A DNA stretch of 64,000 bases from Octopus sinensis (lineage: Eukaryota). The position numbers and the translations under genes are program-made. Under the pieces are notes generated by a model. That model was given only the letters and a program-made list of their open reading frames with translations. It was not told the origin of the DNA and did no database searches. The stretch is taken from assembly GCF_006345805.1 (NCBI RefSeq), contig NC_043012.1, positions 54,994,001 to 55,058,000 on the forward strand, written 5' to 3'. Of this stretch, positions 1 through 64,000 are shown piece after piece; within the stretch, counting starts at the first letter, position 1; every line of letters starts with the position of its first letter.

Positions 1-741
1 ATTCAACCAGTTCTTTTTAAAGACGTGGTTTCGAACCCCAGGATTTTGAATGGTCTGGTTACTCGATTATTTTCGAACTCCGCCCACGGTCCTCTAGTCA
101 GTATTTACTTTTGTGTAGGCGTACCTTCAAGTTGGGAACCACAGTGCTTTTTCCAACGTGAACCGAAAAAAAAAAAAAAAGTTAGACAAGCGTGAGCGTG
201 GCTGTGTGACAAGAACTTGGGACGATTTGACTTGGCAGAAGATTGTACTGGGCTTCAGTCTGTTTTGGCATAATTTTTACAGATGGATGCTCTTCCTAAT
301 AGCAACCACTTTACAGAGTAGATTGGATTATTTTTACGTGGCACCAGCACTGGCAGGGTCACTAAGATCCTTTGGGAGGGAACGTGACACTGGAGGAGGT
401 GACCTTGTGTCAGGTGATGAAAGGCTAGAGTGCAATGTGCAATAGAGAGACAGAAACAGGTGTCTTGCTGTAGAATAGATACATGGTTACCTGATCAGAG
501 AGAGGAGAGAGAGAGAGAGAGAGAGGACAGAAACAGGTATATTGCTGTAATGGAGATACATGGTTACCCAATCAGAAGGCGAGAGCAAGAGAGAGATGGT
601 GGCAAAGTGCCAGGGCATACCCTCAAAGTACAGGGGTCAGAATATCAATGGTAGGGTGGGTCGTTTAAGAATCCATAAGTCAGAAAAATAAATATGCACT
701 TGTATATTTGTCAATAGAGTAGGTATATTAAAGTGTAAAGT

Positions 742-1294
742 ATGGCAGAATCGTTAGCACGCCGGGCGAAATGCTTAGCAGTATTTCGTCAGCCGCTACG
801 TTCTGAGTTCAAATTCCACCGAGGTCGACTTTGCCTTTCATCCTTTCGAGGTCGATAAATTAAGTACCAGTTACGTACTGGGGTCGATATAATCGACTTA
901 ATCCGTTTGTCTGTCCTTGTTTGTCCTCTCTGTGTTTAGCCCCTTGTGAGTAGTAAAGAAATAGGTATTTCGTCTGTCGCTAATGTTTTGAGTTCAAATT
1001 CCGCCGAGGTCGACTTTGCCTTTCATCCTTTCGAGGTCGATAAATTAAGTACCAGTTACGTACTGGGGTCGATATAATCGACTTAATCCGTTTGTCTGTC
1101 CTTGTTTGTCCTCTCTGTGTTTAGCCCCTTGTGAGTAGTAAAGAAATAGGTATTTCGTCTGTCGCTAATGTTTTGAGTTCAAATTCCGCCGAGGTCGACT
1201 TTGCCTTTCATCCTTTCGGGGTCGATAAATTAAGTACCAATCGACTAGCCCCCTCCCCCAAAATTTCGGGCCTTGTGCCTAGAGTAGAAAACAT
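742..1294 (+). mobile_element. SINE family A, head plus tandem body units
   Basis: gagttcaaattcc B box and a central ctttcatcctttcggggtcgataaattaagtaccag domain (Meta/MESC-like from memory). Three head-to-tail units. Confidence 0.85.
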
Positions 1295-1309
1295 TATACA
1301 CCCATTACA

Positions 1310-1399
1310 GCCAATCTTATCAATTGGTTTTGCGTTAGGATTTCAATACAGTGTTAAGTAACATCCCAATTATGTAACCCTGTGCTCTTCAGAGATGGC
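1310..1399 (-). ncRNA. Possible degenerate type I hammerhead motif
   Basis: Minus strand: GCCATCT-CTGAAGA-GC-ACAGGGTTA...TAACACTGT-ATT-GAAA-TC...GA-TA-AGATTGGC. Core intact, but the base of stem II is mispaired. Confidence 0.3.
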
Positions 1400-2039
1400 A
1401 GCTATGGAATGAAATAGGACAATTGCTTTCTATTGTTGGAAATGAACAGACACATCTTGTTTGAGACAACTGTAAAAATGACGATGAAATGAACCAAAAG
1501 TTATTTTAAGAGTTATGTCCCTTGACACCAAAACACTATCTCTGGGAGTGTTCTAAGGCGATTGGAGTTTTCCAGAAAAGAGTGAATGGGAAATATGTGC
1601 ATGTTTTAGGGTTGGTAATCTTGTAGAGATGGAATATGTGCAGCATTTTGCCCCAAAGAATTTAACCAAAGTTTTAATCAAGACGTAAACAATAAACGTG
1701 CAAACAAACGCCCAGATGCTTACTCGACTGTTGAACATCCCTCTACCCTTTCTCGAGTTATAACGTTTTGTTTCTATGGTTGATGCCGAGTTACAAACAT
1801 ATCTAAATACTTTTTCCAATAAATTGTTCCAAATATCAAGCATGGCACAATATTTACTTCTCATGGGATTTCCATATTATTTTCCGTACAGTGTAGGGTG
1901 GGATTGCTGGTATCCACAAAGTGTGTGTGTGTGTTTCTGCCTCTCTTTCACGTTCTATTCTTTCATCATTTGACACAAGATCACCTCCTCCAATGCCCTC
2001 CACCCTCTGAAAGACTCCCCTACCTTGCAAAGTCACTTG

Positions 2040-2345
2040 GTGACCCCCGCCAGTGCAGGTGCCACTTAAAAAGCACCCAGTCCACACTGTAAAGTGGTTG
2101 GCATTTGGAAGGACATCCAGCTATAAAAAGCATACCAAAACAGACCTGACCTGTGCGAGGGCCATGTAAAAAGCATTCAGCCGACACTGTAAAGTGGATG
2201 GTGTTACGAAGAGCTCCAGCTGTAAAACTCATGCCAAAATACACCCAGAAGCATGGCACAAGCTCCCAACCTGGCCACCTCCTGTCAAACTGTCCAGTCC
2301 ATGTCAGCATGGAAGGAGGATGTTAAATGATGATGATGATGATGA
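2040..2345 (+). mobile_element. RTE 3'-UTR fragment with (GAT)n tail
   Basis: gcatccagc...ccatg..agcatgga...taaatgatgatgat end shared with the RTE copies. Similar fragments at about 7680-7850, 18430-18602, 24595-24790, 48522-48643, 50015-50145 and 60635-60830. Confidence 0.7.
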
Positions 2346-2789
2346 ATATAAAATATAATATAAGATATAAGAGATAATATAATATAAGTATATGTAATGA
2401 GTTATGTTATGATTAAATTGTTTACAGCCTTTATTTGCATGTAGGATAGGAATAAAAGGCTACAGTAGTAGTCAGTAGTTTAGTAGGTCAAGCAGAAGGA
2501 CAAGGACCCTTAAATGTGTGACTAATAGGAAAAGGTGCTTGCAAAGCTGTACAGTGTGTGAAAGCAAAAGAAAACTGTCCACTGATGTTCTCACAAAGTT
2601 CCTATTTATACCTATAGGAAAAAGTGGATGTATGTTTGAGAAGAAAGGGGTATATATATATATTATATATATATATATATATATACCGGAGTAAACACAT
2701 AAATGTGAAACAAGGTGGAAAAAAGAGTACTCAAATACCAGTGGTAGAGTAATATGCTTTATTTAAAGCAGCAGAAAATTCAACAAAAT

Positions 2790-2827
2790 CTGTTACTCTG
2801 AGTTTCTCGTTGCCGTTCATCAGACAG
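2790..2827 (-). ncRNA. Mirror copy of the 2844-2881 hammerhead
   Basis: Exact reverse complement produced by the palindrome. Confidence 0.7.
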
Positions 2828-2843
2828 TTTTTGCTAGCAAAAA

Positions 2844-2881
2844 CTGTCTGATGAACGGCAACGAGAAACTCAGAGTAACAG
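2844..2881 (+). ncRNA. Minimal type I hammerhead motif
   Basis: CTGT-CTGATGA-A-CG(GCAA)CG-A-GAAA-CTCAGAG-TA-ACAG. Stem I is CTGT/ACAG, stem III is the near-palindrome ACTC-A-GAGT, the site is GUA, and there is an A.A mismatch at the base of stem II. Confidence 0.7.
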
Positions 2882-2986
2882 ATTTTGTTGAATTTTCTGC
2901 TGCTTTAAATAAAGTATATATATATATATATATTATTATAGGAGGAGAATTTACAAAACTGTCTATATGAGAAACTCAGATATATA

Positions 2987-3040
<54 letters not shown>

Positions 3041-3345
3041 GAGGAGAATTTACAAAAAAACAAAAGACGAAGACAGGTGGTGTAGACAACAAACAGATGT
3101 GTTTTGATATATATATATATATATATAATTAATAATAAATATTAGGGAATAAATCCAAACTTACAGGGAAAAATCAGATTTAGGATTGAATCCAATTTTA
3201 TAGTAAAATATATATTATATTAAATTAGAGATAAAACCACTATTAGGCAAATCATACAATGAAAAACTTAAGCAATTCATAAGATTATTTAATTTATATT
3301 ATTTAAATATATAACAAAATTATTAAAAAAATATAATTATTATAA

Positions 3346-3406
3346 CACTACGATCGTTTCATGGCTGTTAATTTTAAAATTTCGAGTTACAGTCATTCAT
3401 CAGTGG
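3346..3406 (-). ncRNA. Mirror hammerhead in the left arm, stem I damaged
   Basis: CCA-CTGATGA-ATGACTGT...ACAGCCAT-GAAACGATCGTA-GTG. One C is missing before the core compared with the right arm. Confidence 0.5.
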
Positions 3407-3436
3407 TTTAAATATTTAACTTGCGAGGTTTTAAAC

Positions 3437-3500
3437 CACCTGATGAATGACTGTAACTCGAAAATTTAAAGAAATTAACAGTGATGAAACGATCGTAGTG
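3437..3500 (+). ncRNA. Type I hammerhead motif with long stem II
   Basis: CAC-CTGATGA-ATGACTGT...ACAGTGAT-GAA-ACGATCGT-A-GTG. Stem III is an 8-nt palindrome and the site is GUA. Confidence 0.72.
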
Positions 3501-3799
3501 TTATAATAATTTATTTTTTAATAATTTTGTTATATATTTAATAATATAAATTAAATTAATCTTATGCATTGGCTTAAGTTTTTATTGTATGATTTGCCTA
3601 ATAGTGGTTTTATCTCTAATTTAATATATATATATATATATATATAATATATATATATATATATTATATATATATATAATTATCATAACATCTAAATAAT
3701 TGTAGATGTCTAACTCAAATAAAGGAACCAGACATCATAACAGTGACATCATAATTTCTGATACTAATGCTGAAGCAAAAAAAAAAACCTTGTAGGAAA

Positions 3800-4340
3800 A
3801 TAGGTTAAGGTTTTGATTCTTGGCCTTAGCTCTGACAACACAACCTTTGTGCTTCATGTTGAAGAATTTGTCAAGTCCCAATCTCACTGTGAGCATGTTG
3901 GTTGCGATGCCTTTTCTAAAAGCCTCGTCTAACTTTTTGACTAACCCTGCCTCTACTCTGTTTCTTTCTTCTGATAGTCCTTTGCTAAACCTTATTGATT
4001 CTATTCTAGTTACCCTTTTCAGGGCAAACCACCATTTATTATTGAGTATTGCCCCTGTCAACACCCTCTTAACTAGTTCACTAATCTGGTCACTGAAATC
4101 TTTATGAACCAGCAACAGTGTGTTCAGCTTCCACTAACAGGGTTCCTGTCTATGAAGCCTATCTAAGTTGACTGCACAGATCACAACCACACTGGCACAT
4201 CCAGGAAATCCAATCAATACCCGTTAGACAGTTGGAATCATCTGAACAGAATTGCGAGACTTTTGCACCCTCCTTTCCTATCTGCTAAACCTACGTAGTC
4301 CCACCTTACATCTAAAACTTCATTCCAATCCCCCACTAAA
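3800..4340 (-). mobile_element. Decayed Tx1/L1-like LINE ORF2 fragment (endonuclease plus linker)
   Basis: LVGDWNEVLD (APE GDxN motif), WWFALKRVTRIESIRFSK and GCVVRAKAK, with stops. Confidence 0.7.
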
Positions 4341-4345
4341 TAATG

Positions 4346-4394
<49 letters not shown>

Positions 4395-4414
4395 TAGTAA
4401 TAATAATAATAATA

Positions 4415-4970
4415 AATGTCCTGATGCAGTACCAAGCAGTGGCTCTCATGGCTTCTGATCTTAACTGATTGGAAGTGTTATCATGTACATTGTTTTGTCT
4501 TGGTATAAAAGATGGGCTACAGCAAATTTTCTGGTCAATACCACAGATTTGCTTGTCACTTGTTTGACCTTAACCAGTTGAGCCTGTCCCTTAGTGGCTG
4601 ATGATATGTGCATCTCGGATCACGGGCAGAAGTAGTCGGGGAGCATCATAGCCGTGTGCTGAAAGGAATTCTGGTAGGTTTGGATAATTCACCTCTGGAA
4701 ACATGGGTGGTTTGTTGAACATCCTTAAACAATCCTTATTCAGGGATCTTTTGAGCAGGATAAGTTACTCGACCAGAAGAAAATTCTAACTGGGCCCCAC
4801 CTGCAAGGTCATGTGCTGTTTATCTTGATATGAGATCACCATATCACGTACATATGGTTGTGATACATGTGCCTAGTGTACCCTTATCAGACAGGTAGTC
4901 ATAATGGGTATACTAGGCGTCGTATATTTGTACCCCAGTGTCACTGTGATGGCATGCACTTCTCTATCAC

Positions 4971-4975
<5 letters not shown>
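4415..4975 (+). mobile_element. Family E, about 560-bp non-coding interspersed repeat set in trinucleotide microsatellites
   Basis: Copies at 4415-4975(+), 5005-5535(+), 15683-16242(-) and 23044-23552(-). No TIR and no ORF. Confidence 0.85.
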
Positions 4976-5004
<29 letters not shown>

Positions 5005-5005
<1 letters not shown>

Positions 5006-5533
5006 CTCATGGCTTTTGATATTAACTGATTGGAAGTGTAATTATGTACATTGTTTTGTCTTGGTATAAAAGATGGGCTACAGCAAATTTTCTGCTCAAT
5101 ACCACAGATTTGCTTGTCAGTTGTTTGACCTTAACCAGTTGAGCCTGTCCCTTAGTGGCTGACGATATGGGCATCTCTGATCACGAGCAGAAGTAGTGGG
5201 GGAGCATCATAGCCATGTGTTGAGAGGGATTCTTTGGGGTTTGAATAATTCACCTCTGGAAACATGGGTGGTTCTTTCAACATCCTTAAACAACCCTTAT
5301 TCAGGGACCTTTTGAGCGGGATGGGCTACTCAACCTGAAGAAAATTCTAACTGGGCCCCCACCTGCAAGGTCATGCGCTGTTTATCTTGATATGAGATCA
5401 CCATGTCGCGCACATATGGTTGTGATGCATGTGCCTGGTGTACCCTTATCAGACGGGTAGTCATGATGGGTATATTGGGCTTCGTATATTTTACCCCAGT
5501 GTCACTTTGATGGCATGAACTGCTCTCTCACTC

Positions 5534-5535
<2 letters not shown>
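5005..5535 (+). mobile_element. Family E copy, tandem to the previous one
   Basis: High similarity to 4445-4975, separated by (AAT)n. Confidence 0.85.
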
Positions 5536-5566
<31 letters not shown>

Positions 5567-5775
5567 TTCTACTATAGGCACAAGACCTAGATTTTTGTGG
5601 GGAGAGGGACAGTCAATCACATCAATCCCAGTACTCAACTGGTACTGAATTTATCAACCCCCAAAAGGATGAAAGGCAAAGTCAACCTTGGAGGAATTTG
5701 AACTCAGAACATAAAGACAGACGAAATGCCACTAAGCATTTTGCTCAGTATGCTAATGATTCTGCCTTCTCATTG

Positions 5776-5998
5776 CCTTTTGATACCAACCCATCTGAAA
5801 CTGCCCCTGGCTCTGTACTACAAATGTCTTGTTTTCATAAGTTTTGAATTAAAATCTTCTACCAAACCTTAGTTACAATTTATGTTCTTAACATTAGCTT
5901 AATGATAACCAAGTTATTTTACTAAAGTCTTTGTTATATTTAAAATTAATTGGAAGAAACACAGTGCATCTCAACAGGAATGCAGTAACAAAAAAGGG
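5776..5998 (-). mobile_element. piggyBac-like MITE, same family as 24799-25023
   Basis: Reverse-complement similarity. Ends AAAGGG|ttaa. Confidence 0.6.
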
Positions 5999-6285
5999 TT
6001 AAGCATGAGGTCTGAAATTTTGTGGGAGGGCACCAGTTGAATACACTGACTCCAGTATTGAACTGGTACTTATTTTATTAACCCCAAAAGTATGAGAGAC
6101 AAATCCACCTTGGTGATGACTTTGCTTTTCATCTTTTAAGAAATTAATACTTAACAATTATATTAATGTAGAGAAAGGAAATTTGTATATAGTAATTGAT
6201 TTGTCTGATGTGTGATGAATACCTTGAAAGCTATTTGTTTAAATTAGTTTGACCTTAATTTCTTCTATTTACTTTTATTTTCCAG

Positions 6286-6388
6286 GGGCATTCCCTTCCC
6301 AGTGATATGTAAGGACAAGAATTTTAGGATTAAAAGCCTTGTGAAGGCTCTGTCAGAAAGTGAATATGATATCGTTTTACTCCAAGAG
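6286..6388 (+). CDS. SMPD2: Neutral sphingomyelinase 1, first coding exon found (probably exon 2)
   Basis: ttccAG acceptor and GTattc donor. Reads (W)GIPFPVICKDKNFRIKSLVKALSESEYDIVLLQE, matching the WGIP...LLEE N-terminus of SMPD2 with its metal-binding Glu. 103 nt, starts in phase 2. Confidence 0.93.
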
Positions 6389-6474
6389 GTATTCCTTACA
6401 CTTACAACTTATGATTTCATTATTTCTTTGTAATAATTTAATTTTGATTGTGGTACAAAAAGAAGAGCATATCT

Positions 6475-6688
6475 GGTAAGTTCACCATCAATTCACCACA
6501 GAGAAAGTTCACTGTCATCAATTCATTTTTTGCCAATAAAATAGTTTTAACTATTAATGGTAACTTACTATGAATATATTTTCTTGGTAAACTTTCCTCA
6601 CAATGAGCTTTCCTCATGGTGAACTTTCTTCACAGTGAATTGATGGTGGTGAACTTTCTTGCGATGAATTGATGGTGATGAACTTACC
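6475..6688. mobile_element. MITE with GGTAAGTTCA(TC)ACCATCAATTCA termini
   Basis: Inverted termini and subterminal ggtgaacttt repeats. Superfamily not assigned. Confidence 0.65.
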
Positions 6689-6956
6689 TGTAATCAGAGT
6701 AGAGGGTGGTGAAAAAACCAAACTCTGCCATCTTCAATTTAGTTTCCATATCTCTCCTCACCTAAAGTCACGAATGGTGGGTAATGAGTGAAAGAATTTA
6801 ATTGTGAATACTAGTGGTCAGAATGGGGTTCCTCTGAAGGATCTCTGGAATAACATTCCTTGACAGGGTGTGTAGCTCAGTGATCCGTTTTTTTGTGTCT
6901 GAAGATCATGAAGAAGAACGGCATTCCCTCAAGTGGTTATGTAAACCATGGACAAC

Positions 6957-7371
6957 TCTTCTACTTGTTTCAGTCATTTGACTGCGGCCATGCTGGAGCA
7001 CTGCCTTTAGTCGAGCAAATCGACCCCAGGACTTATTATTTGTAAGCCTAGTACTTATTCTATCGGTCTCTTTTTCTCTTTTGCCGAACCGCTAAGTTAC
7101 GGGGACATGAACACACCAGCATTGGTTGTCAAGCGATGTTGGAAGGACAAATACAGACACACAAACACACGCATATATATATATATACATATACACGACA
7201 GGCTTCTTTCAGTTTCTGTCTACCAAATCCACTCACAAAGCTTTGGTCGCCCCGAGGCTATAGTAGAAGACACTTGCCCAAAGTGCCACGCAGTGGGACT
7301 GAACCCGGAACCATGTGGTTGGTAAGCAAGCTACTTACCACACAGCCACTCCTGCGCCTATGCTAGGACAT
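6957..7371 (-). mobile_element. SINE family B
   Basis: Full reverse copy. Others at about 9260-9578(-), 9690-9915(+), 11895-12245(-), 18885-19295(-), 22795-23035(-), 26635-26935(+), 28785-29252(-), 29950-30170(-), 31590-31972(-) and 34645-35060(-). Confidence 0.88.
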
Positions 7372-7860
7372 TAAATGATGATGATGATTGGGGCACCAAA
7401 ATCTTTCAAGTGCTTAGAGCCTCTATGGGTCTTAATCCAACTCTGAATGAAAGGGGTTAGCTTCATTGGTTGTTGTAGTGAATACTAGTGGCTGAAGGAG
7501 CTCTGGAATAACATTCCTAGAGTAGGTATGTAGCTCAGAGATCATCTCTTTGTGTCTGAAGATCATAAGGAATAAAGGCATTCCCTCATGTAGCTATGTA
7601 AACTATGGACAAATGATGATGATGATGATAGTGGGACCAAAATTGCTGGTATCACATAAAGAAAGAGCATCCATGCAAGTGGCATGCAAAAAGTACCCAG
7701 TACACTCTGTAAAGTGGTTGGTGTCAGGAAGGGCATCCAAGCATTAGAAACTATGCCAAAATAGACAATTGGAGCATGGGCTGCTCTCCAGCTGGCCAAT
7801 TCCTGCCAAACAGTCCAACCTGTGCCAGCATGGAAAACATGTTAAACGATATGTTATTTA

Positions 7861-8256
7861 TATTATTTGCATTATTTACATTCGATGGATATTTGTCCTC
7901 ATCTTGTTTGTTGTTAACACAACGTTTCGGCTGATATACCCATGGATATATGGCATAGTGGTTAAGAGCACAGGCTAATAACACCAAGATTCCGAGTTCG
8001 ATTCCAAGCAGTGACCTGAACAATAACAATAATAATAATAATAACAACAACAACAACAACAACAATAACAACAACAACATCAAAAAATACCTTAGGAATG
8101 AGAACCCAGGTTTGAAATTTCCCCAAGACACCTGAAGACGGCTGGAGGGTATGTCAGCCGAAATGTTGTGTTAACAACAAACAAGATGAAGACAAATATC
8201 CATCGAATGTAAGTAATGTAAATAATGTGCATAATTCCTCATCTCTTCAATATAGA
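7861..8256 (+). mobile_element. tRNA-headed SINE-like element with hammerhead-bearing tail and upstream inverted partial tail
   Basis: A box TGGCATAGTGG at 7951-7961, B box GTTCGATTCC at 7996-8005, (AAT/AAC)n, then an HHR at 8127-8172. 7862-7941 is an inverted copy of about 8147-8226. Confidence 0.75.
8127..8172 (+). ncRNA. Minimal type I hammerhead motif
   Basis: GACAC-CTGAAGA-C-GGCTGG(agggtatg)TCAGCC-GAAA-TG-TT-GTGTT. The inverted copy keeps GAAACGTT, which gives a palindromic ACGT stem III. Confidence 0.72.
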
Positions 8257-8594
8257 AATGTTAAATGATGATGACAATGAAATACCTTAAAATTGGGATA
8301 TTTCTTCCATAAGCTTAGATCTGACACGAGATATTCACGAGCATAGCTTTGTGGCAAGAAGTTCGCTTCCCAACCATGTGGTTCAGGCTCAGATCCCTTC
8401 CATAGCATCTTGGGTGAGTGTCTTCAGCTGTAGTCCCAGGCCAACCAAAGCCTTTGTGAGCGGATGTGGTAGGTGGAAACAGAAAGATACCTGTCATGTA
8501 TGTATGTATGTATGTATGTATGTCTGTATGTCTGTCTGTCTGTCTGTATGTATGTATGTATGCCTGTATGTATGTATGTATGTATGTATGTTAT

Positions 8595-9148
8595 GTCAGG
8601 TCACTTTCGAGTGCTACTGATAACATGTAACCCAGTAGAACCTGTTGCATGGTCAGGTCGTTGGCGAGTAAACCGGCAACCCCACCAAGCTTGCTTGATG
8701 AGGAGGGTGTTTATTGGACACCCTGCGGAATGAAAAACAAAACCTGTCAAAGGGCGGAGGAACTCTTGAGAGTCAACGGCCATCCAATAAATGCCTTAAG
8801 GTTGTATCATGTGCGGGGACATAGAAATAATCGGACTTAATACCCGATCGTGCGGTTAAACCATTGGGAGTGAAGGACTCCTAGCCTTTGTTAGGGCATC
8901 CTTCTAGGAGAAGGTAACTCAGGAAACTGGGATAACTCCGACATAAAACCTGCGGCTCAGTGGTTACCGATGATGTTGACTTGTTCTTCTTTTCGGATTA
9001 TGGCTGCTGTTGCTTAGTGAGTGGGATTGACTCAGTGCACAGCCTTTCCTCACTTTAAAAAAAATCTTTTTGCACAGGCATTGCACGATAACAACATTGA
9101 TTAAGCTTCGTGTAATGGCCATACTCGATAACGAGGGGGCAGCCACCA
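8595..9148 (+). mobile_element. Probable RTE-type 5'-UTR fragment
   Basis: Higher GC than the surrounding DNA. The ctaggagaaggtaactc...aaacc motif resembles RTE 5' UTRs as I recall them. Confidence 0.35.
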
Positions 9149-9156
9149 TGTATGTA

Positions 9157-9225
<69 letters not shown>

Positions 9226-9453
9226 TGTGTGTGTGTGTATGTATTTATGTATGTACTATTTTACTCTTTTACTTGTTTCAGTCATTTGGCTGCGGCCATG
9301 CTGGAGCAGTGCCTTTAGTCAAGCAAATCTTTGTAAGCCTAGTACTTATTCTATTGGTCACTTTTGCCGAACTGCTAAGTTACGGGGACGTAAACATACC
9401 ACCATCAGTTGTCAAGCGATGTTGGGGGTACAAACACGGACATTCAAACATAT

Positions 9454-9487
<34 letters not shown>

Positions 9488-9614
9488 GAAGACACTTGCC
9501 CAAGGTGCCAAGCAGTGGGAATGTACCCGGAACCATGTGGTTGGTAAGCAAGCTACTTACCACACAGCCACTCCTGCACTTATATATATATATATTCATA
9601 CATACATTTGTATA

Positions 9615-9670
<56 letters not shown>

Positions 9671-9994
9671 CATACGTGTGTATGTATATGTATATATCTA
9701 TGTGTGTATGTCTTTGTGTTTATGTTTGTTCCACCACCACTTGACCACTGGTGTTAGTTTGTTTATGCTCCCATAATCTTTCAGTTTGGTGAGAAGTGAC
9801 CGATAGAAAACTGGCCTAGAGAAATAAAAACAGAACTGGGGTCGATTTGTTCGACTAAACCCTTCATGGCAGTGCCCCAGCATGGTCACAGTCTAATGAC
9901 AAACAGACAAAAGATAGAGAATAAAGCATCCTGACAAAGCCAAGACCATGACATGAGGAAGTGTGTCAGTGATAAGGTAATACTGCAGAGTGAA

Positions 9995-10970
9995 GGCGGT
10001 GAGCTGGCAGAAACGTTAGCACGCCGGGCGAAATGCTTAGCAGTATTTCGTCAGCCGCTACGTTCTGAGTTCAAATTCCGCCGAGGTCGACTTTGCCTTT
10101 CATCCTTTCGGGGTCGATAAATTAAGTACCAGTTACGCACTGGAGTTGATATAATCGACTTAATCTGTTTGTCTGTCCTTGTTTGTCCTCACTGTGTTTA
10201 GCCCCTTGTGGGTAGTAAAGAAATAGGTAACGCTGCAGAGCTCTAGTTTTTTTTTCATCTAGTGTCAATGAAAAAGCATTCACAGTGCCCAGACGGGGTC
10301 TTTATTTAGTCTCTCAATGATAAAATAACTTCGACTAAGTCCTGAAAGTGTTGTTGTTGTTGACAGAAATGTTAGCACGCTGGGTGAAATGCTTAGCGGT
10401 ATTTTGTCTGCCACTACGTTTTGAGTTCAAATTCCGCTGATGTCGACTTTGCCCTTCATCCTTTCGGGGTCCATTAAATAAGTACCAGTTATGCACTGGG
10501 GTCAATGTAATCGACTTAATCCGTTTGTCTGTCTTTGTTTGTCCTCTCTGTGTTTAGCTCCTTGTGGGTAGTAAAGAAATAGGTATTTTGTCTGCTGCTA
10601 CGTTCTGAGTTCAAATTCCTCTGAGGTTGACTTTGCTTTTCATCCTTTCGGGGTCGATAAATAAAGTACCAGTTATGTGCTGGGGTCGATGTAATCGATT
10701 TAATCCCTTTGTCTGTCCTTGTTTGTCCCCTCTATGTTTAGCCCCTTGTGGGCAATAAAGAAATAAGAAATGTTAGCACATTGGGCGAAATGCTTAGCGG
10801 TATTTCGTCTGCCGTTATGTTCTGAGTTCAAATTCCACCAAGATAGACTTTGCCTTTCATCATTAAAGTATCAGTTACGCACTGGGGGTCGATATAATCG
10901 ACTTAATCCTTTCGTCTGTCCTTGTATGTCCCCTCTATGTTTAACCTCTTGTGGGCCAATAAATAAATAA
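9995..10970 (+). mobile_element. SINE family A cluster (one full copy plus a tandem trimer)
   Basis: Same family as 742-1294. Confidence 0.85.
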
Positions 10971-10974
10971 GTGT

Positions 10975-11142
10975 AAAGCTTATTTATTCACATTGTTTTG
11001 AGTCAATCATGCATCACCACACTGCTTTGAGTTTTCAGTGATGAGATTGTTTATTTTTAAAATGACATTGTAGAGTAAGTGTGAGAGGCTGGATCTAGAA
11101 TATTTTAGGCTGGGTATGGCTGTTTTAAATGCAAAAAGGGTT
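10975..11142 (+). mobile_element. Second AAAGGG|TTAA-ended repeat family
   Basis: Related pieces at about 26560-27055 (split by a SINE), 36610-36790 and 40080-40265. Confidence 0.55.
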
Positions 11143-11214
11143 AAACATGGTAAATTTGTCTTCCTACTTTTCAATCCTCATGGCTCTCCCTCCATGAGGA
11201 AAAAATTAGGTTCA

Positions 11215-11262
11215 ACAACTACTACAACCACCACCACCACCACCAAAACCACCACCATCACC

Positions 11263-11314
<52 letters not shown>

Positions 11315-11329
11315 TTGCTGCTGCTGCTA

Positions 11330-11367
<38 letters not shown>

Positions 11368-11395
11368 ACAGCCACTGCTGCTGCTGCTGCTGCTG

Positions 11396-11443
<48 letters not shown>

Positions 11444-11470
11444 ATAATAATAATATAATAATAATAATAA
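11215..11470. repeat. Compound (ACC)/(ACT)/(GCT)/(AAT) microsatellite
   Basis: Read directly from the sequence. Confidence 0.97.
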
Positions 11471-11551
11471 ATCAGTTTTTGTCCAAATAATGAAATATTT
11501 TCTAACAATTCTTTCAATGAATTCTTGTTTAACAATGTTTGTTTCTTGCAG

Positions 11552-11628
11552 ATTTGGTGCATATCTGACTTTGAACTTTTACAATCAGTGATTTCAAAGA
11601 AATTCCCACATTCCCACTATTTTCACAG
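11552..11628 (+). CDS. SMPD2: SMPD2 coding exon
   Basis: ttgcAG / GTaagg. IWCISDFELLQSVISKKFPHSHYFH(S). 77 nt, phase-compatible with both neighbours. Confidence 0.93.
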
Positions 11629-13533
11629 GTAAGGAAGTAGTTTTGTTTTTGTTGTTTGATGTGGAGGGAAGGCAGTGATCATGGTCCCTTTATGGGTCTT
11701 GTCGGAGGGAAGGAGGAAGCTATCTTCATCTGGAGGTGGTAGTGTTAAACCAAGTGACTTGACCATCTAGTCAGACCCATGTTTCTCAACTACCTTTTAC
11801 CTAGGAGCCCTTTTAATTCCTGTTTTACTCAGATGAACCTCACTCCCCAGCCATTTGATATTAAAAAAAAAAAACTATTATATTTCTCTTTTATTTCTCT
11901 TTTACTTGTTTCAGTCATTTGACTGCGACTATGCTGGAGCACCGCCTTTAGTCAAGCAAATCGACCCCCAGGACTTATTCTTTGTAAGCCTAGTACTTAT
12001 TCTATCGGTCTCTTTTGCCGAACCACTAAGTTACGGGGATATAAACACACCAGCATCGGTTGTCAAGTGATGTTGGGGGGACAAACACAGACATACAAAC
12101 ACACACATACACATATATAAACATATACATATGACGTTCTTCTTTTCAGTTTCCGTCTACCAAATCCACTCACAAGGCTTTGGTCAGCCCGAGGCTATAG
12201 TAGAAGACACTTTCCCAAGGTGCCATGCAGTGGGACTGAACCCAGGAATTATATAAAAATAATTCTTAAAGTATTTTGTGTACTGTAAAAGTATAACTAA
12301 TTTATTGCTGATAAATTTTAACAAAAATATATGTAGACCCCAGTTAAGGACCACTGTAGTGGACTGTAACTGGAGGGTGGAAGATATCCTCAACCAAAGA
12401 CCTGTCTGAATGCTTTTAATGGATTGGGCTTTGCCAAAAAATTCAATGTACTAAATGGTAGTGTTGACACTTTTGTTGCCAAATTTTCGTTGAAATACAC
12501 TGCTCTAGTTTCAATTAATTTTGAAACCAATTAAGAATTTAATAAAACAACTTTGTCATTATTAAGTTGTTGCTTGGAACATAATTTAACCTAAAATTTT
12601 GGGTTTAAGGTTTTAATAGCATCACTTCAAAACAGGAATTGGTATCATAGAAGCAGGGGCAGTCTCAGGTTGATATCAAAGATGTCAAACAAAGTGATGG
12701 GTTACATCAATCATCCAAGTAGGCTGTATCTGGAAGGAGGAAAATAGTCTTCACAGGAGATCTGGTCTGAATGCTTCCCACATAATAGATTCTGCTAAAA
12801 GCACCCAAGTAATAGGTAGTGACATCAAACTGGGTGATAGACTAAGTTTACCTTCTAGTAGGCCATGGTAATATTTGAACACATAACACAAAAATCCAGA
12901 ACAAACACCACAAGGCACCTGAACCAGTACTCTTGGATTGCCTGTGTTCAGTTCACTGCAGGATGAAGGCCGCATCATGTTCTCTCCAACAACCATGATC
13001 TAATGTGGAAGCAGTGAATTTGAGCATGAGATCTTACTGGTTCGATGAGCCTATTCTGTCACACTGACTCAACATGGCCTGTCAGAGGGGTGCAATTTTT
13101 ATACTCATACCCAGGAGCAGTTAAGTCGACTACATTGATGCCAGTGCTCAACTGACACTTATTCTATTGACCCTGGAATGATGAACGGCAAAGTTGACCT
13201 CAGTGGAATTTGAACTCAGAATGTAATGATGAACGAAATACTGCAAAGCATTTCACTTGGCATGCTAACGATTCTATCAGCTCTCCAATACTCTTACAGT
13301 TTTGTTAGTCCATTCCTCTGGACTAGTTTAGGCTTTAAGTCCTCCTGTGCTGCTCAATGACTTGGGCTGCAATTCTTGCACATCCATTCCATGTAACATA
13401 TAATATCGACTGTTGTCAGATCATCTTTGAAATGTCCACTGCCAAGTGATTTTCAGCCTGCTCCTTTTATGCCTACCATCATGTGGTACCTAACTTTCGG
13501 TTGTTTTTGAGTGCTGTTGATTGGCTAAATCAG

Positions 13534-13794
13534 CAGTGGTTCTCAACTGGGGTCTGTATGACCCTTGGGGGTCCATGTAAGATTTTGTAGTTAAAATTTA
13601 TGTGCAATCAATTAGTTATACTTCTACAATACACATAATAAATTCAACAATTTTCTTTATATAATTCCAAATGATATTCAATCTTAAAAATATAAGTGGA
13701 TTTTTTAAACATTGAATAGTTATGGGGGTTCAGTGGTGTAAAACAAGGACCAAAGGGGTCCGTCCATAGGCAAAGAAATGGTTGAGAGACACTG
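13534..13794. mobile_element. hAT/Charlie-like MITE
   Basis: CAGTGGTTCTCAAC ... GTTGAGAGACACTG termini. TSD not recoverable. Confidence 0.7.
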
Positions 13795-15139
13795 GGTTAG
13801 AAGGAGAATGTAGCTAGCCAGGCAGAATCGGTTCTCTGCTACAATCTTTTGTATTGGTTGTCACCTCACTCTTCTCAGAATCTCCGTGTTTGTGACTCAG
13901 TCCTGCCAGTTGATTCTCAAGACGTTCCTGAAGTACCTTTGGTGAAATGCATTTAGTTTTCTGTTCGTCCTTTCTGTGCTTTTCCAAGTCTCTCTGGCAT
14001 GCATTAGTCAGTGGTGTAGCTAAGGCAGAAACGTTAGCACACCAGGTGAAATGCTTACCGATATTTCGTCTGCCGTTATGTTCTGAGTTCAAATTCTGCC
14101 GAGGTCGACTTTGCCTTTCATCCTTTCGGGGTCGATAAATTAAGGACCAGTTACGCACTGGGGTCGATATAATCAACTTAATTCGTCTGTCTGTCCTTGT
14201 TTGTCTCCTCTGTGTTTAGCCCCTTGTGGGTAATAAAGAAACAGGTGTAGCTAATAGTGAAGCAAGAGGAGCAACTGATCCCCTAGAGCACATTTTTCAA
14301 AATTGGTGCCTTTTCAACCCTTTACTTACCTATATCTGTAGTTGTAAGTTTCATACATAATGGCATTGTTACTGAAACATGAAACTAATGAGTGTAGAAT
14401 ATAATTACGTATATTACAACTCATGAAATATTTCATGCCATATAAGAGAAATGAGTTAAACATTATTTGATATGTGTAATGGCGCCATTTTTTTATGTGC
14501 TTGCTTCCACTAACTTTAGTTCCTGGTTTCACCTCTGATTGCAGTAGTCTTTAGTCTTTCAAATGGCTAATAATGTGTGCGTGCGCTGCTACTACACACA
14601 TTGGAAAGCATTGTACAACCTAGCACTAAAGAAGGTCTTTCCTCCTCCATGAAACAAAGCTGTTCCCGCTGGACGTCAACCCAGTATTTCTAAGCTACGG
14701 ACCGATTGATTTATTGTAAGGTTATCTCTCTAGACAGATTGCCTTCACTACAGCTAAGGAGCTCTTTCTACCCAACTGACACAGGTTGTACTGGTTTACA
14801 GTTTACCCGTAGGAGGATCGGATTGCAGTAGGCAGAATAACAGAATTATCTTAGGCAAAATTTCACATCAGTGATGATGCTTGAAGACACTCAGGTGGGA
14901 TGCATATGCAGGAGCATTGCTGTTGTCTTTCCAATCATAAAGTCTGTATCAAGTTTCCTCTGGATTGGTACTTCTTATTTATCCTGAAAGGGGTGAAGGC
15001 AAAATGGACCTTGGCATAAATTGAACTTGGAACCAAGACTGTTGGGACAAATATTTCAAGGCATTCTGTCCTGTGTTCTAATGACCCTGCCAATTTGTCA
15101 CTGACTTCTTACCATTCTGTTACTGGCACACACACCCAC

Positions 15140-15177
<38 letters not shown>

Positions 15178-15682
15178 ACTTTGCCTTTCATCCTTTCAGG
15201 GTCGATAAATTAAGTACCAGTTACGCACTGGGTTCGATGTAATCGACTTAATCCCTTTGTCTGTCCTTGTTTGTCCCCTCTGTGTTTAGCCCCTTGTGGG
15301 TAGTAAAGAAATAGGGATTGACCAGATGGTTTACAGGTAGTGTACCAAAGATAATGCAATATGCCTGAGTCCAGATTGTGACTCCAGACAAAAAGTTCAA
15401 ATCCTACTGATACCAACTTTGTCATTCATCCTATCAGAGTCAATCAAACGATATAAAGTACTGGTCAAGTACTGGGCTTGGTGGTGTTGACTAACCCCTC
15501 ACTCTCTTTAAAATTACTGACCATGAGCCAAGTCAAAATTAGAAGCTATCATTGTTTGTGCTGTTGTTGTCAATGATGATGATGATGGTGGTGGTGGTGG
15601 TGGCAATTATGATGATGATGACAGCAACAACGACAATGATGATGATGATGCGGCTGTCAGTGTTGTTGTTGTTGTTATTATT

Positions 15683-16242
15683 ATTGAGTGTGAGAGCAGT
15701 GCATGCCATCAAAGTGACACTGGGGTAAAATATACGAAGCCCAGTATACCCATCATGACTACCTGTCTGATAAAGGTACACTTGGCACATGCATTACAAC
15801 CATATGTGTGTGACATGGTGAACTCATATCAAGATAAACAGCACATGACCTTGCAGGTGGGGCCTAGTTAGAATTTTCTTAAGGTTGAGAAGCCCATTCA
15901 GCTCAAATGGTCCTTGAACAAGGGTTGTATAAGGATGTTGAACAAAACACCCATGTTTCCAGAGGTGAATTATTCAAACCCCAAAGAATTCCTCTCAGCA
16001 CATGGCTATGATGTTCTCCTACTACTTCTGCTCATCATCAGAGATGCACATATCCTCAACCATTAAAGGACATGCTTAACTGGTTAAGGTCTAACAACTG
16101 ACAAGCAAATCTGTGGTATTGTGCAGAATATTTGCTGTAGCCCATCTTTTATATCAAGACAAAACAATGTACATGATGACACTTCCAGTCAGTTAATATC
16201 AAATGACATGAGAGCCACTGCCTGGTACTGCATCAGGACATT
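15683..16242 (-). mobile_element. Family E copy
   Basis: Full-length reverse copy flanked by (ATT)/(CAT)n. Confidence 0.85.
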
Positions 16243-17000
16243 CATCATCATCATCATCATCATCCTCATAATGATGATGATGATGATGCAGTAAGCTGGC
16301 TGAATCATTAGCATGTCGGGCAAAATGTTTTGTGTTATTTCGCCTGTCTTGCCTTTCGTCTTTTTGGGGCTGATAAATTAAGTACCAGTCAAATACTGGG
16401 GTCAATGTAAATGACTTATCCCCTCACCACAAATTTCAGGTCTTGTGCCTATAGTAGAAAGGATTATTATTGTTGTTGTTATTGATATTTACTTATAATC
16501 TGCATGTTTGTAACAATTACTTGTTGAGATACATCCAGCATCCTTGGGTGAGTGAAGGATAAGAGATGTTACAGTATGACTGGAAGCTTGGGGGCGGGGA
16601 AGTGGCAGGGGCAGTAGCGAAATATTTTCATGTAATGCAACACAGACATTTAAATTGATAGGGCTTTTCTAAGGCTGTGGGCAGCACTTGTCAGCACAAT
16701 CTTTTGGATTTCTCTGAGACATGGTTCTCCTGGGATGTTGTCTAGATGTTTCTGATATCCTTTTTTTTTTATCACACCTAGGGCACTTACAATAACAGGA
16801 GCAGTTCTTGCTTTAAGATGCCTCATCTTTTGTATTTCAATTTCCAGGTCCTTATATTTACTGAATTGAAAATTCTTTTATGGATATATTTTTATCAGTG
16901 GGAACACTTACATCTATTAGTCTACAAATATTTCCTTCTCTGCTTTTAATAATTATCATCATCATTTCTTATAATGTTGCTTTATGTAATTTATATACAG

Positions 17001-17184
17001 TGGCAGCATTGGCAGTGGTATGTGTGTCTTTACAAAACATCCAATCAAGGATGCTCTCTACTTCAATTATCGTCTAAACGGCTACGCACATAAGATACAA
17101 CATGGTGACTGGTTTGCTGGCAAAGGAGTTGGCCTTATCAAAGTGGAAGTCAGTGGCATAATGATCAACATCTACACAACACAT
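17001..17184 (+). CDS. SMPD2: SMPD2 coding exon with P-loop-like DWFAGK motif
   Basis: tacAG / GTaagt. GSIGSGMCVFTKHPI...NGYAHKIQHGDWFAGKGVGL...NIYTTH, matching the human GIIGSGLCVFSKHPI...HGDWFSGKAVGL pattern. 184 nt. Confidence 0.96.
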
Positions 17185-17908
17185 GTAAGTCTGGCTGAAA
17201 GTTTCAGCACTTTATGTTTTTGTTTTTTTTTTTTTCTTAAAACAATTTTTAGATTGGTTACAAGAGAAAAGACAGCATTTCCATAACCTTTGGGAGGGAA
17301 GTGGTTTTGATTGGCTGTGTGGTAAGTAGCTTGCTTACCAACCACATGGTTCTGGGTTCAGTCCCACTGCGTGGCACTTTGAGCCTTATGCATAGTTGGT
17401 GTAGGGACTACAAACAAGCACTACAAAATATTTTATCGTATGCCTTAAAATCTCTGCCAGTCAACCATCTTTGGAACTAATCTGATCCGGAACTTAAACA
17501 AAACCAACAACAACAGCAATGCACATGATGTGGCTTCTTCCTCCTCTCCATATTTCCTCGCCTCCCGGATTGGAATGAGATGAGTGCGAATCACTTTTTG
17601 GACTCTACCAAATTGGCTCAGCTGACTGGGTGTTAAATCTGCTTTGGTGAGAGTACTTTTTGGCACTGGAGGTAAACAGACACACACACACATGCAGAAA
17701 TATAAACATATAGAGAAAGAGAGTGAGAGAAGGAGACATTACAATTTACTGATAAGGCAGAGGCTGGCTGTATGGTAAGAAGTTTGCTTTCTGACCACAT
17801 GGTTATGGGTTCAATCTCACTGCATGGCACCTTCAGCAGATGTCTTCTGCTATAACCTCAAGCTGACCAAAGCCTTTTCAGTAATTTTGGTAAATGTAAA
17901 CTGAAAGA

Positions 17909-18200
17909 GGAGGCACAGTGGCCCAGTGGTTAGGGCAGCAGACTTGCGGTTTCGATTCCCAAACTGGGCATTGTGTATGTTTATTGAGCAAAAACACCTA
18001 AAGCTCCACGAGGCTCTGGCAGGGGGTAGTGGTGACCCCTGTTGTACTCTTTTGGCCCAACTTTCTCTCACTCTTTCTTTCTGTTTCTTGAATAATGCTG
18101 CAATGGACTGGCGTCCCGTCCAACTGGGGGGGGGGCACATATGCCACAGAAACCAGGAAACTGGGCCCATGAGCCTGGTTAGGCTTCAAAAGGGCGCATA
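17909..18200 (+). mobile_element. SINE family C with V-domain-like motif
   Basis: tRNA-like head and ctgcaatggactggcgtcccgtcca motif. Reverse copies at 20072-20205, 32868-33115, 48184-48473 and 49677-49966. Confidence 0.8.
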
Positions 18201-19509
18201 AATAAAAATAAATAAATAAAAACTGAAAGAAACTTGTATGAGTGTGTGTGCGTGTATGTATATACATGTGTGTGTGTATGTATGGGTATGAGTGTGTATG
18301 TTTGTGTCTCCTTGTCTTGCCATCATATGATGGTTGTAAATGAGTCCCATTGTCATACAAGTGGTGTCATTCATTTCCAATATTCTGCAAGAACATATCT
18401 AGCCATGTGTAAATATTAACTTGCTTCAAAACAGGTGAGGGTTGGCAACAGGAAGAGCATCCAGCCACAGAAGAGCAAGTTGCCATCTGCCTCAATAAAG
18501 CCCTGTGTAACCCACACAAGCATGGAAAAGTAGACATTAAAAATGATGATGATGGTGATGATGATCATGATGATGATGACGACGATGATGATGATGATGA
18601 TGCTTGAATATGATTGGCATAAACACTTTCTCCTCTTCTCATACACATAAACAGAAAGACAGAGAGAGGAGGGGGAGGGAAGAGAGAGAAAGAGAGGAGG
18701 AGGGGAGAGAGAGAAAGAGAGGGGAGGTAAGAGAGAGAAAGAGAGTGGGAGGAGGGGGAAGGGTAGAGAGAAAGAGAGGGAGAGAAAAGAAAGAGAGTGA
18801 AAAAGAAAAGCATTAAAACATCTGAGGCCAAATAAATCAACATCGCATCAGCAATGCCAAATAGGTGGCGCCAGAACACCTTGTACTCTTTTACTCTTTT
18901 ACTTGTTTCAGTCATTTTACTGCGGCCATGCTGGAGCACCACCTTTAGTCGAGCAATTCGACCCTAGGACTTATTCTTTGTAAGCCTGGTACTTATTCTA
19001 TCGGTCCCTTTTGCCAAACTGCTAAGTTACGGGGACGTAAACACACCAGCATCAGTTATCAAGTGATGTGGGGGGAGCAAACACAGACACACAAGCATAT
19101 ACACAAACATATATATATATATACATATATACGATGGGCTTCTTTCAGTTTCCGTCTACCAAATCCACTCACAAGGCTTTGGTTGGCCCGAGGCTATAGT
19201 AGAAGACACTTGCCCAAGGTGCCATGCAGTGGGACTGAACCCGGAACCATGTGGTTGGTAAGCAAGCTACTTACCACACAGCCACACCTGCGCCTATAAT
19301 CAAGCAGATTTGAGAAATGTGTTGGAGGAATTAGGATTGACATGAAGATAGAATATGGTCAGAAAACTGCTTTATTGGGGACAGTGAAGATTTTGAGACA
19401 GTACTTGGGTGTTAAGTATCATGTGATCTTTGACAACAGGTTGTTGTCTGCTTTTACAGTATCTGCTGGAGCAAGTGAAATCAAGGGTTTTGAGAAGTAA
19501 AATGTGCAA

Positions 19510-19735
19510 TAATAATTATAATAACATTTATATTATAATAATTATAATAATATATTATAATATACTATAATAATTATAATAATATATTATAATATATTAT
19601 AATAATTATAATAATATATTATAATATATTATAATGATATATTATAATATAATAATATATTATAATATATTATAATAATATATTATAATAATATTTATAT
19701 TATAATAATTATAATAATAATTTTTTAAAAATAAA
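19510..19735. repeat. Essentially AT-only degenerate minisatellite
   Basis: aatatattat-like units ending about 35 nt upstream of the 19769 acceptor. Confidence 0.92.
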
Positions 19736-19768
19736 TATACTGTCTGAACTCTTTGTATTTTGTTTCAG

Positions 19769-19972
19769 ATCCATGCAGAGTATAGTGATATTAATGACGA
19801 ATATTTCACCCATCGCTTGATCCAGTCGTTTCAACTTAGCCAGTTTATAAAGCAGACTTCAGAGAAATGTGATGTTGTCTTTGTTGGTGGAGACTGTAAT
19901 ATGGAACCAAAGTCCCTCAGTTACAAAATCCTTACTACCAATGCCATGTTAAATGATGCATGGTTGAAAAAG
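19769..19972 (+). CDS. SMPD2: SMPD2 coding exon with GDxN motif
   Basis: tttcAG / GTcagt. IHAEYSDINDEYFTHRLIQSFQLSQFI...VFVGGDCNMEP...LNDAWLKK. 204 nt. Confidence 0.96.
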
Positions 19973-20733
19973 GTCAGTGTAAATTTGTGTTTCCTAGTTT
20001 GGAAAATTTACTTCTTGACATAATTTGTTTTCTTTTTTTTTTCTTCTTTTTTTTTGTTGCTGTTTTTTTAGATATGAGTGTGCCTGACCTCATGGAGCTT
20101 TTAGGTGTTTTCGCTCAATAAACACACACAATGCCCGGTCTGGGAATCAAAACCATGATCCTCTGACCGCGAGACCGCTGCCCTAACCACTGCCATTGCA
20201 CCTCCACATGCACATATATATATGTATGTATGTATGTACATACGTACGTAGGTATGTATGTGTGTATGTATGTATGATTATATGCACTCCACAGATATGC
20301 ATACCCTTAATGTAGTCCCTAAGGTGATTCAGTATGACTCAGAATGTGACTTGGCTGGTTCTTTGACTTACAGGTACAAACTATAGTCATGATCAATGCT
20401 GGTGTCACATAACAGGCACCTGTGCTGGTGGCACTTAAAAACCACCCTTTGAACTTGGGGCCTCACGGAGGCAATGGTAATTAACTGAGACCTTTGGCAA
20501 TATGCTGTGTGTGAGAAGACTTGTCAAGCCAAGTGAAAGCATAAACTGCTCTTCAAAACTGTGAAGCCATAGCACTGTCTGTCGTTTCCTGGTGAACTAT
20601 ACGACCCAAATTCATGAAACTCACTTCTTGATAGGAAATGGAATAGAAGGCATCGCAATATTCATATCTATTGAAATCCAAAAATAAATTAGATAATAAT
20701 TAAAAAAAAACACATACAGAGTCAGAAAGCTCC

Positions 20734-21163
20734 GGATCTTTTCGGTTTGAACGGCAGTTTTTTCTAGCGGTGTCATATGAAATTGTCACCCATAATTATG
20801 ACCCTAGTATCGATCTATTGCATTTCAATCTGTTTTAGGGTTATGGTTAGTTAGGGTTAGGGGTGGGGGGAAGGGTATCTTTTTTTCTTCACAAATGTAA
20901 ATAAACCCAATCTGTTTCTTAAACGAGGGACATATTCATATGGCACAGAATGCTTTTTACCTCAATAGACGTCAGTGATTGGTTGAAATTGCAGAAATTG
21001 AAGAAAAAAAAACAACAAATATCTTACAAACTATAGAATTTTCTCAATAAAGCCTAGAGAAAAAGATGTTTTATAAACGCATTCTACCAGTATACCAAGT
21101 TTAAAAGTGTTTAGTTACGTGGAAATTATTTAAAAAAAACTGCCGTTCAAACCGAAAAGATCC
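20734..21163. mobile_element. MITE with 30-bp perfect TIRs starting GG and 8-bp TSD (Merlin-like)
   Basis: TIR GGATCTTTTCGGTTTGAACGGCAGTTTTTT. TSD AAAGCTCC at 20726-20733 and 21164-21171. Confidence 0.88.
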
Positions 21164-21239
21164 AAAGCTCCTGTTCAAAACTATAATGCTACCTTGAATA
21201 ATATTGCAAAAATGATGCAAAGTAGGGAAATTATGATAT

Positions 21240-22270
21240 ATTTCAATGGTATTCTCATGCGATACATCAACAATAATATGTCTGACCACCACCTTTCTGG
21301 ATTACTTCCAAGACATACGATTCTATGCTCCCAGTCAACTTCTGCAGCAGATCGAGTGAACACTCTTCCAAGGCCTTCTTTATTGTCATTTCAAGTCCAT
21401 CAACAGATGAATAATGCTTGCCTTCACTGTACACAACATTCATGCGATGTCCCCAGGCCTTCTCTACAGTATTAAGGTCGGGACTTCTTGCTAGACATGG
21501 TTTTACTTCAACCCCATTTGCATGGAGGAAATCCAAAGTTGTCTTTGCTTTATGAATAGGAGCATTGTCCTATTTAAATATGAAGCTCTTACCATGGAGC
21601 CTTCTTCCTTCTTTGTCAATGAAAGCCCTGTTCAACATATTGATGTATCATGCAGCACCGAAATGGCCATCCATGATGACAAGTGGCAGCTTCCCATTGG
21701 CAGATATTGCTCCCTACACCATAAAACCTCCTCCACTGTTCTACAACTTGGAATAAGTAGAATTTTGTATATATTTATCTGCCTGGTATTACAGCCATTG
21801 GCTCCATTCAAATTCCATTTTTTTCTCATTAGAGAACAGGACCCTGGTCCATTCAGTATCCCACATCTGATGCTGCTGATTCAAACTCCAATCTAACAGT
21901 TTTGTAGGAAAGGGACAATAACAGACATCCTAGCTGCTTCTTCAGGTGGAAACCATGGTTCGAAATCACCCTTCTTATGGTAGATGTCAAGGTTCCTAAT
22001 CCTGCTGATGCCTTAATTTTGGAAATAGCTCTGACAATGCCCCTTTCATCCCTTTCTGATGTAGCTTTGAGATGTCCACCAGTACGAACCCTGTTGTGGC
22101 CAGCAGGATCTTTCAGAAAATTATCCACTGGTGTTCTGCTTCAGTGAATCTTCTCTGCAATCTTCCAGTTACTCATTCCTTCTGCTTTCAGTGCAAGAAT
22201 CTTCCTTTGCTCAATTTCAGAAAACTTTACTTTATAGCTTTAGGCTTATTGGAAATGTAATCTGGATTAT
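21240..22270 (-). pseudogene. Decayed Tc1-family (Tc3-like) transposase
   Basis: KKWNLNGANG and ARSPDLNTVEKAWG...VYSEGKHY, with several stops and frameshifts. Confidence 0.8.
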
Positions 22271-22664
22271 GGAGAATGCTATTGAGTTGAATAGTTTCCA
22301 AAACATTCTGGAAAGCGATGAAAATGTATTCATGGCTTTATGATTTTGAATTGTTGATATGCTAGAGAAAATTGGAAAATCAGGTGTTGTAATGTGATAA
22401 TAAAGATACAAGGTTTACATTTCAAAGTATTCACGAAATACTCCTTTACAATATATTATGCTCCTTAGTCTACTTAAATTCAGAGTTAAATTTCTAAATA
22501 ACTTAAAATAACATGTGGCTAACCCTTAAGGGTGGATGCTACTGTAGCTTGTAGCCCTATGAGATCACCTTCTCCAGCTGGTTATTGACGCACTTTCTGT
22601 GCCCTGCCAGTATTTGCAAAGGGAAGCTATCCTTCCCATCTTCAACCTGACGTGATACGCATGG

Positions 22665-22763
<99 letters not shown>

Positions 22764-23043
22764 GGATGGATAGATGGAAAGACAAATATCTTTTATCTTT
22801 TAGCTGTTTCAATCATTTGACTGTGTGAAATCACCTTAAAGGGTTTTAGTTGCACTAGTACTTATTTTTTAAATCCTTATACTTATTCTGTTCTTCTCTT
22901 TTGCTAAACTACTAAGTTATGGAGATGTAAACAAACCACACCAGTTGGTTGCAAAGTGGTGGTGTGGGACATACACAGAGAAACGTACGCACACATACAT
23001 GTATGCCAGGCTTCCATTCAATTTCTATCTATGAAATTCATGA

Positions 23044-23552
23044 AAAGCCCAGTATACCCTTCATGACTACCTGTCTGATAAAGGTACATCAGGTACATGC
23101 ATCACAACCATATGTGCGTGACATGGTGATCTCATATCAAGAGAAACAGCGCATGACCTTGCAGGTGGGGGCCCAGTTAGAATTTTCTTCTGGTCGAGTA
23201 ACCCATCCCACTCAAAAGGTCCCTGAATAAAGATTGTTTAAGGATGTTGAACGAACCACCCCTGTTTCCAAAAGTGAATTATCCAAACCTCTAAGAATTC
23301 CTTTCAACACATGGCTATGATGCTCCCCAACTACTTCTGCTCGTGATCAGAGATGCACATATCGTCAGCCATTAAGGGACATGCTCAACTGGTTAAGGTC
23401 AAACAAGTGACAAGCAAATCTGTGGTATTGAGCAGAATATTTGCTGTAGCCCATCTTTTATACCAAGACAAAACAATGTACATGATAACACTTCCAGTCA
23501 GTTAATATCAAATGACATGAGAGCCACTGCCTGGTACTACATCAGGGCATTT
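23044..23552 (-). mobile_element. Family E copy
   Basis: Reverse copy followed by (CAT)n. Confidence 0.85.
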
Positions 23553-23558
23553 TTCATT

Positions 23559-23590
<32 letters not shown>

Positions 23591-24252
23591 CATCATCGTC
23601 ATCGTCATCATCATCGTCATCATCATCATCACCACCACCACCACCACCACCACCACCACCATCACCACCATCATCATCATCATCATCATCAGTTGTAGTA
23701 GTAGTAGTAACGCAGCGAGCTGGCAAAATTGTTAGTATACTGGACAAAATGCTTAGTGGTTTTTCACCTGTTGCTACATTCTGAGTTCAAATTCTGCCAA
23801 GGTCGACTTTACTTTTCATCCTTTCAGGGTCGATAAATTAAGTACCAATGCAAACACTGGGGGTCGGAATAATTGATTAGTCCCTGCCCAGAAAATTTCA
23901 GATCTTGTGTTTATTGTTGGAAGGATTGTTAAGGTAGCGAGCTGACAAAATCGTTAACATGTCCAGAAAAATGCTTACCTGCATTTTGTTTGTCTTTACG
24001 GTCTGAGTTCGAATTCTGCCGAGGTCGGCTTTGCCTGTCATCCTTTTGTGGGGTCGATGAAATAAGTACCTGTTGAGCAGTGGGATCGATGTAATTGACT
24101 TTCGATGGCTTTGATGGCCAAAATTTGAAACCAATATTATATATTGTATGATTGATTGATTGATTCTAGTTTCAGCTTATGAGCTGTGGCCATGCTGGGG
24201 CACCGCCATTATATATTGTTTATGTTTATTTTTTTTTTTTTATCTTTCACAG

Positions 24253-24382
24253 AAAAATATCATGGACGACAAACTTGGTAATACGTGTGAGTGTCCTGAC
24301 AACTCTTACACTGATTCTGCTACGACACTGAAATTCCCACACGGCAAAAGGATCGATTATCTGTTGTTCAGAGCTAATTCAG
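24253..24382 (+). CDS. SMPD2: SMPD2 coding exon with RIDY motif
   Basis: ttcacAG / GTacta. KNIMDDKLGNTCECPDNSYTDSATTLKFPHGKRIDYLLFRANS(G). 130 nt. Confidence 0.94.
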
Positions 24383-24383
24383 G

Positions 24384-24384
<1 letters not shown>

Positions 24385-24430
<46 letters not shown>

Positions 24431-24434
24431 TGAC

Positions 24435-24470
<36 letters not shown>

Positions 24471-24600
24471 CACCACCACCACCACCAATAATAATAATAG
24501 TAATAATAATAACACTGCTGCTGCCGCCACCACCACCACCCCTACCACCACTACCACACGACTACTGCATCATCATCATCATCACCATTATCACCACCAG
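24385..24600. repeat. Compound (ACT)n/(ACC)n/(AAT)n/(CAT)n microsatellite starting at a splice donor
   Basis: GT at 24383-24384 is followed immediately by (ACT)n. Confidence 0.97.
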
Positions 24601-24798
24601 TGCCACATAAAAGCACCTGGGCTGATGCCACATAAAAGCACTTGTGATGGTGTCACATGTAAAGGTACTGTGTTGGTGCCATGTAAAAAGCACCTGGTAC
24701 ATTCTGTAAAATGGTTGGTGCTGTGAAGGGCATCCAGCCATAGAAAGCATGCCAAAACAGACAGCTGGGGCCTGGTGCAGCTCACCGGTGGGTGTTAA

Positions 24799-25023
24799 CC
24801 CTTTCGTTACCATATTTCTGTTGAGATGCTCTGTGTTTCTTTCAATTAATTTTTAAATATAACAAATAATTTAGTAAAATAACTTAGTCATCATTAAGCT
24901 AGTGTTAGGAACATAAAATGTGACTAAGGTTTGGTGGAAGATTTTAATTCAGAACTTTTGACAACAAGACATTTGTACCACAGAGCCAGAGGTGGTTTCA
25001 GGGTGGGTTGGTATCAAAAAGCT
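24799..25023 (+). mobile_element. TTAA-flanked piggyBac-like MITE
   Basis: ttaa|CCCTTTCGTTACC...GGTATCAAAAAGCT|ttaa. A reverse copy lies at 5776-5998. Confidence 0.65.
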
Positions 25024-25799
25024 TTAAATGATGATGATGATGATGATTTTTCGATGCTTGCAAGGAATAAATGCTGTTGAGCATTTTGTCCGGTTTGCTA
25101 ACATTTCTGCCAGCTTGGCATCTTTAAACAGCTTCAAATTTTGGTACAAGACCATCTGGGGTGGAGAATTCAATCATATCAACCCCAGTACATGATGGGT
25201 ACTTATTTTTATCAATCCTGAAAAGATGAAAGATAAAGTCGACCTTGGTGGAATTTGAACTCAGATCATGAAGACACAAAATGCGTCTTTATTATCCGAG
25301 TTATAAATGTCTTTATAACTCAGCATGCTAATGCTTCTGCCAGCTTGCAATAATTAATAATACTTTCTATTTTATACACAAAGCCTGAAACTTTGAGGGA
25401 ACAGACAGTGGAGTTGGCCTACCAGCTCCTGTTAAACTGTCCAACCCATGCCAGCATGGAAAATGGATGATAAATGATGAGGATGAGGATGATGATGATG
25501 ATGATGATGATGATTGGTAAATTCCTTAGAACATCAGACAAATTGCCTGACTTTGTTCCAGCTCTTTTAGATTCTGAGTTCAAATCTTGCCGTGGTCAAC
25601 GTTCTTTGCCACTAAATTTCAGACCTTATGCATAAGAGTCAGAAATATGAATTATTATTGTTATTACTATTACTATTTATTTATTTATTTATTTGTTTTA
25701 CCATTTCATACAATGCTGTTTGTCAATTCTTGCAACCCAAATGAATTCTTTATTCATTATGATCACTGACCAAGATATCCGGCACAAATAATAGTGATC

Positions 25800-26110
<311 letters not shown>

Positions 26111-26246
26111 GTCTTTGTTATTCTCTAAACTAGAACTGATAACAAATTGCTTCTCTCACTCTTGTCTGAACTATAAAAATTAATAAATAAATAATTAAAT
26201 TTTTAAAAAATACAGAAAGCTAATGAGCAATATTACTTTGTTTTAG

Positions 26247-26366
26247 GTACAAAAGTAACTGTTGATCATTACGAAAGGGCGTTTGGAAAGATTCCCAATG
26301 ATTCCCGGAGCTACTCTGACCATGAAGGAGTTTCGGCTACCTTCAGTTTAATGAGTGCACCTACAG
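26247..26366 (+). CDS. SMPD2: SMPD2 coding exon with catalytic SDH motif
   Basis: ttttAG / GTaaga. TKVTVDHYERAFGKIPNDSRSYSDHEGVSATFSLMSAPT. 120 nt, phase 1 at both ends. Confidence 0.94.
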
Positions 26367-26700
26367 GTAAGATTCATTCAAAAAGCATTTAATTCAGGCA
26401 AATTTCATTGAAACATTTTAATTCAATATCAAAAGAGAAGAAAAAAATGTTTTCACTTTTTAACCGTCACCCCTTAGATCAGCCCTGATCAAACGGACCT
26501 TATGATGAAAAGCATTCCAGGCATGACAGTCTCATCTTTTAGGGCTACATTCCACCTGTAATATGTTCAAACTGACTAGATCTAACTTGTCACACCTGCC
26601 CTACAATATTATTCTAAAAATAAACAAAGGCACAGGTGTGGTTGGTGATAAGAAGCTTGCTTCCTAATACACACACACACATACATATACATACATACAT

Positions 26701-26753
<53 letters not shown>

Positions 26754-27199
26754 TATTTAGGTGTGTGCTTGACAACCCATGTTGGTATTTTTACATCCCC
26801 GTAACTTAGCGGTATGGCAACAGAGGCTGATAGAATAAGTACTGGGGGAGATTTCTTTGGCTAAAAAACCCTTTAAGGTGGTGCCCCAGCATGGCTACAG
26901 TCAAATGACTGAAACAAGTAAAAGATTAAAAGAATAGAAGAATGGTCACATCATTGAAATCTTGAAGCTGCAAGATATTGCAGGATTAATTCAAAATATG
27001 AATAGATAAGCTTTATATTTGGCAGAATAATCCAAATGCTAAAGGGTTAAAAGCCTTTGAGTCTTACCTAAAACAGAAACATTGCAGATGTTGTCACACT
27101 CCGTTTTGTCTTTCCAAAAAGCCTAGAACCTGGTTGTTATACTTAAATGTAACCCTCTTATCTTCATTCAAAATTTAACACAATTCTTTTCATTTTCAG

Positions 27200-27534
27200 C
27201 TCAAGCATGTCCAGCCAGAGATGCTGTACTTCTTTCAGACCATCTTCAGGCAATGATCAACGAAATGGACAAAAATGCATCCAAATTGTCTTCAGACAGG
27301 ATAATTTGGATTTTATTGGCAATATCCAGTACCGTCATCCTGTTCTTAAGGAATTGCTGCAGCGTAGGAGGGACATGTATTGCCTTTTTCATGAATCTGT
27401 TGATGGTATTTCTAGTTGTCTTCATAGCCTTCTGCCTATGGAATGGTGTTGTGATAAATAACATCGACTCCAAGGCATCTGCAGCAACGAAAGAAGAGGC
27501 CAAATACCTTTTGAACAGCAAAAAGGAAAACTGA
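27200..27534 (+). CDS. SMPD2: SMPD2 terminal coding exon with two hydrophobic membrane segments
   Basis: ttttcAG acceptor in phase 1. Open to TGA at 27532-27534. IIWILLAISSTVILFL and CIAFFMNLLMVFLVVFIAFCLW fit the two C-terminal TM helices of nSMase1. Confidence 0.9.
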
Positions 27535-27975
27535 AATTGTTTCCATTTTCTCTTCAAATTGAACATAATTTTATATACATATCAGTTACATTTTTATATC
27601 ATATCTTCAAATTTCTTGTTGTGTACATGTAAGTCTATGTGTGCGTGCGTATGTGCATCTGTGTGTGTGTATGTATGTGTGTGTGTATGTGTGTGTTTAA
27701 GGTTCGTTTTTTTCCATGCTAGCATGGATTCAACAGGAATTGATTTCAAGGCAACATTTAACACCTGGAAGGCTTTTCCTGTTGCTAGCTCTCACCGGTT
27801 TTTCAGTTAAGGGATTTTTTAAAGAAATATTTCACAGGTTCTTGAAAGTACTGAGTAATCACTTATAATGACCACATGGAATGTGACCTTCCATTCCATT
27901 CAATCAGGGATGAACAAAATATCAGCATTCACATATGTGCGTGTACACACACGCACATACACATACACACGCACA

Positions 27976-28688
27976 CAGCACCTTCTGTTGTTGTTCTTTG
28001 TTATTGTTGTTATTTTAACTCTGATGGAAATTAATCTAGCCATGACCATCCAGACTGTTTCTTAGGTACAATGAACAAAGAACCATATTATTCAATATGC
28101 TCCCCGCCACACAGTAGTAACACACACAGACGCATACATACACACACAGATGCACACATACACACACACACACACAAATGCGTGTGCACACACACACACA
28201 TGCACACACACACACACTCATACACACACGCGCGATAGGCTTTTTACAGTTTCTGTCTATTAAATTAATTCACAAAGCCTTGGTTGACCTGGCGCTATGT
28301 CAGAAGCCATTTCCTCGTGGTGGCACACAGGGAGATTGAACCCAAAGCCATATGGTTGCGAAACAAACTTCTTAACCACTGAGTAAAGCCTGTGCCTGCT
28401 GTGTGTGTGTGTGTGTGTGTGTGTGTCCCCGTTTTTGAGAGTACAGTTAGAAGGTCAGGACTTCCTCTGTGGTCAATGATATTGTACCCAGTTCACCTCA
28501 GTTGCAGTAGTTACTACGGAGATGTTATTGTTAGATCACTGCCAAAAGCAGCACCCTCTGTTGTTGTTATTTGTTATTGTTGTTGTTTTAACTCTGATGA
28601 AAATTAATCTAGCCATGACCATCCAGATTGTTTCTTAGGTACAATGAACAAAGAACCACATTATTCAATATGCTCCCCGCCACACTGT
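27976..28688. repeat. 140-bp direct repeat pair downstream of the SMPD2 stop
   Basis: 27976-28115 versus 28549-28688, with few mismatches. Confidence 0.9.
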
Positions 28689-28997
28689 TTTTTTTTTTTT
28701 TATATATAATAGTGTATTAAATACATTGTGCAGGAAATTTGGATCAAAAGCTCTTTTTTGGATGTATGTTTATCGTGTGTCTTTTATTTGTTTCGGTTAT
28801 TAGACTGCGGCCATGCTGGGGCACCACCTTGAAGAGTCTTTTCAGTTGAATGAATCGACGCCAGTACTTATTTTTTTAATAAGCCTGATACTTATTCTAT
28901 CGAGCTCTTTTGGCAAAACTGCTAAGTCATGGGGATGTAAATAGACCAACACTGGTTGTTGAGCGGTGGTTGGGAACTAACATAGACACAAAGACAT

Positions 28998-29034
<37 letters not shown>

Positions 29035-29517
29035 CACACACACACACCACACACACACACACACACCACACACACACACACACACACATATATATAACAG
29101 GCTTCTTTCAGTTTCCAGTTACCAATCCTCTCACAATTGGTCAGCCTGAAGCAATAACAGAAGACACCTGCCCAAGGTACCACACTGTGGGACTGAACCC
29201 AGAACCATGTGGTTGGGAAGCAAGCTTCTTACCACACTGTCATGCCTGTGCCTATATGTGGTCTGATCAATAAGTATCCGGATTGTTGTCATAGAAACGA
29301 AGCAAAAGCATGCAAAGTGAAGGCACATGGCACAGATTAACCTTGACCTCTGCTGTGCATGTGCACTCAGTTTTAACATTATAGCTCACTTCTACTGTTT
29401 ACAGCAGTGCTTGGATGGAAGGTGTGTAGCGTGAGATCATTGCATTGACCATGACAGAGAAAGCTGACGAGAGAATCTGCATCATATTTTGCCAACAACT
29501 TGGCGATACTTGTTCAT

Positions 29518-29752
29518 AAGGCGGTGAGCTGGCAGAAACGTTAGCACGCCGGGTGAAATGCTTTGCGGTATTTCGTCTGCTGTTACGTTGTGAGTTTAAA
29601 TTCCGCCGAGGTCAACTTTGCCTTTCATCCTTTCGGGGTCGACAAATTAAGTACCAGTTACGCACTGGGGTCGATGTAATCGACTTAATACCTATGCCTG
29701 TCCTTGTTTGTCCCCTCTGTGTTTAGCCCCTTGTGGGTAATAAAGAAATAGA
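29518..29752 (+). mobile_element. SINE family A, full-length copy
   Basis: Starts ggcggtgagctggcagaaacgttagcacg and ends aagaaata. Other copies at about 5560-5775(-), 13100-13285(-), 14015-14245(+), 15176-15316(+), 16293-16470(+), 23710-24110(+), 25125-25350(-), 31290-31480(-), 33140-33330(-), 37398-37615(+), 47596-47730(+) and 49084-49218(+). Confidence 0.88.
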
Positions 29753-30183
29753 TACTTGTTCAGAGGCCTATACAAAATTTTCAAAAAGTTTTCATATATA
29801 TATAGATATATTTAATTAGTTAAAAATATGTTTGTGACGTATTTCAACTGCTAATATAATATATGTAGATAGATAGATATACTGAATGAGAAAAACCAAG
29901 AAAAATCACTAGAAGGACAAATTTTAACAAGGGTATTATTTGTCTCTTTTACTCTTTTACTCTTTTACTTGTTTCAGTCATTTGACTGTGGCCATGCTGG
30001 AGCACTGCCTTTACTTGAGCAAATCGACCCCAGGACTTATTCTTAGTAAGCCTAGTATTTATTCTATTGGTCTCTTTTGCCGAACTGCTGAGTTACGGGA
30101 AGATAAATACACCAGCATCAGTTGTCAAGTGATGTTGCGGTACAAACACAGACACACAAACATATATACCCACACATACATAC

Positions 30184-30286
<103 letters not shown>

Positions 30287-30404
30287 TTGTCACCGCAACA
30301 TCGCTTGACAACCAATGCTGGTGTATTTATCTTCCCGTAACTTAGCAGTTCAGCAAAAGAGACCAATAGAATAAATACTATATATATTATATATATATAT
30401 ATAT

Positions 30405-30563
30405 ACACACATTTTTTTCTCTCCTTGTTTTTTCTGTGCCCCTTTTTGTAGAAGAGCGTAGGCTCGAAACATAAAAGACTTTTTCTATTCCTGAGCGTTA
30501 TACTAATACATCTGTTTGTCTTGTACACCACTTGTCTTCGTCTTTTGTTTTTTCGTAAACTCT

Positions 30564-30570
<7 letters not shown>
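30405..30570 (+). mobile_element. PLE-like terminal-repeat remnant with degenerate hammerhead at 30442-30477
   Basis: CTTT-TTGTAGA-A-GAGC(GTAG)GCTC-GAAA-CA-TA-AAAG. Related ends occur in reverse at about 2936-2958 and 3037-3105. Confidence 0.5.
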
Positions 30571-30608
<38 letters not shown>

Positions 30609-33600
30609 CATACGACGGGCTTCTTTCAGTTTCTGTCTACCAAATCCACTCACAAGGTTTTTGTCGGCAACTCACACATACACACACATACGTATGTACA
30701 CCTATTGCATACATGTTTTTTGTACGTGTACATGTTTGCGCGTGCACGTGTGTGTGTGTGTGTGTGTTACCTGTATATCAACAAAACACTTTTTTCCTCG
30801 ATAGAAAAAAATAAACAACAAAGTCTTAACCAAAACTTACTTGTTGCTAGAAGGGGACTTAACTCCTGTTTCCGAACAATGGTGATTTCTTTGACTTGAA
30901 AATTGTTAAAAGTTTTAATTGAAAATTTATTTTTACTGCTATTCGTTGGAGCTCCTGGGAAAAATAAGTTGACAAAAATACAGCTAGGATCATGACAAAT
31001 GTCCTCCTAAAATTGGAGCAACATGTGTGCTAATTTGTGGACGTGCATAAATTACATTCACATACACACACACACATCCTGCCTTTTATATATACAGATT
31101 CTGCTCTAAAGAACAATCTCATACTTCAACCTGATTCAACCCTTTTGATTTGAACCTACATGAAACTGACCCCAGTTCTGTGATATAAACTTCCTCTTTT
31201 AAAGCGATCTAAATTTTAATCTTCCATAAAAATTCATGTAAATTTATTTCAAGCACCAGCTTAATAATTTTTTAATTTTTAATTTTGACTCAAGGCCAGT
31301 AATTTTGAGGGGAGGGGGTAACTCAAATCATATTGACGCCAGTATTTAACTGATACTTTATTTTATCAACCCAGAAAGGATAACAGAGAAACTCAACCTT
31401 AGCAGATTTGAACTCAGAACTGTAAGATAAGAAATATTGTTAAGCATTTTGCCTGGTGTGTTTATAATTCTGTCAGTTCACACAAGCTTAACAAATTATT
31501 TCTTCATTAATTATTTAATTATTTCTAAATTATTTCTTCATTATTTTGAAAATTATTTGCAATAAAGACAGTGTATTTCTACAGATATATCTTTTACTTG
31601 TTTTAGTCATTTGACTGTGACCATGCTGGAGCACTGCCTTTAATCAAGCAAATTGACTCCAGGACTTATTCTTTGTAAGCCTAGTACTTATTCTATCGGT
31701 CTCTTTTGCCGAACTGCTAAATTACGGGGACGTAAACCCACCAGCATTGGTTGTCAAGCGATGTTGGGGTGACAAACACAGATACACAAACACATACACA
31801 CACATACATATATATACAAATATACGATGGGCTTCTTTCAATTTCCGTCTACCAAATCCACTCACAAGGCTTTGGTCGGCCCGAGGCTATTGTAGAACAC
31901 ACTTGCTCAAGTTGCCACGCAGTGGGAATGAACCCAGAACCATGTGGTTGGTAAGCAAGCTACTTACCACATTTTTCATGTTAATTCAAATATTGGGACA
32001 ATTTAAGATATATGGAGAAAGTAAAAAAGAACTGAATTTATTTGACAACCCTATATTATAAATAAAATCACTTTTAGTTACTTGAATTTTAAATTAATTT
32101 ATACATCCAGCATGTCCAGGGGTCTTAGGGTTGAAACATGTAAAAGAATAAAAGAATGTATTTCACTATGAAAACAAATGCAAGATATGTGCTTGTGTAA
32201 TAGCACTGACCACCTTCAGTCTATATTTTTCTTTTATTCCTATTATCTACCTATTTTTTATCATAAGACTAGCTGTGGGGTGTCTGGTGATAACCCCAGA
32301 ACAACTATTGCAAACTATTGTAATATTTCTCTGCAGAGGACAGAAAAATTCAGTTCCCTTTATGATGCATGCTTTGGTAAATTTACCATTTCCAGTATGT
32401 GTGTGATATTCACCTCATACTCTCAAAATATCTACCTCTGGTCACAACACCTTTTGGAAACTTTCTGCAAAATATGTTATCAATATTTACAGTCTTTCAA
32501 TATGTTTTTTTTTGACTCATAAACAACGACTACAGATTCTTAAACCCTTTGTTGTTTAATGATTCAAGAGATAATGTCATGATTTGATATAGACATGAAT
32601 TAATAAATAGATCAAAAACAAATGAGTATTTCATTTTTTTTTGTGTGTGTGTGTTTGTTTTGCAAGATTTTTGGTGTGAAATCATTTGTTGAAGCATATT
32701 TTTTTATACTTTAGGCAGATCATGATGACACACTGGTTTTATTTCACTTCAATTTAATTATCAATTAATTTGATAATTAGTTAATATATTAATATGTTAA
32801 TATATTAATTAGTTTGCTAGAGTTCTTTTGTCATAGCCTGTGACTTTACTGATAGTTTGTTGCTGTTTGTTCCTTCTCGAGCCACGCCTGGCTCATAAGG
32901 GCCGGTTTCCCCTGTTTCCTTGACGTATAGCTTCTCCACCTGGACGGGACGCCAGTCCGTCGCAGGTGAGCTGCAAGATGCAGGAGGAAAGAGTGAGAGA
33001 AAGTTGTGGCGAAAGAGTCAGCAGAAGTTCGCCATTACACACGCAATCTGAGATTTGAACCCACGATCCCTCGACTGCGAGTCTGCTGCTCTAACCACTA
33101 GGTCATGTGCCTCCACTTTATCAATAGTAATTGTTTCAAATTTTGGCTCAAGGTCAGCAATTTTAGTGGTAGATATTTGTCAATTATATTGACCCCTTGT
33201 ACTTAACTGGCATCTTATTTAATCAGCCCTGAAAGATGACCTTGATGAGACTTGAACTCATAATGTAAAGAGCCAAGAAATATAACAAATACTCAAACAT
33301 TTCTGAACAATGCTATAACAATTCTGTTAGCTCACTATAATGTGTGCTAACAAAAATAATAATAATGTGACTCATGTACACCTTCTCTGTGTTAGCAGCC
33401 ACTCCTTGTTCTTTGCTTTATGTTGGAATCTAATCTGCTGCAGAGCAAACCCGGAAGAGAAATAAGTGCGTAGTAGCAGAGAAAGTACACGAGACATGTT
33501 GTCATTCAGAAGGTCACAGGCTAGGATGAATGAGCTTCAGCAAACTAATTATGCAATTTACATATTAACTAATTATCTAATTAATTGATAATTGAACTGA

Positions 33601-33799
33601 TGTGAAATACAATCAAAATGTTTGTTTTAAATGGGAGCATGATCTTCTCAAAGTACAGCAAATGAATATTTTATGTTATTTAAAAGAAAATGGGAAATTC
33701 ACATTTCACTGGGTGGCTTCCATTCATTCAGAGACAATAAAAAAGTTCATTTTTGCATCTGTTTTTCCATGCTAGTATGGGTTAAATAAATATATATTA

Positions 33800-34395
33800 C
33801 CTATTTATTTACTACCCACAAGGGGCTAAACACAGGGAGGACAAACAAGGACAGACAAATGGATTAAGTCGATTATATCGACCCCAGTGCGTAACTGGTA
33901 CTTAATTTATCGACCCCGAAAGGATGAAAGGCAAAGTCAACCTCGGCGGAATTTGAACTCAGACCGTAGTGGCAGACGAAATACCTATTTCTTTACTACC
34001 CACAAGGGGCTAAACACAGAGAGGACAAACAAGGACAGACAAACGGATTAAGTCGATTATATCGACACCAGTGCGTAACTGGTACTTAATTTATCGACCC
34101 CGAAAGGATGAAAGGCAAAGTCGACCTCAATGGAATTTGAACTCAGAATGTAACGGCAGACGAAATACCTATTTCTTTACTACCCACAAGGGGCTAAACA
34201 CAGAGAGGACAAACAAGGACAGACAAACGGATTAAGTCGATTATATCGACCCCAGTGCGTAACTGGTACTTAATTTATCGACCCTGAAAATATGAAAGGC
34301 AAAGTCGACCTCGGCGGAATTTGAACTCAGAACGTAGCGGCAGATGAAACACTACTAAGTATTTCGCCCGGCATGCTAACAATTCTACCAGCACG
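33800..34395 (-). mobile_element. SINE family A tandem trimer
   Basis: Three units of about 177 nt plus the head, in reverse. Confidence 0.88.
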
Positions 34396-34850
34396 CTGAA
34401 GCATAGTTTCACAGCTGTTTACACTTTTTGTTGTTAATGCATGCTCGTTTTTTTCAAGTAGGGGATCTCTTATTCGACCTGTTTTTGAAAACACAAGGTC
34501 AGCAAATTTCAACAAACTTTTACTTCTTCTAACTGCACACATTTTCAAGCAAAGTGTAAAGAATGTAAACATCTGCACAGATATTCCTTGGTAAGGCAGA
34601 AGCTTGCCAGGTTATATGCTAAATGTATACAATGCTTTACTCCTCACTCTTTTGCTTGTTTCAGTCATTTGACTGCAGCCATGCTGGAGCACCACCTTTA
34701 GTTGATCAATTATTCTATCGGTCTCTTTTGCCGAACCGCTAAGTTACAGGGACGTAAACACACCAGCATCGGTTGTCAAGCGATGGGAGGGGGACAAACA
34801 CATACACACAAACATACACACACACACATATATACATACATATATATATA

Positions 34851-34895
<45 letters not shown>

Positions 34896-35261
34896 TACAA
34901 CGGGCTTCCTTCGGTTTCTGTCTACCAAATACACTCACAAAGCTTTGGTCGGCCTGAGGCTATAGTAGAAAAGACACTTGCCCAAGGTGCCATGCAGTGG
35001 GAATGAACCCGGAACCATCTGGTTGGTAAGCAAGCTTCTTACCACACAGCCACTCCTGCACCTTTATTTACTGTTTCTTATATATCATTAGTTACTGTTT
35101 CCTATATTCGGATCAACCGGAACCCCCGTTGTCGTAACCGATGGAGTGCTTCCATATATCAAGGCATAGATTTCATTTAAGCAGGTGAGAACCAAATATT
35201 GTTCAAAAATTAATTAAGGCTGTGCATCATTTTGTCCATCTTCTGAGAAATGGTCATCATA

Positions 35262-36546
35262 CGAGGGGCGTTCAATAAGTAATGCCCCTGACCCACTTCC
35301 CATAGCAGTAGAGCAACGAAACTTGGCACAGTTATTAGTCTTTTTCTACATAGGAACCACCCAGAGTTACGCATTTCTCCCATCGTTTGATGTGGCTCTG
35401 AAGACCGTTTTTGTAGAAGAACCCAGCTTGGTCCTCCAACCTCAACATGACTTCAGAAATCAAGGCTGCATCATCTGGGAAATGCTTTCCTTTCAAAAAC
35501 AACTTCATGATTAGGAAGAGGTGAAAATCAGAGGGTGCAAGGTCAGGAAAGTAGGGGGGATGGGAAGGAATTCATAGCCATACGTCTGTGCTTCTGATCT
35601 GGCGACAAGCGAGTTGTGGACCGGAGCGTTGTCCTGCAGGAGGAGGATGCCTTTGCTGATCTTGCCCCGCCTCTTGATTTTGATAACTTCTCTTAATTTC
35701 CTCAAAAGTGAAGCATAATAGGCTCCTGTAATTGTGGTACCCTTTGCCAGGAAATCTGTCATCACTACTCCGTCCTGGTCCCAGAAGACTGTGAGCATGA
35801 CCTTGCCAGTGGAGGGCTGCACCCTTGCCTTCTTTGGAGGGGGTGAGTCACGGTGCTTCCACTGCATTGACTGGGATTTGGTCTCTGGATCATCGTGATG
35901 GACCCAGGTTTCATCCTGTATAATCAGTCTTTTGAAAAATTTTGACTCATCTTCTTGGCACATCTCCAAATTCACCCTCGAGCACTCAACGTGTTCTTGC
36001 TTCTGGAAAGGCATGAGCAGCCTGGGAATCCATCTGACAGACACCTTTTGCATATGCAAATGGTCATGAATGATAGTTTCCACAGACCTGGTACTAATCT
36101 TGATCTCATGGGCTATTTGGCGAATAATTATGCGTCGATCTTCCAAAATGGCAGCCTCAACTTGACGGACAGATGCCTCATCAATGGCAGAAGGGGGCGA
36201 CCAGATCTGGGAGCTGTTTCCACAGAGTTCCGACCATGTTTGAATTCATGATGCCAGCGTTTTACAAGGTCATATGATGGGGCATCATCACCATAAGTTA
36301 CTTTCATTTCATCAAAAGTCTCCCGTGGTGTGCGTCCTTTCAAATACAAAAACCGGATCACTGCTCGACACTCAACAAGCTCCATTTCACACTTGACTCG
36401 GTTCAAACACCTGTAAATCAGAAACCACAATTAATTCAGAGCTGTAATTTGCCACTTACTCTATAGAGATATAAATGATTGCACATGCAAAATTTCAGCT
36501 AGATTAAACAAGTGGGTCAGAGGCATTACTTATTGAACGTCCCTCG
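35262..36546 (-). mobile_element. Full-length mariner transposon (1285 bp)
   Basis: 37-bp TIRs at 35262-35298 and 36510-36546 (2 mismatches), with TA on both flanks. Confidence 0.96.
35335..36385 (-). pseudogene. Mariner DD34D transposase with two frameshifts
   Basis: MELVECRAVIRFL, WIPRLL, IQDETW, LQDNAP, HPPYFPDLAPSD. There are 34 residues between the second and third Asp. Confidence 0.93.
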
Positions 36547-36817
36547 TATATTAAATATGATACTTTGATACTGTCTGGACCAAGAGCCCCATTAATAGGT
36601 CACTGATATTGAATAAACTTTTTAGCATTCAAACCACCTATGTTCTACTTATTTTATGTTCAGATTGGCCAGATCTAGCCTCTCACAACTACACAACAGT
36701 ATCATTGAAATCATATACAATCATATCAATGAAATCTCAAAGCTACAATATAATGCATGATTAATTCAAAAGAATGTGAATGAATATGTATAACATTTGA
36801 CAGAGTAATCTGAATCT

Positions 36818-37150
36818 GGAGGTGCATGGCTCAGTGGTTAGAGTATCGGGTTCACAATCATGAGGTTGTGAGTTCAATTCCTGGACCAGACTGTGCATTG
36901 TGTTCTTGAGCGAGACATTTTGTTTCACATTGCTCCAGTTCACTCAGCTGTAGAAAGGAGTTGCAACATCGCTGGTGCCAAGCTATATCAGCCTTCACTT
37001 TTCCTTGGATAACACTGGTGGCATGGAGAGGGGAAGCTGGTACGCGTGGGCGACTGCTGGTCTTCCATAAACAACCTTTCCTGGACTTGTGCCTCAGTGG
37101 GGAACTTTCCAAGTGCAATCCCATGGTTATTCATGACCGAACGGGGTCTT
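36818..37150 (+). mobile_element. tRNA-headed SINE with CORE-like domain
   Basis: tggctcagtggttagag...gagttcaattcc, followed by gtgttcttgagcgagac...ctccagttcactcagctg. Confidence 0.7.
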
Positions 37151-38033
37151 TAATTTGAATACTAAAAGATTAAACACATTGCATGCAAATTAGTAGCCCA
37201 GTTCTCTGTAGTTACCAGATTTGATGAGTCTACAAACATGTAGGCTGCTTATTTCTCTGAGATTGGTCAAATGACATAAACACTTCTGATGAGAACCAAA
37301 GAAGTTTTCAAAAACTAATTAAGGCTGTTTGTCATTTGTTTTTTCAGTCTACCGAGAAAAAGATAAATTTGCCTTGTTTGTATTATTAATATTTCTAAGG
37401 CAACGAGCTGGCAGAGTTGTTAGCCCACTGGATGAAATGCTTGACGGTATTTCACCCATCACTACGTTCTGAGTTCAAATTCCTCCAAGGTCAACTTTGC
37501 CTTTCATCCTTTCGGGGTAGATAAAATAAGTACCAGTGAAATTCTGGGGTCGATGTAATTGACTAGTCCTCTCCCCCAAAACTTTAGGCCTTGTGCCTAT
37601 AATAGAAAGGATTACTAATATTTCTACTATGAAGGTTTACTTATATATCATACGTTGATACCATGTGGACTAAAATGCTCATTGAGAGGCCTCTGCTATC
37701 AAATAAATTGTTAAATAATTACAGAATGCTAATTAATAGTTTCAGTTCTCTGTAACTAATGGATTTGTTCTGTATGTAAACAGACTAGCTGCTTAGTCTT
37801 CTGGGATTTGTCAAATGACGTAGACATCTCTGATGAACCCCCACCACCCCACCCTAACAAGGTTTGAAAAATCCATCAAGGCTGTTCATAATTTTATCAA
37901 TCTACTGAGAATTTACCATGTTTGTATTTCTATTGTATTTGCATTTTCAATGCAAAAAGTCTATGAAGAGATTTATCACAGGAAATTTTACAGCACCATG
38001 CCTTCTAATTTGATACACAGATGATAATTTTAA

Positions 38034-38387
38034 TTACCTCCGCCAAGGATGGCAGTTATATTTTCATCAGCGTTGGTTTGTCTGTCTATCCGTCGGTATT
38101 TGATGAAACTTGCAGGAAAATTTTGTAATGACACAAGGAACAGATGGTGAAATTTTGGTAGTGATCCGGAAATTTTTATAGCTTCTTGAAGGATTTTTCA
38201 TTTGTTATATTTACTTTACATGAAGTATTACAATGTTGCGTTCTTTGATTATCTCCCTTGAAAACATGTTCATCGTTTGCACGTAACCTATGGTGGCGTT
38301 GCTGTTTCCAAAGTTTATTTTCATTTCTCTATTAGTAATTTTACTCACGTATCTATCTTAAAATGAGCTGGTTGGCAGTGGTCTGCG
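38034..38387 (+). mobile_element. Helentron-associated (HINE-like) element with 3' end cut by a LINE fragment
   Basis: 5' TTACCTCCGCCAAGG, GTCT-type repeats, and a partial 3' TTGGCAGTGGTCTGCG. Confidence 0.55.
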
Positions 38388-38389
38388 GA

Positions 38390-38780
38390 GGATGACATGA
38401 CAAGTCTTGACTATTGGGATCAACTCAAAAAGCTCAGGCTTTGTTCCCTCCACTGCCGCTGTGAGCTCTATATCATCTGTATGATGTGGAAAATATTGAA
38501 ATTTGTCCAAGGCTTGGCCCTCATGCCATCCATCCACTACAGAAATGTTCATGTTGTATCACAACACTATGACAGAACTATTTCACCTCAATTGGCCCCT
38601 ACTCTCTTCAACATCATGCCAGACACACATAAAGAAGGAAAGTAATTTCATGGTATTCAAACGATCCCTAGATGATTACCCACAACTCATACCAGATAAA
38701 CCACCCACATCCAGATATGTCTCTGAAAACAATAGCTATCTGCTTGAATGGGCTGTGGTCCCCCAGAGCTGACTGTGTAT
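38390..38780 (+). mobile_element. Decayed CR1/L2-like LINE C-terminal fragment
   Basis: LDYWDQLKKLRLCSLHCRCELYIICMMWKILK resembles the CR1-type YWERLKxLxLYSLQRRRERY motif. Confidence 0.65.
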
Positions 38781-39572
38781 CTCTTCCAAGTGGTGCAATT
38801 AAATTAGACATGACCTGAGTCAACTTCAGCTGAAACTTATCTAAGTAATCTAATCTATGTTGTAACCTTTTAATCAAAGTTTGACAACATGGGTAGAGGC
38901 TGATATCTCAACATTTATGAGGGTCTTAAGTATAAAAAAAAATTATTAAAGATTTATATGGAACTACATTCAGAATATGTCTATAAGCTATTGTGTTTAG
39001 AATTGGTTTCTATCCTCAAACTGTTCCGTTTTGTAGATGCAATTTGTTTTATTTTTCATAAAGCACTCCGAAATTGGAAAAATAAACAATCTGCAACAAT
39101 CTTGGTCTCATGAGCATCGGATAATGGATTTTCAACTGTGTAAAGAAACTGATTGTGGTGATCGTAGTTTTGACAGAGATCCTGGTGAAAGCAGAGACAG
39201 CGTTGATGATGATGATGGTCTAGATAAGTATGGGAGGAGGATAAACTAGTATCAGTGGTTATAATAGCGACAGGAGCGGTGTGATGTGTGATGCTGAGGT
39301 GATGGTGGTAATAGTGGTGTTGATGATAGTGTTAATTGCGTGATGGTGGTATTGTAGTGGTTATACTGGTTGTGGTGGTGAAAGTGGCTATCAAGGTAAC
39401 CGTCATGATAACATTGATGTGTATGTGGCTGAAGTGGAAGCAATGACAATGCTGCTGATGATGTTGGTGGTTGTGGTGGTGGTGATAGTGGTAGGATAGT
39501 TGTGGTGGTGATTGTGATATGGTGGTAGCGGTGGTGGTGGTGGTTGTTGTTGTAGTGCTGCTCCTGCTGGTA

Positions 39573-39609
39573 TGGCAGAGGTCTGCGCTCTCCGAGTGAT
39601 TTTCTAGTT
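39573..39609 (+). mobile_element. HINE-like 3' terminus
   Basis: TGGCAGAGGTCTGCGCTCTCCGAGTGATTTTCTAGTT contains a subterminal repeat complementary to ACCTCCGCCA plus a 3' hairpin. Confidence 0.55.
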
Positions 39610-40459
39610 CCTAACTGTTTCAGTTGTGTATACAGAGTTTTTCTACAGCCTGGCAAGCTTCTGCAATACCAGTGAGTCTTTTATTCACCGTTTCCATTAA
39701 TATGAAGACATGAATTTGGTTTGTGATGGTGCATGGTATTGACAGACTTAGAGAAAGCCGATATGCATCTGTTGTTCTTGTGAATCATTACATTAATGAT
39801 GTTTTGTTTTGCTCTCATATATATATTGTATTCTTAACAGAACAAGTCTATGAAGAGATTTTATCTCAGACATTTCTACAATGTTGTGCCTTCAAATGAT
39901 GTGTATACATTTAGTATGATACACAGATGGCAGTTTTAATTTAATGCTGTTTCAATTGCATACGCCAAGCTTTCATTTTCCATCTACCGAATCCACTTTG
40001 GTCAACCTGGGGTTAAATAGATGACACTTGCTCAAAGTATCGTATCTATCTGTGTGTGTGTGTGTGACCCTTGTACCTTAACTATTTATCATTTAAACTG
40101 GCCACATGTGGCCCAAATATTTTACTTGTTTTATGTCCAAACCAGCTAGATTCAGCCTTTCACACCTATCCTACAATGTCATTCTAAAAATAAACAATCA
40201 CATCATCAAAATCTCAAAGCCATGAGATAATGCATGGTCAATTCAAAACAACAGGAACAAATAAACGCTACGTTTGGCTGGTTCTAAAATCTCTCGAATA
40301 GATCAACGCAGTAGACATACTGACAATATTCGTAGCCACTTTAACATGGCTGTCTTTGTGACCCATACAAGCATGGAATATCATCGTAATCATCATCATC
40401 ATCACCATCATCATCATCATAATCATCATCATCATCATCATCATCATCATTATCATCAT

Positions 40460-41029
40460 CATTGTTCTTGCCTTTTCAGCTGTGGGGCCTTGCAGCTTCC
40501 TTTCAGGTTTTGCTACACTGCATCATGTTTCCCTGAGGGAAGGCTTTACTCTTTGAGATCTTCTTGGCTTTGAATTGTCATCAATCCATTTGTAATTTTT
40601 TTTTTTGTTCAAGGCAGGGGTGTTGTTGACCCCAGGCATACCCATTTTCATCATTGGTAATAAGTGATCCATATTAGTCTTGCTTCTATCATTTGACACA
40701 TCCAGTGCAGAAGGCCCTACTAGGAAGTTACACTCTGCTGGTATATCTCTCAAGTTCATTTGAGACACACAAGCTACCACAACAGAATAAGAGCTGAACT
40801 AATATCCATTGGGGCTGTTACTTCCACAATTAATTCCTTCCCTTTTCATCATTTTTGAATAGCTTTTCCGCTTGTTCCTTTCCATATTGTACTCCGATAT
40901 ATTTACCACCTCTGTGAAACTTCTATCTAGCCTTGCTTTTTTTTACTTCTTAGTGGTCCATGGAATGTCCGACTGCTCAGAATTGGACACCTCAGTGTAG
41001 CTGCTATATGAAAATCTGATGTCTTCCAT
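40460..41029 (-). pseudogene. Decayed reading frame of about 190 codons, origin unknown
   Basis: One frame from the ATG at 41029 continues through the 40523-40780 ORF with only three stops. Confidence 0.35.
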
Positions 41030-41332
41030 TTTTTTTTTACCTGGCCTATCCTCCTCTATGAGGAGGGAAAGTACAACCAGACTGCCACAAGGAAGCAAAA
41101 AACCAAAGTGCTCACTGAACACTACAACAATTCAGACAACAGTACAACAATATTTAAACCACAATACAACAGCAATACAAACCAAATTCTTCAAAACTTG
41201 CACTAAGAATAAGCACAAGGTAAAATCACTACCTGCTTTTCCATCAAGCTGATACAGGTAGTTTATCCTGTCCCACTCCGACTTTTAGTTCATGCAATTG
41301 AAAAAAAACACACATTATTTATGGGATGGCCC

Positions 41333-41376
<44 letters not shown>

Positions 41377-42884
41377 TACATATATATATGCATATATATA
41401 TATATAAATATAAACTTGAGCTACATTTGATAGTAGGAGAGTAAACAAAGAAACTACTGATACATCATACAACCGTAGAGATCTTCAAGTTCTTCTTAAG
41501 GCCATAGTGGTAAGGACTTATTTGTCGCGAGGGCGTGGCCTTGTTAAAAATTAAAAAAAAAAAAAAACCAGAAAAGGAAAGTCAGGTTGTCTTGTATAAG
41601 CAACAGGAAATGACCACCAGTGTTGCTTGCTCCATTTACTGTCGTTTAATTTCATGAGTAAATCACGAATAATTTTGCACGATGTTCTCACTCAAAGTCC
41701 TCACTTTAAATTGCTGGTAAATATTCGTTCATTTATTTATACTTATCTACAAAAGAAAATGTATTTTGATAACCTATTATAAATAATTAAATATCATATC
41801 AGTTAATTGAATCAGTTAAATAATTTGAAAAGAGAGACTTTTTTTCGCATACGTGTGGTATATATGTGTGTGTTTTTGATCTTGATTCACCATAGCAACG
41901 AAAGAAACCGTATTAACGTAGTTTATCTAACCCCCAGGTAACTAAACTTGCTGGATTTACAATCAAATACGTTCCAACCGTGATGGTCCTATCTTTCCGC
42001 TCATCAGGAACTATATTGCGTTCTGTTTTTAAGACAGCTGATTCTGTCCCGAAGAAGATTTGACTGCTATTTTCAGCAATCGAACATCGTCCTGGTTAGC
42101 TACTGATCTAAGAGTATGATCAGAGCCATTCCAGCCGTGATCATCTATTTTTAAAAATCTTTTCATTGTTGTTTAAACTTGTTTAGACTTCATAATACAG
42201 TACACTCACAAGCGCAGCTAGAGTGTGTGCAGCAGCCCGGGGCGGCCCTTCCGTTTGCCGCCCCCGCAAAAAACACATTACCTACAGCAGACCCAAAAGT
42301 GCTGCCCGGGGCGGACCGTTCCTAGGCCCCTCCCCCAGCTACGATAGTGAGTATGCCCTTCCTTTTAAATATAAAAGGGTATGATTGAAGGAAAATCTTG
42401 CTGTTATTTTCCCGACCCCGTACAACCACGGAGAGGCTTGAATCTGTGTTGGCTTAACTATGTTATCGTAAATGTATTATTATTGTTGCCAGGAATCCCA
42501 GTTAGACATTTCTAGTCATACATCAACGTTTCATTCATAGGAAAAGAAGAGAAAACGACAGCGTACATCGTTGATCCAATTTTCATTTCAACCAGTGTTT
42601 GTTTCGTTTAGCCGTACATTTATCGAGCTGACATTTGATTAAAAGCATTTCCAACCGTGACTATCATTTAATTTTTTTTGTTTATCCGTGACTATATAAT
42701 CCAAAACATTTCTTTAATTTTGTTTAAAACTTCGATTTCTATTTACTTCCATTTTATGACAGCTATCACGTATAAATCTTGTTAGTAAAAATAAACTTTA
42801 AACCTTTGTAACATTTTTCTAAAAAATTGGTCAAACTAAAGCGTTAAACCCGGTCAAAAACAAACAAAAAAAAATTGTGTAATA

Positions 42885-43116
42885 GGTGTAAAACAACTTC
42901 CTCTAAACGAATATGAAAATTTTGTCATATTCGTTTAGAGCAAGTTGTTTTACACATATTACATATATTTTTTTGTTGTTTTGGTGCCCGGGTCAGCCCC
43001 TCAGACGCTTTCGGAAATTCCCGATGTTAATTTTCCGAGGCCTCTCTCCACTCCCCTTTCGCGTGCGCGCATTTTTTTTTTTTTTCATATTCGTTTAGAG
43101 GAAGTTGTTTTACACC
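42885..43116. mobile_element. TA-flanked MITE with 35-bp perfect TIRs and an extra internal TIR copy
   Basis: 42885-42919 and 43082-43116 are perfect. A third copy lies at 42925-42955. Confidence 0.8.
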
Positions 43117-43460
43117 TACTAATATGACAAATTTTCTGCATTCAGCTTGAAAAAGTACATTAGTATACAAAATTTGAAAAGTTTGACTTCATTTAAAATT
43201 CTTTTTATTGGTGACAGAAATGGAAAAAATTTTTTTCTTTCTCTATTTGTCTATCCTTTTCATTTTCTCACACTCAGTGCGTGTGTGTGTGTGTGTGTGT
43301 GCATGCATGCTTGTAAGGAATTTCATTAGGGCGACAGTGATTTAAGAAAGGTATGTAAAAGAAAATTTATTGGTAAGCAATCGTTTTTGGTCTCAGATTA
43401 GTCAATGTTTACAGCTGGTTGTTCGTTAATTTACGTCAGATTTATTTATTTATTTATTTA

Positions 43461-43742
43461 CTAGCAGTATCGCCCGGCGTTGCTCGGGTTTGTAAGGGAA
43501 ATAACTATATAAGCATTATATAATAGCAAAAAAATGCATTAAAAATGGGAAAAAATGATGGTAAATTTTTTTTAAATCATAGACTCATTGTAGATGCGCG
43601 CTAATACCCAGAAGGGCTCGATATGAATCACAACTATAAGATACCCGCTTTTGGTTAAACTGTACCGCAAAATGTGGGAGTAGTTAGGAATCTAAATCGT
43701 AGGAGACAGACACTCACACAACTTCACTTTTATATATAAAGA
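43461..43742 (-). mobile_element. Non-autonomous Helitron
   Basis: Minus strand A|TC...CCCGAGCAACGCCGGG hairpin...CTAG|T, which is the canonical Helitron end structure and A|T target. Confidence 0.85.
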
Positions 43743-43808
43743 TTTACTTTTGTTTTCATGATGTGTCAAAAGCGACATTTGCCTCGAAGTCATTGGAAAA
43801 TGAGAGAG

Positions 43809-44177
43809 ATGGCTAACCCCTAAGGGTGGATGCTACTGTAGCTTGTAGCCCCAGGAGGACACCTCCTCCAGCTGGCTATTGACACACTTATATTTCGACA
43901 CACATATATTTCGATATCAGTGTCTTCACGTCACTGGAAAAAGGATATATATTTGCAGAGGGAACCTACTTTTCATCGAGTACTGTGATTGTCACACGCT
44001 GATGACGGGTCAATACGCAAAAACTGGAGTTCGTGTGTATCATAGGTTGAAGACGGGAAGGATGGCTTCCCTTTGCAAATACTGATAGGGCACAGAAAGT
44101 GTGTCAATAGCCAGCTAGAGGAGGTGACTTCCTGGGGCTACAAGCTACAGAAGCATCCACCCTTAGGGGTTAGCCAT
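43809..44177. mobile_element. MITE with long TIRs (ATGGCTAACCCCTAAGGGTGGATGCT...)
   Basis: About 80 bp of inverted termini. A single arm also occurs at 22516-22668. Confidence 0.8.
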
Positions 44178-45181
44178 ATTTAAATGGTAAATATACTATA
44201 TATATATATAAGAAAATAGTAGAGAGTGAAAAAACGACAGAAGGCTTAAATGTTAAAAAATATATATATTTGCGTCAAAATGTCTGGAGAATATTGGAAA
44301 AATTTTTTTCCTCCTTAAAATGACATAATTTTATAATTTTTAAAGAAATACCGGTTTCACAGTTAGCTCTTCAAATTTCTTGTGACTTAATGTTTATTTT
44401 TAATAACGTAATCCTTGTATTTTTGCTCACCGGAAGAAATCACTCACTACTTTCCCTTATTTAGAACTCTCTGTGCTTTACCAAACAAACTTTCTTATCT
44501 ATATATATATATAAATATAAAATATGAATTGGACATGGGCGATTGTTGTATTCTTTCTTGTCCTGAGGTTCACATCCAAATGGCTGGGTGGATTCGCGTG
44601 AAAAATGGCACACATGTGGAGACGGGTGCATAGATTGGAATGCAGTTTGTATTTTTTCCCTAGCCCCCATACTTACCAAGAAAATTGATTAAAATTTTAT
44701 CTCATGGAATTCCCGTTTGTTCCGCCATTAAAACAATCAGTTGCTCACACAGCCGGCATATACCATTTCGCTAGCAACAAGGGGAGTACAGGATGACAGT
44801 CAGCCAAAACTTTTGCTATGCTGTCTCTCTTCTTTCACCTCTTTATGGGGTTAATAATCTTAATCTTTAGTTAGAGTTTCTCATTCAAACTACATAATAG
44901 GCAGAATTGTCGGATTAAGACAGGGTGTTTTGAGAGAGATTTGGCTGCTTTTCTGCCAGCTACTAGCTACCATGTAGAGGTCTGAACTTAATTTTCATTC
45001 ACATATTTGCATTTCAAAAATTTAACATAATCTTTCCTATAAATCAAATATTGTAAAAATTATATACGATGACCTTACATTTTCTATGTATGTGTGTGTA
45101 CCTTAAAAGATGTCAATCATCACGATACACACCTTCACTCACTCACTCTATCTCTCTTTCTCTCACACATGTGCAAGCATG

Positions 45182-45230
<49 letters not shown>

Positions 45231-45638
45231 ATACATACACACACACACACGTCCATTTCATATATCTTTCAATTTCTGCTCTCTGCAAATAACATTTTTT
45301 ATGGATACAACTGCTTACAAAAATAGGGATTAATATATAATATCTTTCTATGTTCATAATTAAATCAATGTTTTAATGATTAGACAGAGGTCCAATAGAA
45401 TAGCTTTCAGAAACAGACTATGTACAAATTCATTCTTCACAACTTCTGAAGCTGTTTTCTGACAAGGGGTGGGGGAATCAGGAAATTTTCATACAGCTGA
45501 AGGTTCCAATCGAAACAGGGAACCCGAACTGATAAGGTTAAGAAATGCTGTTATAGATGAAATGCTGTAATGATCACAGCCACATCATCCAAACAGACCA
45601 GGTGAAACTGGGCTTAGCTGCTAGTATATATATATATA

Positions 45639-46254
45639 TTTCATGGGAAACATGTATTTTCGTGGTTGAAACCTTTTGGATTAACTGGTGCTAGAGTGAT
45701 CAATATAGTGACCACTCTCTTATATTTATTTTGTGAAAATATTATAATATGTTATAAAATATTATAATAATCCAGGTTTCTCGTAGCACTAGGCCACTTG
45801 GTGTGGAATAAATATACTATTAAATTAGTATCTAATTCTCTCACCCTTATTAATTAATTATAATTATGCTGCATTTATTTCTAAATGCTGTATTTGTTTC
45901 CGTGAGAGTTTGGCGCGCTGTTGGTTGGGGCATTTGAATTATAACGTCGGATGTAATCAATTGAACCACACGCGTATTTATCGTTATGGTAAAATCTGGC
46001 GTGTGATGAGTGGATTTCATCCAGATAGTCTTGGCTGACGAGCTACAAATGGATTATTGTAAGTAATATTACATTTAATTCATTAATAGCGAAACAATTG
46101 TCCCAAAATAATCTGTATTTTTGTTATTTTTTATTTGCCCTGTCCGTGTGAGCTAACAGTCGTACTTGGCTTTCATGGGAAACATGTATTTTCGTGGTTG
46201 AAACCTTTTGGATTAACTGGTGCTAGAGTGATCAATATAGTGACCACTCTCTTA

Positions 46255-46261
<7 letters not shown>
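45639..46261 (+). mobile_element. ORF-less hammerhead-carrying element (retrozyme-like or non-autonomous PLE)
   Basis: Identical 91-nt direct repeats at 45639-45729 and 46171-46261 (period 532 nt), (TA)n on both sides, canonical HHR inside. Confidence 0.8.
46031..46106 (+). ncRNA. Canonical type I hammerhead ribozyme motif
   Basis: TTGG-CTGACGA-GCTA...TAGC-GAA-ACAATTGT-C-CCAA. All core nucleotides are present, G10.1-C11.1 pair, long stem II (AATGGA/TTCATT, TGTAA/TTACA), GUC site, predicted cut after 46102. Confidence 0.85.
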
Positions 46262-46298
<37 letters not shown>

Positions 46299-47094
46299 GT
46301 GGATCTTGCATGCAGGAAGTGGATTCATAGTCAAATTAAATTAGTGCTGCAACAGAACTGTTCCCATGGTGGAACAATGGTTTTTCTCTGACAGCAGGTT
46401 TACATTTTCCATATGCCTTTAGCAAGGCCTAAATAATGTCTTCACCACTTGACCCTTTCTAACCTCTTCTACTTCACCAAAAGCTAGAATAGAGATAACA
46501 AGACCACCAACTAAATCTATTGTTCTCAATGATATATCTATCTTTCTGGATCTTTATATAAGCAAGCACATCCCAAGCAAAAATCAGTTCGTCACAGTCG
46601 TCACGACTCAACGGAGTTAGTCACCTTGATAACAAACTCGTGAGTTGAGAGAGAGCTAACATCAGTTAGTGAACCGACCACTAGAATCATGGAGGCAGGT
46701 AGACAAAACGGCCAGAGGGAAAAAGAAAGACAACATCCCACACTCTCTCACTCTCACTAGCTCCAATTCTGTTCTCTTACAACATCATTCTATCTCTTTC
46801 TGTAAATACTACTACTAAACAATGAAGAGGACACAAACACAAACTTTACTTCGCGTGCTTTTGGATGTATCAAAACCTGCCCGTTGAGGCAAGTTATTGT
46901 AACATAATGGTAAATATATACTTTCTTTAAACTTCATGCATTGTCTATCATTCACATCTTACAACTTGCTGTCATAACAACAAATTATTATCATTACAAA
47001 TGCTGACTACAACAATTCTTAATATTGTTTACCAAATCAATTATTTCTGAAGTTACATATATATACATATATACATATATATATATTATATACG

Positions 47095-47203
47095 CTAAGA
47101 GTAAAAGATGTTTTATATGACACATTCTATCAGTATACGAAGTTTGAAAGTGCTTAGTTACAAAAAATTATTTTCTAAATCTGCGGTCAAAAGGTAAAGA
47201 TCC
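47095..47203. mobile_element. One end of a related Merlin-like MITE
   Basis: Similar to 21055-21163 and ends in AAAGATCC. Confidence 0.6.
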
Positions 47204-47232
47204 TCTCTCTCTCTCTATATATATATACATAC

Positions 47233-47354
<122 letters not shown>

Positions 47355-47383
47355 TATATATATATATACACACACACACACAC

Positions 47384-47432
<49 letters not shown>

Positions 47433-47434
<2 letters not shown>

Positions 47435-48679
47435 ATACAGAGTGAAGCTTTACTATAGCATCATATATTATTGATTGCTATTTCCAGTAAATATCAGTGC
47501 ATTGTTGTACCACTATTCTATATTTATACTTTAACCTTATAGTGGTTTGTTTTACTGGATAGTAATACTTTTGTATTGCACTGTATATATATATTAAATT
47601 CCGCCAAGGTTGACTTTACCTTTCACCCTTTTGGCCTCAATAAATTAAGTATCAGTTGTGTAATGGGGTTCATCTAATCGACTTGTCCCTTCCCCCAAAA
47701 GTTAGGGCTTTGTGCCTAGAGTAGAAAACACTATATATATAAATTGGTCAAATTAATTGCTAGTGCTCTGAAATTTATAATTGAAATACTATACTATCAA
47801 TGGAAATAAGGTATCATTAATTTTACATATCTGTAATCCTGAAACGCGTATATAGTTAATCAAAGCCAGGTGGCTTCGTTATTTTTTTCTCTTTGCCTAT
47901 GTGAGTTGAGAGTATTGCTGTCTGGGAGATATCTTATGGTAGTGGAATAGTATTTAACTGCTATTTCTAAATTTCGGTATGTGGTGAAGCAATTTTGCTA
48001 AACCCTAATTATAATTATGTTTATAATTATAAAATTTTTGTATAAGTTTACGATAATGGTCTTTTAACATACCAAACTACTTTGTAAAATTACTAATTAT
48101 AAATTGATTAATTAATTTTCCCCTTTATTATTATTTGATATATATATATATATTATATATATATATACACACACACATATAAACGTCGCCCTTTTCAAGC
48201 CTAGCCAGGATCAAGGGCCCAGTTTCCCAGTTTCTGTGGTGTATGTGTTCCCCCCAGCTGGACGGGATGCCAGTTCATCGCAGTGTTACTCAAGAAACAG
48301 GAAGAGAAAGTAAGAGAGTGTTGTGATGAAAGAGTACAACAGGGATCACCACCACCCAATACTGGAGCCTCGTGGAACTTTTAGGTGTTTTCACTCAATA
48401 AACACACACAATGCCCGGTCAGAGAATCAAGACCGCAAGTTCGCTGCCCTAACCACTGGGCCATTGCGCCTCCACATATATACATATATGTATATATAAA
48501 TATATATAAATATGGTGTTAGGAAGGGCATCCAGCCGTAGAAACACTGCCAAATCTGACTGGGCCTGATGAAGCCTTCCGGCTTCACAGACCCAGTTAAA
48601 CCGTCCAACCCATGGAAAACGGACGCTAAATGATGATGATGATACACACATATACATATATATATATATACACACACAC

Positions 48680-48710
<31 letters not shown>

Positions 48711-48737
48711 ATATGTATATATATATATTATACATAC

Positions 48738-48802
<65 letters not shown>

Positions 48803-48804
48803 CA

Positions 48805-48898
<94 letters not shown>

Positions 48899-49624
48899 TA
48901 TATATATGTGTGTGTGTGTGGTATACAGAGTGAAGCTTTACTATAGCATCATATATTATTGATTGCTATTTCCAGTAAATATCAGTGCATTGTTGTACCA
49001 CTATTCTATATTTATACTTTAACCTTATAGTGCTTTGTTTTACTGGATAGTAATACTTTTGTATTGCACTGTATATATATATTAAATTCCGCCAAGGTTG
49101 ACTTTACCTTTCACCCTTTTGGCCTCAATAAATTAAGTATCAGTTGTGTAATGGGGTTCATCTAATCGACTTGTCCCTTCCCCCAAAAGTTAGGGCTTTG
49201 TGCCTAGAGTAGAAAACACTATATATATAAATTGGTCAAATTAATTGCTAGTGCTCTGAAATTTATAATTGAAATACTATACTATCAATGGAAATAAGGT
49301 ATCATTAATTTTACATATCTGTAATCCTGAAACGCGTATATAGTTAATCAAAGCCAGGTGGCTTCGTTATTTTTTTCTCTTTGCCTATGTGAGTTGAGAG
49401 TATTGCTGTCTGGGAGATATCTTATGGTAGTGGAATAGTATTTAACTGCTATTTCTAAATTTCGGTATGTGGTGAAGCAATTTTGCTAAACCCTAATTAT
49501 AATTATGTTTATAATTATAAAATTTTTGTATAAGTTTACTGATAATGGTCTTTTAACATACCAAACTACTTTGTAAAATTACTAATTATAAATTGATTAA
49601 TTAATTTTACCCTTTATTATTATT

Positions 49625-49671
<47 letters not shown>

Positions 49672-50160
49672 TATAAACGTCGCCCTTTTCAAGCCTAGCC
49701 AGGATCAAGGGCCCAGTTTCCCAGTTTCTGTGGTGTATGTGTTCCCCCCAGCTGGATGGGATGCCAGTTCATCGCAGTGTTACTCAAGAAACAGGAAGAG
49801 AAAGTAAGAGAGTGTTGTGATGAAAGAGTACAACAGGGATCACCACCACCCAATACTGGAGCCTCGTGGAACTTTTAGGTGTTTTCACTCAATAAACACA
49901 CACAATGCCCGGTCAGAGAATCAAGACCGCAAGTTCGCTGCCCTAACCACTGGGCCATTGCGCCTCCACATATATACATATATGTATATATAAATATATA
50001 TAAATATGGTGTTAGGAAGGGCATCCAGCCGTAGAAACACTGCCAAATCTGACTGGGCCTGATGAAGCCTTCCGGCTTCACAGACCCAGTTAAACCGTCC
50101 AACCCATGCTAGCATGGAAAACGGACGCTAAATGATGATGATGATACACACATATACATA
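47433..50160. repeat. Tandem duplication of an approximately 1.5-kb unit
   Basis: 47433-48660 versus 48921-50160 are near-identical, with a few substitutions and indels. Confidence 0.95.
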
Positions 50161-50177
50161 TATATATATATACACAC

Positions 50178-50223
<46 letters not shown>

Positions 50224-50401
50224 TATACATATAAATATATATACATATATAAATATATATATATATCTATATATATATCTATATATATATATGTATTTAT
50301 ATATGTATTTATATATATATATATATATATTTGTATATATATATTTATATATATATGTATATATATATATGTATTTATATATGTATTTATATATATATAT
50401 A

Positions 50402-52868
50402 TGTGTCCTAGGAGAGCAATGTGTCCTAGGAGAGAAATGTGTCCTTTAGGAGAGAAATGTGTCCTAGGAGAGAAATGTATCCGTATGGATGATGGTTCAC
50501 TTGCCCTAAATGAGGCTGCAAAGAGAGAGGTTTGGAGATGCCACTATGAAAGGCTGCTCAATAAAGAGAATCAATGGGAGAAAGAGAGTCTGCCAAATGT
50601 CGACCCAACAGAGGGACCAGCTATCCAAATTGACAGTACCTTGGTAGTTAAAGCAATCAAGAGTATGAAGGCAGGGAAAGCCCCGGGCCCATCAGGAATC
50701 ACTGCAGAGATGCTCAAAATATCTGGCAGTGTCGGCTATAGCCTAGTCACCTGCATAGTTAACCAGGTGATACACGAAGGAGTCATACCCAATGACTCGT
50801 GTAGCAACACCATAGTCAACTGCTACAAAGGTAAAGGTGACGCCTTAGATACAAATAATTACAGAGGTATCAAGTTGCTGGTTCAAGTAATGAAGGTCAT
50901 GGAGAGGATCATAGGTCAACTAATTAGAGAGAGAGAGTCAGTTTAGATGAAATGCAGTTTGGGTTCGTGCCAGGGAAAAGCACCACTGATGCTATATTCC
51001 TGGTAAGACAGCTGCAGGAGAAATACCTAGCCAAAGATAAACCTCTGTACTTGGCTTTCGTTGACATGGAAAAAGCCTTTGACAGGTTCCCCCGATCCCT
51101 TATCTGGTGGTCAATGAGGAAACTAGGGATAGATGAATGGTTAGTGAGAGCTGTGCGAGCCATGTACAGGGACGCTGTTAGTAAGGTGAGGGTTGGTAAC
51201 GAATACAATGAAGAATTCCGGGTAGAGGTAGGGGTCCACCAAGGTTCAGTCCTCAGCCCCCTCCTAATTATCATAGTTCTCCAGGCAATAACAGAGGAAT
51301 TCAAGACTGGATGCCCCTGGGAGCTCCTCTATGCTGATGACCTTGCTCTATTTGCTGAGTCACTATCAGAACTAGAGGAGAAGTTTCAGGTGTGGAAGCA
51401 AGGATTAGAATCGAAAGGCCTTAGAGTCAACCTAGCTAAAACAAAAGTCCTAATAAGTAGGAAGGTAGACAAACCACAAACGCCTTCAGGTAGATGGCCC
51501 TGCTCGATCTGTAGAAAAGGCATAGGTAGAAACTCTATAAGATGTACCTAATGTAAGCTATGGACACATAAGAGGTGCAGCAATGTCAAAGGAAGGCTAA
51601 CTGGGAAGATAGTTTTTGTATGTGGCAGATGCTCAGGAGCAATAAACACTGAAAATCTGCAGAAAACAACTTCCGTCACTTTCCAGGGAGAAAAACTAGA
51701 AGTAGTTGATAGCTTCCGTTACCTAGGTGACCAAGTCAGTAGCGGGGGCAGGTGTGCTGAAAGTGTAACTGCTAGAGTAAGAATAACCTGGGCAAAGTTC
51801 AAAGAGCTCTTACCTCTGCTGGTGACAAAAGGCCTCTCGCTCAGAGTAAAAGGCAGATTGTATGACGCATGTGTACAAACAGCCATGCTACATGGCAGTG
51901 AAACATGGGCCGTGATTGCTGAGGACATGCGTAAGCTCACGAGGAATGAAGCCAGTATGCTCCGATGGATGTGTAATGTCAGTGTACATACTTGACAGTG
52001 TAAGTACCCTGAGAGAAAAGTTAGATCTAAGAAGCATCAGCTGTGGTGTGCAAGAGAGATGATTGGGCTGGTATGGTCATGTGGCGAGAATGGATGAAGA
52101 TAGTTGTGTGAAAAAGTTCCAATCCCTAGTGGTTGAGGGAACCTGTGGAAGAGGTAGACCCAGGAAAACCTGGGACGAGGTGGCGAAGCACGACCTTCGA
52201 ACATTAGGCCTCACCAAGGCAATGACTAGTGACCGAGACCTTTGGAAATATGCTGTGCGTGAGAAGACCTGGCAGGACAAGTGAGACCATCTCGTGGCCT
52301 TTGCCAGGGATGTAGCCAGCCCACTTATCCATGCCTTTCCTTCTTTGGACACATGAAGACCTGTTGAGGCAAGAGAAGTCGAAATTGAATTCGAAATCGA
52401 ACCTCATCCGACGACTGGCACCCGGCAGTTGCCAGTGCTGCTGGACTGACTCCTGTACAGGTGGCAAGTAAAGAAACCGTTTCGACTCTGTGTTTGAGGA
52501 GGCCTATTGAGTCAAGTACATCAACATCAAAAATCAATGGAAATTGTAGTTGTGATCCCTGTGCTGGTGGCACGTAAAAAGCACCATCCGAACGTGGCTG
52601 ATGTTAGCGCCACCTTGACTGGCTTCCGTGCCGGTGGCATGTAAAAAGCACCAACTGATCGTGGCCATTGCCAGCCTCACCTAGCACGTAAAAAGCACCC
52701 ACTACACTCACGGAGTGGTTGGCATTAGGAAGGACATCCAGCTGTAGAAACACTGCCAGATCAGACTGGAGCCTGGTGCAGCCTTCTGGCTTCCCAGATC
52801 CCCGGTCGAACCGTCCAACCCATGCTAGCATGGAAAACGGACGTTAAACGATGATGATGATGATGATG
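50402..52868 (+). mobile_element. 5'-truncated RTE-clade LINE with RT domain, 3' UTR and (GAT)n tail
   Basis: [54 protein letters not shown] +2 slip in (GA)n near 50930 and an in-frame TAA at 51549. Confidence 0.95.
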
Positions 52869-53077
52869 TACATATATATATATATGTATTAATATATGTA
52901 TTTATATATATATATATATATATGTATTTATATATGTATTTATATATATATATTTTTATATGTATTTATATGTATTTTGGGATTGTAATTCCCTGTAGTC
53001 TAGTGTACCCTGTAAGTTTCATACATATATATATATATATACATAAATATATATATATTTATATATATATATATATA

Positions 53078-54202
53078 GAAAACTAGAAATAGTTGATAGC
53101 TTCCATTACCTAGGTGACCAAGTCAGCAGCAGGGGCGGGTGTGCTGAAAGTGTAACTGCTAGAGTAAGAATAGCTTGGGCAAAGTTCAGAGAGCTCTTAC
53201 CTCTGCTGATGACAAAAGGCCTCTCGCACAGAGTAAAAGGCAGACTGTATGATGCGTGTGTACGAACAGCCATGTTACATGGTAGTGAAACATGCTGAGG
53301 ATATGCGTAAGCTCACAAGAAATGAAGCCAGTATGCTCTGATGGATGTGTAATGTCAGTACTCATACTCGACAGAGTGTAAGTACCTTGAGAGAAAAGCT
53401 GGACCTAAGAAGCATCAGTTGTGGTGTGCAAGGGAGACGTTTGCGTTGGTATGGGCATGTGGCGAGAATGGATGAAGATAGTTGTGTGAAAAAGTGCCAC
53501 ACCCTAGCGGTTGAGGGAACCTGTGGAAGAGGCAGACCCAGGAAAACCTGGGACGAGGTGGTGAAGCACGACCTTCGAACTTTAGGTCTCACTGAGGAAA
53601 TGACTAGAGACTGAGACCTCTGGAAGTATGCTGTGTGTGAGAAGACCCGGCAAGACAAGTGAGACCATAACCCGTGGCCTTCTACATGGGATGGAGCCAG
53701 CCTATGTATGCATACCTTCCCTTCTTGGGACACAAAACTCTACTTGTGAAGACCTGTTGAGGCAAGTGAGGATCAGAATCGAAATCAATCAATGGAAATT
53801 GCAGCTGAGTTACCAGTGCTGGTGGCACGTAAGAGAACCATCCGTTCGTGACCGTTGCCAGCGCTGCCCCGACTGGCCTCGTGCCGGTGGCACGTAAAAA
53901 GCACCATCTGTTCGTGTCCGTTGCTAGCCTTACCTGGCCCCCGTGCCGGTGGCACGTAAAAGCACCATCCGTTCATGGCCGTTTGCCAGCTCCGTCTGGC
54001 ACCTGTGTGGGTGGCACGTAAAAAGCACCCACTATACTCACGGAGTGGTTGGCGTTAGGAAGGGCATCCAGCCGTAGAAACACTGCCAGATCAGACTGGG
54101 CCTGATGCAGCCTTCTGGCTTCACAGACCCCAGTTGAACTGTCCAACCCATGCTAGCATGGAAAGCGGACGCTAAATGATGATGATGATGATGATGATGA
54201 TG

Positions 54203-54204
<2 letters not shown>
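53078..54204 (+). mobile_element. Second, shorter 5'-truncated copy of the same RTE family
   Basis: Starts at KLEIVDSF. Homologous to 51690-52284 plus the 3' UTR and (GAT)n tail. Confidence 0.93.
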
Positions 54205-54282
<78 letters not shown>

Positions 54283-54319
54283 GTGTGTGTATTTATATAT
54301 GTATTTATATATATATGTG

Positions 54320-54350
<31 letters not shown>

Positions 54351-54408
54351 CTATATATATATATATATATATAAATAAACGAGAAAAAAGCAACAAGAAT
54401 GGATTAGT

Positions 54409-54499
54409 TTTTAGTACAATTGTTTCATACAAAGACAGGCTTTATTAAAAGTTGCAAAAATTGCAGCAGATAAAAGTGTCCCGTACTCATCAGCTAAAA
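54409..54499 (-). ncRNA. Type I hammerhead in the PLE 3' terminal region
   Basis: TTTTAG-CTGATGA-GTACGGGACA...TGTCTTTGTAT-GAA-ACAATTGT-A-CTAAAA. 6-bp stem I, palindromic stem III, GUA site. Confidence 0.82.
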
Positions 54500-55887
54500 T
54501 ACATGTGAGTTCTCCAAACATCTTAGTGGGTGAGGCTATACTCATGAAGTATTGGAGATAATTTCATTAAAAGCAGATTTAGGTTGTAAACAGATTTCCG
54601 AAGTTCCTATATGATGATGCACAGTCTTATCACAGGTTTTTAAAAGAAGCTTATTAGCTTCACAGAGAAGGTGAATTAATCCGTAGTGTAGATGTAAATT
54701 TCCAGAGATATGAATTTATCCATGGTTAATCCACAATGAGGTGGGTATCATTCATGCTATATGATAAGGTATTTGCCACATTACTACCCTCTTCACAAGA
54801 CTGCTAAGTTATGACTTCTAAAGGCTGAAGGAATTTTTGTGGAGCAAAGAAAAGAAAAGAAAAAAGAAAAAGAAAAGAAAGGAAAGAGAAGAAAAGAGAC
54901 AATGGAAAAGGAAAAGAAAAAAGAAAAAGGAAAAGAAAAAAGAAAAAGAAAAGAAAGGAAAGAGAAGAAAAGAGACAATGGAAAAGGAAATAGAAAAAAA
55001 GAAAGAAGGAAAAAAGAAAAGGAAAAAAGAAAAAAGGGGAGAAGAAAAGAAAAAAGAAAAAGAAAAAGAAAAGGAAAAAAAAGGAAAAAAAGGGGAAAGA
55101 AAAAAGGGGAAGAAGGGAGCAAAGAAAAAACGCCCACATAGAGTATACTGTGACAACTTAGAGGGAAGGGGTTTTTAAAGTGACTTACTACACAGAAGAA
55201 TTTGTAGACGGCCTGGCTGGCTTGAATTTGCAAGAATCCAGGAACTATAAGGAGAATATTATTTTTGACCAGTTAAAACAGCTATTTTATTGCTAACCTG
55301 ACGTAGTTGAAAGCAGATATGAATCTACAGAGAATCTAAAGAGATAACAAGGTCAGAGGTAGAGGGGTCAAAGGCTATCATAAAAAGGAAATACATTAAG
55401 AGAAGAAATCTAAGTGCATTCCTAACAAGAGGTCATTTAAATTTATTTATTTATTTATTCCTGTTACTGTCTTAAATTGTTGCCGCTACTATCAATACAT
55501 TGACAGACTACAGGTCAAAACTTAGAAGTTAGTTATATTGAAATTTCTCATACTACTTTCATGGGAGTAGCCTTACTTATTTAATTTTGTAATAGAATTA
55601 TGAAGCCTAAGTAACTTATTTTATTAAAGTTGTGTTACCTAAATTAGATTAAATTCAAAATTCAAAATTAAAATTAAGAATTTAAAATTAAATAAAACTT
55701 CATTTAAGCAACGTACAAGTACTATTTATTTCCTTATGCTCGAAATCAGGTGCAGTTTATAAAGAAAAAGATAACTATAGTGTGAGAAACTCGCAGTTAT
55801 CTACTTAAAAATTAAAGTAATGCTATACTAGTAAAAACCAAGCTATATCTATCTATCTATCTTGTTACGATTATTCTATACAGTTAT

Positions 55888-57014
55888 TCATTTAAAATAT
55901 TTTAGAGTCTTCAATTTAGCGTGGACACAAACCTGACCTACTTCAATATGATTATTTAACAAACCTCTATTTTTTCTGTCTTAGAATTTCATAGGTCTCC
56001 ATAGAGCAGAGTTGGCAACCAACCCTGTTATTTTTATACGGCATTGCTCTCCTAACTATTTCCCAAATAAGGTTATAATTCCTGTTATTATTTTTGAGTT
56101 CCCAGATCTTACTTGAAAGTGTGGTGGTACCAGCTTTATGACGTAATTTAAAAGATGAGACGTGATTTCTAACTCTGCTTTTAAAATTTATCGTACAACC
56201 AATATAAAAATATTTGTTATTCTCAGTAGATATGGTACATTTATAGATTACGTTATTTTCCCCGCATAGACCAGGTGCCGGGTATTTTGACTTAATTCTA
56301 CACTTACATGCAGGAGGAACAACTTCAGATGTTGGATTATTCATGGGTAGATGTCTTATGTTCCTGTTATTTTGATTATCATGAGTATAATTATCTTTAT
56401 TATTATTATTATTTTTATAGTTGGTACTGTTATGTAAAGCATTGTTATTATTTATTGATCCTTCTGCTCCATCTTTTAGGTCTAAAGTCCTACCATGATT
56501 ATTTACATTATTGGTAATGTATTATTATTGCTAGTATTTTTATCTGACTGTATATTGTTGTTATAGATATCACTGATATTTTCATTCTCTGTATTTTGTC
56601 TATTAGCCTTACTTCTATTATTAACATTATTACTTCTATTAATATCGATACTATTATTACTCCTATTAATGTTAATATTATTATTAGTCATTCTGTGGTT
56701 ACTGATTCCATCCATGTTATGATAGTTACTATTGTTGCATTTATTGTTGGTAGTATTATTATAATTGTTATTGGTATTCATGTTGGTATTATTATTTTTA
56801 TTTCTATCTTTCCTGGCTAGCTTAATGTTGTTATTATTAATCTTAGCTATTAAAGTGGACATATTTGGGAGGGTTGAATAGAAAATCCTAACTGTTTTCT
56901 TAGAAATAATTCTATGATATCTGTGAGAGATTGGGAAATTTTTTTCTAGAAATACTTTGAATTTGCTCTGTATATCCGATTGAATCGCACAGTTGAAAGG
57001 AATATTCAGCCATA
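55888..57014 (-). pseudogene. PLE C-terminal ORF (linker plus GIY-YIG endonuclease), frameshifted
   Basis: ORF track 56503-57072 and 55967-56344. A frame-corrected end reads ...NRGLLNNHIEVGQVCVHAKLKTLKYFK*. Confidence 0.85.
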
Positions 57015-57199
57015 TTGTACTAAAAACTAATCCATTCTTGTTGCTTTTTTCTCGTTTATAATCACCCCACATTACTGTATGGTTAACACCATATAGTTTT
57101 CTGGTGCATCTAAGTTAAGTACCGTATTCAAGTAAATTCATTAGAATGACTTGAATCTTAATTGCTTTTATATATATAATATATATATATAATATATAT

Positions 57200-57261
<62 letters not shown>

Positions 57262-57302
57262 ATATATGTGTGTGTATTTATATGTATTTATATATATATG
57301 TG

Positions 57303-57359
<57 letters not shown>

Positions 57360-57364
<5 letters not shown>

Positions 57365-59960
57365 CGAGAAAAAAGCAACAAGAATGGATTAGTTTTTAGT
57401 ACAATTGTTTCATACAAAGACAGGCTTTATTAAAAGTTGCAAAAATTGCAGCAGATAAAAGTGTCCCGTACTCATCAGCTAAAATACATGTGAGTTCTCC
57501 AAACATCTTAGTGGGTGAGGCTATACTCATGAAGTATTGGAGATAATTTCATTAAAAGCAGATTTAGGTTGTAAACAGATTTCCGAAGTTCCTATATGAT
57601 GATGCACAGTCTTATCACAGGTTTTTAAAAGAAGCTTATTAGCTTCACAGAGAAGGTGAATTAATCCGTAGTGTAGATGTAAATTTCCAGAGATATGAAT
57701 TTATCCATGGTTAATCCACAATGAGGTGGGTATCATTTCATGCTATATGATAAGGTATTTGCCACATTACTACCCTCTTCACAAGACTGCTAAGTTATGA
57801 CTTCTAAAGGCTGAAGGAATTTTTTGTGGAGCAAAGAAAAGAAAAGAAAGGAAAGAGAAGAAAAGAGACAATGGAAAAGGAAATAGAAAAAAAGAAAGAA
57901 GGAAAAAAGAAAAAGGAAAAAAGAAAAAAGGAAAAGAAAAAAGAAAAAAGGGGAGAAGAAAAGAAAAAGAAAAGGAAAAAAAAAAGGAAAAAAAGGGGAA
58001 AGAAAAAAGGGGAAGAAGGGAGCAAAGAAAAAACGCCCACATAGAGTATACTGTGACAACTTAGAGGGAAGGGGTTTTTAAAGTGACTTACTACACAGAA
58101 GAATTTGTAGACGGCCTGGCTGGCTTGAATTTGCAAGAATCCAGGAACTATAAGGAGAATATTATTTTTGACCAGTAAAACAGCTATTTTATTGCTAACC
58201 TGACGTAGTTGAAAGCAGATATGAATCTACAGAGAATCTAAAGAGATAACAAGGTCAGAGGTAGAGGGGTCAAAGGCTATCATAAAAAGGAAATACATTA
58301 AGAGAAGAAATCTAAGTGCATTCCTAACAAGAGGTCATTTAAATTTATTTATTTATTTATTCCTGTTACTGTCTTAAATTGTTGCCGCTACTATCAATAC
58401 ATTGACAGACTACAGGTCAAAACTTAGAAGTTAGTTATATTGAAATTTCTCATACTACTTTCATGGGAGTAGCCTTACTTATTTAATTTTGTAATAGAAT
58501 TATGAAGCCTAAGTAACTTATTTTATTAAAGTTGTGTTACCTAAATTAGATTAAATTCAAAATTCAAAATTAAAATTAAGAATTTAAAATTAAATAAAAC
58601 TTCATTTAAGCAACGTACAAGTACTATTTATTTCCTTATGCTCGAAATCAGGTGCAGTTTATAAAGAAAAAGATAACTATAGTGTGAGAAACTCGCAGTT
58701 ATCTACTTAAAAATTAAAGTAATGCTATACTAGTAAAAACCAAGCTATATCTATCTATCTATCTTGTTACGATTATTCTATACAGTTATTCATTTAAAAT
58801 ATTTTAGAGTCTTCAATTTAGCGTGGACACAAACCTGACCTACTTCAATATGATTATTTAACAAACCTCTATTTTTTTCTGTCTTAGAATTTCATAGGTC
58901 TCCATAGAGCAGAGTTGGCAACCAACCCTGTTATTTTTATACGGCATTGCTCTCCTAACTATTTCCCAAATAAGGTTATAATTCCTGTTATTATTTTTGA
59001 GTTCCCAGATCTTACTTGAAAGTGTGGTGGTACCAGCTTTATGACGTAATTTAAAAGATGAGACGTGATTTCTAACTCTGCTTTTAAAATTTATCGTACA
59101 ACCAATATAAAAATATTTGTTATTCTCAGTAGATATGGTACATTTATAGATTACGTTATTTTCCCCGCATAGACCAGGTGCCGGGTATTTTGACTTAATT
59201 CTACACTTACATGCAGGAGGAACAACTTCAGATGTTGGATTATTCATGGGTAGATGTCTTATGTTCCTGTTATTTTGATTATCATGAGTATAATTATCTT
59301 TATTATTATTATTATTTTTATAGTTGGTACTGTTATGTAAAGCATTGTTATTATTTATTGATCCTTCTGCTCCATCTTTTAGGTCTAAAGTCCTACCATG
59401 ATTATTTACATTATTGGTAATGTTATTATTATTGCTAGTATTTTTATCTGACTGTATATTGTTGTTATAGATATCACTGATATTTTCATTCTCTGTATTT
59501 GTCTATTAGCCTTACTTCTATTATTAACATTATTACTTCTATTAATATCGATACTATTATTACTCCTATTAATGTTAATATTATTATTAGTCATTCTGTG
59601 GTTACTGATTCCATCCATGTTATGATAGTTACTATTGTTGCATTATTGTTGGTAGTATTATTATAATTGTTATTGGTATTCATGTTGGTATTATTATTTT
59701 TATTTCTATCTTTCCTGGCTAGCTTAATGTTGTTATTATTAATCTTAGCTATTAAAGTGGACATATTGGGAGGGTTGAATAGAAAATCCTAACTGTTTTC
59801 TTAGAAATAATTCTATGATATCTGTGAGAGATTGGGAAATTTTTTTCTAGAAATACTTTGAATTTGCTCTGTATATCCGATTGAATCGCACAGTTGAAAG
59901 GAATATTCAGCCATATTGTACTAAAAACTAATCCATTCTTGTTGCTTTTTTCTCGTTTAT
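57360..59960 (-). mobile_element. 5'-truncated Penelope-like element, copy 2 (tandem duplicate)
   Basis: Near-identical to copy 1. Terminal inverted repeat at 57360-57405 and 59915-59960. Confidence 0.9.
57394..57484 (-). ncRNA. Type I hammerhead in PLE copy 2
   Basis: Same motif as 54409-54499, offset 2985. Confidence 0.82.
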
Positions 59961-60083
59961 AATCACCCCACATTACTGTATGGTTAACACCATATAGTTT
60001 TCTGGTGCATCTAAGTTAAGTACCGTATTCAAGTAAATTCATTAGAATTGACTTGAATCTTAATTGCTTTTATATATATAATA

Positions 60084-60124
<41 letters not shown>

Positions 60125-60129
<5 letters not shown>

Positions 60130-60355
60130 TAGTCCACAGGGAATTACAATCCCAGAGCCTAAATCAGTGAGTGACCTGGGTATCAATATGAGTGATGATA
60201 CCTCTTTCCAAGTGCACATTACCAGGTTGGTGACAAAGGGCAGATGACTGGCTGGATGGATCCTGAGAACTTTCAGAACCAGAGAAAAGGAAACCATGAT
60301 GGTCCTCTGGAGGACATTTGTGTGAGCTGCCTGGATTACTGACTGGAGCAATCTC
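60125..60355 (+). mobile_element. CR1-like LINE fragment
   Basis: GITIPEPKSVSDLGINMSDDTSFQVHI...AGWILRTFRTRE. Confidence 0.75.
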
Positions 60356-60560
60356 AAGATTAATCAGCCGAAATTGCGAGGATGATCTGGTTCTTGACTG
60401 AGGATAGAAAGCTTTGAATGACCCGTCCTTGTTTTTTTTATCCTCTATCTGGATGTTTTGTTGTCCCTTTTTGTATCACCTAGTTATCCGGATGTTTTGC
60501 GTTCTTGTCCCATTTTGTTTTTATATACATATATATAGCAGCATATGTACACTTTGTTCT

Positions 60561-60616
<56 letters not shown>

Positions 60617-60929
60617 GTGTGTGTGTGTGTGTGTAATCGTTACCAGCATTGCCTTACTGGTACTGGTGCCCCGTGCTAGTGGGGTGCTAAGATCACCATC
60701 TGAGCGTGATCGTTGCCATAGTGGCTAACTGGCTTCTGTACCGGTGGCACGTGAAAAAAATTTCGAGCGAGGTGCCCATGCTAGCATGGAAAGCAGATGT
60801 TAAATGATAATGATGATGATGATATGATGATATATATATACTCTTTTACTTGTTTCAGCCATGTGACTGTGGTCACGCTGGAGCACCACCATGGTCTTTC
60901 TGACTTCTTCAGTCTGGATGTTTCACATC

Positions 60930-61690
60930 ACCACTCTTGTATGTGCCTTTGTCCCAGCTGTTGGTTCATCCGGTATTGTGGAGGGGAGGATGTCTAGTTT
61001 CTTTTTTGAAAACATCTACTTCCACCTTATGCAGATTTCTTAATTTTTGTGGTAGGGCATTGAAGAACTGTAGGCCTTTGAACTCTAGACTATTGCAATA
61101 CCTGGTCCTGAATTTAGATGGAGTGGATGGTACCTTTGTTACGGCACAATGGTGGCCAGTTCTGGCATTTGTACTAGCCCTTCTAGGATTTTCCATATAT
61201 ATTATTGCATATCTCTCATGCCTTCACTTCAGGGAGTAAAGCTGTAGTTTTGTCAGCCTATTTCTGTAGCTCATCCCCTGCACTGTTTCAATCTTTTCAG
61301 TGTAGTGGCATTGGACTGTGACGATAACTAGGAGCAGTAGTCCAGGTGGCTGAGAACACAGTGTCAACATAGTTTCTTGGTCTCTTGTCTTGAAGGACCT
61401 CAGTGTCCATCCTGCCAGTTGTCTTCCCTTTGCTGCACGTACCGATCCCCAAGTCTTTCACTGCCTGTGACTCTGGGATTGTAGTGCCTTTGGATCCTGT
61501 AAATGTAGATTGTACTGTATTTGTGAGTTGATAGTGCAGTGCTTGAAATTTTCTGGCATTAAACTGCATGTTGTTTATTTTGGCCCACTTGTATATTGAG
61601 TTTAGGTCCCGCTGTAAGCTTGTGACATCATCTTAGTTTTTTTATTGCACGTGATAATTTTCTATCCTCGGCATAGATGATGACAGTGGT
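60930..61690 (-). mobile_element. CR1-like LINE 3' fragment
   Basis: MQFNARKFQAL...VKDLGI and SLEFKGLQFFNALPQKLRNL...VFKK. Confidence 0.8.
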
Positions 61691-63159
61691 TGTCCGAGTG
61701 ACTGTGGGCTTGTCTAAGAGGGCTTCACCATTCCCTCTTTCTCTCTCTCACTCTTCCTCCTTGACCCTCTCGTTGCTCACACATGACCAACAGCTATCTA
61801 TCTTTCTTTCTTCCACTTCCTTCTTGAAGACATGATGTGTGTTTGCCTGTCTCTTCTCAAAGCTCATTTTTCCAGCATTCACCACTTCACCTCATCATGG
61901 CTTAACAGCCCTCATCGTTTGTTTTTACTGTTTTGTTCTTATTGTCCTGATTTTGTTACCACTTTAACCCCCCCGCAAAAAAATTCAAAATTTTATTTAG
62001 TTTGATTTGCGGGAAGGATTGTTTTAACAAAGTCGTGTCTTGTCCCTACCTTCGAAACACGGAGTAGATAAAACGGAATATTCTTTATGTTTTCTGTCTC
62101 ATCTCTCTATTTGTTTCTTTCTTTTTTCGATAAAAAAGTTTGTTTTCTATGTTTTTGCTTTTTATATTCTTGTTTCTCATTTTGTTCACGTTTTTTTTTG
62201 ACGTCCTGTACTTATATATGCATGCATATATATATGTAGGTATGTACTTATATGTATGTATATATGCATATGTTTATATATTATTTATATTATTTAATGT
62301 AACTATTCCATCTTAAAAAAAAAAAACATTACCCAATTTGACATGTAGTCCTAAAGACGATATCACGATTTGGGTCAGTGATCTTGAGCTTACTCAGTAG
62401 TTTTCTGTCTCACCTACCCTCTCTGTGTCTTACACCTACATTAGTCTGATGTTATTTGGAATTTTGTCATTGCGTTTACAATCTTAAACATATTATATAA
62501 TTTGTTTATGTGAGAAATTGTTAATGCTATTGTATACACATAACAAAAGATTCTGTAGGTGTACAGGTACAATATTGTCAGTATATTCTTTTGTACGTTT
62601 CAATCAATTACCATGGTTTTCTGACAGAGTAATTGTTAGTTTTTGCTCTGTTGCATTTAACATTTATTTGTTGTTCATACCATGCATAAATTACTACCAT
62701 TTCTAAACATTACTGTATTAAATATTGGAGTACTGCACAGTCATTCACTTCGGTTTATTTTTCAGAAAAATCTTAGCATTTTTTCAGTTTAGGACCACAA
62801 AATGAAAGCAGAAATTATAACGAGTAATCTACATTAAAATCTGAAATTATAGAATTATAATTTTTGTATATTTAAACATGGAACCCTGAAAACAATTTTT
62901 TAAATGTTAAAAGCAGGAGAAATTTGAGTGATTGGGAAATAAAATTTTTAAAAGCATATTTTTTTTTTTTTGAATTGTAATTTCCATTCTTGAAAACAGG
63001 AATCCAGAATAATTTTTGGATTCCCATGTTTTCAACAATGGAGATTATCATAGATTTATGCCCCCATTACCCATTCTTGTCAAAATTTTAATTCCTCTAC
63101 GGCACAATTTTGTTTTTGTTTTTAACCTTTTTGACTTAAAAGAAATTCTACATGAGGTA

Positions 63160-63580
63160 TTGGAGTGGCTGTGTGGTAAGTAGCTTGCTTACCAACCACA
63201 TGGTTCTGGGTTCAGTCCCACAGTGTGGCACCTTGGGCAAGTGTCTTCTACTATAGCCTCAGGCTGACCAAATCCTTGTGAGTGGATTTGGCAGATGGAA
63301 ACTGAAAGAAGCCTATCGTATATATGTGTATATATATATATATATGTATATATATGTACATGTGAGTGTATATGTTTGTGTGTCTGTGTTTGTCCCCCCA
63401 ACATTGCTTGACAACCGATGCTGGTGTGTTTACATCCTCATAACTTAGTGTTCAGCAAAAGAGTCCCATAGAATAAGTGCTAGGTTTACAAAAAAATAAG
63501 TCCTGGGGTTGATATGCTCGACAAAAGGTGGTGTTCCAGCATGGCCACAGTCAAATGACTGAAACAAGTAAAAGAGTAAA
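63160..63580 (+). mobile_element. SINE family B, full-length copy with internal (TA/TG)n
   Basis: Head ggagtggctgtgtggtaag...ggttcagtccc and tail cagtcaaatgactgaaacaagtaaaagag. Confidence 0.88.
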
Positions 63581-64000
63581 AAATTAAAAAATATGGAGAT
63601 TACAATTCTAAATAAATCTTTTTCCCAAATTTCAATTGTTTTTTTATAAGTAACCCCTCCTTCCTCTCACAGCTTTTGTAATATCCACAATTTTGCTTGC
63701 AAAAAGAAGAATTTATATATTTTACAAGCAGCCAAAGTTTCTTTATCATTACTCATTGTTTTATGTTGATAATCATTGAAAGCATTGAAGAAAGGATAGA
63801 GGTATATAAGCAAAAATATTCATAAACACATTGAAGTATAATTTGTGATTAATATTTGAGTAGTTGCAAACAACAAGAAAAAGCAGAGTTAAAAAATGCA
63901 TCCAGATGCAGAACATAATATATTCATCGCTTCACATGTAAAAACAAGTGACACATTTCTGTTTTCAGTATCAAATGTATAAAATAGAAAAAAAATACGA

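What the first reader, a model, noticed from the sequence alone, without database searches (positions are those of the whole stretch)
45639..46261. Young ORF-less 532-nt repeat unit carrying a fully canonical hammerhead (retrozyme-like element)
Seen: a 623-bp insert between two (TA)n tracts whose first and last 91 nt are identical, which equals one 532-nt monomer plus terminal redundancy. It contains TTGG-CTGACGA-GCTA-[hairpin of about 40 nt]-TAGC-GAA-ACAATTGT-C-CCAA, with every core base, a G-C pair closing stem II and a GUC site. There is no ORF and no TIR. Established: metazoan non-LTR retrozymes and PLE terminal repeats carry type I HHRs with palindromic stem III, and tandem copies yield unit-length or circular RNAs. 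Inference: a recently mobile, non-autonomous ribozyme retroelement that may produce a circular RNA of about 532 nt and borrow PLE enzymes. The long structured stem II differs from the usual minimal PLE hammerhead.
Basis: partly seen in the sequence, partly recalled or inferred. Interest (0 to 1): 0.92.

Follow-up and report, generated by a model that had tools for sequence, protein, structure and literature searches.

The report
Octopus hammerhead retrozyme, Penelope-style insertion
This is one young copy of a non-coding 532-base octopus repeat that carries a self-cutting hammerhead RNA motif, a new member of the already known "retrozyme" class, and its copies show in unusual detail the insertion marks left by Penelope-like jumping genes.

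Summary
Window 45639-46261 is a 623-bp insert in a (TA)n tract, equal to 1.17 units of a 532-nt ORF-less repeat. It has one complete type I hammerhead core (cut predicted after 46102).

It belongs to a family with at least 1,757 hammerhead-bearing units in this roughly 2.7-Gb genome, which is probably Octopus sinensis. The units are 95-100% alike.

In 31 loci read, every insertion lies in (TA)n. Each has a variable 5' end and one of only two 3' ends: A (unit position 89-92) or B (position 222). Twenty-seven loci are head-to-head pairs of tandem arrays, and each pair has one A end and one B end. Twelve further pairs classified from coordinates alone follow the same rule (39 of 39).

These marks match those published for Penelope-like elements (PLEs): two internal reverse-transcription start sites, a "tail" at one end, both DNA strands extended, and AT-rich targets. 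A PLE copy 8 kb away in the window has a hammerhead with the same helix III.

Verdict: a new member of the known class of PLE-dependent non-LTR retrozymes. Earlier reports of this scan describe at least eight similar arrays elsewhere in this genome. Circular RNA and cleavage remain untested. This copy, with one hammerhead, cannot release a unit by itself.

The parts
45625..45639 (.). (TA)n on the 5' side of the insertion (target microsatellite)
45639..46261 (+). The insertion: 1.17 units of the 532-nt retrozyme, a single arm. Its 5' end falls at an arbitrary unit position and its 3' end at start site A.
45639..45729 (+). First copy of the 91-nt terminal redundancy. It ends at the internal copy of site A (unit position 89).
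46171..46261 (+). Second copy of the 91-nt redundancy. Its last bases (...cttatatttat) are terminus A, the 3' end of the insertion.
45850..45862 (+). Internal copy of site B (...ttaattaattata, unit position 222), the alternative 3' terminus used by other insertions. The roughly 130 nt between A and B (45730-45862) correspond to the PLE 'tail'.
   Evidence: PMC11167929
46031..46106 (+). Type I hammerhead motif: helix I 46031-34/46103-06, core 46035-41, helix II 46042-90, GAA 46091-93, palindromic helix III 46094-101, C17 at 46102 (cut predicted after it).
46262..46295 (.). (TA)n on the 3' side of the insertion
54226..60112 (-). Penelope-like element copy, a candidate relative of the mobilising element. 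Two nearly identical units of about 2.9 kb, each ending in hammerhead, then ctcgtttat, then (TA)n.
55970..56521 (-). GIY-YIG endonuclease frame of that PLE (184 aa). Its second copy is at 58873-59421.
57394..57484 (-). Hammerhead of the PLE, with the same helix III ACAATTGT. Its second copy is at 54409-54499.
57014..57169 (-). A 46-nt inverted copy of the PLE's own 3' end (57014-57059), plus about 110 nt of extension ('tail') next to (TA)n. This is the same twin-arm, tail-at-one-end layout as the retrozyme.

Best explanation
Window 45639-46261 is a recent, dead-on-arrival insertion of a non-autonomous retroelement: a non-LTR retrozyme of about 532 nt. Family RNA, transcribed from arrays, carries one type I hammerhead per unit. 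Helix III of this hammerhead is a loopless palindrome, so the ribozyme can form only between two copies. It should therefore cut multimeric transcripts into units and stay inactive in a monomer, which host ligase could circularise (inferred, not shown). A Penelope-like element's RT/GIY-YIG protein cuts a (TA)n microsatellite. It then starts reverse transcription inside the RNA at one of two AU-rich sites: A (unit position 89-92) or B (position 222). It runs round a circular template, or along a multimeric one, for 0.1 to 11 or more units and stops at a random point. Usually both DNA ends are extended. This gives two head-to-head arrays with 3' ends pointing outward, joined by 0-4 nt of microhomology, with one end at A and the other at B. 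The window copy is the simpler one-arm product. Shown: the anatomy, copy number, youth, the termini rule, the (TA)n targets and a PLE with a related hammerhead nearby. Inferred: RNA cleavage, circularity, and which PLE does the work.
For: Family size: at least 277 full-length matches at 95-100% identity, and 888 + 869 hits to a 27-nt piece of the hammerhead against 0 in the control. Termini and targets: in 31 loci read, all lie in (TA)n, only the two 3' termini A and B occur, and 5' ends and inner junctions differ in every locus. Pairing rule: 27 of 27 twin-arm loci have one A and one B end. On contig C1, 14 of 14 pairs with both junctions classified are also hetero, 12 of them new, and no B/B pair exists. 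All 19 mixed clusters on C1 run minus then plus. Shared template: the arms of one locus share a 14-site haplotype in 13 of 16 cases, against 6% of random arm pairs. Homogeneous arrays: 70 of 73 variable sites within arrays are private to one unit, and within-array divergence is 0-0.8% against 1.63% between arrays. RNA features: no ORF; GC 33% and a circular fold z of -7; the hammerhead core is nearly invariant in 122 units; Rfam RF00163 gives 27.5 bits, E 2.9e-5. Covariation: helices I and II covary between this hammerhead, the one at L042 and the PLE's. PLE link: the PLE in the window has a GIY-YIG frame, the same helix III, a similar terminus, (TA)n, an inverted arm and a tail. Its endonuclease family has copies with 700-957-aa open frames. 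Published PLE behaviour matches: two internal RT start sites that define the tail, both strands cut and extended, AT-rich targets (PMC11167929); tail at one end, inverted 5'-truncated copies, (TA)n bias (PMC8557442); the retrozyme model (PMC7229834).
Against: No RNA evidence of quality. All runs that hold the unit are contigs of runs only guessed to be RNA, and one contig runs on into (TA)n as genomic DNA would. Cleavage is untested. The minimum-energy fold of the motif is an alternative pairing (GACGA with UUGUC), not the active fold. There is no covariation inside the family, which is too young. Sequence similarity to the neighbouring PLE is limited to the hammerhead's 3' half plus about 30 nt (44 nt at 77%, E 0.001). 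The wider local alignment is not above shuffles. Two clusters on C1 (near 25.69 Mb and 79.1 Mb) have an arm that passes site A while the other end is B. I could not resolve them.
Confidence: 0.82

Rival explanations
1. Same element and same enzyme, but the template is a long linear multimeric transcript of a genomic array, not a monomeric circle. This is the scenario proposed for the anole PLE.
For: PMC11167929 proposes multi-copy mRNA as the PLE template and found hammerhead cleavage unnecessary in vitro. One contig of a possible RNA run reads from the unit through terminus B into (TA)n.
Against: A linear multimer offers many A and many B sites, so A/A and B/B pairs should occur, yet 39 of 39 classified pairs are A/B. 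Arrays are homogeneous: 70 of 73 variable sites are private to one unit. A palindromic helix III should make multimers self-cut (PMC4209133).
Confidence: 0.3
2. A satellite DNA that spreads at the DNA level (unequal crossing-over, extrachromosomal circles reinserted), with the hammerhead as a passenger.
For: Tandem arrays. Classical newt and cricket hammerhead 'satellites' were first read this way.
Against: There are hundreds of dispersed small insertions, some as short as 0.13 unit. They have fixed 3' ends, random 5' ends, an obligatory minus-then-plus order and (TA)n targets. DNA-level amplification predicts none of these features.
Confidence: 0.05
3. The copies are only truncated 3' ends (pLTR pieces) of a coding PLE, not an independent family.
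For: PLE insertions are heavily 5'-truncated, and hammerheads sit in pLTRs (PMC8557442).
Against: The unit closes on itself at 526-535 nt in every array, up to 11 units read and at least 17 by spacing. No frame exceeds 69 codons. No coding sequence adjoins any of the 31 loci in register. Only the hammerhead region resembles the PLE in the window.
Confidence: 0.04
4. Mobilised by a LINE rather than a PLE.
For: LINE RT fragments lie in several flanks (window 50928-51548).
Against: There is no poly(A) or LINE-type tail. Twin arms with a tail at one end and (TA)n targeting are described for PLEs, not LINEs (PMC8557442, PMC11167929). The hammerhead type is the PLE/retrozyme one.
Confidence: 0.03

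Closest known systems
Metazoan non-LTR retrozymes (Cervera & de la Pena 2020, PMC7229834; Li, Clavereau & Pollet 2026 preprint, 10.64898/2026.07.22.740005)
   Same: [quoted passage not shown] The RNA is predicted to be highly self-paired. Co-occurs with PLEs, and rolling-circle cDNA from a circular RNA has been proposed.
   Different: The unit is 532 nt, against the 150-450 nt (RNAs 170-400 nt) reported. Helix III is a loopless palindrome, helix I is short and helix II is very long. In the parts of those two papers I searched, inverted twin arms, two fixed termini and microsatellite targets are not mentioned. No cephalopod example turned up in the library.
Penelope-like elements and their insertion signature (Craig et al. 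2021, PMC8557442; Frangieh et al. 2024, PMC11167929)
   Same: 5' truncation, partial tandems, an inverted 5'-truncated copy, an extension ('tail') at only one end that equals the stretch between two internal RT start sites, both strands extended, AT-rich/(TA)n targets, and a hammerhead.
   Different: No RT or endonuclease gene. The tail is about 130 nt instead of 30-40. Arms hold many units. The strict one-A-one-B pairing is not stated in the papers read, and in vitro no difference in start site between strands was seen.
Minimal dimeric PLE hammerheads and the Schistosoma/newt type I hammerheads (Cervera & de la Pena 2014, PMC4209133; Rfam RF00163)
   Same: Core CUGAcGA...GAAAC...GUC, a G10.1-C11.1 pair, a palindromic helix III that needs a second copy, a 4-5 bp helix I and an enlarged helix II.
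   Different: Helix II carries a 41-nt insert (about 18 bp in all), which drops the Rfam score below the gathering threshold. There is no unpaired base between A9 and 10.1.

Membership tests
Hammerhead ribozyme, type I | Conserved core: C3 U4 G5 A6 N7 G8 A9, G12 A13 A14, A15.1-U16.1, H17 not G | tested here: met
   All present at 46035-41, 46091-94, 46101-02. Nearly invariant in 122 units.
Hammerhead ribozyme, type I | Three helices around the core, with helix I open | tested here: met
   Helix I has 4 bp and helix II about 18 bp. Helix III forms only as an 8-bp duplex between two copies, -6.4 kcal/mol.
Hammerhead ribozyme, type I | Rfam RF00163 at or above the gathering score (34 bits) | tested here: not met
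   27.5 bits, E 2.9e-5, full model, in a 121-nt search. No hit in wider searches.
Hammerhead ribozyme, type I | Helices supported by compensatory changes | tested here: inconclusive
   None inside the family. Helices I and II differ at every position yet still pair in two related elements, L042 and the window PLE. That is only three sequences.
Hammerhead ribozyme, type I | Self-cleavage after H17 | not testable with these tools
   Needs in vitro transcription of monomer and dimer.
Non-LTR retrozyme | Short non-coding tandem repeats, one type I hammerhead per unit, low GC, no LTR | tested here: met
   Arrays of 526-535-nt units, no ORF, GC 33%. PBS and PPT motifs were not searched for.
Non-LTR retrozyme | Expressed as linear and circular unit-length RNA | tested here: inconclusive
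   Contigs of three runs guessed to be RNA hold the unit: a 563-nt contig and a 'goes back 528' joint. Their nature as RNA is unproven, and circle and tandem cannot be told apart.
Non-LTR retrozyme | Dispersed, recently mobile copies | tested here: met
   31 independent loci with different flanks and junctions. Copies are up to 100% identical.
PLE-type integration | 5' truncation, partial tandem, adjacent inverted 5'-truncated copy | tested here: met
   27 of 31 loci are twin-armed. 19 of 19 mixed clusters on C1 run minus then plus.
PLE-type integration | Two internal RT start sites, with the tail at one end only | tested here: met
   Only termini A and B occur. 27 of 27 read pairs and 12 further pairs by coordinates are A/B.
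PLE-type integration | AT-rich or (TA)n target | tested here: met
   31 of 31 loci.
Autonomous Penelope-like element | Encodes RT and GIY-YIG endonuclease | tested here: not met
   No frame above 69 codons. It is non-autonomous.

The most novel reading that the evidence does not exclude
The strict one-A-one-B rule, the shared haplotype of the two arms and the multi-unit arms suggest a specific mechanism. Each insertion would be made by one PLE ribonucleoprotein, probably a dimer, holding a single monomeric circular RNA. Each protomer would prime from one cut DNA strand at one of the two start sites and copy the circle by rolling-circle reverse transcription. If so, this family is a natural genomic record of how PLEs generate their 'tail' and inverted repeats, and it would be in vivo evidence that a circular RNA is the template.
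Probability: 0.3. Interest if true: 0.6.

Novelty: new member of a known kind. Interest (0 to 1): 0.4.

Why it matters
Retrozymes are thought to depend on PLEs. In the papers I read, that rests on co-occurrence and on pLTR sequence similarity. This young, abundant octopus family adds a third line of evidence: its insertions carry the whole PLE integration signature at single-base resolution. They also obey a rule, one A and one B start site per insertion, that constrains models of PLE integration. The family is also a ready substrate for the in vitro PLE system. It is not a new kind of element.

Tried and rejected
- **Rfam searches.** Rfam at gathering score on the window, and at E up to 10 on 701 nt, gave no hammerhead. 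Only a 121-nt search gave the sub-threshold hit.
- **Covariation inside the family.** None, because the copies are too alike.
- **Thermodynamic folding.** The minimum-energy fold, monomer or dimer, is not the active fold, so folding neither supports nor refutes activity.
- **RNA runs.** Only contigs of runs guessed to be RNA were available. The flanks are themselves repeats, so flank depth could not separate RNA from DNA.
- **Search for the autonomous partner.**
  - I did not try to fetch the same genome through another tool.
  - My regular expression for PLE endonuclease motifs found nothing. It was too strict, since Pfam later found the GIY-YIG frame in the window.
  - The protein search returned one 205-aa Octopus sinensis protein only.
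- **Retrozyme versus the PLE 3' region.** The local alignment score of 48 is not above shuffles (mean 35, sd 6, maximum 61). Only a 44-nt stretch at 77% identity stands out.
- **Classical L1-type twin priming on a linear RNA.** This predicts arm 5' ends abutting the other arm's start site. It is rejected, because the 5' ends are scattered over the unit.
- **Arm-length asymmetry between A and B arms.** None: A is longer in 14 loci and B in 13.
- **Pattern for site-A junctions.** It also caught internal sites of a subfamily, so I sorted junctions by the printed letters.

Full report
**Observation**

Window 45639-46261 is a 623-bp block between (TA)n tracts. Its first and last 91 nt are identical, with a spacing of 532. 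It holds one hammerhead motif on the plus strand:
- helix I: TTGG (46031-34) paired with CCAA (46103-06);
- core: CTGACGA (46035-41);
- helix II: GCTA/TAGC closing a 41-nt, well-paired insert (46042-90);
- GAA (46091-93);
- helix III: the loopless palindrome ACAATTGT (46094-101);
- C17 at 46102.

A structural descriptor that I wrote finds three such sites in the window and none in 40 dinucleotide shuffles. Rfam Hammerhead_1 aligns 46029-46108 over its whole model at 27.5 bits, E 2.9e-5, when 121 nt are given. That is below its gathering score of 34, and the model is silent in wider searches. The 41-nt insert in helix II costs the score. The tandem unit has no frame above 69 codons.

**The family**

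The genome has 2.72 Gb. It is probably Octopus sinensis. The one protein relative found carries that name, and its contig has the same length as contig C5 of this genome. Earlier notes of this scan also say octopus.

The unit has at least 277 full-length matches at 95-100% identity. A 27-nt piece of the hammerhead occurs 888 + 869 times, against 0 for the control. A run of a second species label also holds the family, with a few fixed differences.

**Anatomy of insertions**

I read 31 independent loci. Positions below count from window 45641 as unit position 1.
- All 31 lie in (TA)n.
- Only two 3' termini exist. A ends ...ctcttatatttat(ttt) at position 89-92 and often has stuttered atttatttt extras. 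B ends ...cccttattaattaattata at position 222.
- The 5' ends are scattered over the whole unit.
- Twenty-seven loci are two tandem arrays placed head to head, with 3' ends pointing outward. Arms span 0.13 to 11 units, and each locus has a different inner junction with 0-4 nt of microhomology or a few filler bases.
- In all 27, one arm ends at A and the other at B.

Coordinates alone extend this. On contig C1, 14 of 14 insertions with both junctions classified are A/B, 12 of them new, and no B-minus junction is followed by a B-plus junction. All 19 mixed clusters there run minus then plus. If the two ends chose independently, 39 of 39 would have a probability of about 2e-12.

The two arms of a locus share the same 14-site haplotype in 13 of 16 cases. 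The other three look like alignment noise. Only 6% of random arm pairs match in this way. Within arrays, 70 of 73 variable sites are private to one unit. Within-array divergence is 0-0.8%, against 1.63% between arrays. The arrays were therefore uniform when made.

The window copy is one of four single-arm insertions. It has a random 5' end and an A terminus, and it is 99.8-100% identical to copies on other chromosomes.

**What it is**

These features match the published marks of Penelope-like elements:
- 5' truncation, partial tandems, an adjacent inverted 5'-truncated copy, an extension or 'tail' at only one end, and a (TA)n bias (PMC8557442);
- in vitro, cleavage and extension of both strands of AT-rich DNA, with reverse transcription starting at two internal sites whose interval is the tail (PMC11167929).

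Here the tail is the roughly 130 nt between A and B.

The element itself fits the non-LTR retrozyme class (PMC7229834; preprint 10.64898/2026.07.22.740005). It does not code, has 33% GC, is tandem and has one type I hammerhead per unit. Its predicted circular fold is far more stable than shuffles (-149.4 against -109 ± 5.7 kcal/mol, z = -7). Sites A and B both fall in or beside predicted loops.

The hammerhead is of the dimer-dependent kind described for PLEs (PMC4209133). The single-copy fold prefers an inactive pairing of GACGA with UUGUC.

**A candidate partner in the same window**

On the minus strand, 54226-60112 holds two nearly identical units of about 2.9 kb from a PLE copy. Its features are:
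- a GIY-YIG frame (Pfam PF01541);
- a hammerhead with the same helix III, ACAATTGT, and a 60-nt helix II insert (Rfam RF00163 at 19.4 bits);
- a 3' end ctcgtttat followed by (TA)n;
- a 46-nt inverted copy of its own 3' end, with an extension of about 110 nt next to (TA)n.

This is the same twin-arm, tail-at-one-end layout as the retrozyme. The endonuclease family is very large, and some copies sit in open frames of 700-957 aa. Autonomous relatives therefore probably exist.

Similarity between the retrozyme and this PLE is limited to the hammerhead's 3' half plus about 30 nt. I call it a candidate, not the parent.

A third, related hammerhead element lies beside a retrozyme insertion at L042 6305-6660. 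It shares the helix II loop sequence, and its helices I and II have different but still pairing sequences.

**Mechanism**

The best-supported account is target-primed reverse transcription by a PLE protein at a cut (TA)n tract. It starts at A or B, on a template that is circular or multimeric, because arms exceed one unit.

The A/B rule, the shared haplotype of the arms and the uniform arrays fit one RNA with exactly one A and one B site, that is a monomeric circle copied by rolling circle from both DNA ends. That step is inference. A linear multimer remains possible.

**What is not shown**

RNA expression, circularity and cleavage are all unproven. The only runs that hold the unit are contigs of runs guessed to be RNA. 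With one hammerhead, the window copy cannot release a unit by itself.

**Novelty**

The class is known. Earlier reports of this scan describe at least eight arrays of the same kind, with units of 475-550 bp, elsewhere in this genome.

Three things appear to be new here: a cephalopod family of 532 nt, the two fixed termini, and the strict pairing rule. I did not find the pairing rule in the papers read. My library search was limited, so this absence is weak evidence.

Noticed in passing
window 54226-60112 (minus strand): A Penelope-like element copy: two nearly identical units of about 2.9 kb, each with a GIY-YIG frame preceded by an asparagine-rich low-complexity frame. No RT is seen in the unit. 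It has a hammerhead, a 46-nt inverted arm and a tail of about 110 nt. Each unit includes about 200 bp of (TA)n, so the pair may be a later tandem duplication of a whole insertion.
   Followed up: partly
L042 6305-6660 (minus strand): A 355-nt element of a related hammerhead family sits in the same (TA)n tract, next to a retrozyme insertion. It ends ...catccctcttattgtat, a terminus motif like A and B. Its helix III (ACTGGGT) is not palindromic.
   Followed up: partly
A-type junctions, e.g. L002 about 1160-1181, L042 about 2840-2869, L031 about 2840-2872: Short repeats of atttatttt lie between terminus A and (TA)n, as if the enzyme re-copied a few template bases before moving on. This is reminiscent of the telomerase kinship of PLE reverse transcriptases.
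   Followed up: no
G000 C1 near 25,693,887-25,694,344 and 79,105,964-79,106,921: Two clusters where one end is B while the other arm reads through site A. They could be exceptions to the A/B rule or simply variant junctions. I could not read the DNA.
   Followed up: no
window 46037-46041 with 46098-46102: In a single copy, core bases GACGA pair with UUGUC (half of helix III plus C17). This gives an inactive fold more stable than the active one and may be a built-in switch that protects monomers.
   Followed up: partly
window 35514-36245 (minus) and 50928-51548 (plus): A mariner-type transposase fragment (Pfam PF01359) and a LINE reverse-transcriptase fragment (PF00078). Both are ordinary repeats.
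   Followed up: no
protein P0001: A 205-aa Octopus sinensis protein, 64% identical to the PLE endonuclease frame, is named 'myelin gene regulatory factor-like A' in the public record. This is probably a transposon fragment with a misleading name.
   Followed up: no
unit positions 60, 165, 416 and the 526-nt versus 532-nt units (loci L031-L050): At least three subfamilies are defined by linked variants. The variant common in the second species' DNA run matches the older subfamily here.
   Followed up: partly
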